Part shown: positions 1 through 64,000 of the stretch, piece after piece
Numbering within the stretch: position 1 is the first letter of the stretch
Layout: each line of letters starts with the position of its first letter
From: Bacilli bacterium
GTDB taxonomy: Bacteria; Bacillota_I; Bacilli_A; RF39; UBA660
Assembly: GCA_041655535.1 (NCBI GenBank)
Contig: JBBAFH010000001.1
Coordinates: 194,294 to 258,293, forward strand
Direction: 5' to 3'
Length of the DNA stretch: 64,000 nucleotides
Notes under the pieces: generated by a model
What the model was told of the DNA's origin: nothing
Database searches by the model: none
What the model saw: the letters and a program-made list of their open reading frames with translations, nothing else
Program-made: the position numbers and the translations under genes

Positions 1-485
1 TTAAAGGTGGTTCTGGTGGGACTTTAAATGGTATAGATGCTAAAGCAGCATCAACTGATGTAAGAGGTTCTGGAAAAGGTGCAAAACAAGTTGCTGGCGG
101 TGTAGGTGGAACATGGATTACTAATGGTAGTGGATATAATGGTTCATTTGGACTAGGAGGAAACGGATCACCTATGACAAACGTAAATCGTAATGGCTCC
201 GGAGGTGGAGGAGGTTACTATGGTGGTGGCGGTGGTGCTAGTTGTAGTGGAACTTGTTCTTTTTCCGGAGGCGGGGGATCGTCGTATGTTTCAGGACATC
301 TGGGTGTAAACTCAGTTAACGAAACTGGAATTCACACTAATCAGCCAAATCATTTTTCAAATTATATTTTTAATACTACTAATATGATAAACGGAGATTC
401 GGTTATGCCATCACCAACAAGTACTGGAACTATGACTGGTAATAATGGACATGGTTATGCAAGAATCACATTATTGCTAGATTAA
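1..485 (+). CDS. C-terminal part of a glycine-rich protein of unknown function (5' partial, continues upstream of window)
   Basis: Open frame from position 3 with no stop until 485; Gly/Ser/Asn-rich low-complexity (GSGGGGGYYGGGGGASCSGTCSFSGGGGSS); no recognisable catalytic motif. Confidence 0.45.
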   Translation, partial: KGGSGGTLNGIDAKAASTDVRGSGKGAKQVAGGVGGTWITNGSGYNGSFGLGGNGSPMTNVNRNGSGGGGGYYGGGGGASCSGTCSFSGGGGSSYVSGHLGVNSVNETGIHTNQPNHFSNYIFNTTNMINGDSVMPSPTSTGTMTGNNGHGYARITLLLD

Positions 486-517
486 TAATACAAATAAAAA
501 TGACTTAATTAAATAAG

Positions 518-1330
518 TCATTTTTTTATATGTTTTAATTCATTATCAATTAAATTTACATCATTTTCTTTGTAATCTTTAATAATCTTTTTTAAACTTT
601 CTAATTCTTCCTTTTTACTATTAGTAACTGAACTGTTACTTTCAAGTGTTTTTGATAAAGTCTTTACTTTTGTTTGTTCTTCAATTTCATTTACTTCTAG
701 ATCGTTATTTTTTATATCGCGATTAATTTTCTTATCACTTGCTTCATAAGTCTTACAATAATCATTAAGTGTTCTAACTTGTAAAATTACTGTTGATAGG
801 TATAAAATTTTAAATAGTTTATCAAAATTTCTAATATCTATAAAGAATGCAGAACAGATTAATGAATCTAAGAATACCGTTTTTACTTTTCCAATTTTAC
901 TAGTTCTAGGTTGTAACCCTTTAATATGAGCATACCCGTTAACACTAGCAATAGTCATATCTAAAATAATTGGAACAATTAAATAAGGATTTGTAATGAA
1001 CAGGGGAATTGTTACTGATGTAATAAATATTTTATCAACAACTGCATCCAAATTTGCTCCAAAGTTAGATGAAGCATCTAATGCTCTAGCAACCTTACCA
1101 TCAATTAAATCTGTAACAGAAGCTGCTAGTGCGATGTAACCCGCAGTAATTAAATTTCCACTTAGAATATTAGCAACAATAAAAGGTGCTAAAAAGAGTC
1201 TTGAAATGGTAAAAAGATTGGGAATTTGTTTTGCTAAATCTTTAGGAGATTTAATCTTTTTTAAATCCTCTTTTCCTTCATTTATAAATAACATCCATTT
1301 CTCTTTGATTTTTTCATACACTTCTTTCAT
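518..1330 (-). CDS. CDP-alcohol phosphatidyltransferase family protein (PgsA-like) with C-terminal coiled-coil extension
   Basis: Motif DLIDGKVARALDASSNFGANLDAVVDK matches D-G-x2-A-R...G-x3-D-x3-D of CDP-OH phosphotransferases; TM helices. Confidence 0.75.
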   Translation of the reverse strand: MKEVYEKIKEKWMLFINEGKEDLKKIKSPKDLAKQIPNLFTISRLFLAPFIVANILSGNLITAGYIALAASVTDLIDGKVARALDASSNFGANLDAVVDKIFITSVTIPLFITNPYLIVPIILDMTIASVNGYAHIKGLQPRTSKIGKVKTVFLDSLICSAFFIDIRNFDKLFKILYLSTVILQVRTLNDYCKTYEASDKKINRDIKNNDLEVNEIEEQTKVKTLSKTLESNSSVTNSKKEELESLKKIIKDYKENDVNLIDNELKHIKK

Positions 1331-1479
1331 GTAAATCCCCCCACTATGTTAAATATTATAACAAAATGTCTAATATTGTCAAGTTTTTAACATATTTTCA
1401 AATGCAATTAATAAACTAGTAATGTATTAAGAAATTAATACGCTAGGAAACTCGTAGTGCTACGGTTTCCTTTTTTATT

Positions 1480-1518
1480 TTGATTGACAAATTCGTGTCA
1501 ATTTTTTTGTGGTAAAAT
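1480..1518 (+). promoter_or_regulatory. Putative promoter with extended -10 (TGgTAAAAT) upstream of autolysin gene; preceded by TTGACAaattcgTGTCAA inverted repeat
   Basis: Sequence tgtggtaaaat about 85 nt upstream of the ATG at 1604; inverted repeat 1485-1502. Confidence 0.3.
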
Positions 1519-1603
1519 GTGGTATTGCAATGCGCTTATAGATTTAATAGCATTTTTTTGTTATAATTAGTATGTAATATATTGTCGAATGGAGGGGAAT
1601 AAT

Positions 1604-4600
1604 ATGAAAATTTTTAACAGGGTTACTACTATTATATTAATTATTGGAATATTATTCTCAAATTTTGTACCATTGATTAATATTTTGGCAGCAACTGTTC
1701 CAATATCAAATTGTACTCAATCGGATTATAAGGTTGCTAATGAAACAACTGATTTGGCATGTTATAACACTTACAATGAAGCCTTAAATCATATGAATAA
1801 CTATCCTTCTAAAATAGGTGATGTGGCGCGTATTGTACACAATAATAGAATAATTAATGCGAAATATGCAATTGTAAAATTGGATACAAAAGGAAGCGCA
1901 AGTATAAATACAACTATAACAGGTACTGAAAACGGTGATGGGTATCTTAATGGATATTATGGCACCGATGCTGTGTTACTAGATTATGATCCAACAAATA
2001 AAAAAATGAAGATAAAAATTTCAGGAGTTGTTGGATATATTTCTTTAAATGATGGGATAGTTGAGCCTCTTACCACTGAAGTTACAGGTTTAGATTCAAA
2101 TAAAAATTATTTTAAAATAATTGTTTCCGATTTAAGAATGAGAGATAGTGTTGGAACAAGTGGTAAAGTAATAATTGATGAGATACCTATTTATTCACTT
2201 GTTGAAGTAATCGATTCTAAACCAATTTTAAAAGATGGCTATCAATGGTATAAAGTTAAATATAAAAATACAACAGGTTATATTGGTACTGATCCAAATG
2301 AACCATATATTGAGACAGTTTCTAATAATTTGAAATTGGAAACTTATTACTACAAAGAAAATGGCAAATTATATCATAAAATTTTATATAACAGTTATGG
2401 AAGAAGGTCAATCCCTTTATATTTAGGAAAGGCACCCCTTTATTTAAAAGAAAATACCAGATATTATAGTTTCGATGGAATCTACTTTTATATTAACATA
2501 ATAGATATGATTACTGATTATAAAACGGGTACTAATACGAAAGCAGTTAATAAAACACCTTACTATAATTATTATTTGTATCTACCATATAGAAGCTATT
2601 CTAATGCCACAGCAGCTGATTTAAACACATATATTAATACCCGATATTCTGCTAAGATTAACCGTTTTGCTTATTATGAATATAATTTAGATAAATTACC
2701 AGATGCCCCTGGTATTGAAGAATGTGCAAGTATTGCAAATGTTATTGAAAAAAGAGGTTGCGAAGGTGAAAAAAGATTGGCAACTGGTCGTGCCGGAACT
2801 TGGGTAGATGTAACAAAAGGTATCAATTTTGAAAATGGAGTTTCAATGCTTCATGGTGAAGGCGCTAATTTCGTTAATTCACAAGAATCATATGGTGCTA
2901 ATTCAATGTTAACATTTAGTATTGCTATCAATGAAAGTGCTTTTGGAAGAAGTGCAATATCAGTAACAAAATATAATTTATTTGGGCATAGTGCTTATGA
3001 TCATGATGCTTTTGGAAGTGCTGGTAATTACAATTCAATAAAGGCTGGGATTACTTATCATGCAGATAACTTTATTTCAGATGGTTTTGCGCATCCTTTA
3101 GATTCTCGTCATTATGGATCACATCTTGGCAACAAGGGAAGTGGCATCAATCTTAAATATGCGTCTGATCCTTATTGGGGCGAAAAAGCAGTACAATATT
3201 ATGCGCAAATTATTGATGAAACAGGAATTAATGATTTTAAAAAAGACACTATTGGAATTAAAATTAGTAATGATTCAGTTAACGTTCGTCAAACTCCTAA
3301 TACTTCGAGCAAATCATTATATTTGCTAAAATCCACTTCTAATCTGCCTGTTGTTATACTAGATGAAGTTGAAGGTGAAGTTTTAAATGGTAATAATATA
3401 TGGTATAAAATTCAAACAGATCCCAGTCTAGATGTTAATGGAAATTATGTGAATAAAAGTGCACCATATCCAAATAGTGGTCTCTACAATAAAGATTATA
3501 GTGTTGGATATGTACATTCTTCATTAATTTATGTTGAATCTGAAAAACCTATTATTACTGCTAATAATGTGTCAATATATAAAAATAGTTCATTTAACCC
3601 ATTAAATCATGCCTCTGCATATGATCCATGGGATGGTGATTTAACCAATAAGATTACTAGTACAGGTAATGTGGACACTTTAAAGGTGGGAACTTATGTA
3701 GTTACCTATTCTGTTACTGACAGTGATAATAATACAACTACTAAAAATATAAATGTTAATGTAGTTGATAATAAGGATCCTTTAATACAAGGAACTAAGG
3801 ATATCGAAATCTTTGTTGGACAGACATTAGATTTAAAAAAAGGAATCACAGCGACTGATCCTGAAGAAGGGGATTTAACAGGTAAAATAAAAATAAATCC
3901 TGCAACAATTAATACCAGTACACCAGGTGTTTATTCAGTAACATACAGCGTTAGTGACAGTTCTGGAAAGACTATATCAAAAACAATAAAAGTAACTATA
4001 AATGGTGAATATAAAAAAGTAAATGGTTCATTTGGTTTAGAAAGTTTAAAATATAACAATCAAAATCAAAGAATTGATATTAAAGGGTACTTAACAATTT
4101 TGAATATTGACAATAATTTAAATAATATTTTTACATATGATATTATATTGAAAAACCTAAACAATAGTGAGCAACATGTTTTATCACTGGATAGATGGAC
4201 ATCTGATAGGGAATTTCCATTTCAAATACCAAATAGTGATGGAAAAAATTACAAATATTCTTGGTTTAAAGGCAGTTTAGACTTATCAAATGTTCCACAA
4301 GGGGATTATTTAGTTTATGTTAGAGCGAGGGGTAATGGTTATGAAACTACAGCACTTTTAAGGGATATATTTTTTAAAGAAAAAAGTAATAAACTTGATA
4401 AAAAAATTGTGATAAACAATCGTGGTTATTTATTTAGAAGAAACTTTTTAGATAGAAAGATTCCGCTGGAATTGTATATAAGAGATGAAAACTTAATCTC
4501 AACAAAAGAAGTGCCAACAATTGATAATATGTTTAATTCTTTTTACAAATTAAACTTAAGTGATAAATTTTTAAATATTAGAGGCACTTCATATAATGTT

Positions 4601-4981
4601 GGAGGAAACTATTCAACCAATGTTAATGTTACTCGTAAAATTATTTTAGAACATCAAGGTACTTTCAAGAGAACTACTTATGATGTGGGGTATATAGACA
4701 AGGGTGATTATAAAGTAACCTTAAATGTTTCTGATAATCTTGATAAAACTCGAGCATGGTTCGATGCTAATTTGGATGTTTCCCTACTTGAAGAAGGAAC
4801 TTATGTAATTTATATCCATACAAAAACAGGCACAATTGATGATCATGGTATATTGAATGATTTATCTTTTAGAAATTTAGGTACTAAAATAACCATTAAT
4901 AATAAAGAAATATCATTACAAAGAAATAACAACAAACAAATGCGCATTGAGCTTGTTGTAAAAACCATTACTGACAAATAA
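1604..4981 (+). CDS. Large secreted cell-wall hydrolase: N-acetylglucosaminidase (glucosaminidase domain) with SH3-like domains and two tandem Ig-like (DUF5011-type) repeats
   Basis: RBS GGAGGGG before ATG 1604 (ORF track starts 1589); signal peptide; SMLTFSIAINESAFGRS...YNLFGHSAY resembles the glucosaminidase ALESGWG...NLFGI signature; two ~75-aa repeats (…VGTYVVTYSVTDSDNNTTTKNINVNVVD / …PGVYSVTYSVSDSSGKTISKTIKVTI). Confidence 0.7.
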   Translation: MKIFNRVTTIILIIGILFSNFVPLINILAATVPISNCTQSDYKVANETTDLACYNTYNEALNHMNNYPSKIGDVARIVHNNRIINAKYAIVKLDTKGSASINTTITGTENGDGYLNGYYGTDAVLLDYDPTNKKMKIKISGVVGYISLNDGIVEPLTTEVTGLDSNKNYFKIIVSDLRMRDSVGTSGKVIIDEIPIYSLVEVIDSKPILKDGYQWYKVKYKNTTGYIGTDPNEPYIETVSNNLKLETYYYKENGKLYHKILYNSYGRRSIPLYLGKAPLYLKENTRYYSFDGIYFYINIIDMITDYKTGTNTKAVNKTPYYNYYLYLPYRSYSNATAADLNTYINTRYSAKINRFAYYEYNLDKLPDAPGIEECASIANVIEKRGCEGEKRLATGRAGTWVDVTKGINFENGVSMLHGEGANFVNSQESYGANSMLTFSIAINESAFGRSAISVTKYNLFGHSAYDHDAFGSAGNYNSIKAGITYHADNFISDGFAHPLDSRHYGSHLGNKGSGINLKYASDPYWGEKAVQYYAQIIDETGINDFKKDTIGIKISNDSVNVRQTPNTSSKSLYLLKSTSNLPVVILDEVEGEVLNGNNIWYKIQTDPSLDVNGNYVNKSAPYPNSGLYNKDYSVGYVHSSLIYVESEKPIITANNVSIYKNSSFNPLNHASAYDPWDGDLTNKITSTGNVDTLKVGTYVVTYSVTDSDNNTTTKNINVNVVDNKDPLIQGTKDIEIFVGQTLDLKKGITATDPEEGDLTGKIKINPATINTSTPGVYSVTYSVSDSSGKTISKTIKVTINGEYKKVNGSFGLESLKYNNQNQRIDIKGYLTILNIDNNLNNIFTYDIILKNLNNSEQHVLSLDRWTSDREFPFQIPNSDGKNYKYSWFKGSLDLSNVPQGDYLVYVRARGNGYETTALLRDIFFKEKSNKLDKKIVINNRGYLFRRNFLDRKIPLELYIRDENLISTKEVPTIDNMFNSFYKLNLSDKFLNIRGTSYNVGGNYSTNVNVTRKIILEHQGTFKRTTYDVGYIDKGDYKVTLNVSDNLDKTRAWFDANLDVSLLEEGTYVIYIHTKTGTIDDHGILNDLSFRNLGTKITINNKEISLQRNNNKQMRIELVVKTITDK

Positions 4982-5008
4982 GATGCTTTCTTAAAAAATA
5001 ATATAATA

Positions 5009-5047
5009 AAAATCTAGGAATATTAATAATATAACCTAGATTTTTTA
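5009..5047. terminator. Bidirectional rho-independent terminator
   Basis: aaaaatctagg-N16-cctagatttttt hairpin flanked by A-run and T-run. Confidence 0.7.
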
Positions 5048-5050
5048 AAT

Positions 5051-6829
5051 TTAATTACTAATCCAAATAGTATATGATTGATTGGCATTTACATTATAAG
5101 TTTGCATACCTTTAATTGGTGAATCTTCATGAATATAACCAGGAGGTAATGAATTAGATGCTTTTTTTACAAAATTAAATGTAACACCTGGAGCCATGCT
5201 ACTTAATTTGGCTTTTAGCATATTAATCCCCGCATCAGAAGATGTAATACTTGAGGTCCACCAGTTTTCTTGAATCAAGATACTGTAAGATGGTGCCTTA
5301 CCAGCACTTATATAAACATTTAAACTTGCGCCAATAATTACTTTTGCACCAGATAGCTTTGATTGTCGTACAACAATATCCTTTGCAACATTATTATTAT
5401 AACCATCATTAATAATAGAACAGCTTAATCCGATTTCATTACATTTAGAACGGACATAATCTTTACTTTTCCCAACAAAGTTTGGGATGTTTATTGCTTT
5501 CCCATTAGAAATAGTTACTTTAATTTTATCGCCAGTTTTAATTATTTCTCCTGAGCCAGGATAAGTGTTAATAATATTTCCTTTTTTAATAGTATCATTA
5601 AATTCATATACTTCCTCTAATTCTATATCATTTTTGTCAGCCCAATTTCTTAAATCTGTTAAAGTATTAAATTGTTCTAGCGTAAGTTTACCTTTTGATG
5701 TTGTGATAACAATTAATGTATTTTCCTCGATAATATCTTTTTCTTTATAATTTGAACGTATAATTTTTCCATACTGAATAGTTTCATGATAGGCATCATT
5801 AAATTCGATTTTCAAGTTGTTTTTCATAATCCAATCAACAATTTCATTAGTTTCCATAGATAATAAGTTTGGAACTATAATTTCCTTTCCTTTTGAAACA
5901 ACTAAATTTACAGTAGTTTCAAATGGCCTTAACATTGTATTTGGTTGATTATCAGTTGAAATAACATAGTTTCTTTTAATATTATTATGGAAAGTGTAAT
6001 TAATTTTATAGTTAATACCATTCTTCTTTAACCATAAAGTTGCTTCAAATAAACTCTTATTTTTTAAATCAATTAATTTAATTTCTGGTAAAGTTCCCTT
6101 AGAACCTAGAGAAAAGTTAATAGTTAAAAAATCATTCCTTCTTATCTGGCCATTTTTACTTTGATTAATAACTGTATTACGTTCAATATCATCATTTATG
6201 ATAAATTCAATATTAACATTATTTAAAAAGTTTGAGTCTATATATTCTAGAACTTGATCTATATCCCATCCAGACATAACTGGTAAAATTACAATTTCAT
6301 TATAATTAGGGCCCTTAGAAACCACAAATTTTATTTTTTTCAATTCTTTTAATGGGCTACCAACTAAGACATTTTGATTAATAATTTGATATTCAGGGTA
6401 TGAATCAGAGTAAGCATACTCTTGCTCAAATTCAATATTATTTTCACTCGCCCAAGTAATAGCTTCGTTAATACTCTTATTACTAAAATCAGGAACTGAA
6501 GCTTGAGTTGGTAATTTTAAAATATTGGTCGTAACTAATAGATTAAATCCTACTAAGACAATAAAACCAAATGATGTCATGATAGCCAGTATTTGTCTTA
6601 ATTTATTAGTAGTTGCATAACCCATCATTCCATATAAGATTATTACTATTACCATTATAAAACTATTAATTATTAAGAATAGCTGATTAGGTTGATTACT
6701 AGCAAAACCTATGTTATATGCTAAGTAACCAATACTTAATAATAAAGAAATTACAAACAGAATAGTAATTACAGTTGGAAACTTATTTTTGCCTTTTTTC
6801 GGGACACTTATATTTTCTTTTTTCATATC
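5051..6829 (-). CDS. Membrane protein with multiple extracellular PASTA repeats (no kinase domain)
   Basis: Likely start at internal Met (MKKENISVPKK) preceded by GAGGTGA RBS; N-terminal TM segments; several ~65-aa PASTA-like repeats (…VVSKGP…, …SKGKE…). Confidence 0.6.
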   Translation of the reverse strand, partial: DMKKENISVPKKGKNKFPTVITILFVISLLLSIGYLAYNIGFASNQPNQLFLIINSFIMVIVIILYGMMGYATTNKLRQILAIMTSFGFIVLVGFNLLVTTNILKLPTQASVPDFSNKSINEAITWASENNIEFEQEYAYSDSYPEYQIINQNVLVGSPLKELKKIKFVVSKGPNYNEIVILPVMSGWDIDQVLEYIDSNFLNNVNIEFIINDDIERNTVINQSKNGQIRRNDFLTINFSLGSKGTLPEIKLIDLKNKSLFEATLWLKKNGINYKINYTFHNNIKRNYVISTDNQPNTMLRPFETTVNLVVSKGKEIIVPNLLSMETNEIVDWIMKNNLKIEFNDAYHETIQYGKIIRSNYKEKDIIEENTLIVITTSKGKLTLEQFNTLTDLRNWADKNDIELEEVYEFNDTIKKGNIINTYPGSGEIIKTGDKIKVTISNGKAINIPNFVGKSKDYVRSKCNEIGLSCSIINDGYNNNVAKDIVVRQSKLSGAKVIIGASLNVYISAGKAPSYSILIQENWWTSSITSSDAGINMLKAKLSSMAPGVTFNFVKKASNSLPPGYIHEDSPIKGMQTYNVNANQSYTIWISN

Positions 6830-6947
6830 ATCACCTCTATTAATTATATCGTAATTTGGCGAAAATAGAAATAGGTAAGATATGGTAAGTATGAAGTTTA
6901 CATATAACAATTTGCTTTCATTGCATTTTGCGCTTAAATGATTTAAA

Positions 6948-7391
6948 ATGATAATAGTAGTTTTTAATAAGAGGAGAAGGAAAATTAGTATGTTTAAAAA
7001 AAATAAGACAATTATTGCTATTATTATATTTACATTATTATTAACTTTTTTATTTCCAAATACTGGAGATGACTGGATGTGGGGAAGTGAAGCAGGTGAA
7101 GCACTTCTTAAAAATTGGTTTAGCGATTATAATGGAAGATATGCCGGCAACATAATTGTTATGATGTTAACTAGGTCTAGATTATTAAGAATGATAGTTA
7201 TGACTTTAGTAATACTTGGTACCATTTATTTATGTTCAAAAATTGTTAATAAAGAAAAGAAAGAATTATTTTTAGTCGGGTTTATGCTTTTTCTAGCTAT
7301 TCCTATACTAACTTTTAGACAAGCAGTAGTATGGACATCAGGGTTTACTAATTATTTTATATCGTTATTTTTAACCATTAGTTATTTTTAA
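6948..7391 (+). CDS. Polytopic membrane protein fragment (possible N-terminal part of a split polymerase/GT-C-like membrane protein)
   Basis: 4 TM segments; followed 60 nt later by a 339-aa all-TM ORF in another frame. Confidence 0.4.
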   Translation: MIIVVFNKRRRKISMFKKNKTIIAIIIFTLLLTFLFPNTGDDWMWGSEAGEALLKNWFSDYNGRYAGNIIVMMLTRSRLLRMIVMTLVILGTIYLCSKIVNKEKKELFLVGFMLFLAIPILTFRQAVVWTSGFTNYFISLFLTISYF

Positions 7392-7453
7392 CCATTATTT
7401 ATATTTATCTTAATAAAGATATAATTCTAAAAAATAATGAAAACAAAAACAAG

Positions 7454-8473
7454 ATGTATTGTGTACTTATTTTTATATTAGGATTTATAAGTGCTTTATT
7501 TATTGAAAATCTAACTATTTATAATATTATCTTGGGAACCGTTATTATTATATATTCATATAAAAAGTATAAAAAGGTGGCTAATTTTAATGTTTCATAT
7601 TTGAGTGGAGCAGTAATGGGAGCATTATTAATGTTTTCAAATGGAACATATCAAAATGTAATAGAGGGAACGGATTCCTACCGAACAATCGAAACAGGAA
7701 TATTAAACATATTTAGCAGATTATCAGAAAACTATTTTAAAGTAATACATAAAGAAATGATATTTGATAATTTATTTTTAAATATCATTATTACTGGATT
7801 TTTAGTAATTCTTGCGCTTAGATTTATAAATAAAAGCAAAGATAAAAAACTTAACGATATTTTGCTAGTTTCTGTAACAATTTGTTTATCCTATGTAGTA
7901 TATACTTTTATTGTTACAACAAATGAATCATGGTTTATTTTATTTGAATATACAAAATATTTTGAAGGAATCTTTTCACTTTTATATTTTATAAGTATTG
8001 TTGCCATCACTATTATTGCAGTTTCAAATAAAACTAAAAAAATAAAATTATTTTTTTATTTATCAACAATTATACTTGTGATATTACCACTACTTTTTAT
8101 AACTCCTATTGGTAGCAGATGTTTTTTAAGTACCTATATAATATTTATATTATATGTAATTGAATTAATTGATTATTTATTTGATAAAAAAACACTTCAA
8201 TATACTGTAAAAACATCAATATTAATAACCATAATATTTGGAGGTTTTCTACTAAATGTATACGGTTATATCTTTACTGCAGATTATAAAAGAAACAAAA
8301 ATATTAAGGAAGCAACAAAAGCTGTAATAGTAGAAGGTTTACCATATTCTAAATACGTTTGGATGTCAACACCAGTTACAGAATATGGTTTAGAAAGATG
8401 TTATAAAGCATTTTATAATATTGATCCCAATATAAAGTTTTTTCACTTTGATTTTAGTCAAAAAAACAACTAA
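7454..8473 (+). CDS. Polytopic membrane protein (possible C-terminal part of split gene; EpsG/Wzy-like polysaccharide polymerase candidate)
   Basis: 8-9 predicted TM helices; location at head of polysaccharide locus. Confidence 0.4.
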   Translation: MYCVLIFILGFISALFIENLTIYNIILGTVIIIYSYKKYKKVANFNVSYLSGAVMGALLMFSNGTYQNVIEGTDSYRTIETGILNIFSRLSENYFKVIHKEMIFDNLFLNIIITGFLVILALRFINKSKDKKLNDILLVSVTICLSYVVYTFIVTTNESWFILFEYTKYFEGIFSLLYFISIVAITIIAVSNKTKKIKLFFYLSTIILVILPLLFITPIGSRCFLSTYIIFILYVIELIDYLFDKKTLQYTVKTSILITIIFGGFLLNVYGYIFTADYKRNKNIKEATKAVIVEGLPYSKYVWMSTPVTEYGLERCYKAFYNIDPNIKFFHFDFSQKNN

Positions 8474-8487
8474 AAAGAGAGGTATAT

Positions 8488-9180
8488 ATGATTTATGCAG
8501 AAATATTAGCAGGTGGTAATGGTACAAGAATGGGGAACACAGAATTACCTAAACAATTTTTAATGCTAGGTAACAAACCCATTATTATTTATTCAATCGA
8601 ACAATTTCTAAAAAACAAAAGAGTTGATAAAATAATAATTACTTGTATTCCAACCCATATTGATTATTTAAAAGAACTATTAGATAAATATATAACAAAT
8701 CAATCAATAATAGAAATCGTTAAAGGTGGTAAAACTCGTAATGACTCAGTAATAAATGGTTGTAATTATATATCGGATAAATATGGGCTAAATGATGATG
8801 ATGTTATAATTGTCCATGATTCGGTCAGACCTTTTATTAATCAAAGAATCATTAATGATAATATCGATATGGTCTTAAAGTATGGTGCAGTAGGAACAGC
8901 CATACCTGCTACTGACACAGTTTTTATAACAGACAATGATAATATAAAAGAAATACCATTACGAGATAATATGTTTTTAGCACAATCACCACAAAGTTTT
9001 AATATAAAAAAATTAATGACATTATATAGTAAGTTAAGTAGTGAAGAAAAAGATATTATGACAGATTCTTGCAAAATATTTACTTTAAATAAAGAAAATG
9101 TAAAGTTAGTGTTAGGTGATCTGTCAAATATAAAAATAACAACTAAACATGATTTGGAAGTTGCAAATAAAACAAAATAA
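8488..9180 (+). CDS. IspD/TarI-family sugar-phosphate cytidylyltransferase (likely D-ribitol-5-phosphate cytidylyltransferase)
   Basis: N-terminal AEILAGGNGTRMG…PKQF signature of the IspD/TarI nucleotidyltransferase family; in polysaccharide locus. Confidence 0.7.
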   Translation: MIYAEILAGGNGTRMGNTELPKQFLMLGNKPIIIYSIEQFLKNKRVDKIIITCIPTHIDYLKELLDKYITNQSIIEIVKGGKTRNDSVINGCNYISDKYGLNDDDVIIVHDSVRPFINQRIINDNIDMVLKYGAVGTAIPATDTVFITDNDNIKEIPLRDNMFLAQSPQSFNIKKLMTLYSKLSSEEKDIMTDSCKIFTLNKENVKLVLGDLSNIKITTKHDLEVANKTK

Positions 9181-9326
9181 TTATTGATTTATAAAAATTA
9201 TATTTTGTGATAGTTTAATATTTAAAGAATAGGTAATATTTTATTTTAAAATAATTAATACTTTGGTATAATGATGATGTAGAAAAGTTATAAGTAACTA
9301 TAATTTATAAAGAAGAAGGTGATAGT

Positions 9327-10826
9327 GTGCGCACTAAAAACTCAGTAAAAACATTTGTTTGGGGAGTGTTTTTCACTGTAATAATTGCAGTTTTAGGATT
9401 ATTTAAAACAAAAGTTTTATTACAATATTTGGGAGCTGAAAATGTTGGAATATATCAATTGTTTTTTCAAATCTTCACTTACTTATCTTTAGCTGATGGT
9501 GGTTTAACGGCGGGTGTAACTTATTGTTTATATAAACCAATAAGTGATAATGATTACCAAAATATTAATGCGATACTTAATGGTGCTAAATCATACTTTA
9601 GGAAAATTGGTTATGTAATAATTGTCTTAGGTTTAATTATTTCATTCAATTTATCAGTTTTTATTAAAAGCACTAGTTTAGATTATTTTTATATACAAAT
9701 ATCTTTTATTTTATTTATATTAGCAAGTGCTATGAGTTATTTTGTATCCACCCACGCGATTTTATATAATGCTGAACAAAAACTTTATAAAGCAAATAAT
9801 ATTAATTTATCGGTTACAATTATAAAAAGCATATTAGAAATTATTTTAGTGCTAATAGGGTTTAAACTAGTTACACTGATGATAATGTTTTTAATTTTAA
9901 TGCTCTTAAGAAATCTTATCCTTGTTTATATATCAAAAAAAGAACATAGGTATTTTGATAGTAATATAAAAAAAGATAACACATTTAAAAAAGAAACCAA
10001 AAATTTAATGGTTAGGAAAGTAAGCCAATTAATTTTTGAAAATACTGATATTATTTTGATATCTAAATTTTTAGGTTTAACACATGTTGTAATATATACT
10101 TTTTATTATCAAATTGTTCATATGATAAAATTAATAGTTAATAAAATCAATTCAGCACTTTTGCCAAGTGTTGGAAATTTATTGATCAGTAATAAAAATA
10201 AAAATATTCCAATATTTGATGAAATTAACTCGTTATTATTTTTTGTTGGTTCAATAATTTGTATTCCACTATATTTCATGCTATCCCCATTCATTGAAAT
10301 ATGGTTTGGGAAAGATTATGTAGCTTCTAATATTATTTCTTTATTCTTTGTAATTTTATTATATGTTGATATTATAAAAATCGTCTTAATAGTATTTGCT
10401 GACGCATCAGGAAATTTTAAGAGTATGAGAAAGGTTTCGGTATTTCAAAGCGCCGCTAATTTAATTTTATCAATCATTTTAATTTTTAATTATGAAATTG
10501 CGGGTGTTTTACTTGCAACAATTTTAACTAATATAATAGGTGATTTGTTGATTATACCTAAAGTTATTAATGAAAAAGTTTTAGGTAGGACTGTTTCAAA
10601 ATATTATTATAAATGTTTAAAATTCATAATAGGTTTAAGCATTAACATTTTAATAACAATATTATTATTTAAAGATTTATTAGTCAATAATTTATTTGAG
10701 TGGTTGCTATGGGGAGTTGTTATATTTACTTTAAATTTTATAATAACGATGTTATATTATTATTTTATTAAAGAATTAACCTTTTTGAATAGAATTAAAC
10801 AATTATTGAAAAAAGCAGAAGTATAA
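9327..10826 (+). CDS. Wzx-type polysaccharide flippase (MOP superfamily)
   Basis: 499 aa, 12-14 TM, typical Wzx N-terminus and locus context. Confidence 0.7.
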   Translation: MRTKNSVKTFVWGVFFTVIIAVLGLFKTKVLLQYLGAENVGIYQLFFQIFTYLSLADGGLTAGVTYCLYKPISDNDYQNINAILNGAKSYFRKIGYVIIVLGLIISFNLSVFIKSTSLDYFYIQISFILFILASAMSYFVSTHAILYNAEQKLYKANNINLSVTIIKSILEIILVLIGFKLVTLMIMFLILMLLRNLILVYISKKEHRYFDSNIKKDNTFKKETKNLMVRKVSQLIFENTDIILISKFLGLTHVVIYTFYYQIVHMIKLIVNKINSALLPSVGNLLISNKNKNIPIFDEINSLLFFVGSIICIPLYFMLSPFIEIWFGKDYVASNIISLFFVILLYVDIIKIVLIVFADASGNFKSMRKVSVFQSAANLILSIILIFNYEIAGVLLATILTNIIGDLLIIPKVINEKVLGRTVSKYYYKCLKFIIGLSINILITILLFKDLLVNNLFEWLLWGVVIFTLNFIITMLYYYFIKELTFLNRIKQLLKKAEV

Positions 10827-10895
10827 AAATTATAGATGATAAATTGATTATAAGTAGACTGTGTGATATAATTTGAAGGATAGGTAAGTGATGAG

Positions 10896-12161
10896 ATGAA
10901 AAAGGTTTTAATAATAGCTAATCAATTTCCACCAATGGGTGGTGCTGGTGTTCAGAGAACAACAAAATTTGTAAAATATTTACCAATGTATGGTATTGAA
11001 CCAATTGTAGTTACTAAAGAGCACGTTGATAAGTTAACAGATAATTCTCTATTGGATGATATTAATGATAAGATAAAGATATATCGATTGGCTCCGTATG
11101 ATTTAGTTAATAAAAAGGGAATTTTAAAATTACCATTAAAATTTATAGGAACTAGAATAATGATGCCGGATTCCGAATGTTTTTGGTACTATTTTAATCG
11201 TAAAAAGGTATTTGAAATTATAAAAAAAGAAAAAACAGAAATAATATACACTACATCATTTCCATATAGTGCACATTTGTTAGGGTTATATATTAAGAAA
11301 AAATTACCGAAAATCCATTGGGTTGTTGATTTTCGAGATGAGTGGACGAATAATCCATATCACTTAGATAATACTGTTAGAAAAATTAAACTAATGTTAG
11401 AACGAAAAATGGAAAAAAACGTTACTAATAATTGTGACTATCTAATAACCAATACTCCTTTTATGCTAAAGAACTTTGTAAAAGACAATCCTACATTAAA
11501 AGGGAAATCTTCTTATATTCCAAATGGATACGATGAGGATGATTTTAAAACTATCAATACTCAAAAACAACAAAATAATAAATTGATTATTACTCATACT
11601 GGGTCATTATATGGAAGACGAAATTTAACTGAGTTTTTAGATGGTTTAAAAATTGCTGTTGATTCTAAAAAAATTGATAAATCAAAGATTGAAATAAGAA
11701 TTGTCGGTAATGTGCATCAAAAGGTTTTAGATGATTATTCAAGAAAATATAATATTGAAGGCGTTATAAAATCATATGGATATTTACCACATAAAGAAAG
11801 TATTCAAGAACTTTACAATTCTGATATTTTATTGTTGTTGATTGGAAAAGGGAAAGGATCCGAAAATTTTTACACAGGTAAATTATTCGAATATATATTT
11901 GTTAACAGACCAATTTTAGCAATAGTACCTGAAAAAGGTGCTGCAGCACAGGTTATAAAAGAAACAAAAACGGGATTTGTAGTCGAACCAGAAAATGTCC
12001 ATGCCATAAGTAAAGAGTTAATCAATTTATATGAAAAATGGTTAAATAAAAAATTAATAATAATGCCAAACAATGAAAAAATTGAAAAATATAGTCGTAA
12101 AACTCAGACAAAAGAATTGTCAAAAATCCTAAAAATCAACAACGATAGTGAGGAAGTGTAA
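10896..12161 (+). CDS. Glycosyltransferase family 4
   Basis: GT4 fold features, ~420 aa, EX7E-like region; locus context. Confidence 0.65.
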   Translation: MKKVLIIANQFPPMGGAGVQRTTKFVKYLPMYGIEPIVVTKEHVDKLTDNSLLDDINDKIKIYRLAPYDLVNKKGILKLPLKFIGTRIMMPDSECFWYYFNRKKVFEIIKKEKTEIIYTTSFPYSAHLLGLYIKKKLPKIHWVVDFRDEWTNNPYHLDNTVRKIKLMLERKMEKNVTNNCDYLITNTPFMLKNFVKDNPTLKGKSSYIPNGYDEDDFKTINTQKQQNNKLIITHTGSLYGRRNLTEFLDGLKIAVDSKKIDKSKIEIRIVGNVHQKVLDDYSRKYNIEGVIKSYGYLPHKESIQELYNSDILLLLIGKGKGSENFYTGKLFEYIFVNRPILAIVPEKGAAAQVIKETKTGFVVEPENVHAISKELINLYEKWLNKKLIIMPNNEKIEKYSRKTQTKELSKILKINNDSEEV

Positions 12162-12630
12162 TTTGAAAAATATAAACTGGATAGACATTTTAATTATAAT
12201 TTGTATTATCATTATTGCAATTATAACTCCTAAAACAATATCAAACTTTAAAAAGAAATATGAAAATCCTAAAAATTTGAGTGAACAAAATATAATTTTA
12301 ACAGTTGTGGTTGATGGTTTATGGATGGAGACAAAATTCAATTTAAAAGAAGGCGATTATGTTAATAATATTAATTCTCAACATAAAGGGAAAATTATAA
12401 ATTATAAATTTAAATCATCGCCTATGCTTTTAACCAATATTAATGGTGATATTATTGGTGTCACCAGTCTAAAAAAACAAAAAATAGTGTTAAAAATTGA
12501 AGCGAATGTTCTTACAACGGGTTCATATATTGCTTTTAATGGACAAGAAATAAAAGTTGGATTACCATTTATAACAAAAACAAATTCATTAGAACTAACT
12601 GGTAAAATTCAATATATAGAGGTGGCGTAA
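12148..12630 (+). CDS. Small N-terminally membrane-anchored protein, unknown function (paralog of next gene)
   Basis: GTG start overlapping previous stop (alternative TTG at 12163 after GAGGAAG RBS); single N-terminal TM then ~130-aa beta-rich domain. Confidence 0.5.
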   Translation: MRKCNLKNINWIDILIIICIIIIAIITPKTISNFKKKYENPKNLSEQNIILTVVVDGLWMETKFNLKEGDYVNNINSQHKGKIINYKFKSSPMLLTNINGDIIGVTSLKKQKIVLKIEANVLTTGSYIAFNGQEIKVGLPFITKTNSLELTGKIQYIEVA

Positions 12631-13136
12631 TGAAAATTATAGATAATAAGGGAAGAATTTTTGGAAAGATAAACATTGTTGATTTTGTAGCATTTGTTAT
12701 TCTAATCATATTACTATTTTTAGCTACAAAGGAGATATTTAATGTTATTAGTAAAAATAATATTGATTTGGGGACTGAAAAGAGCGAAGTTAATATTGAG
12801 TTTGAAGTTGTTATGTTGTACGAAAAAGATTTCTTTGATGTTATAAAAATAGGTGACAAATTAATAGAACGAAATAATGAATTATCCGCTAATATTATAG
12901 ATATCAAAATTTCGGCCGTATCAGTAAAATCAGTTACTGATACCGATAGTGACAATTTAATTGAAATACCATTTTACGAGAAAGCTAATGTAAAAATTAA
13001 TGCAACTGTTAAAAACAAGAATTATACTTATAAATTAGGGCAACAAACGATTGCTATTGGAAAGTTTTTCACTCTTGAATCAAAATTATATAAATATAAT
13101 TCTCAAATTGTCAATGTGGTGGAGATAGATAAATGA
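12630..13136 (+). CDS. Small N-terminally membrane-anchored protein, unknown function (paralog of previous gene)
   Basis: Same architecture as 12148..12630; translationally coupled (ATG overlaps TAA). Confidence 0.5.
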   Translation: MKIIDNKGRIFGKINIVDFVAFVILIILLFLATKEIFNVISKNNIDLGTEKSEVNIEFEVVMLYEKDFFDVIKIGDKLIERNNELSANIIDIKISAVSVKSVTDTDSDNLIEIPFYEKANVKINATVKNKNYTYKLGQQTIAIGKFFTLESKLYKYNSQIVNVVEIDK

Positions 13137-14692
13137 GATTCTTAAAAGAGTGTTATCATAAAAGCTTAATTTATTCACTTCTTAACAAGGTGAAACGTTT
13201 TTTTAAAGATAGTTATTTATTTGGTAAAAACATAGATGAACATAAAACGAAAGATCCTTTATCATATAGTACAAATGTTAATACTTGGGGTATTTATAAG
13301 TTTTTCCGAAGAATAGATTTATTTTTTAATAGAATTGAAAAAAAAATATTTAGGGGCATTATAAACAGTTCTTTAGTTGATAAGATGCTTACAGAAAAAA
13401 AACCACGACGAAAAAAAGAAAATAATGTTTTTTTAGACAACAGTTTTGTGGTTAAAAAAATCAAAGAAATATTAAACTTAATAAAGTTGGAAGATTTTTT
13501 AATTTTAATTCCTACAAGTTACCTTATTTTAGATTTTATTTTTCGTGACTTATTTCCAATGAAGGAATTTGGAAAAATATGGGATGAAATTTTGTTTATA
13601 TTAATGCTATTAGCATTTATTATCAAGAGAATAAAAAACAACGGTGAACTAAAGTATAAATTTACTCCAATGGATTTGCCAATATTGATTTTTACTGGCA
13701 TGGGTATCGTTCATGTTTTTCTAGTATCGCCTGATTTAAAAATTGCTGTACAGGGTTTTCGTGTGGTATTTCAATATATAATGTGGTATTTTCTATTTAC
13801 TCAGTTTATTAATAATTATAATAAGTCAAATAAAGTAATAAATTTTTTAATCATTATTGGTTTGATTTTGGGAATACATTCAATTTTCCAATATGTGATT
13901 GGGGTTGAAATGCCGGCAACTTGGATTGATATAACGGAAAGTATAAAAACCAGAGCATATTCAATTGTTGGCAGTCCAAATATTTTGGGATCAATTTTTG
14001 TATTATTAATCCCAATTAGTATTTCAAAGACAATTGTAACGAAAAAAACGAAAACCAAAATATTTTATTTTATAACTTCTTTAGTGATGTGTTTAGGTAT
14101 TGTTCTTACTTTTTCAAGAGGTGCTTGGTTATCATTAGCGGTTAGTCTTTTTGCTCTAATTGTTCTTATAAATATAAAATATATTTATTACTTTATAGTA
14201 GGTGTGAGTTTATTCGTGTTGTATGGTGGTACTTTTAGTCAAAGATTATTATTTATGTTGTCTCCAACATACCTAATAAGTTCAGCTAAAGGTGGAAGAA
14301 TTTATCGTTGGTTGGATGGTATTAAAATATGGGGAGAAAACAAATTTTTAGGTCTTGGGTTGGGACGTTTTGGTGGTGCAATAGCTACACAAAATAATTT
14401 AACTCCTTATTATATGGATAATTATTATTTGAAAACAATGTTAGAAATGGGTATATATGGATTATCAGGTTTAATACTCCTAGTTATGTATTATATTCAT
14501 TTCGCACTTAAAATCATTAGGTATCAAATAACAAAAGAAAACAAAATCATTGTTATTGGTGCATTTGCTGGAACTGTTGGAATTTTATTCCAAAACTTTT
14601 TTGAAAATGTTTTCGAAGTACCAGTTATGGTTGTATATTTCTGGTTATTTGTTGCAATTATTAATTCTTTTGCACCAGAAAGTGAAAAGTAA
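13133..14692 (+). CDS. O-antigen ligase / Wzy-type polymerase family membrane protein
   Basis: 519 aa, >10 TM, Wzy_C-like loop (…FSRGAWLSLAVSLF…), locus context. Confidence 0.65.
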   Translation: MRFLKECYHKSLIYSLLNKVKRFFKDSYLFGKNIDEHKTKDPLSYSTNVNTWGIYKFFRRIDLFFNRIEKKIFRGIINSSLVDKMLTEKKPRRKKENNVFLDNSFVVKKIKEILNLIKLEDFLILIPTSYLILDFIFRDLFPMKEFGKIWDEILFILMLLAFIIKRIKNNGELKYKFTPMDLPILIFTGMGIVHVFLVSPDLKIAVQGFRVVFQYIMWYFLFTQFINNYNKSNKVINFLIIIGLILGIHSIFQYVIGVEMPATWIDITESIKTRAYSIVGSPNILGSIFVLLIPISISKTIVTKKTKTKIFYFITSLVMCLGIVLTFSRGAWLSLAVSLFALIVLINIKYIYYFIVGVSLFVLYGGTFSQRLLFMLSPTYLISSAKGGRIYRWLDGIKIWGENKFLGLGLGRFGGAIATQNNLTPYYMDNYYLKTMLEMGIYGLSGLILLVMYYIHFALKIIRYQITKENKIIVIGAFAGTVGILFQNFFENVFEVPVMVVYFWLFVAIINSFAPESEK

Positions 14693-14709
14693 GGTTATAG
14701 GAGGATAAT

Positions 14710-15432
14710 ATGGTAGAAACAGAAAATATATTTGGAATAAACGTATCGATTCTTAACTATATGAGATTAAGAGAATGCGTAGAAAAAGACATTAATTTGA
14801 ATAAGAAAAGTACCATTATAGCTATTAATCCGGAAAAAATATTAAAATCACGAAATGATAACGAACTAAAAGAGTTGCTAAATAATGCTACTTATAAAAT
14901 ACCCGATGGTATTGGTGTTGTTTATGCTTCTAAAAAAATGGGTGGGAAAATCAAAAGTAGAATAACCGGAATTGATTGTATGGAAATGTTGTGTGAATTA
15001 TCTAATATTAAGGGTTATAAAATATTTATGTTTGGAGCTTCATCAGAGGTAGTAAGAAATGCTAAATATGAATTAACAAAAAAATACCCAAAAGTTAATA
15101 TTGTAGGCATACTTGATGGTTATGAAAAAGATAATGATAAAATAGTAGAAACTATAAATAAATCAGGTGCTAATATTTTGTTTGTTGCCTTAGGTTCCCC
15201 TAAACAAGAAAACTGGATAAAGAACAATATGAATAAATTAAATGTAAATATTTTTCAAGGTGTTGGTGGTTCGTTTGATGTTTTTAGTGGGGGAATAAAA
15301 AGAGCACCTAAGTTGATGCAAAAATTAGGTTTAGAATGGCTATATAGATTGATAAAAGAACCGAAAAGAATTTTTAGACAGATAAATTTATTTAAATTTA
15401 TGTTATTATTAATGGTAGGAAGGAAGAAATAA
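14710..15432 (+). CDS. tagA: WecB/TagA/CpsF family glycosyltransferase (GT26; ManNAc/ManNAcA transferase)
   Basis: 240 aa, characteristic GT26 sequence (…INPEKILKS…IPDGIGVVYASK…); adjacent to UDP-ManNAc(A)-forming enzymes. Confidence 0.75.
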   Translation: MVETENIFGINVSILNYMRLRECVEKDINLNKKSTIIAINPEKILKSRNDNELKELLNNATYKIPDGIGVVYASKKMGGKIKSRITGIDCMEMLCELSNIKGYKIFMFGASSEVVRNAKYELTKKYPKVNIVGILDGYEKDNDKIVETINKSGANILFVALGSPKQENWIKNNMNKLNVNIFQGVGGSFDVFSGGIKRAPKLMQKLGLEWLYRLIKEPKRIFRQINLFKFMLLLMVGRKK

Positions 15433-15434
15433 AA

Positions 15435-16685
15435 ATGAAAATAAGTGTTATAGGTTTAGGTTATATTGGTTTGCCAACATCTGCAGTATTTGCTGCTCAT
15501 GGGGCAAATGTTGTAGGGGTTGATGTATCACCCAAAATTGTAGAAATAATTAATCAAGGAAATATTCATATTGAGGAACCTGGATTAGCAGAACTTGTTA
15601 AAACCGTAGTTGCAAAAGGAAACTTAAAAGCATCTTTAGTTGCTGAAGAATCCGATGCATTCATTATTGCTGTTCCAACCCCAAATAATAATGATGAATA
15701 TTTAGGATGCGATTTAAAATATGTGTTAAGTGCGACTGAAGCAATTTTACCATATTTGAAGAAGGGAAATGTAGTGATTATAGAATCAACTATTTCACCA
15801 CGAACAACAGAAGACTATGTAAAACCATTACTAGAAGAAAAAGGTTTTATTGTTGGTGAGGATATATATTTAGCACATTGTCCAGAGAGAGTTTTACCAG
15901 GACAAATCTTAGATGAACTAGTAAATAATAATCGTATTGTTGGTGGTATTACACCTACTTGTGCAGATGCAGCAGCAAAAGTATATGAACTTTTTGTAAA
16001 GGGAGAAATAATAAAAACAGAAGCAAAAACTGCTGAAATGAGTAAATTAATGGAAAATACATTCAGAGATGTAAATATAGCATTAGCTAATGAATTAACT
16101 AAAATTTGTAATAGTTTAGATATTAATGTTTTAGACGTAATTAAAATGGCTAACAAACATCCTAGAGTAAATATTCATACACCAGGTCCTGGTGTTGGTG
16201 GTCATTGTTTAGCAGTTGATCCATACTTTATTTATTCAAAAGCGCCAGAAATTTCAAAAATAATTAAATTGGCTCGTGATACAAATAATAGTATGCCTGA
16301 ATTTGTAGTTGAAAATGTTGAAAAACTACTTAATAATGATAAAGAAAAAACTATAACTGCATTTGGTGTTACTTATAAACCAGATGTAGATGATTTAAGA
16401 GAATCTCCGGCTTTGAAAATAATAAGAACGTTGGAAGAAAAGGGATATAATGTAAAAATACATGATCCACATGTTAAGAATGAAGATTATTTAGATTTTA
16501 ATTCTTCATTAAAGGAAAGTGATTTTTTACTTGTATTAGTTGGACATAAATTATTTAAAGAAATGGATATGAATAAAGTTCGCGAACTTATGAAAAATCC
16601 ATTATTGTTTGATGTAACTGGTGCAATAAGAAAAAATGATATTGTTGATGTAATTAACTATGGTAATTTATATAAATTTTTATAG
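15435..16685 (+). CDS. wecC: UDP-N-acetyl-D-mannosamine dehydrogenase (UDP-glucose/GDP-mannose dehydrogenase family)
   Basis: N-terminal Rossmann MKISVIGLGYIGLPTSAVFA; 416 aa; pairs with WecB two genes downstream. Confidence 0.8.
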   Translation: MKISVIGLGYIGLPTSAVFAAHGANVVGVDVSPKIVEIINQGNIHIEEPGLAELVKTVVAKGNLKASLVAEESDAFIIAVPTPNNNDEYLGCDLKYVLSATEAILPYLKKGNVVIIESTISPRTTEDYVKPLLEEKGFIVGEDIYLAHCPERVLPGQILDELVNNNRIVGGITPTCADAAAKVYELFVKGEIIKTEAKTAEMSKLMENTFRDVNIALANELTKICNSLDINVLDVIKMANKHPRVNIHTPGPGVGGHCLAVDPYFIYSKAPEISKIIKLARDTNNSMPEFVVENVEKLLNNDKEKTITAFGVTYKPDVDDLRESPALKIIRTLEEKGYNVKIHDPHVKNEDYLDFNSSLKESDFLLVLVGHKLFKEMDMNKVRELMKNPLLFDVTGAIRKNDIVDVINYGNLYKFL

Positions 16686-16705
16686 TTATTAAATGAGGGA
16701 ACGTT

Positions 16706-17824
16706 ATGAAAAAAATTTTAATTACTCAAAGTGATTTAACAATTGGCGGAATTCAAAAATCTTTAATTAATTTATTAAATCAACTCGATTATACAAAATA
16801 TAAAGTTGATTTAGTTCTTTTCGAAAAGAAAGGTGAATTATTAAATGAGGTCCCATCAGAAGTTAATATTATTTCAATAAAAGAAAAATACAATCTAACC
16901 TTATCAAAAAAAGAACGCATATTAAAGGAAGTATTTAGTTATAAATCATTTTTTAACAAATTATATAAAAATTTAAAAGATGAAACAAGATATGATGTTG
17001 CAATAGCGTTTGATGGTTATGTTTCGTTTTCCGATTATTATGCTGCATTTTCAAATGCAGCAAAGAAAGTAATTTGGGTTCATAGTGATTTTTATTCGAG
17101 AAAAAAATTCCAATTTAAGTTTAAAATTAAATTGTTTAGTTTAAAAGACAAATATCAATATTTTGACCAAATTGTTGCTGTATCAAATAGTGCACAAGAA
17201 GGTTTCATTAAAGTTTTTCCTAAAAATAAGGAAAAAACAACATATATTTGGAATTTCATGGAAGCACCAAAAAAAGATTTTTTAATAGAAGAACCAGATA
17301 TTATATTTAATAAAGATTATTTTAATATTATAAGTATTGGTGCCTTATTACCTGTAAAAGGATATGAACGTTTAATAAAGGTTCAAACAAAACTTAATAA
17401 AAATGGTTTTAATACTAAAATGTATATATTAGGTGATGGTCAACAGCGTAAAAAATTAGAAAAACTAATCAAAAAAAATAATTTAGAAGATAGTTTTATA
17501 TTGTTGGGTAGAAGAAAAGATGTTTATCCAATTTTAAAACAAGCGGATTTATTTGTTTCCTCATCTTATTATGAAGGTTTTGGAGTAGTTTTGCTTGAGA
17601 GTTTATCATTAGGTGTTCCTATTTTAGTGCCCAGAATATCTGGTGTATCTGACATTGCAAAGTACATAGCACCCGAAAATTCTGCAAAAATTGTTGAAAA
17701 TTCAGTTGAGGGATTATATGATGGAATTATTGAATATATCAATGAATCAAAAAAAACATTTAAATTTGATTTAAATGATTATAATAGAAAAGTACTTAAT
17801 GAAATAGAAAAAATATTAAATTAA
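16706..17824 (+). CDS. Glycosyltransferase family 4
   Basis: C-terminal …SSYYEGFGVVLLESLSLGVPILVP… GT4 signature. Confidence 0.7.
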   Translation: MKKILITQSDLTIGGIQKSLINLLNQLDYTKYKVDLVLFEKKGELLNEVPSEVNIISIKEKYNLTLSKKERILKEVFSYKSFFNKLYKNLKDETRYDVAIAFDGYVSFSDYYAAFSNAAKKVIWVHSDFYSRKKFQFKFKIKLFSLKDKYQYFDQIVAVSNSAQEGFIKVFPKNKEKTTYIWNFMEAPKKDFLIEEPDIIFNKDYFNIISIGALLPVKGYERLIKVQTKLNKNGFNTKMYILGDGQQRKKLEKLIKKNNLEDSFILLGRRKDVYPILKQADLFVSSSYYEGFGVVLLESLSLGVPILVPRISGVSDIAKYIAPENSAKIVENSVEGLYDGIIEYINESKKTFKFDLNDYNRKVLNEIEKILN

Positions 17825-17838
17825 TGTAGGAGGATTTT

Positions 17839-18948
17839 ATGATTAAAGTTATGACAATATTTGGTACAAGACCGGAGGCTATTAAAATGGCACCGCTTGT
17901 AAAGGAATTAAAAAGTAGAGAGGAAATCGAGTGTATTGTGTGTGTAACTGCACAACATCGTGAAATGTTAGATCAAGTATTAGAAACATTTGATATAACA
18001 CCTGATTATGATTTAAATATCATGAAACATGGACAAACATTAGGAGATGTTACAACTCGTGCTGTTAATGGATTAGAAGGTGTTATTAGAGAAACTAAAC
18101 CTGATATAGTTTTAGTTCATGGTGATACTACTACAACTTTTGCTGGAGCTTTAGCTGCATTTTATAATCAGGCAGCTATCGGACATGTTGAAGCAGGGTT
18201 AAGAACCTGGAATATGTATTCACCATATCCAGAAGAAGCAAACAGACAAATGGTTGGTGTAATTGCCAACATGCATTTCTCTCCAACAAAAGCTGCTGCT
18301 GATAATTTAATTAATGAAGGCAAAAACAAAGCTGATATTTTTGTTACTGGAAACACTGTAATTGATGCAATGGATTATACCGTTGATGACAATTACAAAC
18401 ATGATGTAATTGATTGGGTAGGGGAAGATAGAATGATTCTATTAACTGCTCATCGTCGTGAAAATTTAGGTGAACCTATGAAAAATATTTTTAAAGCTAT
18501 TAAAAGAATAGTAATAGAGTTTAATGATATTAAAGTAGTTTATCCAATTCATATGAATCCTAAGGTTCGTGAAGTTGCAAACGAAGTATTTGGTGATTGT
18601 GATAAGGTTAGATTAATCGAACCATTAGAAGTAATTGATTTTCATAATTTTATAAATAAATCTTATATTATTTTAACTGATAGTGGCGGTATTCAAGAGG
18701 AAGCCCCATCATTAGGAAAGCCAGTATTAGTACTTCGTGATACTACTGAAAGACCAGAAGGAATTGAAGCTGGAACTTTAAAGCTTGTCGGTACTCATGA
18801 AGAACTTATTTATAACGAAACAAAACAATTGTTAGAAAATTATGAATTATATAAGAAAATGAGTGAAGCTCATAATCCATATGGAGATGGATTAGCTAGT
18901 AAAAGAATTGTTGATGAGATTATAAAGAGACATGCTGAAAAAAAATAA
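17839..18948 (+). CDS. wecB: UDP-N-acetylglucosamine 2-epimerase (non-hydrolysing)
   Basis: MIKVMTIFGTRPEAIKMAPLV… and …HVEAGLRT…; 369 aa. Confidence 0.85.
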   Translation: MIKVMTIFGTRPEAIKMAPLVKELKSREEIECIVCVTAQHREMLDQVLETFDITPDYDLNIMKHGQTLGDVTTRAVNGLEGVIRETKPDIVLVHGDTTTTFAGALAAFYNQAAIGHVEAGLRTWNMYSPYPEEANRQMVGVIANMHFSPTKAAADNLINEGKNKADIFVTGNTVIDAMDYTVDDNYKHDVIDWVGEDRMILLTAHRRENLGEPMKNIFKAIKRIVIEFNDIKVVYPIHMNPKVREVANEVFGDCDKVRLIEPLEVIDFHNFINKSYIILTDSGGIQEEAPSLGKPVLVLRDTTERPEGIEAGTLKLVGTHEELIYNETKQLLENYELYKKMSEAHNPYGDGLASKRIVDEIIKRHAEKK

Positions 18949-20413
18949 AATCATTTTTTTAATATTTACAGTTTTTTTTCTTATATACCCACTACTAATA
19001 ATTTTATTTAATAATTTTTTGTTATCTATTATTGTTTTTACAATATTAACTGCTGTTAGTTTTTTGTTATTTAAGAGTAAACCAATTAAAATTAATCCAA
19101 GATTAGTTTCTTATGCTCCATATATAGTTTTTGCTTTGGCATTACTAAGTAGATTAATTATTGTGTTTTTTATGAATGATAAAATTATACAAATATCTGA
19201 TTTTAGCAAAGCATTTAGCCGCGCTAATGATTTGAATTTTAGTGGTGACATGTATTATCAAATTTTCAGTCATTGGATTTTATATCCAAATATAATTCAC
19301 AATATTTTTGAAGTTTGGGGTAATAGTCAATTAATGGCCCTAATATTTAATGCATTGTGTGTTTCATTATCCTCCGTTTTAATTTATCAAATTACGTATA
19401 AAATCTTCAAAAATTATAAAATTGGTTTGATTGGTAGCTTAATATATATATTATGGCCATCGACAAGTTTTTATGTACTAATATTTAGCCCGGACCATAT
19501 TGCTGGACTACTTTTATTAATTTCGGTATATTTATATCTAATTTTCAACAATTCTTGGACTGAAAAAAAATGCTTTTATAATGTTCTCATTGCTTTTATA
19601 ATTGGAATTATAATAGGAATAAGTACTTTTTTTAAAAACTTTGGTCCTGTATTGTTAATTGCCATTATTATTATTTGTTTATTAGAAATGATAATTAATA
19701 AAAAGAATATTTTGACAATCAAAAAGCTTGGTTTTGTTATCATTATTCTTATATCATATATATTTTCTAAAAATGTAACTTTTAATTATATTGAAAATTT
19801 AGTTGGTGCTAAAGTAGGCCGAAATATTACTCCAATTTATTTAAATGTTGGTTTAAATAGTAAAAGTAAAGGATATTATAACAACGAAGTTTACAGTATG
19901 TATTTTAATGAGTTGAGGCAAAATAATTTAAATTTTGGAAAAACTAATAATGAAATTATGAAATTACTTATGTTTGACATTAAGTCAAATTATAGGGGGA
20001 TTCCACGAATGCTATATAATAAAACAATTACCAATTTTAGCACTGATAATGCCAAGTTTAATTGGGTGAAAAATTCCGTAATTGATTCCCAAACAGACAG
20101 AGTAGTTTTTGTGATAGAAAAAATATTAAAACCACTTACTAATTTCCATTATGTGATCATTATATTTTGTATGACTTTTATGGTAGTACAAAATTATCGT
20201 GAAAAAAATTTAGAGATATTATTATTATCTTTAATTATCTTTGGTGCAGCAGCAATGCTTATGTTGGTTGAAGCACAAGGAAGATATAGATACGCAATCG
20301 AACCATTTATGTGTATATTAGCAGGTGCTGGCATCTATTATTATAAGAATTTTGTCGGAGGTATTTTAAATGAAAAAATATATAAAGTTAATAAGACCAA
20401 AACACTATCTTAA
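18932..20413 (+). CDS. Polytopic membrane glycosyltransferase candidate (GT-C fold, ArnT/PMT-like)
   Basis: 493 aa, ~12 TM with large loops; positioned directly upstream of UbiA-type phosphoribosyltransferase. Confidence 0.45.
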   Translation: MLKKNKIIFLIFTVFFLIYPLLIILFNNFLLSIIVFTILTAVSFLLFKSKPIKINPRLVSYAPYIVFALALLSRLIIVFFMNDKIIQISDFSKAFSRANDLNFSGDMYYQIFSHWILYPNIIHNIFEVWGNSQLMALIFNALCVSLSSVLIYQITYKIFKNYKIGLIGSLIYILWPSTSFYVLIFSPDHIAGLLLLISVYLYLIFNNSWTEKKCFYNVLIAFIIGIIIGISTFFKNFGPVLLIAIIIICLLEMIINKKNILTIKKLGFVIIILISYIFSKNVTFNYIENLVGAKVGRNITPIYLNVGLNSKSKGYYNNEVYSMYFNELRQNNLNFGKTNNEIMKLLMFDIKSNYRGIPRMLYNKTITNFSTDNAKFNWVKNSVIDSQTDRVVFVIEKILKPLTNFHYVIIIFCMTFMVVQNYREKNLEILLLSLIIFGAAAMLMLVEAQGRYRYAIEPFMCILAGAGIYYYKNFVGGILNEKIYKVNKTKTLS

Positions 20414-21260
20414 AAACATTTTAATTTTTTTACCATTATTATTTAGTGGTAAATTACTGGAGTTTGAACAATTAAAACTGACTGTAATTGCTTTTATATC
20501 ATTTAGTTTTATGGCATCAGTTGTATATATTATAAATGATATTAGAGACAAAGAAAAAGATAAACTACATATAAAAAAGAAACTACGTCCTATTGCATCA
20601 GGTGATGTAAGTGTAACTAAAGCAGTCATCCTTGCATTAATGTTATTTGTTGCTTCAATTTCGATAAGTTTAATAAATTTCCCTGACGTAACAATATACA
20701 GTTATATGGCTTGCTTAATTTTGTATTTATTATTAAATGTTGGGTATAGTTTTGGTCTCAAAAATGTTCCATTAATGGATGTAACAATATTAGTTAGTGG
20801 ATTTTTTCTTAGAGTGTTTTATGGTGCTTTAGTTATTAATGTTAATATTTCTAACTGGTTGTATTTAACAGTAATTGCAATTTCTTTTTATATGAGTTTA
20901 GGGAAAAGAAGAAACGAAATAATTAAACAAGGAACAAATTCTAGAGAAGTGTTAAAGTATTATAATCTTAGTTTTCTTGATAAAAACATGTATATGTGCT
21001 TAGCTATAACAATTGTTTTTTATTCGTTATGGTGTGTAGATCCTACGACTGTATTAAAAACAGGACAAGCTATTATTTGGACAGTTCCACTTGTCATTTT
21101 AATCTGTATGAAATATAGTATGAATATTGAGGGTAATAGTTTAGGAGATCCAATTGATGTTATTTTTGCTGATAAGGTTCTAATGACATTAGTTCTAATT
21201 TATGGAATAATTATAGTATTATTGCTTTATTTACCAAAATTGAGCGGAATATTATTATGA
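20370..21260 (+). CDS. UbiA-family prenyltransferase, decaprenyl-phosphate 5-phosphoribosyltransferase-like
   Basis: INDIRDKEKDKLHIKKKLRPIASG matches UbiA NDxxDxxxD motif and DPPR-synthase-like RP(I/L)(A/P)SG; 8-9 TM; GGAGG RBS. Confidence 0.65.
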   Translation: MKKYIKLIRPKHYLKNILIFLPLLFSGKLLEFEQLKLTVIAFISFSFMASVVYIINDIRDKEKDKLHIKKKLRPIASGDVSVTKAVILALMLFVASISISLINFPDVTIYSYMACLILYLLLNVGYSFGLKNVPLMDVTILVSGFFLRVFYGALVINVNISNWLYLTVIAISFYMSLGKRRNEIIKQGTNSREVLKYYNLSFLDKNMYMCLAITIVFYSLWCVDPTTVLKTGQAIIWTVPLVILICMKYSMNIEGNSLGDPIDVIFADKVLMTLVLIYGIIIVLLLYLPKLSGILL

Positions 21261-21823
21261 ATGTAAATCTATATGATTTTGATGGAACTATTTATGATGG
21301 AGATTCAACGATTGACTTTTATTTATTTTGTCTAAACAAACAAATTACATTGTTAAAGTATTTACCAATACAAGTTTTATATACATTCTTCTATTTTTTA
21401 AAGATTGTTGACAAGAAAAAATGGAAAGAAAAATATTTTGTTTTTTTAAAAGGAATACATGATATTGAATATAAGATAGAATCCTTTTGGCAAATTAATC
21501 AAAATAAAATTAAAAAATGGTATATTGATAAAAACCATGAAAACGATATAATTATTTCAGCATCTCCGGAATTTTTATTGTTACCAATATCTAAAAAGTT
21601 AGATGTTTTAAAGCTAATAGGAACAGTTGTTGATCCTAAAACGGGTATATTTCTGAGTGAGAATTGTCGTGGGGAAGAAAAAGTGAAAAGGTTAAAAAAT
21701 ATATTTCCGAGTATTAAAGTAGAAGAAGCCTATACAGACACGCTTTCTGATGAACCAATAATTAAATTGGCTAGTAAGGGATACATGGTAAAAGGAAATA
21801 AAATTTATAATTTTTATAACTAA
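21257..21823 (+). CDS. HAD-superfamily hydrolase (phosphatase)
   Basis: N-terminal LYDFDGTIYDGDS (DxDGT motif); coupled to UbiA-like gene. Confidence 0.65.
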   Translation: MNVNLYDFDGTIYDGDSTIDFYLFCLNKQITLLKYLPIQVLYTFFYFLKIVDKKKWKEKYFVFLKGIHDIEYKIESFWQINQNKIKKWYIDKNHENDIIISASPEFLLLPISKKLDVLKLIGTVVDPKTGIFLSENCRGEEKVKRLKNIFPSIKVEEAYTDTLSDEPIIKLASKGYMVKGNKIYNFYN

Positions 21824-21834
21824 AGGAGATATCT

Positions 21835-22554
21835 ATGGAAAATTATATTAAAAAAGATAAAACAATATTACTTTTTTCCTATTTGTTTTTTGTTATTCCA
21901 GCAATATTATTTTTAATTGGTTGGTTTAAACTTTACATTTCTATTCCGGCTGTTATTTTATTGGTAATTGCAACATTTTTTTGTTTTAAAAATTTTAAGG
22001 TTAAAGCAGAAGATGAATATAAAAGTATATTTAAAATTAAAAAATGGATTATAGTTATCGTTTTAGTTTTAATTTTAAATATATTATCAGGTATTGGTGG
22101 TTTTGCATTTCAAAATGGAGATCATAATGCTAGGAATGCCGTTATGCATGACTTAATTGATTACAAATGGGTCACCGGCTTTATAATATTTATGTCGATA
22201 ATTCCGTTCTTTTATATTGGGCAAGGTGCGGATTTCGTTAATAGGGTATCAATTCCCATGTTAATTGTAATAATGTTTATGATTATGGAAAAAATTAATA
22301 ACTTTAATTTCAAAAAACCCATTCATCTTATGATAATTATTTATCTATTAATTTCCTCTGTAACCGCCTATAACGAAATAACTCGTACTATTTATCGTAC
22401 TGTAATGCAAAATAAATTTGATATTAATCTTAATAGAAACGATAACTGGTTGACTTACGGAAAAATAATTAGAGATGATGTAATTGTCCATTTTAAAAAT
22501 TTTTCGACACCATACGACAAGGAAAGATTTATTTTTAAATATATTTTAAAATAA
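21835..22554 (+). CDS. Membrane protein, unknown function
   Basis: 239 aa, 6 TM. Confidence 0.45.
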   Translation: MENYIKKDKTILLFSYLFFVIPAILFLIGWFKLYISIPAVILLVIATFFCFKNFKVKAEDEYKSIFKIKKWIIVIVLVLILNILSGIGGFAFQNGDHNARNAVMHDLIDYKWVTGFIIFMSIIPFFYIGQGADFVNRVSIPMLIVIMFMIMEKINNFNFKKPIHLMIIIYLLISSVTAYNEITRTIYRTVMQNKFDINLNRNDNWLTYGKIIRDDVIVHFKNFSTPYDKERFIFKYILK

Positions 22555-22570
22555 TTTATGGAGGCATTGT

Positions 22571-24148
22571 ATGAAAATAACAAACAAATTAAAAAATATA
22601 ATAATTATTTCAACTATTGGTTTAACCTCTGTAACAACATTAAGTTTCTTATCAGCGTTTTTATCATCTTTTGTTGCTTTTATTTTAATTTATAAATTTA
22701 AATTATTAGAAAGGTTTATTGATGATAATAATTATTTAATTGAAAATATTGAATATATAATAAGTTTTATTTTGACAACATATTCTATTTATTATTTTTT
22801 AACATTTTGGAGGTCTTTAAGTTCAAATATTTATATTATTCCATTTGCAGTTTTGGCCATACCTTCATTATTTGTTATATATTTAATTCTTATAAGAAAT
22901 GTATTGCCAATTATACTTAATTTTTTTCAAAACTTAAGTAAAGCCGAAAAAATATTTTTTATAGTTAGTACCGTATGTATGACTATAATAATTTTTAATA
23001 TTTATTCAAATACCAATGCTTTTTATTATCCGATTAATAAAAATACTGGTAAACCTAAACTTTATAATGTTATTTATTCTTCTGATAATGGGGGATTAAT
23101 ACGTCAGGATAGTTTTAAAAACTTTAAAGGTTCTGAAAATGATTTAAGACAACCTTTATTTGGAGTATTTTCTTTTCCGTTTGGGTTAGTATCAGAAGGT
23201 GTTGCTAGAGCAAATATTTTTTCAGGATATATTATTTCTTACTCATTTATGATAAGTTTTTTTCAAGTATTATTGTTAAGTGTGATGGCAATATTAATAA
23301 GTAGAATGGTTACTAAAAAGGATTCACTTCTTGTAATGATTTTATTTGGAATTTCATTTCCAACCATTCTGTTTGCAATTAATATTGAACAGTTTACTAT
23401 TGCAACTTTCTTTTTAATCTTACTTATTTATAATTGGGTTCAAAAAGATAAACCTAATCCCTTATTGTTTTGTATGGCATCAGGTACTTTGATAACAAGT
23501 GGAGTATTGCTACCTTTTATTTTAAAAAAGGATAAAATAAAAAAATATATACTTGAAGGTATTAAATACTGTTTAATCTTTATAATCATTATCATTGTAG
23601 TCGGCTTATTTTGTACCTTTGTTGATAATATTTTAAATTATAGTAAATTTATGAAATATATGGGCAAAGAAATTAATTTTGGTGATAAAATGTTGCAATA
23701 TATTAATTTTGTTAGTAGTTGTTTGATAACTCCTTCTGCGATGATTGAAAGACTTTCTGCTGATAATGTTTCATATCAGCTTGCTCCAGTAACATCAGTT
23801 AATATTTTGGGAATTATTATATTAATGATTGCAATTATTTCCTTTATATTAAACCGAAGTGAAAAGATAGTTCAAGTATCATTTGGTTGGATTATTTATT
23901 CTTTTATTATTTTATGTATAATGGGGTGGGGAACTAGTGAAAACGGCCTGATCTTATATGCTCTTTATTTTTCCTGGGCCTTTATTATATTAATATATAA
24001 ATTTATTCAAAAGTTGTTTGATAATGATTTAATGAGAAAAATAGTACTTAGTACTATTATAATAGGAATACTATTTATTAATACTAATGGAATTATAGAC
24101 ATTGTAAAATTTGGAATAGAATATTATCCAACAAGAAATGCGAAATGA
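22571..24148 (+). CDS. Polytopic membrane protein, possible GT-C glycosyltransferase/polymerase
   Basis: 525 aa, >12 TM. Confidence 0.45.
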   Translation: MKITNKLKNIIIISTIGLTSVTTLSFLSAFLSSFVAFILIYKFKLLERFIDDNNYLIENIEYIISFILTTYSIYYFLTFWRSLSSNIYIIPFAVLAIPSLFVIYLILIRNVLPIILNFFQNLSKAEKIFFIVSTVCMTIIIFNIYSNTNAFYYPINKNTGKPKLYNVIYSSDNGGLIRQDSFKNFKGSENDLRQPLFGVFSFPFGLVSEGVARANIFSGYIISYSFMISFFQVLLLSVMAILISRMVTKKDSLLVMILFGISFPTILFAINIEQFTIATFFLILLIYNWVQKDKPNPLLFCMASGTLITSGVLLPFILKKDKIKKYILEGIKYCLIFIIIIIVVGLFCTFVDNILNYSKFMKYMGKEINFGDKMLQYINFVSSCLITPSAMIERLSADNVSYQLAPVTSVNILGIIILMIAIISFILNRSEKIVQVSFGWIIYSFIILCIMGWGTSENGLILYALYFSWAFIILIYKFIQKLFDNDLMRKIVLSTIIIGILFINTNGIIDIVKFGIEYYPTRNAK

Positions 24149-24211
24149 TGACAAAAATAACTATGATTATGGTATAATAATCATAGTTATTTAATTTAAA
24201 GGAGTGCGTTT

Positions 24212-25150
24212 ATGAAATTATCATTTGTAGTACCTTGCTATAATGAAGAAGAAAATGTTGAATTGTTTTATAATGAAGTAGTAAAGACTATGAAGTCTAA
24301 GAAAATTAAATATGAAATAATATTTATTAATGATGGTAGTAAAGATAATACGATTGAAGTATTAAAAGGTATTGCTAAAGGATCTAAAGAGAATGTTAAA
24401 ATAATAAATTTTTCTCGTAACTTTGGTAAGGAAGCAGGTATGTATGCTGGATTAAAAGAGGCAAGCGGGGAATATGTATCAATTATTGATGCTGATTTGC
24501 AACAAAGACCTTCTACAGTATTAGAAATGTATGATATTTTAGAAGAAAATTCTAATTATGATAGTGTTGCTGCTTTTCAAGAAAAAAGAAAAGACCCATT
24601 TTTCAAAAAAATATTTTCTCAATTATTTTACAAACTAATTAATAAAATATCAGAAGTTAAATTTGTTGATGGTGCAAGTGATTTTAGATTACTTAGAAGA
24701 AACATGGTTAATGCCATAATTGATATGAGTGAATATTATCGTTTTTCTAAAGGTATATTTTCATTTGTTGGATTTAATACTTATTACATTCCGTATCAAG
24801 CAGACAAAAGAGCTCACGGAACTTCTAAATGGTCATTTTGGTCATTATTTAAATATGCCATTGAAGGCATTGTGTCTTTTACAACAGCACCACTTAGAAT
24901 TGCAACTTTCTTTGGAATTATAATATCATTATTTTCATTTGTTTATTTAATTGTGTTAGTTTGTCAAACCTTAATTTTAGGTATAGATGTTCCTGGTTAT
25001 GCATCAACTTTAGGGGCTGTATTATTTCTAGGTGGTATTCAATTATTTGCACTTGGAATAATCGGAGAATACTTAGGGAGAACTTATGTTGAATCTAAGA
25101 GAAGACCAATATATATTACAAAAGAAGTAATTGATAGTAATAAAAAATAA
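24212..25150 (+). CDS. GT2 polyprenyl-phosphate glycosyltransferase (GtrB/ArnC/DPM1-like) with C-terminal TM helices
   Basis: VVPCYNEEENV…INDGSKDNT…DADLQ motifs (DXD), two C-terminal TM. Confidence 0.8.
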   Translation: MKLSFVVPCYNEEENVELFYNEVVKTMKSKKIKYEIIFINDGSKDNTIEVLKGIAKGSKENVKIINFSRNFGKEAGMYAGLKEASGEYVSIIDADLQQRPSTVLEMYDILEENSNYDSVAAFQEKRKDPFFKKIFSQLFYKLINKISEVKFVDGASDFRLLRRNMVNAIIDMSEYYRFSKGIFSFVGFNTYYIPYQADKRAHGTSKWSFWSLFKYAIEGIVSFTTAPLRIATFFGIIISLFSFVYLIVLVCQTLILGIDVPGYASTLGAVLFLGGIQLFALGIIGEYLGRTYVESKRRPIYITKEVIDSNKK

Positions 25151-25162
25151 TTATTTTACAAT

Positions 25163-25190
25163 TTGACAAAAGGAAAAATTATGCTATAAT
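25163..25190 (+). promoter_or_regulatory. Consensus sigma-A promoter (TTGACA-16 nt-TGcTATAAT) driving the large ncRNA
   Basis: ttgaca at 25163-25168, tgctataat at 25182-25190. Confidence 0.65.
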
Positions 25191-25196
25191 GTTTAC

Positions 25197-25765
25197 TGAT
25201 TGATGGCGCATTATTCTAGTCAATTTTATTTATTGTGAAGGTGGGGCTAAAAATCCACTATAGGGCACATCTGTGAAGCTCCTGGTTCTTGCCTCTTACG
25301 CCCAGTTTGGGGTGGGAGCTGGGGGATAGGTTATTGGGCGCTCGTAATGGCATACGACAACGTTCCAATAACCGTTGAGGCCTGTTGGGGTAAACCTTTC
25401 AGGATTAAACCTATCTATGGTTAGCGCTATAGGTAGTGTAGCCTGTCTTGAGTGGGTATAGGGGATAATTGATCTACCTCTTCTGTCTTTGGCCAAGGAT
25501 GGAAGGATATTGCAATTTGAAACTATATCTGCAAAAGAGAATTAACTTTAAATAATTGGTGAGGAAAACTCCTAGAGTGTAATGTTAACATGGGATTAAA
25601 GTGTGTACTAAGTGGCAATCGAGTCATATGCTTGGCGACAGTATTTCTGTATCTTTAAAGGGGAACCGCTTTATGGTAACGTAAAGTAGATGCTGGGGAA
25701 AACCAACTCGACCTAAGGCGCAAGATTTACTATGTTAACAGCCATCTTTTTTTGAAATTTGAAAG
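25197..25765 (+). ncRNA. Large (~570 nt) GC-rich structured non-coding RNA; OLE-RNA-like candidate
   Basis: No ORF on + strand; GC content far above flanks; many local and long-range complementary segments (GTGG…CCAC, GGTTATTGG…CCAATAACC, GATAGGTT…AACCTATC); own promoter; T-run at 25756-25764; followed 8 nt later by RBS+membrane protein gene. Confidence 0.55.
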
Positions 25766-25772
25766 GTGAATT

Positions 25773-26372
25773 ATGAAATTGGATAAGTCCCAAAAAATTG
25801 AAGTCGAAAAATTTAAGAAACAAAGTAAGAAAAAAGAAACAGCAAAATCGAATTATAAATGGGTAATTCAGATTACTGTTAGTGCTTTTATTATATCTCT
25901 TCTTTTTAGTTTTATTGCAGAAGTTACTATTCCTAACGTTAATATAGTTGTTGGAATAATTTTAGTAATCCTTTTTATATTAATAGGTATTATTTTTGAT
26001 ATAATTGGAATAGCCGTAGCATCTGCTGAAATTAAACCATTTCATTCAATGAATGCTAAAAAGGTACAAGGATCAGATATTGCCATTGAACTTATAAAAA
26101 ATGCTGCTAAAGTATCGTCATTTTGTAACGATGTTGTTGGTGATATTTGCGGTATTGTTTCTGGTTCTGCAAGTGCAATGATTGCTATAACAATAGCCCA
26201 AAAATTAAATATTAATGTTGTTGTTGTTAGTTTATTAGTAACTGCCATTATTGCATCGTTAACAATTGGTGGTAAAGCTATTGGCAAAAGTTATGCAATT
26301 AATAAAAGTAGTATTATTTTATATAATTTTGGTAAGATAATTTCTTATGTTTATAAAGTTAAAAAAGATTGA
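25773..26372 (+). CDS. Small 4-TM membrane protein; OapA-like partner of upstream ncRNA (hypothesis)
   Basis: 199 aa; four predicted TM helices; RBS AAAGGTGA; immediately downstream and co-oriented with ncRNA. Confidence 0.5.
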   Translation: MKLDKSQKIEVEKFKKQSKKKETAKSNYKWVIQITVSAFIISLLFSFIAEVTIPNVNIVVGIILVILFILIGIIFDIIGIAVASAEIKPFHSMNAKKVQGSDIAIELIKNAAKVSSFCNDVVGDICGIVSGSASAMIAITIAQKLNINVVVVSLLVTAIIASLTIGGKAIGKSYAINKSSIILYNFGKIISYVYKVKKD

Positions 26373-26444
26373 TTTTGGTTGACTATCAATTTTTTTTATT
26401 GTATAATTATAATAGTAGTAATGATTACTACATTGAGGTGATTT

Positions 26445-26834
26445 ATGAGATATTCAAGACAACGCGAATTAATTTTAACGTATGTTCAAAATTGTGATGA
26501 TCATCCAACCGCTGATATGGTATACAAACGAGTTCGAAAAATTATACCTAATATTAGTTTAGGAACGGTATATCGGAATTTAAATCAATTATGTGAACTC
26601 AATTTAATTAGGAAGATTGTTTTTCCAAATAAAATTGATCGTTTTGATAAGGTTCATCATGATCATGGACACATTTATTGTAGTAATTGTGGCCGTGTCG
26701 AAGATATTGGTAAGGAATTATTAGTATCAGCATACGATGAAATTGAAGATCGAACTGATTTTCGAATATTATCACACGATGTTGTGTTTGCTGGAATATG
26801 CGATAAATGCCTAGGTAGAAAGGAAAGATTATAA
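26445..26834 (+). CDS. Fur-family transcriptional regulator (PerR-like)
   Basis: HTH N-terminus, HHDH and C-x2-C…C-x2-C metal sites. Confidence 0.75.
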
Positions 26835-26835
26835 T

Positions 26836-27378
26836 ATGGAATTAAAAGGAACTAAAACAGAACAAAATTTAATGACAGCTTTTGCTGGAGAAACTCAAGC
26901 AAGAACTAAGTACAATTATTATGCATCTGCTGCTAAAAAGGAAGGTTACGAGCAAATTGCTGCAATCTTTGATGAAACAGCTAACAATGAAAAAGAACAT
27001 GCTAAAATATGGTTTAAATTACTTCATGGTGGAACCGTTCCTCATACTGAAGAAAACTTATTAGATGCTGCTATGGGTGAAAATTATGAATGGACAGAAA
27101 TGTACAATGAATTTGCTAAAGTAGCTAGAGAAGAAGGATTTGAAAATATTGCTAATCTATTTGATGGAGTTGCTAAAATTGAAAAAGAACATGAAGATAG
27201 ATATAGAGTATTATTAGAAAACGTTAAAGAAAAGAAAGTTTTTGAAAAAGGTGAAGAAAAGGTTTGGGTCTGTCGTAACTGTGGACACATTCATGTAGGA
27301 AACAAAGCTTTAGATTTATGCCCTGTATGTAACCATCCAAAAGCATTTTTTGAAGAAAAGGCTGAGAACTATTTATAA
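26836..27378 (+). CDS. rbr: Rubrerythrin
   Basis: Ferritin-like diiron E…ExxH repeats plus C-terminal rubredoxin CxxC…CxxC (CRNCGHIH…CPVCNH). Confidence 0.85.
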
Positions 27379-27443
27379 GAAAATTAAAACATCATTTGAT
27401 GTTTTTTTTTGTTATATGATGTATAATGTGTTTGGGTGATAAT

Positions 27444-28673
27444 ATGGATGATAAATTAAAAGAAGCTTTAGAACTAGAACACATAAGACAAACGAATAAT
27501 ATCGAACTAATAGCTTCTGAAAACTATGTATCAAAAGCAGTTTTAAAATTACAAGGAAGTATTTTAACTAACAAATATGCTGAAGGATATCCTGGTAAAA
27601 GATATTATGGTGGTTGTGAGTATATTGATATTTTTGAAAATAAGGCTATTGAATATGCTAAAGAATTATTTGGATGTAAATATGCTAATGTTCAACCACA
27701 TTCTGGTAGTAGTGCGAATATGGCTGTTTATAAAGCGTTATTAAATATTGGTGATAAAGTAATGGGAATGAATCTAAGTCATGGAGGTCACTTAACACAT
27801 GGACATCCAATTAATTTTAGTGGAATTGACTATGATATTGTTTATTATAATGTTGATCCGAAAACTGAAATGATTGATTATGAAGAGTTAATAAATTTAG
27901 CTAAAACAGAAAAACCAAAATTAATAATAGCAGGTGCTAGTGCATATTCTAGAATAATTGATTTTCAAAAATTTAGAGAGGCAGCTGATAGTTGTGGTGC
28001 ATATTTAATGGTTGATATGGCTCATATTGCGGGATTAGTAGCCGCTGGGCTTCATCCAAATCCAATTCCTTATGCTGATGTTGTTACAACTACCACTCAT
28101 AAAACATTAAGGGGTCCTAGAGGCGGCTTAATTTTAACAAATAATGAAGAAATAGCTAAAAAAATAGATAAAATTATTTTCCCAGGTATTCAAGGAGGAC
28201 CATTAATGCATGTCATAGGTGCTAAAGCACAATGTTTTTATGAAGCATTACAACCTTCATTTATTGAATATCAAACCCAAGTGTTAAAAAATATTTTTGT
28301 TTTATCTAAAACATTAAAAGAACAAGGATTTAAGATAATATCTGGTGGTACAGATAATCATTTAATATTAGTCGATGTTAAAAGTACATTAGATATAAGT
28401 GGTCGTGAAGCTGAAAAGATTTTAGATAACATTAATATAACTGTAAATAAAAATACGATTCCCTATGATACTGAAAGTCCTTTTAAAACAAGTGGTATCA
28501 GACTGGGAAGCCCAGCTATGACAAGTCGTGGACTTAAAGAAAATGATTTTAAAGAAATCGGATTAATTATTGCTAAGGCTTTAAAAAATCGAGAAAATAG
28601 CGAATTATTAAATGATTTAAAAGAAGAAGTATTAAAGCTTACTAGCAAATTTCCAATAACGGAGGAATTATGA
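27444..28673 (+). CDS. glyA: Serine hydroxymethyltransferase
   Basis: Start at MDDKLKEAL after GGGTGA RBS (ORF track 27426); …SHGGHLTHG…[14 protein letters not shown]… PLP-lysine region. Confidence 0.9.
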
Positions 28674-29515
28674 ATAAAATAATTGATGGTAAGAAGATAA
28701 GTCTTGAAATAAACGAAGAATTAAAGCAGGAAGTAAAAACTTTTAAAACAAAGCCAGGATTAGTAGTGATTCAAGTTGGCGATGATAGTGCCAGTAATGT
28801 ATATGTTAAATCTAAACAAAAAGCAGCAAATGAAGTTGGAATTAATTTCTTACATATAAAATATGAGAATAATATTACTGAAGAAGAAATAATTTTAAAA
28901 ATTAAAGAACTAAATAATGATTCTAATATTAATGGAATTATTGTTCAATTACCAATTCCAAAAGAACTGAATGAAAAAAAGATTATTAATTCAATTGATG
29001 ATTTAAAAGATGTTGATGGATTAACGTATAAAAACATTGGTAAACTCGCTTCAAACACATCTGGATTAATATCTTGTACTCCATTAGGAATAATGGAGTT
29101 ATTAAACAGATATAACGTTAAAATAAGTAAAAAACATGTGGTTATAGTTGGAAGAAGTAATCTAGTTGGGAAACCATTAATTAACTTGTTTTTGAATAAG
29201 GATGCTACAGTTACAATATGTCATTCTAAAACAGATGATTTAAAAAAATATACAAAAATGGCGGATATTTTAGTAGTAGCAGTTGGTAAAAAAGATTTGA
29301 TAACTGCAGATATGGTAAAGGATAATGCCATTATTATAGATGTTGGTATAAATAAAGTCGATAATAAATTATATGGGGACGTTGATTTTGAAGAAGTGTA
29401 CAAAAAAGCTTCACTAATTACACCTGTACCAGGTGGAGTTGGTCCTATGACCGTTGCAATGCTTTTAAAAAACACAATAATTAGTTATAAAATAATGAAT
29501 ACCAGTAAATACTAA
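28670..29515 (+). CDS. folD: Bifunctional methylenetetrahydrofolate dehydrogenase/cyclohydrolase
   Basis: …[10 protein letters not shown]…[14 protein letters not shown]…[15 protein letters not shown]. Confidence 0.9.
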
Positions 29516-29529
29516 TACTGGTGAAATTT

Positions 29530-30315
29530 ATGAAAGAAATATTATTTACAGGTGCAAGAAGTGGTATCGCACATTCAGTTATTAAAAAATTATTAACTCA
29601 AGATTATAAAATACATGTAACAGTTCATACCGATAAACAATTAGAACTAGTCAAAAATACTTATAACGGCTATGAAAATATTAATTGTTTTAAGTTAGAT
29701 ATTACTAATGAAGAAGACCTTAAGAAATTAGAAGACTTGGATATTGATATATTAGTAAATAATGCCGCTTTAGGAACTGGTGGTTCAATAGCAGAAATTC
29801 CTATTGAATTAGTCAGAGAAAGTTTTGAAGTAAACGTTATTTCAAATTTTAGAGTTGTCCAAATAGTCTTAAAGAAAATGATGAAAAAAGGTGAGGGTAG
29901 AGTCATTATGATGTCTTCACTAGCTAGACTATTACCCTATGATTTTTTAGGAGTTTATAGTGCAACCAAGGCATCAATTAGCACGTTAACCTACACTTTA
30001 AGAAACGAATTAAATCTGCTAGATAATAATATTAAAATTATTTTGATTGAACCAGGAGCTTATTATACTGGGTTTAATCAAGTAATGCTTGATAATAAAT
30101 ATAAATGGATGTATAAAAATAGTTATTTTGATAGTTGTATTGATAAAATACGTGAACGAGAAAATGATTTTTTTAATACTGTCGAAAAAATAAATTTAAA
30201 TTCAATCGCTAATAAAATTGAAAAAGCTATTACTTGTGATGAACCAAAATTCCTTTATAGAGCACCATTTTGTCAAACAGTTATTTCTAAAATATTAAAT
30301 TTTATCGTTTTTTAA
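29530..30315 (+). CDS. Short-chain dehydrogenase/reductase (SDR) family oxidoreductase
   Basis: TGARSGIA Rossmann motif; NNAA; YSATKAS catalytic YxxxK. Confidence 0.8.
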   Translation: MKEILFTGARSGIAHSVIKKLLTQDYKIHVTVHTDKQLELVKNTYNGYENINCFKLDITNEEDLKKLEDLDIDILVNNAALGTGGSIAEIPIELVRESFEVNVISNFRVVQIVLKKMMKKGEGRVIMMSSLARLLPYDFLGVYSATKASISTLTYTLRNELNLLDNNIKIILIEPGAYYTGFNQVMLDNKYKWMYKNSYFDSCIDKIRERENDFFNTVEKINLNSIANKIEKAITCDEPKFLYRAPFCQTVISKILNFIVF

Positions 30316-30378
30316 TAAAAAGGTATCAAAATACTTGCTTTTAGTAAGTATTTTTGTTATCATTAGTTTATCTTAATT

Positions 30379-30455
30379 GGCGATGTAGCTCAGCTGGCTA
30401 GAGCGTCCGGTTCATACCCGGAAGGTCGGGGGTTCGATCCCCTCCGTCGCTACCA
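30379..30455 (+). tRNA. tRNA-Met (anticodon CAT; could alternatively be lysidine-modified tRNA-Ile2)
   Basis: Cloverleaf: acceptor GGCGATG/CGTCGCT (two G-U), D-arm GCTC-AGCTGGCTA-GAGC, anticodon stem TCCGG/CCGGA with loop TTCATAC, T-arm GGGGG-TTCGATC-CCCTC, encoded CCA. Confidence 0.85.
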
Positions 30456-30467
30456 TTTAAGAAATTT

Positions 30468-30495
30468 AAACCCTTTAATAGGGTTTTTTTATTTT
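30468..30495 (+). terminator. Rho-independent terminator after tRNA
   Basis: aaaccctt-taat-agggttt followed by T7. Confidence 0.8.
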
Positions 30496-30618
30496 TAAAA
30501 ATTTAATGATTATTTAAAGTATAAATTATAACAAAATTTATAATAAAAGTTTAATTTGTTTAATAATTTTAATGATATTGATAAATTATAGTAATTAATG
30601 TACAATTTAAATATGTAG

Positions 30619-31788
30619 GTGATTATATTGAAAAGAATTATTATCATTTTTATTAGTTTTTTTATAGTTATAAGCAATATCGACGCAACTCCAGGAAGAA
30701 TTGTAAGTTCATCTGTGACTACATGCAATAATGTTACTTACGGGTACCATAGTAAGGATAAGCATTGGCATGTTGTTGTTAGAAACAATGATGGTACGTA
30801 TAATGCAACAGGGGATGAGTTAGGTTTAGAAAACCCTTGTAAAACTAATTCAGTTCAACCAAAACCTGTTGAACCCCAGTTACCAATTAATAATAAACAA
30901 ATTGTTAAGTTATCATCTTGTGTAGATGGTGATACTGCTAAGTTTATTACTAGTAAAGGTGTTGAATCAACACGTTTTTTGGCAATTGACACTCCTGAAT
31001 ATACAACTAAAAAAGAATTGTATGGAAAGGAAGCAAGTCAATTTACATGTAATAAGTTAAAAAGTGCTAACAAAATTGAATTGGAATTTGATAAAGGAAG
31101 TGATTTATATGATAAATATAAAAGATTACTTGCCTGGATATGGGTTGATGGTTATTTACTTCAAGATGAAATAATTAAAGTTGGTTTAGCAGAAGTTGCT
31201 TACCTTTATGGAAATTATAAATATACACCGTTATTACAAGATCATCAAGAAGTTGCAAAAGCTCAAGGATTAAATATTTGGTCATTAGGCATTAATTTAC
31301 CGACAGAACCTTCTATTAAACAAGAAGAAAAAGTTATAATACCTGAAAAAGATAATAATCAGACTGAACAAAAAATCCCTGCAGAAACTAATGAAAAAAC
31401 AAGTGATGATGATTTGAAGTTAAAACAAGAAGAAAAACCAGCAGATAACGATGTAATAGTTGAACCACAATTCCCAAATTCGGCTGAAACAACATCGTTA
31501 TCTAATCAAAATGATGATATTTTAAAACGAGATATTAAGGAAAGTAATACAAGTAGTGTGTTTGTTCTATTTGGGTTAACCTTTATTACATATCTTTTTT
31601 ATTCAAAGTATTCAAGCGATCTGGCTTTAATTAAAATAGGTGCAAGTGACTATTTTAAAAAAGGTAAAATAAGAAAAGCTATATTTTATTTTATATATAC
31701 AATATTAATACTACCTGTATTTTACGATATTGTTCTTGCCGGTGGTATGACTGGAACAAAAATTTTAAAATCAATAAAAAGAAAGTAG
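30619..31788 (+). CDS. Secreted thermonuclease (micrococcal/SNase family) with low-complexity linker and C-terminal membrane anchor
   Basis: Signal peptide; …SCVDGDTAKFITSKGVESTRFLAIDTPE… and …RLLAWIWVDG… SNase catalytic core; C-terminal TM. Start ambiguous (GTG 30619 or TTG 30628 after AGGTGA). Confidence 0.75.
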   Translation: MIILKRIIIIFISFFIVISNIDATPGRIVSSSVTTCNNVTYGYHSKDKHWHVVVRNNDGTYNATGDELGLENPCKTNSVQPKPVEPQLPINNKQIVKLSSCVDGDTAKFITSKGVESTRFLAIDTPEYTTKKELYGKEASQFTCNKLKSANKIELEFDKGSDLYDKYKRLLAWIWVDGYLLQDEIIKVGLAEVAYLYGNYKYTPLLQDHQEVAKAQGLNIWSLGINLPTEPSIKQEEKVIIPEKDNNQTEQKIPAETNEKTSDDDLKLKQEEKPADNDVIVEPQFPNSAETTSLSNQNDDILKRDIKESNTSSVFVLFGLTFITYLFYSKYSSDLALIKIGASDYFKKGKIRKAIFYFIYTILILPVFYDIVLAGGMTGTKILKSIKRK

Positions 31789-31795
31789 GAAGTTA

Positions 31796-32350
31796 ATGAC
31801 TGAAAGAGATTTAATAAAAGAATTTTATTATAATGGTTGTGATATTTCTGAATATCAAAATAAAATAGAAGTTGTTGGGACAAATGAAAGTAAGTTTATT
31901 TTTGATACAAATAAAACCTCAATTGCAACAACTCGTACTTATAGTTGTACTAATATATTAGTCTTTAACAAAGATTTTGCCTATCTCGCACATATGTTTC
32001 CATCAGAAACAGTAGGAATGAATAATGATTTTAATAATCGCTTAAATGAGTTAGAAGTATTCATTAAACATTTCAATCCAAACGTAATAAATGTTTTGAT
32101 TTGTCTAGGAGAATCAGTTGCAAATCCTGGTAAATCAGATTTTCATGATTTAAAGTATTTAAAAGAAAAATTAAATACCTTTAGAAAAAATTGTGAAAAT
32201 ATAAATATAGAAGTAAATTTATTACCTGTGATGAAAAGTAAATATTTGTTATTTGATTTAGAAAATTATTTACTATATATAGATAATCCTAACAAGGAAG
32301 TTATCGATGTAAATGAGTTGTTACCATTAAGTCGAAACAAGAAAAAATAA
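31796..32350 (+). CDS. Hypothetical cytoplasmic protein translationally coupled to nuclease gene
   Basis: 184 aa, no TM/signal; starts 8 nt after nuclease stop. Confidence 0.45.
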   Translation: MTERDLIKEFYYNGCDISEYQNKIEVVGTNESKFIFDTNKTSIATTRTYSCTNILVFNKDFAYLAHMFPSETVGMNNDFNNRLNELEVFIKHFNPNVINVLICLGESVANPGKSDFHDLKYLKEKLNTFRKNCENINIEVNLLPVMKSKYLLFDLENYLLYIDNPNKEVIDVNELLPLSRNKKK

Positions 32351-32449
32351 AATGTTTTAATTGATGCAATATAATTTGCATTTTTTAAATATTTAGAATA
32401 TAATATAGGCGAATTTACAAAAGTAAATTTAGAAAGAAAGGTATGTTGA

Positions 32450-33235
32450 ATGAAAATTAAGATTAATTCAAGGGCCGTATACACAAAAAAGAAAGTTAGA
32501 GATTTCAAATTAATGGTAGCTTCAGATTTTCATTATACTAAAAAATTTAAACCCGAGACATTTGATTCTTTAACTCAAATAGTTGCGTCTGAAAGACCAG
32601 ACTGTTTAGCAATTCCCGGTGATTTAGTAGAACCTTCTACTGATGATTACCAGCAGATTTACAATTTTTTTAAAACTTCTAGTTTATTAACAAAAGTTGT
32701 AGTATCACTAGGTGATAGTGATGTTATTATGAAGAAAGATGAAAAGAAAGTGCTATGTATCAATAAGAACTTTTTAAATGATATTGAAAAAATTGAAAAT
32801 TTAAAATTGTTTAGAGACAATTATTATGATGTATATAGAATTGATGATTTTGTTTTTTATGGTTATAATCCCGATCATAATTGGTATATAAATGATAATC
32901 GAGAATCAAAATTACATGAATTTGAGCTTATGGGTCACGTCATCGATTTAGAAGTAAATAAAGGTAATTATAATATTTTATTAACTCATGATTCAAGTCC
33001 AATAATGAGAAATAAAGAAAGTTATCATCGTTATGTTATTGATGGCATTGATTTGACTATATCAGGTAATAAATACGACGGCATATTACCTAAAACCCAT
33101 TTTTATGAGTTTGAAGATGCGGCTTTGATTATGTCTAAAGGTGTAACTCCAAATCATAATATTAAATTATTAAATCAATTTTCCCAACCAAATGTTGATA
33201 TTGTTAAAATAAAAACTTTAGTTAAGAAAAAATAA
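32450..33235 (+). CDS. Calcineurin-like metallophosphoesterase
   Basis: …VASDFHY…IPGDLVE…ILLTHDS… phosphoesterase metal-binding motifs. Confidence 0.6.
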   Translation: MKIKINSRAVYTKKKVRDFKLMVASDFHYTKKFKPETFDSLTQIVASERPDCLAIPGDLVEPSTDDYQQIYNFFKTSSLLTKVVVSLGDSDVIMKKDEKKVLCINKNFLNDIEKIENLKLFRDNYYDVYRIDDFVFYGYNPDHNWYINDNRESKLHEFELMGHVIDLEVNKGNYNILLTHDSSPIMRNKESYHRYVIDGIDLTISGNKYDGILPKTHFYEFEDAALIMSKGVTPNHNIKLLNQFSQPNVDIVKIKTLVKKK

Positions 33236-33252
33236 ATAGATAAACAAATAAC

Positions 33253-33281
33253 AATCATATTCCTTTGAATATGATTTTTTT
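33253..33281 (+). terminator. Rho-independent terminator
   Basis: atcatattc-ctttg-gaatatgat + T7. Confidence 0.75.
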
Positions 33282-33506
33282 ATAATGTTTGTCCATCAAA
33301 AGCATACATTTTAGTAGGAGTTGATATAATGCCAAAAATAGAAATAACAAATATTAATTACTTTTTAGATAGTATGCTTACAATAAGTCTTTTTTTATTT
33401 ATAATTTTTCTTTGTTTCTTTAATAATAAAAAATGTAAACAAAAAATAAAGGATTTTTTTAAACGTAAATAATGTGATATAATTGACATTATATACGGAG
33501 GTCGTT

Positions 33507-33941
33507 ATGAAATTAATAATTGATGCTGATGCTTGTCCAGGTCTTGATATCATTACAAAAGTAGCTAAAGAAAACTTTGTTAAAATGATTATTTATACTG
33601 ATTTCAATCATAATATTACTAATGATTATGGTGAAGTAATAACTGTTGATCAGGGGTTTCAAAGTGTTGATATGTATATTTCTAATATTACAGAAACTAA
33701 TGATGTTGTCGTTACCCAAGATTATGGATTAGCGCTCATAGCTTTAGCAAAAGGGGCTTTTGCTATTCACCCTAAAGGAACAATATATGATAACGATAAT
33801 ATTGATAAGATGATATTTGAAAGACATATTTCAGTAATGAATAGAAAACGCAATAAGAGATTTAAGGGACCTAAAAAAAGAACTAAAGAGGATGACCTAT
33901 TACTTGAAGAAAATTTGACAAAGTTATTAAAAAAGAAATAA
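33507..33941 (+). CDS. YaiI/YqxD (UPF0178) family protein
   Basis: MKLIIDADACPG… N-terminus after GGAGG RBS (ORF track starts 33483). Confidence 0.7.
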   Translation: MKLIIDADACPGLDIITKVAKENFVKMIIYTDFNHNITNDYGEVITVDQGFQSVDMYISNITETNDVVVTQDYGLALIALAKGAFAIHPKGTIYDNDNIDKMIFERHISVMNRKRNKRFKGPKKRTKEDDLLLEENLTKLLKKK

Positions 33942-33981
33942 TTTTATGATATACTTAATTAGTGTAAGAAAGAGGTAGCAT

Positions 33982-34836
33982 ATGTACGATAAATTTTTAT
34001 TAGTTATAAAGGGGGCAATTATAGGTGTTGCCAATATTATTCCCGGAGTTAGTGGTGGAACACTGGCTATTACAATGGGATTATATGAAAAATTAATTAA
34101 TGCAATTAATACATTTTTTAAAAATTTTAAAGAAAATGTTAAATTTTTATTTCCAATTGGAATAGGTGCTGTTTTAGGGTTATTACTTGTTAGTAAGTTG
34201 ATTGTTTATGTGTTAGATAGTTTTCCTGTTCAAACAAATATCTTTTTTTCGGGACTTATTTTAGGTGGAGTTCCAATGTTATGGAAAAAAGTTAAAGATA
34301 AAGAAAAAAACAGTTCAAATATTATTGTCTTTTTAGTTGTGTTTTCTTTATTAGTGGTTTTAGCATTTGCAAAAAACTCAAATAATTTAGTTAGCTTTAA
34401 CAACTTAGATATAATGGGTTACTTTCTATTATTTATAGTAGGTATAATTGCTGCTGCAACGATGGTTATTCCAGGAATTAGTGGTTCGTTTGTATTAATG
34501 CTACTTGGTTATTATCGACCAATATTAGATATTATTAACGAATTAACAAAATTTTATAAAATGAGTTTTACCGATGTTTTTAATTCGGGTTTAATCTTAT
34601 TACCTTTTGGAATTGGAATAATAATTGGAGTTTTATTAATTGCAAAACTAATCGAATATTTATTAAATAAATTTGAAGTTAAAACATATTATGCTATTCT
34701 TGGTTTTGTTTTAGGCTCAGTGCTAATGATAATTAAACCGGTAATGGCATACGATATAACATTAGTAACTGTTATAACAAGCATTGCATTTGGTGCACTT
34801 GGTGTTTTCATTGCTAACTGGTTAGGAGAAAGGTGA
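33982..34836 (+). CDS. DUF368 membrane protein (PopT/UptA-type undecaprenyl-phosphate translocase family)
   Basis: Two repeats each with P-G-(V/I)-S-(G/R)-SG motif (IPGVSGGT…, IPGISGSF…); 8 TM. Confidence 0.7.
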   Translation: MYDKFLLVIKGAIIGVANIIPGVSGGTLAITMGLYEKLINAINTFFKNFKENVKFLFPIGIGAVLGLLLVSKLIVYVLDSFPVQTNIFFSGLILGGVPMLWKKVKDKEKNSSNIIVFLVVFSLLVVLAFAKNSNNLVSFNNLDIMGYFLLFIVGIIAAATMVIPGISGSFVLMLLGYYRPILDIINELTKFYKMSFTDVFNSGLILLPFGIGIIIGVLLIAKLIEYLLNKFEVKTYYAILGFVLGSVLMIIKPVMAYDITLVTVITSIAFGALGVFIANWLGER

Positions 34837-34840
34837 TATA

Positions 34841-35647
34841 ATGTTAGGAGTTATTATTTTAGGAATTATTCAAGGTATTGCTGAATTTTTACCTATTTCA
34901 AGTTCAGCACACTTAATTATTTTTAGGGATGTTTTTAATATTGGAAGCGCCGTATCAGATAATATTGCTTTAGCATTTGACATTGCTCTTCATTTAGGAA
35001 CCTTACTAGCAATTATTGTTTATTTTTTTAAGGATTTCTTAAATATGTTTATTAAAGGAGTAACTAAAGGAGTTAAAGATAATGAAGGTAAAGTATTTTA
35101 TTTTCTAATTATTGCAACAATACCTGCTGCTATTGCTGGATTGTTATTTGAAGATATTATTGAAGGGTTAATTAGGGGAAACTTAATCGTTATTGCTATT
35201 GCCCTAGCAGTTATGGGTATTATAATATATGCGATTGATAGATATAAAAAAGAAGCAAAAGAAATAAAAGATTTAACTTTTATTGATGCTTTAATAATTG
35301 GTACTTCTCAAATATTTGCTTTGATTCCTGGTTTTTCTAGATCAGGAACCACAATTGCAACTGGAAGAATGCTTAATTTAAATCGTGAAGACAGCGCGAA
35401 ATTCTCATTTTATTTATCAGCACCAGTAGTTTTAGGAGCCGTTATTTTAACTTTCTTTGATACTGGAACAATGAGTATAATAAGCAGTAATTTATCGATT
35501 TTTGTTGTTGGTATAATTGTATCTTTTATTGTTGGAATTATAACTATTGAATATTTATTAAAATATTTAAGAAAACATGATTTTAAAATATTTATGTGGT
35601 ATCGAGTAATACTAGCAATTATTGTAATTATATCTTTGTTTATTTAA
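34841..35647 (+). CDS. uppP: Undecaprenyl-diphosphate phosphatase
   Basis: …IQGIAEFLPISSSAHL… and …PGFSRSGTTI… BacA/UppP signatures. Confidence 0.9.
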   Translation: MLGVIILGIIQGIAEFLPISSSAHLIIFRDVFNIGSAVSDNIALAFDIALHLGTLLAIIVYFFKDFLNMFIKGVTKGVKDNEGKVFYFLIIATIPAAIAGLLFEDIIEGLIRGNLIVIAIALAVMGIIIYAIDRYKKEAKEIKDLTFIDALIIGTSQIFALIPGFSRSGTTIATGRMLNLNREDSAKFSFYLSAPVVLGAVILTFFDTGTMSIISSNLSIFVVGIIVSFIVGIITIEYLLKYLRKHDFKIFMWYRVILAIIVIISLFI

Positions 35648-35710
35648 CTGACTAATGTCAGTTTTTTATTATCAAAAGTATGATATAATATTTGAAGTTG
35701 GGGTGGTATC

Positions 35711-36169
35711 ATGAAAAACAAAAAAATAATTATTATTGGGATAGTTATATTTATATTATTATTAACTAGTGGTTTAATCTTTTATAAATCATATACCGAG
35801 AAACAATATGAAAAGTTAACAGTAAAAGAAAAATTCGAGAAACATGATTATAGTTATGTAAATGACGGTGATTATATTAAAAAACTTAATGCAACTGATT
35901 ATTATTTATTTAATTTAAATTCATTAGTGCCATATTTTACAGTTGAAGTAAATGGTCAATATGAATTGTATTTTTTTCAAAACGATTGGGCAAATATTAA
36001 AAATTGTGAGTATGACTTTAAAAAAAATAAGGAGCGAGATGATACTGTTTGTTCAGAAAATCAAATTGAAAAATTGACTTCATTAAAAACTATTTTCAAT
36101 GATGAACTAAAAAATATTAAAATAACAATTGATGACTTACTAAAGAAAAATATTGAAGATACTAACTAG
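35711..36169 (+). CDS. Small N-terminally anchored protein, unknown function
   Basis: 152 aa, single N-terminal TM. Confidence 0.4.
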   Translation: MKNKKIIIIGIVIFILLLTSGLIFYKSYTEKQYEKLTVKEKFEKHDYSYVNDGDYIKKLNATDYYLFNLNSLVPYFTVEVNGQYELYFFQNDWANIKNCEYDFKKNKERDDTVCSENQIEKLTSLKTIFNDELKNIKITIDDLLKKNIEDTN

Positions 36170-36246
36170 TATCTTTTTTTTGTTATTTATTGTTTATTAA
36201 CTATTTATATACTATAATATAGATAGTTGAAAAAGTAGGTGAAGTA

Positions 36247-39183
36247 ATGATAACATTTGTGTTTAGTAAAGATACTAAAAATAATTATCAAGATATAGTT
36301 TCCAAAAACAGTTATAATAAAACAATTATTATTACTTCTAGTAATAACGTTGTTGAATACAAAAAATACTTTAATGATTACGAAAATATTTTAGTGATTG
36401 ATTTAAAAACTTTTATTTATAAAATATATAACGAAAATATAAGTATATTACCTATACTTGATTCCAATAGTCAAATTCTTTATTTTAATAAAGCAATAAG
36501 AAGTGTTTCAGATCGTTTAACGCTTTTAAATAAATATAATTTAGATATTATTGATGATTTGATAACTTTGTACAAAAACGAAACAGATAATTTGTTAGTT
36601 ACTAGTAATTATAAAACTGAAATGATTAATGATATTAATTTAATTTTTAAAGAGTATTTAGAGCTCATTAAAGATAAATATATTGATAGTAGTCTTTTAT
36701 ATAAAGAAGTTCTTTGTTTTTTAAAAGAAAATAAAATTTTAAGTGATACTAATGTTGTCGTCAGTGATATAACTTATTTAAATAATATTGAAAAAGAAAT
36801 AGTAAAAGAATTATGTAATAATAGTAACCATGCTTATTTATATTTTTTAACTGAATCTAATGTTCCGGGAATTGAAATTCATAGTGACATGGTTAATTAT
36901 TTTAAGGAGTCTTTTAAAAATAATTATGACAATTATATTTTAGATAATGGTTTAGGTTTAGAAAAAGAACATATAATGAATAATTTATATAATTTAAATA
37001 ATGAAGTGTTCAATAAAAGCAAATATATAAGTTTATATGGTGGCAGTGATTTGTATGATGAAGTTGTCTTTGTTGCTAAAAAGATAAATGAATATGTTAG
37101 AACTAAAGGAATGCGCTATCGTGATTTTGCGATTGTATCAAACTCAATAAATGATTATGAAAATTATTTTGATTTAATATTTAGTGATAATCATATTTTT
37201 TATCAAAAAAAGAATAATTTAAATCATTACTTTTTTAATTATGTTTTAGATTTGTTAGATATTATAATTAATGGTGTTAGCCAAGATAGCTTAATTAAAA
37301 TATTAAAAACGAAATATTATAACATTAGTGATTACAATATTAATACTATAAATAATAACGAAGAAATAAATAATGAGTTACAAGAATACATAAATAATGT
37401 TATATTAAAACCATTACAAATAAGTAATGAAACAAAGGTAAGAAGTTTTTTAAAAAATTTATATTCTTATTTAGAAACATTTAATATAAATAGCAAAATA
37501 AATATTGACAATTCTGATACTTGGACATCGTTTATCAAAATATTAGATAGTGTTGATAGTGTTTACGGAGAAGAATCATTAAACTTAACAATGTTAAAAG
37601 ATACTTTTAAATATATGTTTAATAAGGTGAGTACTAACACTAATTATTTAGATGAAGTATTAGTAGGAGATACAAGTATAATTAATACATTAAATCCTAA
37701 AGTTGTATTTTTTATTGGTGTTAACGAAGGTGTTGTTCCTAAAAAGTTTTCTAGCAATATTTTGATTAATAATTTAGAACTTTCTAAATATTATTTAAAC
37801 TATCCAAAATTCAATGATGTTTTAATTGATAAATTAAACACATTTCTTGCCATTTTAAGTCCGAGTGACCAAATATTCGTAACTTATCATAAAGTTTCTA
37901 AAAACGGTTCTAAAACAAATCCTTCACCAATTATTAAGAAGCTCAAAGACATGTATCAAGATGTTAATGTTATACGTGCCGACGAACAAGTTTATAATAT
38001 ATCATTACCTAATTTAACTTATACAAGTTTTTTAACTTATGATAATGAAAATTTAAAGAAACAATTAAAAGATTATTTTAATAATAATGAAGATTATAAA
38101 AAATTTAATAACTTAATAGACAATATTCCAAGGTTTTATAATGTTAGTAATTTAAGTAACTTACAATTAGATAAATTATCTCTAAGCGCTTCTTCTATTG
38201 ATAGTTATAATTATTGTAATTTTAAATATTTTTGTCAGTATATACTAAATCTAAAGGAAAAAGAAACACTTGTTTATGATAATCGAATTGTTGGGACATA
38301 TATCCATTATATGTTTGAAAAATTAATATCTAGTGGTGCTACAAGGGATAATATAAATGGACTACTAAAATTTTGGAAGCAAGAATTTACTACCACTATG
38401 GAATTAAAACTTACTAAAACAATCGATTATATGTTTGGAAAGCTAAATGATAGTATAAATGAATTATGGAAAATAATATATGATGATATAAATGAAAATA
38501 AGTTTAAGCCCAAGTATTTAGAATTAAATATGAGTGAATCAAAAGATTTTTACCAACTAGTCTTAAAATATCTTGATGTACCTATTTATTTAAGGGGAAT
38601 TATTGATCGTGTTGATTTAAATAATAATTATGTAAGAGTAATTGATTATAAGACAGGTTCTAAAGAAATTAATTTAAATGATATAATAAATGGTCTTAAT
38701 CTTCAATTATTTATTTATTTGTTATATTTAAAAAAAGCCAATAAAAATTTAATACCTTCTGGAATGTTTTATATGCCATCACTTGTTAAATACGATTCTA
38801 ATGGTTTTTCTAATAAAGGCTATCGATTATCAGGAATGATTTTAAATGATACGGAAGTTATTAATTCACTTGGTGGTGAAAATATAAATAACTATATTGA
38901 TGCCTATACAAGGGATAAGTTTAAAGAAAATGTTTTAATTGAACCAGATGATTTAGATATGTTATTAGAATATACAGAAAAATCTATAAATAAAACAGCT
39001 AAAAACATATTATCTGGTCAGATTGAAATAAAACCATTTAAAGAAAAAAAGTTATGTCAATATTGTCCATATCAAGCAATATGTGGTATTGAAGAAAATA
39101 GTAAAAATTATAAAAAACTTATAAAGTATGATAAAAGTGAAATATGGAGTGCGATTAGGAGGGGAATAGATGAAATGGACTAA
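36247..39183 (+). CDS. addB: ATP-dependent helicase/deoxyribonuclease subunit B (AddB/RexB)
   Basis: 978 aa directly upstream of and overlapping addA; C-terminal nuclease/Fe-S module with C…CQYCPYQAIC cysteines. Confidence 0.8.
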   Translation: MITFVFSKDTKNNYQDIVSKNSYNKTIIITSSNNVVEYKKYFNDYENILVIDLKTFIYKIYNENISILPILDSNSQILYFNKAIRSVSDRLTLLNKYNLDIIDDLITLYKNETDNLLVTSNYKTEMINDINLIFKEYLELIKDKYIDSSLLYKEVLCFLKENKILSDTNVVVSDITYLNNIEKEIVKELCNNSNHAYLYFLTESNVPGIEIHSDMVNYFKESFKNNYDNYILDNGLGLEKEHIMNNLYNLNNEVFNKSKYISLYGGSDLYDEVVFVAKKINEYVRTKGMRYRDFAIVSNSINDYENYFDLIFSDNHIFYQKKNNLNHYFFNYVLDLLDIIINGVSQDSLIKILKTKYYNISDYNINTINNNEEINNELQEYINNVILKPLQISNETKVRSFLKNLYSYLETFNINSKINIDNSDTWTSFIKILDSVDSVYGEESLNLTMLKDTFKYMFNKVSTNTNYLDEVLVGDTSIINTLNPKVVFFIGVNEGVVPKKFSSNILINNLELSKYYLNYPKFNDVLIDKLNTFLAILSPSDQIFVTYHKVSKNGSKTNPSPIIKKLKDMYQDVNVIRADEQVYNISLPNLTYTSFLTYDNENLKKQLKDYFNNNEDYKKFNNLIDNIPRFYNVSNLSNLQLDKLSLSASSIDSYNYCNFKYFCQYILNLKEKETLVYDNRIVGTYIHYMFEKLISSGATRDNINGLLKFWKQEFTTTMELKLTKTIDYMFGKLNDSINELWKIIYDDINENKFKPKYLELNMSESKDFYQLVLKYLDVPIYLRGIIDRVDLNNNYVRVIDYKTGSKEINLNDIINGLNLQLFIYLLYLKKANKNLIPSGMFYMPSLVKYDSNGFSNKGYRLSGMILNDTEVINSLGGENINNYIDAYTRDKFKENVLIEPDDLDMLLEYTEKSINKTAKNILSGQIEIKPFKEKKLCQYCPYQAICGIEENSKNYKKLIKYDKSEIWSAIRRGIDEMD

Positions 39184-42100
39184 TGAGCAATCTCTTGCCA
39201 TAAACGAAAGAGGCGGCAAAATAATTGTTAGTGCCGCTGCTGGTAGTGGGAAAACGGCTGTGTTATCTGCCCGCATTATTGATTATATTTTAAAAGGAGG
39301 TTCGATTGATAAATTATTAGTTGTTACCTTTACAACATTAGCAGCTGGTGAAATGAAAGAAAGAATTAAAAAAAACATTAATAATGCTATTATCAATGAT
39401 CCTACTAATACTCATTTGCAAGAACAATTATTACTAGTTGAACTCGCTCAAATAATGACGATGGATGCCTTTTATAATAAACTAATAAAAGAAAACTTCG
39501 CCCAGTTAAATGTATCTCCAGACTTTAAAGTTATTGATGAAATAGAATATAAAGTGGTTAAACTAAAAACAGCCAAGGAAGTAGTCGAAACGGCTTTAGA
39601 ACATAATTTTGATATTAAAGCGTTGCTTGATAACTTTGTTGATTATAAAAATGGTACAACAATTGAAGATTTAATAATAAACTTCGATGAATACATTAAT
39701 AAAATACCTAATTCTGATTCTTGGTTAGAAGAATTAATATCTAAATATGGGACAAATGATTTTAATAGTAGTCTATGGAGTGAATTAATCTATCGTGAAC
39801 TTAAAAGTGATTTTGAAGGTTTTAAAACACTCTATGATGATGTTTTAGAAGAAATAAAACTAGATGATACTTTATATGATAAATTAAATATATTTTTGTT
39901 AAATGAAAGAGAACCGTTGATCAATGTAATTGAAGTTATTAATAACAAAGATTTTGATAAGTTAACTAACTTAATTAAAGCCATTAATTTTGAACGTTAC
40001 CCAACGATTAAAGGATATGGTGATAATTCAACATCTATTAAGATAAAAACAATCAGATCATCATTAAAAAAGGTTATAAAGGACTATGAAGAAACTATTT
40101 TACATTTTGGAGCTTCTTTTAAAAATGATCTTGAAAAAATTAATATAATTATTAAGGAGCTAATTGAAGTAACTAAAATATATCGCAATTCTTTAAAAGA
40201 ATTTAGGAAAGTTAATAATGCTTATAGTTTTGATGACATCCCTCATTTAGTGCTTAAATTGCTTGTTCAAGATTATAACTTTAAAACAGGATTAATAACT
40301 AAGACCAGTTTTGCTAAGACCTTATCAAATAATTATGATGAAATATTAATTGACGAATTTCAAGATACTAATTTAGTCCAAAACATAATTTTTTCAAGTC
40401 TTTCAAAAAATGATACAAATTTATTTATTGTAGGGGACGTTAAACAAAGTATATACGGATTTAGAAGCGCTAGACCTGATTTATTAATATCAGAAAAAAA
40501 AGATGCTTACAATGATAAATTTCCTAAATTAATTAATTTATCCAAAAACTTTCGTAGTCGAAAAGAAGTCCTTTCTTTTTCAAACTATTTATTCTCTAAA
40601 ATAATGTCAGATAAATATGGTGATATTAGTTATGATGAAAATGAAGTTTTAAATTTAGGGGCATCTTATCTACCAAGTCAGGAAAATGATGTAGAACTAC
40701 ATTTATTAACTAATTTAACTGTTGATGAAGACGAAGAACTAGAAGAAGATATTTCTAACTACGAAAAAGAAGCCATTATTATTGCTAAAAGAATTAAAGC
40801 ATTATTTGATAGTAATTATCAAGTAATTGATTTTAAAACTAATAAATATAGAAACATATTAAAAAGTGATATTGCAATATTATTAAGGTCACCTGGTTCT
40901 TTTGGAAATGTTTTAAGAGAAACTCTAATTAATTATGGAATTGACGTTTATACTGATAGGGCACCAATTTACTTTGATAACTACGAAATAAAATTAGTTA
41001 TATCATTATTAAAAATTATAGATAATTCATATGATGATATTTCTTTAGTTGCTGTTTTACGAAGCCCAATCTTTGGATTTCTTGAAGATGAATTATTAGA
41101 AATAAGAAACATTGATAAATATAATTATTTAATTGATAATTTAAAAAACAAAGATACAGTAAAAACCAAAGACTTCTTAAATAGATTAAACGATTATCAA
41201 ACCAAAGCGACAAGCTTAAGTATAAGTAAGCTGTTAAACTACCTTTATAATGACACTAAAATATTAGCTATTATGAGTTCTTTAGATAATGGTAAAAATC
41301 GTGTTAAAAACTTATTAGAAATGATTAACCACGCTCAAAAGTATATTGATAATGGACATACTACTTTACATGATTTTATCACTTATATTGACACTTTAAT
41401 CGATAACAAATATAGTTTAGAAGGTGTAAATCCAGCTAGTGATAAAGACAGTGTTTTAATAACAACTATTCACAAATCCAAAGGTTTGGAATTTCCTGTT
41501 GTAATACTACCAAGACTTGATAAACAATTTAATTTTGATGATTTAAAGAAAGATATTTTAATGGATAATGATTATTATTTGGGTTTTAAACTTAGGAATA
41601 ATGAAGATTTTACAATTAATTCAAATCTGATTTTGGAAGTGATTAAAAAAGAAAAAAAATTAAAACAATTATCAGAAGAATTAAGAGTTTTATATGTTGC
41701 ATTAACGCGTGCTAAAGAAAAACTAATAATGACTGGTATTTTAAAAAATATTCCTAAAAAAATCAAAGAAATAAATAGTTTGATTGGTAATGAAACTAGT
41801 ATTTCACTTGTTTATTTAAAACAAAGTAAATCAATGTTAGATTGGATTATTCCAATTATTTTAAAACATAACTGTGGTAAAGAATTAAGAGAAATGGCTG
41901 ACATTGATACTAAATTATATAATGATGAAATAAATTTAAAACTAAATATTTTAGATCTTAACACCATAGATAGTCTAAATCCAGTAGTTACAAACGACGT
42001 ATTAAAAATTATTGACATTAACTATATAGCAGATGCCTTAAATTATTCTTACCCATATCAAAAGACTAACTATAAACCCAAAATGAGTGTTACAGAACTA

Positions 42101-42646
42101 AAAGAAAATAAGAACAATCCATTAAAACCTAAATTTATTGATTCTGGAATTCAATTTCAAGTTGGTAATACTTATCATAAACTATTAGAACATTTACCAT
42201 TCGTTGATTATAGTGATAATAGTTTAAAAGATGCCATAAATAAATTAGTTTCAGACAAAATAATTAGCATTGAAGAATTAAAATTAGTCAATATAAATAA
42301 AATTATTAATTTCTTTAATGATCAAATATATTTGAATAAAATTTTAGGAAGTAATATATATCGTGAGCATCAAATCACCTTTACTATAAATATTAATGAG
42401 TTGGAAGAAGATTCTAATCTTGAAGATGAAATTGTTGTTGAAGGAATTATTGACTTGTTTTGTGAAAAAGATAATTTCTATTATTTAATTGATTATAAAA
42501 GCGATGTTGTTACAAATGTCCAAGAATTAATATCTAGATACAAAAAACAATTAGATTTATATGAACATGCGTTATCTAAAAAAACAAAGGGACACATTAA
42601 AAAATACATATATTCATTTCATTTTGGAAAATTTTTAGAAATATAA
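39170..42646 (+). CDS. addA: ATP-dependent helicase/nuclease subunit A (AddA, UvrD-like SF1 helicase + PD-(D/E)XK nuclease)
   Basis: …NERGGKIIVSAAAGSGKTAVL… Walker A; …DEFQDTN…; …TIHKSKGLEFPVV…; C-terminal nuclease domain. Confidence 0.9.
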   Translation: MKWTNEQSLAINERGGKIIVSAAAGSGKTAVLSARIIDYILKGGSIDKLLVVTFTTLAAGEMKERIKKNINNAIINDPTNTHLQEQLLLVELAQIMTMDAFYNKLIKENFAQLNVSPDFKVIDEIEYKVVKLKTAKEVVETALEHNFDIKALLDNFVDYKNGTTIEDLIINFDEYINKIPNSDSWLEELISKYGTNDFNSSLWSELIYRELKSDFEGFKTLYDDVLEEIKLDDTLYDKLNIFLLNEREPLINVIEVINNKDFDKLTNLIKAINFERYPTIKGYGDNSTSIKIKTIRSSLKKVIKDYEETILHFGASFKNDLEKINIIIKELIEVTKIYRNSLKEFRKVNNAYSFDDIPHLVLKLLVQDYNFKTGLITKTSFAKTLSNNYDEILIDEFQDTNLVQNIIFSSLSKNDTNLFIVGDVKQSIYGFRSARPDLLISEKKDAYNDKFPKLINLSKNFRSRKEVLSFSNYLFSKIMSDKYGDISYDENEVLNLGASYLPSQENDVELHLLTNLTVDEDEELEEDISNYEKEAIIIAKRIKALFDSNYQVIDFKTNKYRNILKSDIAILLRSPGSFGNVLRETLINYGIDVYTDRAPIYFDNYEIKLVISLLKIIDNSYDDISLVAVLRSPIFGFLEDELLEIRNIDKYNYLIDNLKNKDTVKTKDFLNRLNDYQTKATSLSISKLLNYLYNDTKILAIMSSLDNGKNRVKNLLEMINHAQKYIDNGHTTLHDFITYIDTLIDNKYSLEGVNPASDKDSVLITTIHKSKGLEFPVVILPRLDKQFNFDDLKKDILMDNDYYLGFKLRNNEDFTINSNLILEVIKKEKKLKQLSEELRVLYVALTRAKEKLIMTGILKNIPKKIKEINSLIGNETSISLVYLKQSKSMLDWIIPIILKHNCGKELREMADIDTKLYNDEINLKLNILDLNTIDSLNPVVTNDVLKIIDINYIADALNYSYPYQKTNYKPKMSVTELKENKNNPLKPKFIDSGIQFQVGNTYHKLLEHLPFVDYSDNSLKDAINKLVSDKIISIEELKLVNINKIINFFNDQIYLNKILGSNIYREHQITFTININELEEDSNLEDEIVVEGIIDLFCEKDNFYYLIDYKSDVVTNVQELISRYKKQLDLYEHALSKKTKGHIKKYIYSFHFGKFLEI

Positions 42647-42680
42647 CGTATATTATGTTTTTTACTGTCTATAATAAAAA

Positions 42681-42745
42681 TGTCACTTAATTGTGACATT
42701 TTAAACCACACGTGAAATTACGTGTGGTTTTTGTTGTTTAAAAAT
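42681..42745 (+). terminator. Tandem hairpins / rho-independent terminator after addA
   Basis: aaatgtcac-ttaatt-gtgacattt then ccacacgt-gaaatt-acgtgtgg + tttttgttgttt. Confidence 0.8.
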
Positions 42746-42780
42746 GGCTATTATGTTAAAATTAAATTAACAATAGGGGA

Positions 42781-43470
42781 GTGAAGGAAATGCTAAAAAC
42801 TAAGAGCAAAGGAATTTTTATAGTTATATCAGGACCAAGTGGTGCTGGCAAAGGAACAATTTGTAAAGAACTTATGAAAACTAGTAATAATTTATGGTTA
42901 TCAATCTCAATGACTACAAGAGAACCACGCGTTGGAGAAACAAACGGTGTTGAATATTTCTTTGTTACTAAAGATGAATTCGAACAAAATATTAAAGATG
43001 GAAACATGCTTGAATATGCAACAATTCATAGTGGTCAATACTATGGAACACCAAAAGGTGAAATTACTAAATACTTGGACAACGGGATTGATGTAATCTT
43101 GGAAATTGATATAAATGGAGCCGTTCAAATCAAAGAATGTAATAAAGAAGCGTTATTTATATTTGTTTTACCACCAAGTATGGAAGAATTAAAAAACAGA
43201 TTAATAAAGCGTGGAACCGAAACAAAAGATAAAATTATTGAAAGATTCAAAAGAGGTTATCAAGAATTAAATAGTATTACTAAATATAACTATGTTGTTG
43301 TAAATGATGATTTAAATAATGCCGTTAATAAAGTTAAAGCTATTATTATGGCAGAACGATGCCGAGTTGATCGTATTGAAGATGCATTTCTAAATAATCC
43401 AGAAGAGTTTATACATGAAGAATTAATTGATAATAAATTATTTGAAAACGAGCCTATTGATTTTGAATAA
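42781..43470 (+). CDS. gmk: Guanylate kinase
   Basis: …IVISGPSGAGKGT… P-loop and GMP-binding region. Confidence 0.9.
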   Translation: MKEMLKTKSKGIFIVISGPSGAGKGTICKELMKTSNNLWLSISMTTREPRVGETNGVEYFFVTKDEFEQNIKDGNMLEYATIHSGQYYGTPKGEITKYLDNGIDVILEIDINGAVQIKECNKEALFIFVLPPSMEELKNRLIKRGTETKDKIIERFKRGYQELNSITKYNYVVVNDDLNNAVNKVKAIIMAERCRVDRIEDAFLNNPEEFIHEELIDNKLFENEPIDFE

Positions 43471-43489
43471 TTAAAATTGGAGGATTAAA

Positions 43490-46018
43490 ATGAAACTGTT
43501 GTATAAATTTGTTCTTAAAAACTTAAAACAAAATAGAAAAAGAACGATGGTTAGTATAATAGGAATTACTTTATCATGTTCTTTACTTTTTTGTGTTGGT
43601 TTATTTGCTTCAACTTATAGAGATAACGCACTTAGAGAGACTATTAGATATTATGGATCACATCATATTGAATATAATAACATTAATAAAGAAAAAATTG
43701 ATTTAATAAAGAATGACGCAACAGTTGATAAAGTAATTTTAAAAAAAATTGTTCAAATCGGAACTTTAATTATTGGAGAACATAATCAAGTAGCAAATAT
43801 TATTTCCATAGATTCTGATTATAATAATATGTTTTCTAAAATCAATGGTCGACTACCTAAAAATGAAAAAGAAGTTCTTATTTCTCATTCATTAGCACGA
43901 TTAAACAATTTAAATGTTAATGACATTTTAGAAATAACAAATGAGAATGAAAATTATAGTTATACAATAGTTGGTGTTTATTTTTTAGATGATTCCAGTA
44001 GTAGCCTAGGTTATAGTTATACTAGTGGTCCTGTCGAAAAAGTTTATACTTACTTTTTTGTAACAAAAAATGACAAGTTAAATGCTTTTGTTACTTTAAA
44101 ATCAACTAAAGACGGACTTTTAAAGTTGGAAAATTTAACAAAAAAATTAGACATTCCATTTTCCAAATTAGGTATTACTGATAGTAATGAATATTTTAAA
44201 ACTAATACTGATTTATTATTTCTATATGGCGAAATGTATAATGCTGGAACTTATGCCATAATATCCCTATCAGTAATGCTTATTTCTACTGTTTTAAGTG
44301 TTGTTTGTATCTTAATTATTTATAACTCGTTTGCAATATCAGTAACTGAAAGAAAAAGACAATTAGGGGTGTTATCAAGCATTGGTGCAACTCCATCACA
44401 AATAAAAAAATCGGTTTTTATTGAAGCGGGAATTATTAGTTTAATAGCTATTCCAATAAGTTTTATATTAAGTATTATAAATGTTTCATTTACTTTATTT
44501 ATATTAAATAAACTACTAGAAACAGTAATAAATGAACCATTAAAATTAGTAATCTATCCAAACTTTATGATGATTTCATTAGTTTTTGTTATTATTTCAA
44601 TCTTTCTATCAGCATTATTTCCAGCTGTACGCGCGAGTGAAATAACACCAATAGAAGCAATAAAATTAAACAAAGATATCAAAATTAAAGGGAAAAGAAT
44701 TAAAAGTAATAGACTTATTTCTAAACTTTTTGGTATTGAAGGTGAAATCGCCTTTAAAAATGTTAAAAGAAACAAAAAACGATTTAGAACAACAACTATA
44801 TCGTTAACCATAAGTATTATTTTATTTTTAGTAACAGCTACCTATATAAATGCTATTTTTGATAATGGCTTTGGTGATTATTATGATAATGATTACAACT
44901 ATGATGCAACTATAACAATTCCAGAAGGCAATGATCAAAAAGAAATAATTAATAAAATAAAAAAGGTAAGTGAAGTTAAAGATTATGTTCAATACAAACA
45001 ACAATTTTTATCAATAGAAAAAACAGATGATAAGTATTTTGATAGTTCTTTTTTAGAATTATTACTAAGAGGAAACGAAGTTGGTAAAAAACGAGTTGTT
45101 GTTGTTTCACTCGAAGATAATATATATCAAAGATATATGAAAAAACTAGGTTTAGATTCATATCAACCTATTATTCTGAATTCTATTAGGTTATCTTTTT
45201 ATAAGGGAGCATCATATGAAAAAGAGACGTTTGAAGGACAAATTTACAATGAAAATAAAAAATTATATATAAACTTTTGTAATTACAGCGATGATAGACT
45301 TGATAATATAAATAATTGTTACTATAAAATGGATAATTTTCACTATACTAAAACAAGTCCCTCTAAAGTTGGCAATTTCCAAACATTTATTATTGTTAAT
45401 GAAAGTATTTATGAGATGTTAAGGATTAATAATGAGACTATCAATTCAAGTAATTATGGAAACAATATTACAATTCAATTGAAGCTAAAAAATCCCCAAA
45501 AGTTTGATGAACAAATGATTAATATAATTCAAGAATATCCTGCTACCGTTATAGATTATCTAAATGTTAAATATGAAAATCAACAATCATATTTGTCACT
45601 ACTAGCTTTTCTGTTTGCAATTTATAGTTTTATAGCGTTCATTACTTTAATTACGGTTACGAGTGTGATTAACTCTATAAATACCAATGTTAGCTTAAGA
45701 AAAATAGAATTTGCGATGCTAAAAAGTGTTGGACAAAATCAAAAATCATTTAATAAAATGATTAGGTTAGAAAGTATGTTTTTAGGAATTAAATCATTAA
45801 TATATGGGTTAATAATGTCGTTTGGTCTAATTTATTTAATTATTCAAATCGGAACATTAGGTTATGAAGAGAGCAAAATGAAGATTAATGTTCCTACTAA
45901 CTCAATTATTATTTGTACTATTACTGTTTTCGCAATAATCTTTTTATCAATGTTTTATGCAACTAATAAAATGAAAAAAGAAAACATTATTGATACAATT
46001 CGTAAAGAAAACATTTAA
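43490..46018 (+). CDS. ABC transporter permease, FtsX/MacB-like with two FtsX domains (no adjacent ATPase)
   Basis: 842 aa; N-terminal TM + large extracytoplasmic domain + 3 TM, repeated. Confidence 0.7.
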   Translation: MKLLYKFVLKNLKQNRKRTMVSIIGITLSCSLLFCVGLFASTYRDNALRETIRYYGSHHIEYNNINKEKIDLIKNDATVDKVILKKIVQIGTLIIGEHNQVANIISIDSDYNNMFSKINGRLPKNEKEVLISHSLARLNNLNVNDILEITNENENYSYTIVGVYFLDDSSSSLGYSYTSGPVEKVYTYFFVTKNDKLNAFVTLKSTKDGLLKLENLTKKLDIPFSKLGITDSNEYFKTNTDLLFLYGEMYNAGTYAIISLSVMLISTVLSVVCILIIYNSFAISVTERKRQLGVLSSIGATPSQIKKSVFIEAGIISLIAIPISFILSIINVSFTLFILNKLLETVINEPLKLVIYPNFMMISLVFVIISIFLSALFPAVRASEITPIEAIKLNKDIKIKGKRIKSNRLISKLFGIEGEIAFKNVKRNKKRFRTTTISLTISIILFLVTATYINAIFDNGFGDYYDNDYNYDATITIPEGNDQKEIINKIKKVSEVKDYVQYKQQFLSIEKTDDKYFDSSFLELLLRGNEVGKKRVVVVSLEDNIYQRYMKKLGLDSYQPIILNSIRLSFYKGASYEKETFEGQIYNENKKLYINFCNYSDDRLDNINNCYYKMDNFHYTKTSPSKVGNFQTFIIVNESIYEMLRINNETINSSNYGNNITIQLKLKNPQKFDEQMINIIQEYPATVIDYLNVKYENQQSYLSLLAFLFAIYSFIAFITLITVTSVINSINTNVSLRKIEFAMLKSVGQNQKSFNKMIRLESMFLGIKSLIYGLIMSFGLIYLIIQIGTLGYEESKMKINVPTNSIIICTITVFAIIFLSMFYATNKMKKENIIDTIRKENI

Positions 46019-46074
46019 TTATAACTTTATCCATGATATAATTATGGAGTAATATAAAGCAATGGAGGTATTTT

Positions 46075-47079
46075 ATGACAAAAGAAAAAAAGCAAATAAA
46101 ACCAAAAGAAACAACTAAAAAAGCAAAAAATAATTCTGCTAAAAAAAATAAGTTAAATGAATTACCAATTGTTGAAGTTGAAGCAAAAGAGATAGTTTTA
46201 GATACTCCAACAACCATTCATCCCGTTGCTGGAAGAATAACATTAATTATTTTTATTGTTGTTTTTGGTGCTCTATCTTTTATAAGATATCAGAATAATC
46301 AAATTGCTCATAATAAATTAGTCCTTGATAATTTGGTTACTAAAGGTAGTGGTTTATATGAAGATACTATTGATACTGGTCTTGATGAAGAACTTCTTTA
46401 TTCATCAAAATATTATTTTCGCGGTAGTGATGTAAATAATTATTTAATATATAATGACAAATGTTTTAGGATTATTAATATTGCTCAAAATAAGGCATTA
46501 AAAGTAATGTATATTGGTGACACTCAAAATGAAAGTTGTGAAAATATTATCAATAATATTTCTAAAATTAAATGGGATGATCAAGGTGAAAACGTATGGT
46601 CAAAATCAAGTATCAAATCATATTTAGATAATTGGATTTCTAATGTTGATGATTCATTGATTGTTAAAGATGCTACTTGGTATATTGGAGGATTAAGATT
46701 TAATTCAAATCAAAGTTTAGCTATAGATATTGAAAATGAGCGTCAAACTGATTTAGATGATATTGTTATCTATAATGGCAAGGTTGGTTTAATTAATGCC
46801 AGTGATTATATGAAAGCAGCTCAAAGGTTGTGTTCAGTCGGTGCCTTTAATGATCAAAAAGAATGTGGCTTAAATAATTATTTAAATACTAAGAATTTTT
46901 GGACGATGAATAAGACTTATAATGATAATGAACGTTCTTGGGTAGTTGAAAACGGAATTATGCAAAGTAAATATACTAGCAATGAGAAATTTAATGCATA
47001 TCCTGTTATTTATTTAGATGGTAATATAAAATTAGTTGGTAATGGAAGTATAAATAATCCATACCAAATTAGGAAATAA
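46075..47079 (+). CDS. N-terminally anchored extracytoplasmic protein of unknown function
   Basis: Lys-rich N-terminus, single TM (ITLIIFIVVFGALSFI), ~270-aa soluble domain. Confidence 0.45.
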   Translation: MTKEKKQIKPKETTKKAKNNSAKKNKLNELPIVEVEAKEIVLDTPTTIHPVAGRITLIIFIVVFGALSFIRYQNNQIAHNKLVLDNLVTKGSGLYEDTIDTGLDEELLYSSKYYFRGSDVNNYLIYNDKCFRIINIAQNKALKVMYIGDTQNESCENIINNISKIKWDDQGENVWSKSSIKSYLDNWISNVDDSLIVKDATWYIGGLRFNSNQSLAIDIENERQTDLDDIVIYNGKVGLINASDYMKAAQRLCSVGAFNDQKECGLNNYLNTKNFWTMNKTYNDNERSWVVENGIMQSKYTSNEKFNAYPVIYLDGNIKLVGNGSINNPYQIRK

Positions 47080-47080
47080 C

Positions 47081-48022
47081 ATGTCTAATAATTTATATAT
47101 AGTTTATGGATTAGATTCGTTTTTAATTGACTTAGAAGTAAAAAAAATAATAGGTGATATTGACCCTATTAACATCGTTAAATATAATTTAGACGAACAT
47201 TTAATTGATTATGTAATCGATGATGCATCCACCTTATCATTATTCAGTCCACAAAAAACAATCATCATTAAAAACAGTAATATATTTACAAGTAGAAAAA
47301 ATGATTTGGAACATGATTTAAAAAAGATTGAAAAATATTTAAGTAATCCTAATCCGAATTCAACTTTAATTTTTATTGTTGAAACAGATAAATTAGATGA
47401 ACGCAAAAAGATTTATAAAATTATAAATAAAGAAGGGATTATAAAACATGTTGAAATCCCTAAAAATCTTACTAAATTTGTAACTGATTCATTTGATAAT
47501 TATAAAATAAACATTGATAATATTAATATATTATTAGATCGTGTAGGCAACAATTTAGGAGTTTTAACTCAAGAAATAAATAAATTAAAAATTTATAAAG
47601 ATGAAGATTTAATTATTACCAAAGAAGATATATTAGAAGTTACAAGTAAAAATAGTCAACCTGATTTATTTTTGTTTGTTGATTATATTGTAAACAAAGA
47701 CCTTGAAAAAGCTTTCGATATGTATAAGGAATTGAGAACGTTTAATGAAGAACCAATAATGATTATATCAATGCTTGCTAATAAATTTAGAATGATGTAT
47801 CAATCTAAATTATTAATTCAAAAAGGTTATACAATAAATGATATTGCTACTAATTTAGGAAGTCACCCCTACCCGGTAAAATTAGCAATTGAAAAGGGAA
47901 GGGAATACAGCAGTGAGCTACTGCTTAACTACCTAGAAAAACTAGCTGATCTTGATTTTAATATTAAGTCAGGTATTATTGATAAAGAACTAGGTTTAGA
48001 ATTATTTATTTTAAGCATTTAA
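47081..48022 (+). CDS. holA: DNA polymerase III delta subunit
   Basis: 313 aa, AAA+-like fold; typical clamp-loader delta sequence. Confidence 0.7.
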   Translation: MSNNLYIVYGLDSFLIDLEVKKIIGDIDPINIVKYNLDEHLIDYVIDDASTLSLFSPQKTIIIKNSNIFTSRKNDLEHDLKKIEKYLSNPNPNSTLIFIVETDKLDERKKIYKIINKEGIIKHVEIPKNLTKFVTDSFDNYKINIDNINILLDRVGNNLGVLTQEINKLKIYKDEDLIITKEDILEVTSKNSQPDLFLFVDYIVNKDLEKAFDMYKELRTFNEEPIMIISMLANKFRMMYQSKLLIQKGYTINDIATNLGSHPYPVKLAIEKGREYSSELLLNYLEKLADLDFNIKSGIIDKELGLELFILSI

Positions 48023-48046
48023 AAAACGGTTAATCCGTTTTTTTTA
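48021..48046. terminator. Bidirectional terminator between holA and rarA
   Basis: aaaaaacgg-ttaat-ccgtttttttt. Confidence 0.75.
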
Positions 48047-49241
48047 AGTTTTCATAAATTGTTTTTAAATTTTGTTCATATTTACTAGTTGCTTTGGGAT
48101 AATAATAAATAGCATTCTTTAAATTATCTGGTAGATATTGTTGCTTAACATAACCAAATGGATAGTCATGAGGATACAAATAATTACTTGAATGATTTTT
48201 TATGTGTGATGGTATACTAGCGCTTTTTCCTCTTCTAATATCATTGGTTGCGTTTTCAAGTGCTAGGTAAGCACTATTTGATTTAGGTGAAAGTGCAAGT
48301 TCAATTACAACAACACTCAAAGGAATTCTTGCTTCTGGTAATCCCATTCTCTCACAAGCATTAATAGCAGCATCAACCTTTGGTCCCATACTGGGATTAG
48401 CAAGACCGATATCTTCATAAGCAATGACCGACATTCTTCTATAAATACTATCTAAATCTTCTGCTTCAAGTAATTTAGCTAAATAATAAACAGCAGCATT
48501 TGCATCACTACCACGAATTGATTTTTGAAAAGCACTTAACAGATCGTAATGACCATCAGAATCTTTATCGTGAAAAAATACTGGTTTGCTATTTATATTT
48601 TTAATTACATCAATATTAATAACAAAATCACTTGTTGAATAATAAACAATTTCTAAGGTGTTATAAGCACTTCTAAGATCACCTGCAGATAAAGCTGCAA
48701 TATATTTAATACTATCATCATCAATTTTAATATCTTTTAAATGGCCACTGCTTACAGCTCTTTTAAGACCATCAATTATGTCATCTTCAGTTAATTCTTT
48801 AAGTTCAAATATTTGACAACGACTTCTAATAGCAGGGTTTATCTTATGATATGGATTAGAAGTTGTCATTCCAATTAAAGTAATTAAACCACTTTCTAAA
48901 TAAGGTAAAAGTAAATCTTGCTTATCCTTATTCATTCGGTGTATTTCATCCATTATAACAACCATACCATCATACATTTTTGCTTCTTCAATAACAATAT
49001 CAAAATCCTTTTTGTTATTAATGACAGCATTTAATAAACGATGTCTTAAATTTAATTCCGTTACAATAGCAACGGCTATACTAGTTTTACCAATTCCTGG
49101 TTTACCATATAAGATCGTAGAAAACAAACGGTTATTGTTAACCATATTGGTAATTATTTTATTTTCTCCAACTAAATGTTGCTGACCAATTATTTCGCTA
49201 ACTTTAGTAGGTCTAAGTTTTATTGCTAAAGGTTCATTCAT
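48030..49241 (-). CDS. rarA: Recombination factor RarA/MgsA (AAA+ ATPase)
   Basis: …LYGKPGIGKTSIA… Walker A, …VVIMDEIHR… Walker B, C-terminal MgsA domain. Confidence 0.85.
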   Translation of the reverse strand: MNEPLAIKLRPTKVSEIIGQQHLVGENKIITNMVNNNRLFSTILYGKPGIGKTSIAVAIVTELNLRHRLLNAVINNKKDFDIVIEEAKMYDGMVVIMDEIHRMNKDKQDLLLPYLESGLITLIGMTTSNPYHKINPAIRSRCQIFELKELTEDDIIDGLKRAVSSGHLKDIKIDDDSIKYIAALSAGDLRSAYNTLEIVYYSTSDFVINIDVIKNINSKPVFFHDKDSDGHYDLLSAFQKSIRGSDANAAVYYLAKLLEAEDLDSIYRRMSVIAYEDIGLANPSMGPKVDAAINACERMGLPEARIPLSVVVIELALSPKSNSAYLALENATNDIRRGKSASIPSHIKNHSSNYLYPHDYPFGYVKQQYLPDNLKNAIYYYPKATSKYEQNLKTIYENLKKTD

Positions 49242-49317
49242 GTTATCACCACTTACATTTTAACAAAATAAATAGTAAAATGATAGCATTTTTGCTATAA
49301 TTATAATAGGTGATAGG

Positions 49318-50211
49318 ATGAATGAGTTAAAAAATTATATTAATCAATTTTCAGATTATTTAATTATCGATAAAAAATATAGTTTTAATACTAAAGTAGG
49401 ATATGAATATTCCTTAATGAAATTTTATAATTTTTGTCAAGACCATGCGTTAAAACTTGAAAACATCAAAGATAAACATATAAAAGAATATTTGAAAAGT
49501 TTAACCAGCGAAAAAATAAGTAACAAAAGCATCAGTAGACACATAAGTTCATTAAAAAGTTTTTATAAATTTTTATTAATCGAAAAAATTATTTCAAATA
49601 ATCCAATGGAATACATTGAAGCACCCAAAATTCCAAAAACTATTCCATCTATTTTATCAATTGAAGAAATAAATCAATTACTAAACATTGAATTAAAAGA
49701 TATCTATAGTTATCGTGATAAAGCTATGATTGAATTAATGTATGCAACAGGACTTAGGGTTAGCGAGTTAATTAATTTAAAATTAAATGATGTTGATTTA
49801 CATTCGAATGTTTTAAAAACAATGGGTAAAGGAAGTAAAGAAAGAATTGTACCCATTGGTGAATATGCAACTAGTATTATTATTGAATACATCCATAATT
49901 CAAGACCTAAATTTTTGAAAAATAAAACAAGCGAGTATTTATTTGTAACTAAAAACGGTACTAACATGTCTCGCAATCATTTTTTTAGGATTTTACAAAG
50001 AATTGCTCAAAAGAAGGGGATTAGAACTCATTTTTCACCACATACTCTTAGACATTCGTTTGCCACTCATTTACTTAATAACGGAGCGGATTTAAGGGTA
50101 ATACAAGAACTTTTAGGACATTCTGATATATCAACAACTGAAATATATACACATGTATCAAATGATGCACTAAAGAAAAACTATATGGAATATCATCCAC
50201 ATAGTAAATAG
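49318..50211 (+). CDS. xerD: Tyrosine site-specific recombinase XerD
   Basis: …HTLRHSFATHLLNNGADLRVIQELLGHSDISTTEIYTHV… (R-H-R-Y catalytic signature); synteny xerD-deoB as in B. subtilis ripX-drm. Confidence 0.8.
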   Translation: MNELKNYINQFSDYLIIDKKYSFNTKVGYEYSLMKFYNFCQDHALKLENIKDKHIKEYLKSLTSEKISNKSISRHISSLKSFYKFLLIEKIISNNPMEYIEAPKIPKTIPSILSIEEINQLLNIELKDIYSYRDKAMIELMYATGLRVSELINLKLNDVDLHSNVLKTMGKGSKERIVPIGEYATSIIIEYIHNSRPKFLKNKTSEYLFVTKNGTNMSRNHFFRILQRIAQKKGIRTHFSPHTLRHSFATHLLNNGADLRVIQELLGHSDISTTEIYTHVSNDALKKNYMEYHPHSK

Positions 50212-50223
50212 AAGGAGAAAATT

Positions 50224-51387
50224 ATGAAATACAACAGAATATTTTTAATCATATTAGATTCATTAGGAATTGGTGGAGCTAAAGACGCTTTAAAATACAA
50301 TGATGAAGGTGCTAACACATTAGGTAATATAATAAAAGTTACTAATGTTTCATTACCAAATTTAGAAAAAATGGGACTACTTAATTTGTTAGAAAATAAT
50401 GAAACCCAAACTAATTCATACTACACAAGAGGAATTACTGTAAGTAATGGTAAAGATACCTTAACCGGTCATTTAGAAATGATGGGTATAAAAACAGAAG
50501 TGCCTGCTGTCACTTTTACTGATACAGGATTTCCAGCTGAATTAATAAATGAATTAGAGCATTTATCAGGGCGTAAAATTATTGGTAATATTAGTAGTAG
50601 TGGTACTGAAATAATTAAAGATTTAGGGGAAGAACATATGAAAACGGGAAGTATCATTGTATATACTTCAGCCGATAGTGTTCTTCAAATTGCTGCTCAT
50701 GAAGAAATAGTTCCGTTAGATGAATTATATAAAATATGTGAGATAGCAAGAAACTTAACTTTAAAAGATGAATGGAAAGTAGGGCGCATTATTGCAAGGC
50801 CATTTATTGGCACTCCTGATAACTTTACGAGAACATCAAATCGTAAAGATTACGCTCTAAATCCTCCTGCTAAAACAGTTTTAGACCATTTACAAAATAA
50901 TAATTATGATGTTTTATCAATCGGTAAAATAAAAGACATTTTTAATAATTGTGGTATAACCAAAAGTATTAAAACAAAAGATAATTTAGATGGTATTAAA
51001 ACAATTTTAAATACTATAAATACTGATTTTAAAGGACTTTGTTTTGCTAATCTTAACGACTTTGACTCTTTATACGGTCATAGGCGTAACCCAAAAGGAT
51101 ATGCTTCTTTAATTAAAGAATTTGATGACTATATTCCTAAAATATTGAATAATCTTAAAGATGATGATTTACTTATTATAACAGCTGATCATGGTAATGA
51201 TCCAACATTTAAAGGAACGGATCATACTAGAGAAAATGTACCGGTATTAATTTATTCAAAAAAAATAACTGAACCAAAAAGATTAGAAGATTTAGAAACA
51301 TTTGCTGATATTGGAGCAACTATTTCTAATAATTTTAATATACAAGCACCAGTTATAGGAACTAGTTTTTTAGAAAAATTAAAGTAA
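50224..51387 (+). CDS. deoB: Phosphopentomutase
   Basis: MKYNRIFLIILDSLGIG…; …ITADHGNDPT… metalloenzyme core. Confidence 0.9.
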   Translation: MKYNRIFLIILDSLGIGGAKDALKYNDEGANTLGNIIKVTNVSLPNLEKMGLLNLLENNETQTNSYYTRGITVSNGKDTLTGHLEMMGIKTEVPAVTFTDTGFPAELINELEHLSGRKIIGNISSSGTEIIKDLGEEHMKTGSIIVYTSADSVLQIAAHEEIVPLDELYKICEIARNLTLKDEWKVGRIIARPFIGTPDNFTRTSNRKDYALNPPAKTVLDHLQNNNYDVLSIGKIKDIFNNCGITKSIKTKDNLDGIKTILNTINTDFKGLCFANLNDFDSLYGHRRNPKGYASLIKEFDDYIPKILNNLKDDDLLIITADHGNDPTFKGTDHTRENVPVLIYSKKITEPKRLEDLETFADIGATISNNFNIQAPVIGTSFLEKLK

Positions 51388-51441
51388 TTTAGTTAATTAT
51401 CCCTAACTAATTCATATAATTATTTAGGGGGAGTTAATTGT

Positions 51442-51897
51442 ATGCAAAATAATTATAATAAAATTGGCCATATAGAAGTTTTAAACGAGTATTTAGCCAA
51501 TTTAAAAGTTCTTAATAATAACTTATATAATTTGCACTTCAATGTCATTGGTGAACATTTTTTCACTTTACATAAAAAACTAGATGATTACTATAATAAA
51601 GTAGCTAATATGTATGACGCTATTGCTGAAAGAATTAAAATGCTAGATCAATATCCAATTACTTCATTAGTTGAATATGAGGAAAAATCAACGATTAAAT
51701 CAATGCGTAGTCAAGATTTCACAACTAAACAAGTATATAGTGTACTTATTAACGATTTCAGTTTCATGTTAGCCTTTTCTAAAGAATTAGAAGAGTATTC
51801 TAGTGGGATAAATGATCATATAACATCTAGTTTAATGGGCGATAACATTAATTTTTTTGAAAAAGAATTATGGATGTTAACTGCCAGTAATAAATAG
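51442..51897 (+). CDS. dps: Dps-family DNA-protection/ferritin-like protein
   Basis: 151 aa; …LHFNVIGEHFFTLHKKLDDYY… ferroxidase site. Confidence 0.8.
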   Translation: MQNNYNKIGHIEVLNEYLANLKVLNNNLYNLHFNVIGEHFFTLHKKLDDYYNKVANMYDAIAERIKMLDQYPITSLVEYEEKSTIKSMRSQDFTTKQVYSVLINDFSFMLAFSKELEEYSSGINDHITSSLMGDNINFFEKELWMLTASNK

Positions 51898-51899
51898 TA

Positions 51900-51958
51900 G
51901 ACCCCTTCTTTATAAATAAAAGGGGAGTAATAGAAAAAGGAATATTAATTTATTCCTT
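51900..51958. terminator. Convergent terminators (two hairpins)
   Basis: cccctt-N12-aagggg and aaggaata-ttaattt-attcctttttc. Confidence 0.65.
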
Positions 51959-51969
51959 TTCTTGTGGGC

Positions 51970-52209
51970 TTATTTACAATCTCTTAATTCAAAGGAATGC
52001 TCTGAATCTTCATCAAGCTCAAACGATCTATCAGAATTTTTTGTATCAAATCCAACTGATTGATTGTTTGTTGCATTGTTGTTTTTAGTAGAAGTATTTT
52101 TGGCATTATTATTGTTATTATTTTTGCCTTGAACATTCTTATTTTGATTGTTCATTTTACTTTTACTGTTATCAGATTGTAACATCTTATTCTTTTTCAT
52201 TATAATCAC
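51970..52209 (-). CDS. Small Asn/Lys-rich low-complexity protein, unknown function
   Basis: 79-aa ORF (GTG at 52209 or ATG at 52200 after GGGTGA). Confidence 0.35.
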   Translation of the reverse strand: MIIMKKNKMLQSDNSKSKMNNQNKNVQGKNNNNNNAKNTSTKNNNATNNQSVGFDTKNSDRSFELDEDSEHSFELRDCK

Positions 52210-52302
52210 CCATTTATATTATGGTTAGAAATTATTTAATTATTATATAAATTTTATAAAATAGGTGTATTTATTGCATTATCAATAACTTCCCAAACAA
52301 AC

Positions 52303-60712: not shown

Positions 60713-60826
60713 ATGGCAAAAAAAGAGAACAAAAAAAAGAAAATTAACTATCAACAAGTAGTAGCAATTTTCTTAATTTTAGTAATGCTTTTATCATTTG
60801 GAGCATCACTTATAATGTTATTTTAG
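60713..60826 (+). CDS. 37-aa small membrane protein (not in ORF track)
   Basis: RBS AGAGGTG 7 nt before ATG; MAKKENKKKKINYQQVVAIFLILVMLLSFGASLIMLF; upstream TGtATTATAAT -10. Confidence 0.4.
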   Translation: MAKKENKKKKINYQQVVAIFLILVMLLSFGASLIMLF

Positions 60827-60840
60827 ATGATGAGTAGTTA

Positions 60841-61869
60841 TTACTCATTTTTTCTTTTTAAAATATCCCATACATCATCAACAATCTGATTGTTTTGATT
60901 AAAGATAACTGAATATACTAAAAATTCATCCCATTGTTTTATATGTTGAATTTCTTTTTCATCTAACGATGTAAAATCTTCTAAAAAGTTTTTGAGCCCA
61001 CCTATTTTAGAATTCAATACATTCCCTGTTTCTGTTCTAACGAAACCTTGCGTTAAATTTTTTATTATATAAGTAATAATGTAAGAAAATATGAAGTATG
61101 AAAAAAAGAATAATATTGGAGTAACAATTATAATGATAGGAATTAAATATATTATCGTCGCTTCTACTATTTCTTTATTGATAGGATTTGATATAAAATT
61201 AATTAAATTAATACAAGAAATTAATAAAATAAACCATGTTAATGATAAACCAATAACTCTTTTTACTAAATCTCCAAGCATAAATCTTCTTTTTTTGACT
61301 AAACCACGTAATTCAGCCTCGTGTGATATAATTGCTGGAAGTTGGGAAACTAATTCAGTCTGATTAAATTTTTTCTTTTTTATTACATTAAAGACAAAAG
61401 ATTCACTTATCGTTAAATTGTCATGATTATCATTTATAACAATAATCTCATTGTCGATAATAGATATCTTCTTTTTTAATTTTAAAACAAGAATTATTGC
61501 GGCTACATCATTATAATAGTCAAATTTATAATCATCTATATAACTAATAACAGCTGGAGAAATATTTTTAAGTATTTCTCTAAAATATTTTATATTTTCA
61601 TCAGTAGGAAGTTCATGTTTTTTTGAATCTATCAAAAAGTGTTTTTTACCAGCTTTAATAGCAATATAAATAGCCAAAAACGGACTATTCATAAAAACGG
61701 TCATTAGTAGTGCTATTAAGAAACTACCACCTAAATACCATAATGGATCATTAAGCGATACATCCCCGCTACTAATAATATTAAACATTATAAAGAAAGT
61801 TAATCCAAGAAAATAAAATATAAATAAAAATTTAAAAATTATGTTGAAGAATTTCTTTTTCGAATTCAT
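60841..61869 (-). CDS. Membrane protein, unknown function (DUF2207-like?)
   Basis: 342 aa, N- and C-terminal TM clusters. Confidence 0.4.
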   Translation of the reverse strand: MNSKKKFFNIIFKFLFIFYFLGLTFFIMFNIISSGDVSLNDPLWYLGGSFLIALLMTVFMNSPFLAIYIAIKAGKKHFLIDSKKHELPTDENIKYFREILKNISPAVISYIDDYKFDYYNDVAAIILVLKLKKKISIIDNEIIVINDNHDNLTISESFVFNVIKKKKFNQTELVSQLPAIISHEAELRGLVKKRRFMLGDLVKRVIGLSLTWFILLISCINLINFISNPINKEIVEATIIYLIPIIIIVTPILFFFSYFIFSYIITYIIKNLTQGFVRTETGNVLNSKIGGLKNFLEDFTSLDEKEIQHIKQWDEFLVYSVIFNQNNQIVDDVWDILKRKNE

Positions 61870-61920
61870 TTTACCACCAATTACATTTTATCAAAAAACA
61901 GGACATTTGTCCTGCTTTTT

Positions 61921-62922
61921 TTAATTTTCTGCTTCTTCTAGCATATTTGTTATAAATATTCCATAACCTTTGGTTGGATTATCAACAACAACGTGGGTTA
62001 TTGCCCCTACTATGTATTCACCTTGAATAATTGGGGAACCACTCATTCCCTGGACAATACCACCAGTTTCCTTAATTAAGTCTCCATCTGTTATTTCAAA
62101 AATTATATTTTTGGTTTTTTGATTAAAATTACTGTTTATTTTTGTGATTTTAATACCATAATCCCCTATTTGCGCATCTCTTAATACTGTTAGTATTTTG
62201 GCTTCTCCTAATTGAATATCAGTTGGTTTAGCAACTTTATATAATTTTTTATCAGGAATAACGGAAGTGTAATTACCAAAAATACCTTTATCAGTATTTT
62301 CTACAACCTTACCAAAGATATTGTTAGAAAAAAATTGGGCATTCTTTTCACCTGGAACACCAACTTCACTTCGGTCAATGTGATTAACGGAAGTTTCAAA
62401 TATTTTCCCATCTTTTATCTCGAGTATTTTCCCAGTTGATTTTTCCATAATTTCATGACCGAGAGCACCAAATAATTTTGTGCTTGGATCGATAAAACTA
62501 AGAGTTCCAATACCAGTAATACGGTCTTTAACATAAAGACCGGTCTTATAAATGTTTTGATCGTTTTTATAAACATTTAAGACTGTTTTATTAATCTTAT
62601 TGTCACGATTGTATTTAATTGTAACTTTATTGGTGGCTGTTATTTTGTTAATCTTATCAACTAGACTATTAATTGAATTAATAGGTTCATCATTGATTTC
62701 TAATATGACATCGCCAACTCTTAATCCTGCTTCATGGGCGGGATAGTTGTTGTTTACTTTATACAGACCAACTATCATAACTCCACTGGAATTGAGTTCA
62801 ATACCAATGTTTTCACCACCTGGAATAATGTATTCAGAGTACGCTAAAATATAAGATGGTAAGATGGAGAATATTAAAAGAAATGTAAGGCAGGCTTTTT
62901 TGATTTTTTTAAAAATCATCAT
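61921..62922 (-). CDS. spoIVB: SpoIVB peptidase (S55 family, PDZ + serine peptidase)
   Basis: Signal anchor, PDZ (…GLRVGDVILEINDEPI…), …ITGIGTLSFIDP…GALGH… and …GMSGSPII… S55 signatures. Confidence 0.8.
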   Translation of the reverse strand: MMIFKKIKKACLTFLLIFSILPSYILAYSEYIIPGGENIGIELNSSGVMIVGLYKVNNNYPAHEAGLRVGDVILEINDEPINSINSLVDKINKITATNKVTIKYNRDNKINKTVLNVYKNDQNIYKTGLYVKDRITGIGTLSFIDPSTKLFGALGHEIMEKSTGKILEIKDGKIFETSVNHIDRSEVGVPGEKNAQFFSNNIFGKVVENTDKGIFGNYTSVIPDKKLYKVAKPTDIQLGEAKILTVLRDAQIGDYGIKITKINSNFNQKTKNIIFEITDGDLIKETGGIVQGMSGSPIIQGEYIVGAITHVVVDNPTKGYGIFITNMLEEAEN

Positions 62923-62987
62923 TCCACTTCCTTTGTATACAAGCTACAATATTATTATGGTTAGAAATGAAAAAAATACCAATGGTA

Positions 62988-63197
62988 TTAATTCTCAACT
63001 TTAAATTCTTCAGTTTTTCCGTTTTCTAAAACAATTTTAGCAATTTTATCTTCAACATTTTTTAATTGCTTATCGCATTCTTTAACTAAGTTCATGGCTA
63101 ATACATATTTTTCAATTGAATCTTCTAAATTAGTATTTCCTGTTTCTAATTCATTAATAATTTTTTCTAGTTCTTTAATTTTTTCTTCAAATTTCAT
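62988..63197 (-). CDS. xseB: Exodeoxyribonuclease VII small subunit
   Basis: 69 aa, …[16 protein letters not shown]…LEDSIEKY…. Confidence 0.85.
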
Positions 63198-64000
63198 TTT
63201 TCTTCTTCCTTCCCACTAACTTTTGCAATAACCTCTCCATCATAAAATTTTATTTTTAATTGATCATCAATATTTACATCGTTAATACTTTTAATCATTT
63301 TATTATCAACATAAGTCAAAGTATATCCTCTTTTTAATATGCTTAACGGATTAAGTAACTCTAATTTGGATATAATATTATTAAGCTCTATCTTTTTTTG
63401 TTTATATAAATTAACTGGATTCAATAAAATGTTATTGTTTTCTAAATTAGTTAATAATACTTTGTTTTTTTCAATTTTATAAGTAATTAAACTATGTATT
63501 TTTTCTAATATATTATCTAGATTTTGTTGTTTGTTTTCATACATTATCATTGGATTTTTTATAACAAAGGAATTTTTAATACTATCTAGATATAATTTCT
63601 TATAATTAATCTGTTTATATATATTTTCATTTAATCTGATAGTTAATTGATCAATTCGATGTGTTAAATCAACAATATTTGGAACAGCTAGTTCAGCAGC
63701 GGCTGTTGGTGTTGGAGCTCTTAAATCAGCAACAAAATCACTAATCGTATAATCGATTTCATGACCTACAGCACTTATTATTGGTATTCTTGAGTTAAAT
63801 ATTGCACGAGCAACAATTTCCTCGTTAAATGGCCATAAATCTTCAATAGAACCACCACCACGGCCAACAATTAATACATCTAAATCAAAATCATTCGCTT
63901 GTTCTATTTTTTTTACAATATCAGGAGCTGCATTTTCACCTTGAACCAAACTTGGAAATAATAATACTTCACAAACTGGAAATCGTCTTTTGATAGTTGT
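63194..64000 (-). CDS. xseA: Exodeoxyribonuclease VII large subunit (3' part; N-terminus beyond window end)
   Basis: …[19 protein letters not shown]…[28 protein letters not shown]…; frame open to window edge. Confidence 0.85.

Follow-up and report, generated by a model that had tools for sequence, protein, structure and literature searches.

A full-type OLE RNA with a trimmed P7 encoded upstream of oapA in an uncultured Bacilli bacterium

OLE RNA (ornate, large, extremophilic; Puerta-Fernandez et al. 2006) is among the most intriguing of the bacterial noncoding RNAs, being large, ornate, dimeric and, as has been proposed, membrane-spanning. Among the characterised OLE RNAs, structures are those from Clostridium acetobutylicum (577 nt) and C. 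botulinum, and the genetics comes from Halalkalibacterium halodurans, in which OLE has been connected with coping with cold, with an excess of Mg2+, with short-chain alcohols and with growth on poor carbon sources. Members of the family in uncultured low-GC Bacilli lineages, reduced forms included, were catalogued in 2024 (PMC11332333). In the cryo-EM structures, the A-rich loop of P4 provides an A-A dimer bridge (PMC12265935, PMC12286853), the palindromic loop of P9 is a symmetric kissing-loop dimer contact, and a k-turn sits between J4a/5 and J6/7 (PMC12286853). The GNRA loop and the bulge of P13 are the features that define the binding site of OapB (PMC7936274).

The locus described here lies in a 64-kb stretch of a metagenome-assembled genome (MAG), referred to in its whole length as the window, in which a 622-nt gap separates a GT2 glycosyltransferase gene (24212-25150) from an ORF of 199 aa (25773-26372). 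An earlier note on this DNA had proposed that the gap holds a GC-rich structured RNA without any credible ORF, most like OLE RNA beside oapA and otherwise a different or new class resembling ROOL or GOLLD. The composition bears this out, with a GC content of 40.3% at 25163-25772 and 41.2% in the Rfam match versus 26.3% for the whole window (the background had been put at about 28%), and 25187-25761 is the most GC-rich 575-nt stretch of the window (mean of 575-nt stretches 26.2%, sd 3.3%). The lack of a credible ORF was likewise confirmed, as the longest stop-to-stop frames in the gap reach 57 codons on the forward and 81 codons on the reverse strand, and the sole listed ORF is an antisense one of 66 aa with a TTG start (25296-25496). 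The single-sequence fold of the stretch has a z of -3.66 against shuffled sequences.

A scan of the entire window with 4227 Rfam families at gathering thresholds returned two matches, namely tRNA-Met at 30379 and, at 25187-25761 on the forward strand, OLE RNA (RF01071; E 1.7e-122), whose 428.5 bits far exceed the gathering score of 50. The bit-score classes of PMC11332333 (390, 310) belong to a different covariance model and are inapplicable to this Rfam score. The match covers the full model and is not truncated. No match to RNase P, tmRNA, SRP or rRNA was found anywhere in the window, which agrees with the earlier remark that RNase P and tmRNA signatures are absent and disposes of a housekeeping RNA as the source of the structure; ROOL, GOLLD, HEARO and raiA were likewise without a match at gathering score in the 64 kb. 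Nothing was found that contradicts membership of the OLE family. The GC-rich stretch is an ordinary member of this already known family, and the locus is almost certainly that of ole and oapA in an uncultured Bacilli bacterium with a low GC content and a probably anaerobic way of life. What had been an "intergenic" gap of the MAG can be annotated as an ole gene; the case is a routine one, since the standard Rfam model finds the RNA with a very high score. The features of the locus are the following.

25163-25190 (+), sigma-A type promoter, with -35 TTGACA at 25163-25168, a spacer of 16 nt and -10 TATAAT at 25185-25190
25182-25183 (+), extended -10 TG, making the promoter 12/12 plus TG
25187-25761 (+), OLE RNA gene, RF01071 match over model positions 1-616
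25202-25207 with 25741-25746 (+), P1, from RNAalifold and the pairing check on the window
25209-25219 with 25572-25579 (+), P2, whose 5' strand includes the invariant UUCUAGUCA
25221-25236 with 25545-25558 (+), P3/P3.1, in which 10 of 11 pairs form
25240-25259 (+), P4 hairpin, with the A-rich loop GCUAAAAA at 25246-25253
25263-25266 with 25441-25444 (+), P4a
25267-25278 (+), J4a/5 ACAUCUGUGAAG, candidate first k-turn strand
25270-25276 (+), parts of that strand: C-helix UC at 25270-25271, bulge UGU at 25272-25274 and GA at 25275-25276
25279-25325 (+), P5/P5.1 hairpin, 17 of 17 pairs, loop GCCCA at 25300-25304
25329-25373 (+), P6/P6.1 hairpin, 17 of 17 pairs, loop AUGGCA at 25347-25352
25374-25380 (+), J6/7 GUUGAGG, candidate partner k-turn strand, with GA-GG at 25377-25380
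25381-25403 (+), P7, 23 nt, with a gap against model positions ~209-230
25409-25439 (+), P8 hairpin, 31 nt, of normal length
25446-25540 (+), P9 long arm, 95 nt, 26 of 27 pairs, palindromic loop GGCC at 25491-25494
25561-25571 (+), P10 hairpin GAGGAAAACUC, followed by the invariant CUAGAGUG (3' strand of P2)
25584-25739 (+), 3' domain, P12-P15
25626-25646 (+), P13, with bulged C25631 and the GNRA loop GCGA at 25635-25638
25676-25679 (+), P14.1 loop GUAA (GNRA)
25696-25704 (+), P15
25747-25753 (+), run of seven T directly after the 3' strand of P1, GCCATC (25741-25746)
25773-26372 (+), oapA, 199 aa, with the RBS AAGGTGA at 25763-25769, starting 12 nt past the Rfam match

Related loci were collected through the downstream protein, 80 of them being fetched from GTDB species genomes and 17 of these scanned with Rfam. 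A full-length OLE match was present in 15 of the 17 (311-523 bits) and stood immediately upstream of the protein homolog in 14, including that of Clostridium argentinense, where an OLE RNA of 522.7 bits is directly followed by the homolog. In locus L012 (240-850 and 4001-4540) the OLE RNA and the oapA homolog downstream of it are not adjacent but separated by 3.1 kb, and in L010 and L035 the oapA homolog is present with no OLE match found within 4 kb on either side. Sixteen OLE sequences from Bacilli MAGs and Clostridia were aligned with MAFFT; about 130 columns are invariant, and the RNA of the window carries every one of them. It also has the near-invariant blocks UUCUAGUCA, CUAAAAAUCC, CGCCCAG, AAUGGCAU, GUAGC, UGCAAAAG, GAGGAAA, CCUAG, GGAUU and ACCUAAG, among others. 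The RNAalifold consensus of these sequences, derived without knowledge of the Rfam model, contains 169 pairs, 112 of them with compensatory double changes, and the covariation that the earlier note had suggested looking for among homologs is therefore present; 161 of the 167 consensus pairs checked can form in the window sequence. The consensus recovers the Rfam helices together with P1, P2, P3/P3.1 and P4a, which are published stems left unpaired in Rfam, and P1, P2 and P3/P3.1 are here backed by covariation. The size and structure of the family (about 600 nt, about 25 covariation-backed substructures) are matched by the 575 nt and the covarying pairs of this RNA. Because of this covariation and the synteny with oapA, an artefactual OLE match is excluded.

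The RNA of the window is able to form the complete conserved architecture, composed of P1-P3, domain 1 (P4-P9) and domain 2 (P10, P12-P15), and its transcript likely extends from ~25197 to ~25753, roughly 555 nt. Like the known OLE RNAs, it has the P1-P15 architecture except for P11, the invariant loops, a candidate sequence for the k-turn, the GNRA loops of P13 and P14.1 and oapA immediately downstream, and its size is near that of the C. acetobutylicum RNA. P3/P3.1 comes near the ~12 bp that have been proposed to be able to span a membrane (PMC12265935). The loops implicated in dimerisation by cryo-EM are all present, namely the A-rich loop of P4, which is nearly invariant in the 16 sequences, GCCCA of L5.1, within a CGCCCAG that is invariant across the aligned sequences, AUGGCA of L6.1 and the palindromic L9. 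Most sequences have GGCC as the L9 tetranucleotide, L009 and L022 have AGCU and L016 has GUAC, so that it is a palindrome in every case. Such a constant palindrome is as expected of a symmetric intermolecular kissing loop, and Kretsch et al. used the same type of covariation in support of a kissing-loop dimer. The OapC site of OLE RNAs is a k-turn at the base of P5. Read from the sequence, J4a/5 and J6/7 could make a standard k-turn, provided that they pair in the way of the cryo-EM model (PMC12286853); the pairing scheme was drawn from a published k-turn (PMC9723947), and under the earlier J5/6 pairing of that work the 2b-2n pair of the candidate would be A-U. In P13, the bulged base is C25631, whereas H. 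halodurans has a U. The two helices on which the first description of the stretch had relied fared differently. GGTTATTGG (25329-25337) and CCAATAACC (25365-25373) constitute P6, which is 94% paired in the 16 homologs with compensatory changes. GATAGGTT (25325-25332) and AACCTATC (25408-25415) are perfect complements in the window and 70% paired in homologs, with no compensatory change at all; they compete with the covariation-backed P6 and P8 and were rejected as a conserved helix.

The promoter that had been described ahead of the RNA, TTGACA-16-TGnTATAAT, held up on closer analysis. The window has two exact copies of this pattern, versus 0.00 expected from 100 shuffles. In 9 of the 16 OLE loci, that of C. 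argentinense among them, the same perfect promoter stands 10-16 nt ahead of P1, and three more have near-perfect versions; in those loci the perfect pattern occurs once per locus. The match is not due to chance. Transcription is predicted to start at ~25196-25199, a few bases before P1. While the ole gene of H. halodurans lies inside a long polycistronic operon, that of the window has its own consensus promoter, and the conservation of the promoter position in many OLE loci is a small addition to what is known of the family. The other perfect copy of the pattern in the window (TTGACA-N13-TGnTATAAT at 1355-1382, reverse strand) points towards 518-1330 (-) and away from the ORF at 1589-4981.

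At the other end of the gene, the T-run that had been reported stands (TTTTTTT), and the Rfam consensus for OLE likewise closes with a U-run. A terminator scan found no hairpin ahead of the T-run on the forward strand, and a canonical intrinsic terminator was rejected at this position, as no local hairpin precedes it. From the T-run to the start codon of oapA there are 19 nt without an intervening promoter, too few to accommodate one, and oapA is presumably co-transcribed. On the sequence, oapA would be expressed by read-through, and the 3' end of OLE RNA would arise by partial termination or processing.

The downstream protein was deposited, in identical form, as a hypothetical protein of "MAG: Bacilli bacterium", which places the host within the Bacillota, the phylum in which OLE RNAs occur, typically in anaerobes or extremophiles; this "hypothetical protein", WDA12_01115, is OapA. 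As had been noted, it is a small multi-spanning protein, with four hydrophobic helices in its 199 aa (residues ~31-51, 57-83, 121-142 and 147-166) and lysine-rich ends (net charge +7 for residues 1-29 and +6 for residues 167-199), which agrees with the make-up of OapA proteins, of about 200 aa with four predicted transmembrane helices and basic residues clustered on one face. It has thousands of homologs, about 25 positions are invariant across 20 of them, and it is 43% identical to the protein whose gene directly follows the OLE RNA in C. argentinense. Scans of the ORF with Pfam and NCBIfam gave no family at default thresholds, PF01595 (CNNM) was not matched even at E up to 10, and sequence searches of the PDB with the single protein and with a profile of 20 homologs gave no match. 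The AF2 model is all-helical, and the membrane domain of CNNM/CorB proteins is matched by this predicted fold; a CNNM-like fold has been published for OapA (PMC11332333). Many of the homologs carry a precomputed PF01595 match, and such matches are likewise reported for OapA in that work (PMC11332333). The CNNM relationship of this protein consequently rests on the predicted fold and on the homologs, as there is no PF01595 or PDB sequence match. The CNNM proteins MpfA, CorB and CorC, which are Mg2+ transporters, are distantly related to OapA through the PF01595 domain, but the protein of the window, as all OapA proteins, is without CBS or CorC domains. The full-length RF01071 match, the position of the homologs 3' of OLE RNAs and the CNNM/CorB-like predicted fold together uphold the original suggestion of OLE RNA and oapA.

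The departures of the RNA from the consensus are confined to a short P7 and the absence of P11, and they are within or close to published variation. P7 measures 23 nt compared with 44-62 nt in most homologs, and the P11 hairpin of the Rfam consensus (model positions 424-435) is absent. The short P7 is common to the closest relatives (L001, L004, L008 and L007), some of the related MAGs carrying the labels Mollicutes or Tenericutes, and P11 is missing in all aligned sequences from Bacilli-type MAGs; the trimmed part of P7 and P11 would be dispensable in this short-P7 sub-lineage, another small addition. Lyon and Breaker remark that neither P7 nor P8 makes a dimer contact and that there is variation in the J6/7-P8 region (PMC12265935). 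In the description of Kretsch et al., L7 contributes to one dimer bridge. Since L7 has been given this role and the RNA studied here has a short P7 and no P11, details of its dimer may differ. Two reduced variants have been published, of which variant 1 (TANB77-type) has P7, P8 and P9 shortened and has often lost the P13 OapB site, and variant 2 (RF39-type), common in RF39, lacks P7 and P8 entirely (PMC11332333). As with both variants, the host is an uncultured low-GC Bacillota MAG and part of the J6/7-P8 region is reduced. In contrast to variant 1, only P7 is shortened, P8 and P9 having 31 and 95 nt and the GNRA loop and bulge of P13 being intact, and in contrast to variant 2, both P7 and P8 are present, although P7 is short. 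Neither variant fits, because P8, a full P9 and the P13 site are kept, and the RNA is a full-type OLE with a trimmed P7. One of the short-P7 relatives goes further (L007:1316-1884, Mollicutes MAG AS20ysBPTH_155): its J4a/5 has three gaps and AAAAA in place of CUGUGAAG, its J6/7 has CACAUCC in place of GAG, and its P7 is 14 nt, both proposed k-turn strands being lost together. This double loss fits the J4a/5-J6/7 k-turn of the cryo-EM model and a lineage without OapC.

Other explanations of the stretch differ considerably in their plausibility. A large size, a GC-rich composition in an AT-rich genome and the absence of an ORF would also suit a new or different class of large ornate RNA (ROOL-, GOLLD-, HEARO- or raiA-like), the fallback offered by the earlier note, but these features are general ones, whereas OLE alone among the 4227 Rfam families passes its gathering score on this stretch, over the full model, and every OLE signature block is conserved; the probability of this fallback is negligible and it has been abandoned. 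That the gene is a decaying or non-functional remnant (a pseudogene) in a reduced genome might be read from the shortened P7 and missing P11, and rare defective ole genes and reduced variants are reported from reduced-genome lineages (Fernando and Breaker, PMC11332333). However, the match is full-length with 161 of 167 consensus pairs intact, the highly conserved loops are all unbroken, the perfect promoter holds its position in relatives, and the oapA ORF is intact with every invariant residue of its family. The short-P7 form is moreover conserved in L001 and L004 (OapA identity 74-77%) and in L008 (64%), which implies selection, and decay is extremely unlikely. A somewhat less remote alternative, still very unlikely, is that the structured region is chiefly a cis-acting element, an exceptionally long 5' leader controlling oapA, and not a trans-acting RNA. 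The short distance from the Rfam match and from the T-run to oapA, with the co-transcription that would follow, agrees with a leader, and the T-run after P1 could serve as a conditional terminator. Against it, the OLE RNA of H. halodurans is a stable and abundant RNA that binds OapA and works in a ribonucleoprotein (RNP) complex (PMC12265935), and the 3.1-kb separation in L012 implies that adjacency to oapA is not required. A cis role could coexist with the RNP role.

Within OLE membership, which we retain, the composition of the RNP leaves more room. It is possible, if doubtful, that this is a reduced OLE variant whose RNP consists of the RNA and OapA only, without OapB and OapC, as has been proposed for RF39 and TANB77. 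The host MAG is labelled just "Bacilli bacterium", the MAGs that encode the nearest OapA relatives go under the names of Bacilli, Mollicutes, Tenericutes or Erysipelotrichaceae, lineages of RF39 and TANB77 type are largely without OapB and OapC (PMC11332333), and the short P7 and absent P11 point the same way. The RNA nevertheless retains P8, all of P9, a candidate k-turn of textbook sequence and, in P13, both the GNRA loop and the one-base bulge, the k-turn and P13 being features of the OapC and OapB sites, respectively. A scan of 10 standalone ORFs from the window (89-229 aa) for the L7Ae family (OapC) or another partner gave no match, a result of little weight for the genome as a whole. A more specific suggestion, which we hold to be unlikely, is that the short-P7, P11-less OLE RNAs with their own promoter, found in this MAG and in L001, L004, L008 and L007, could mark a distinct sub-lineage with a compact RNP in uncultured Bacilli, made perhaps of the RNA and OapA alone. 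An RNP of that composition, if real, would define a natural minimal core and would offer a compact construct for structural work on domain 2 and on the OapA complex.

For the full-type OLE RNA with a trimmed P7, a mode of action can be carried over from the H. halodurans genetics and the cryo-EM work on two Clostridium species (PMC12265935, PMC12286853, PMC10898510), on the understanding that the model of a dimer, membrane insertion and ion homeostasis is itself partly speculative. The RNA would be made from its own strong promoter, some transcripts ending or being cut near the U-run and the remainder being read through as oapA mRNA. Two OLE RNAs may then dimerise through the A-rich loops of P4, the palindromic L9 and contacts between L5.1 and L6.1. 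The CNNM-like OapA, putatively a transporter of divalent cations, would bind the RNA near P2 and P4a and hold it at, or possibly through, the membrane, and the RNP may help in adaptation to divalent cations and to stress in general. The RNA might supply the regulatory or sensor role for which MpfA/CNNM proteins have their CBS and CorC domains.

The neighbours of ole in the window are a surface-glycan cluster upstream and, downstream, genes for a Fur/PerR-family regulator (perR), rubrerythrin, glyA, folD, an SDR protein and tRNA-Met. The adjoining PerR-like regulator and rubrerythrin suggest that the host is probably anaerobic; the host, taken for an anaerobic Firmicute in the earlier note, is a "Bacilli bacterium" MAG and not necessarily of Clostridium type. 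Isoprenoid and DNA-repair genes are common neighbours of ole; neither kind was found within the part of the window scanned for neighbours (positions 16.7-34.8 kb). The downstream folD is among the listed ole neighbours.

Several further observations were made in the window and in the related loci. Between oapA and the Fur/PerR-family gene, a promoter-like TTGACT-17-TATAAT (26379-26407) precedes a perfect 8-1-8 inverted repeat, GTAGTAAT-G-ATTACTAC (26415-26431), which directly adjoins the RBS of the gene for the Fur/PerR-family regulator (26445-26834); the rubrerythrin gene comes next (26836-27378). Judged from this arrangement, the two genes look like an autoregulated peroxide-stress operon with its operator. 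The surface-glycan cluster (16706-25150) has eight or nine genes and encodes a GT4 glycosyltransferase, a UDP-GlcNAc 2-epimerase, a GT-C of PMT_2 type, a UbiA enzyme, a HAD-IB phosphatase and a PgfS-like GT2. The UbiA enzyme scores 204 bits against the model for decaprenyl-phosphate phosphoribosyltransferase (cutoff 207), and two ORFs of the cluster, at 21835-22554 (239 aa) and 22571-24148 (525 aa), are without a significant family match. The cluster could be a pathway of polyprenyl-phospho-pentose style in a low-GC Bacilli MAG. Elsewhere in the window, an ORF of 103 aa at 174-485 has a match (E 1.5e-17) to PF12810, the ALK/LTK glycine-rich domain, not a usual find in bacteria, and two DUF4330 ORFs adjoin each other at 12148-12630 and 12630-13136. 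In the related locus L017, a 6S RNA gene (3139-3319) lies directly upstream of the OLE gene (3396-3995), and in C. argentinense a RAGATH-18 RNA (L064:1048-1113) is located ~1.3 kb upstream of OLE.
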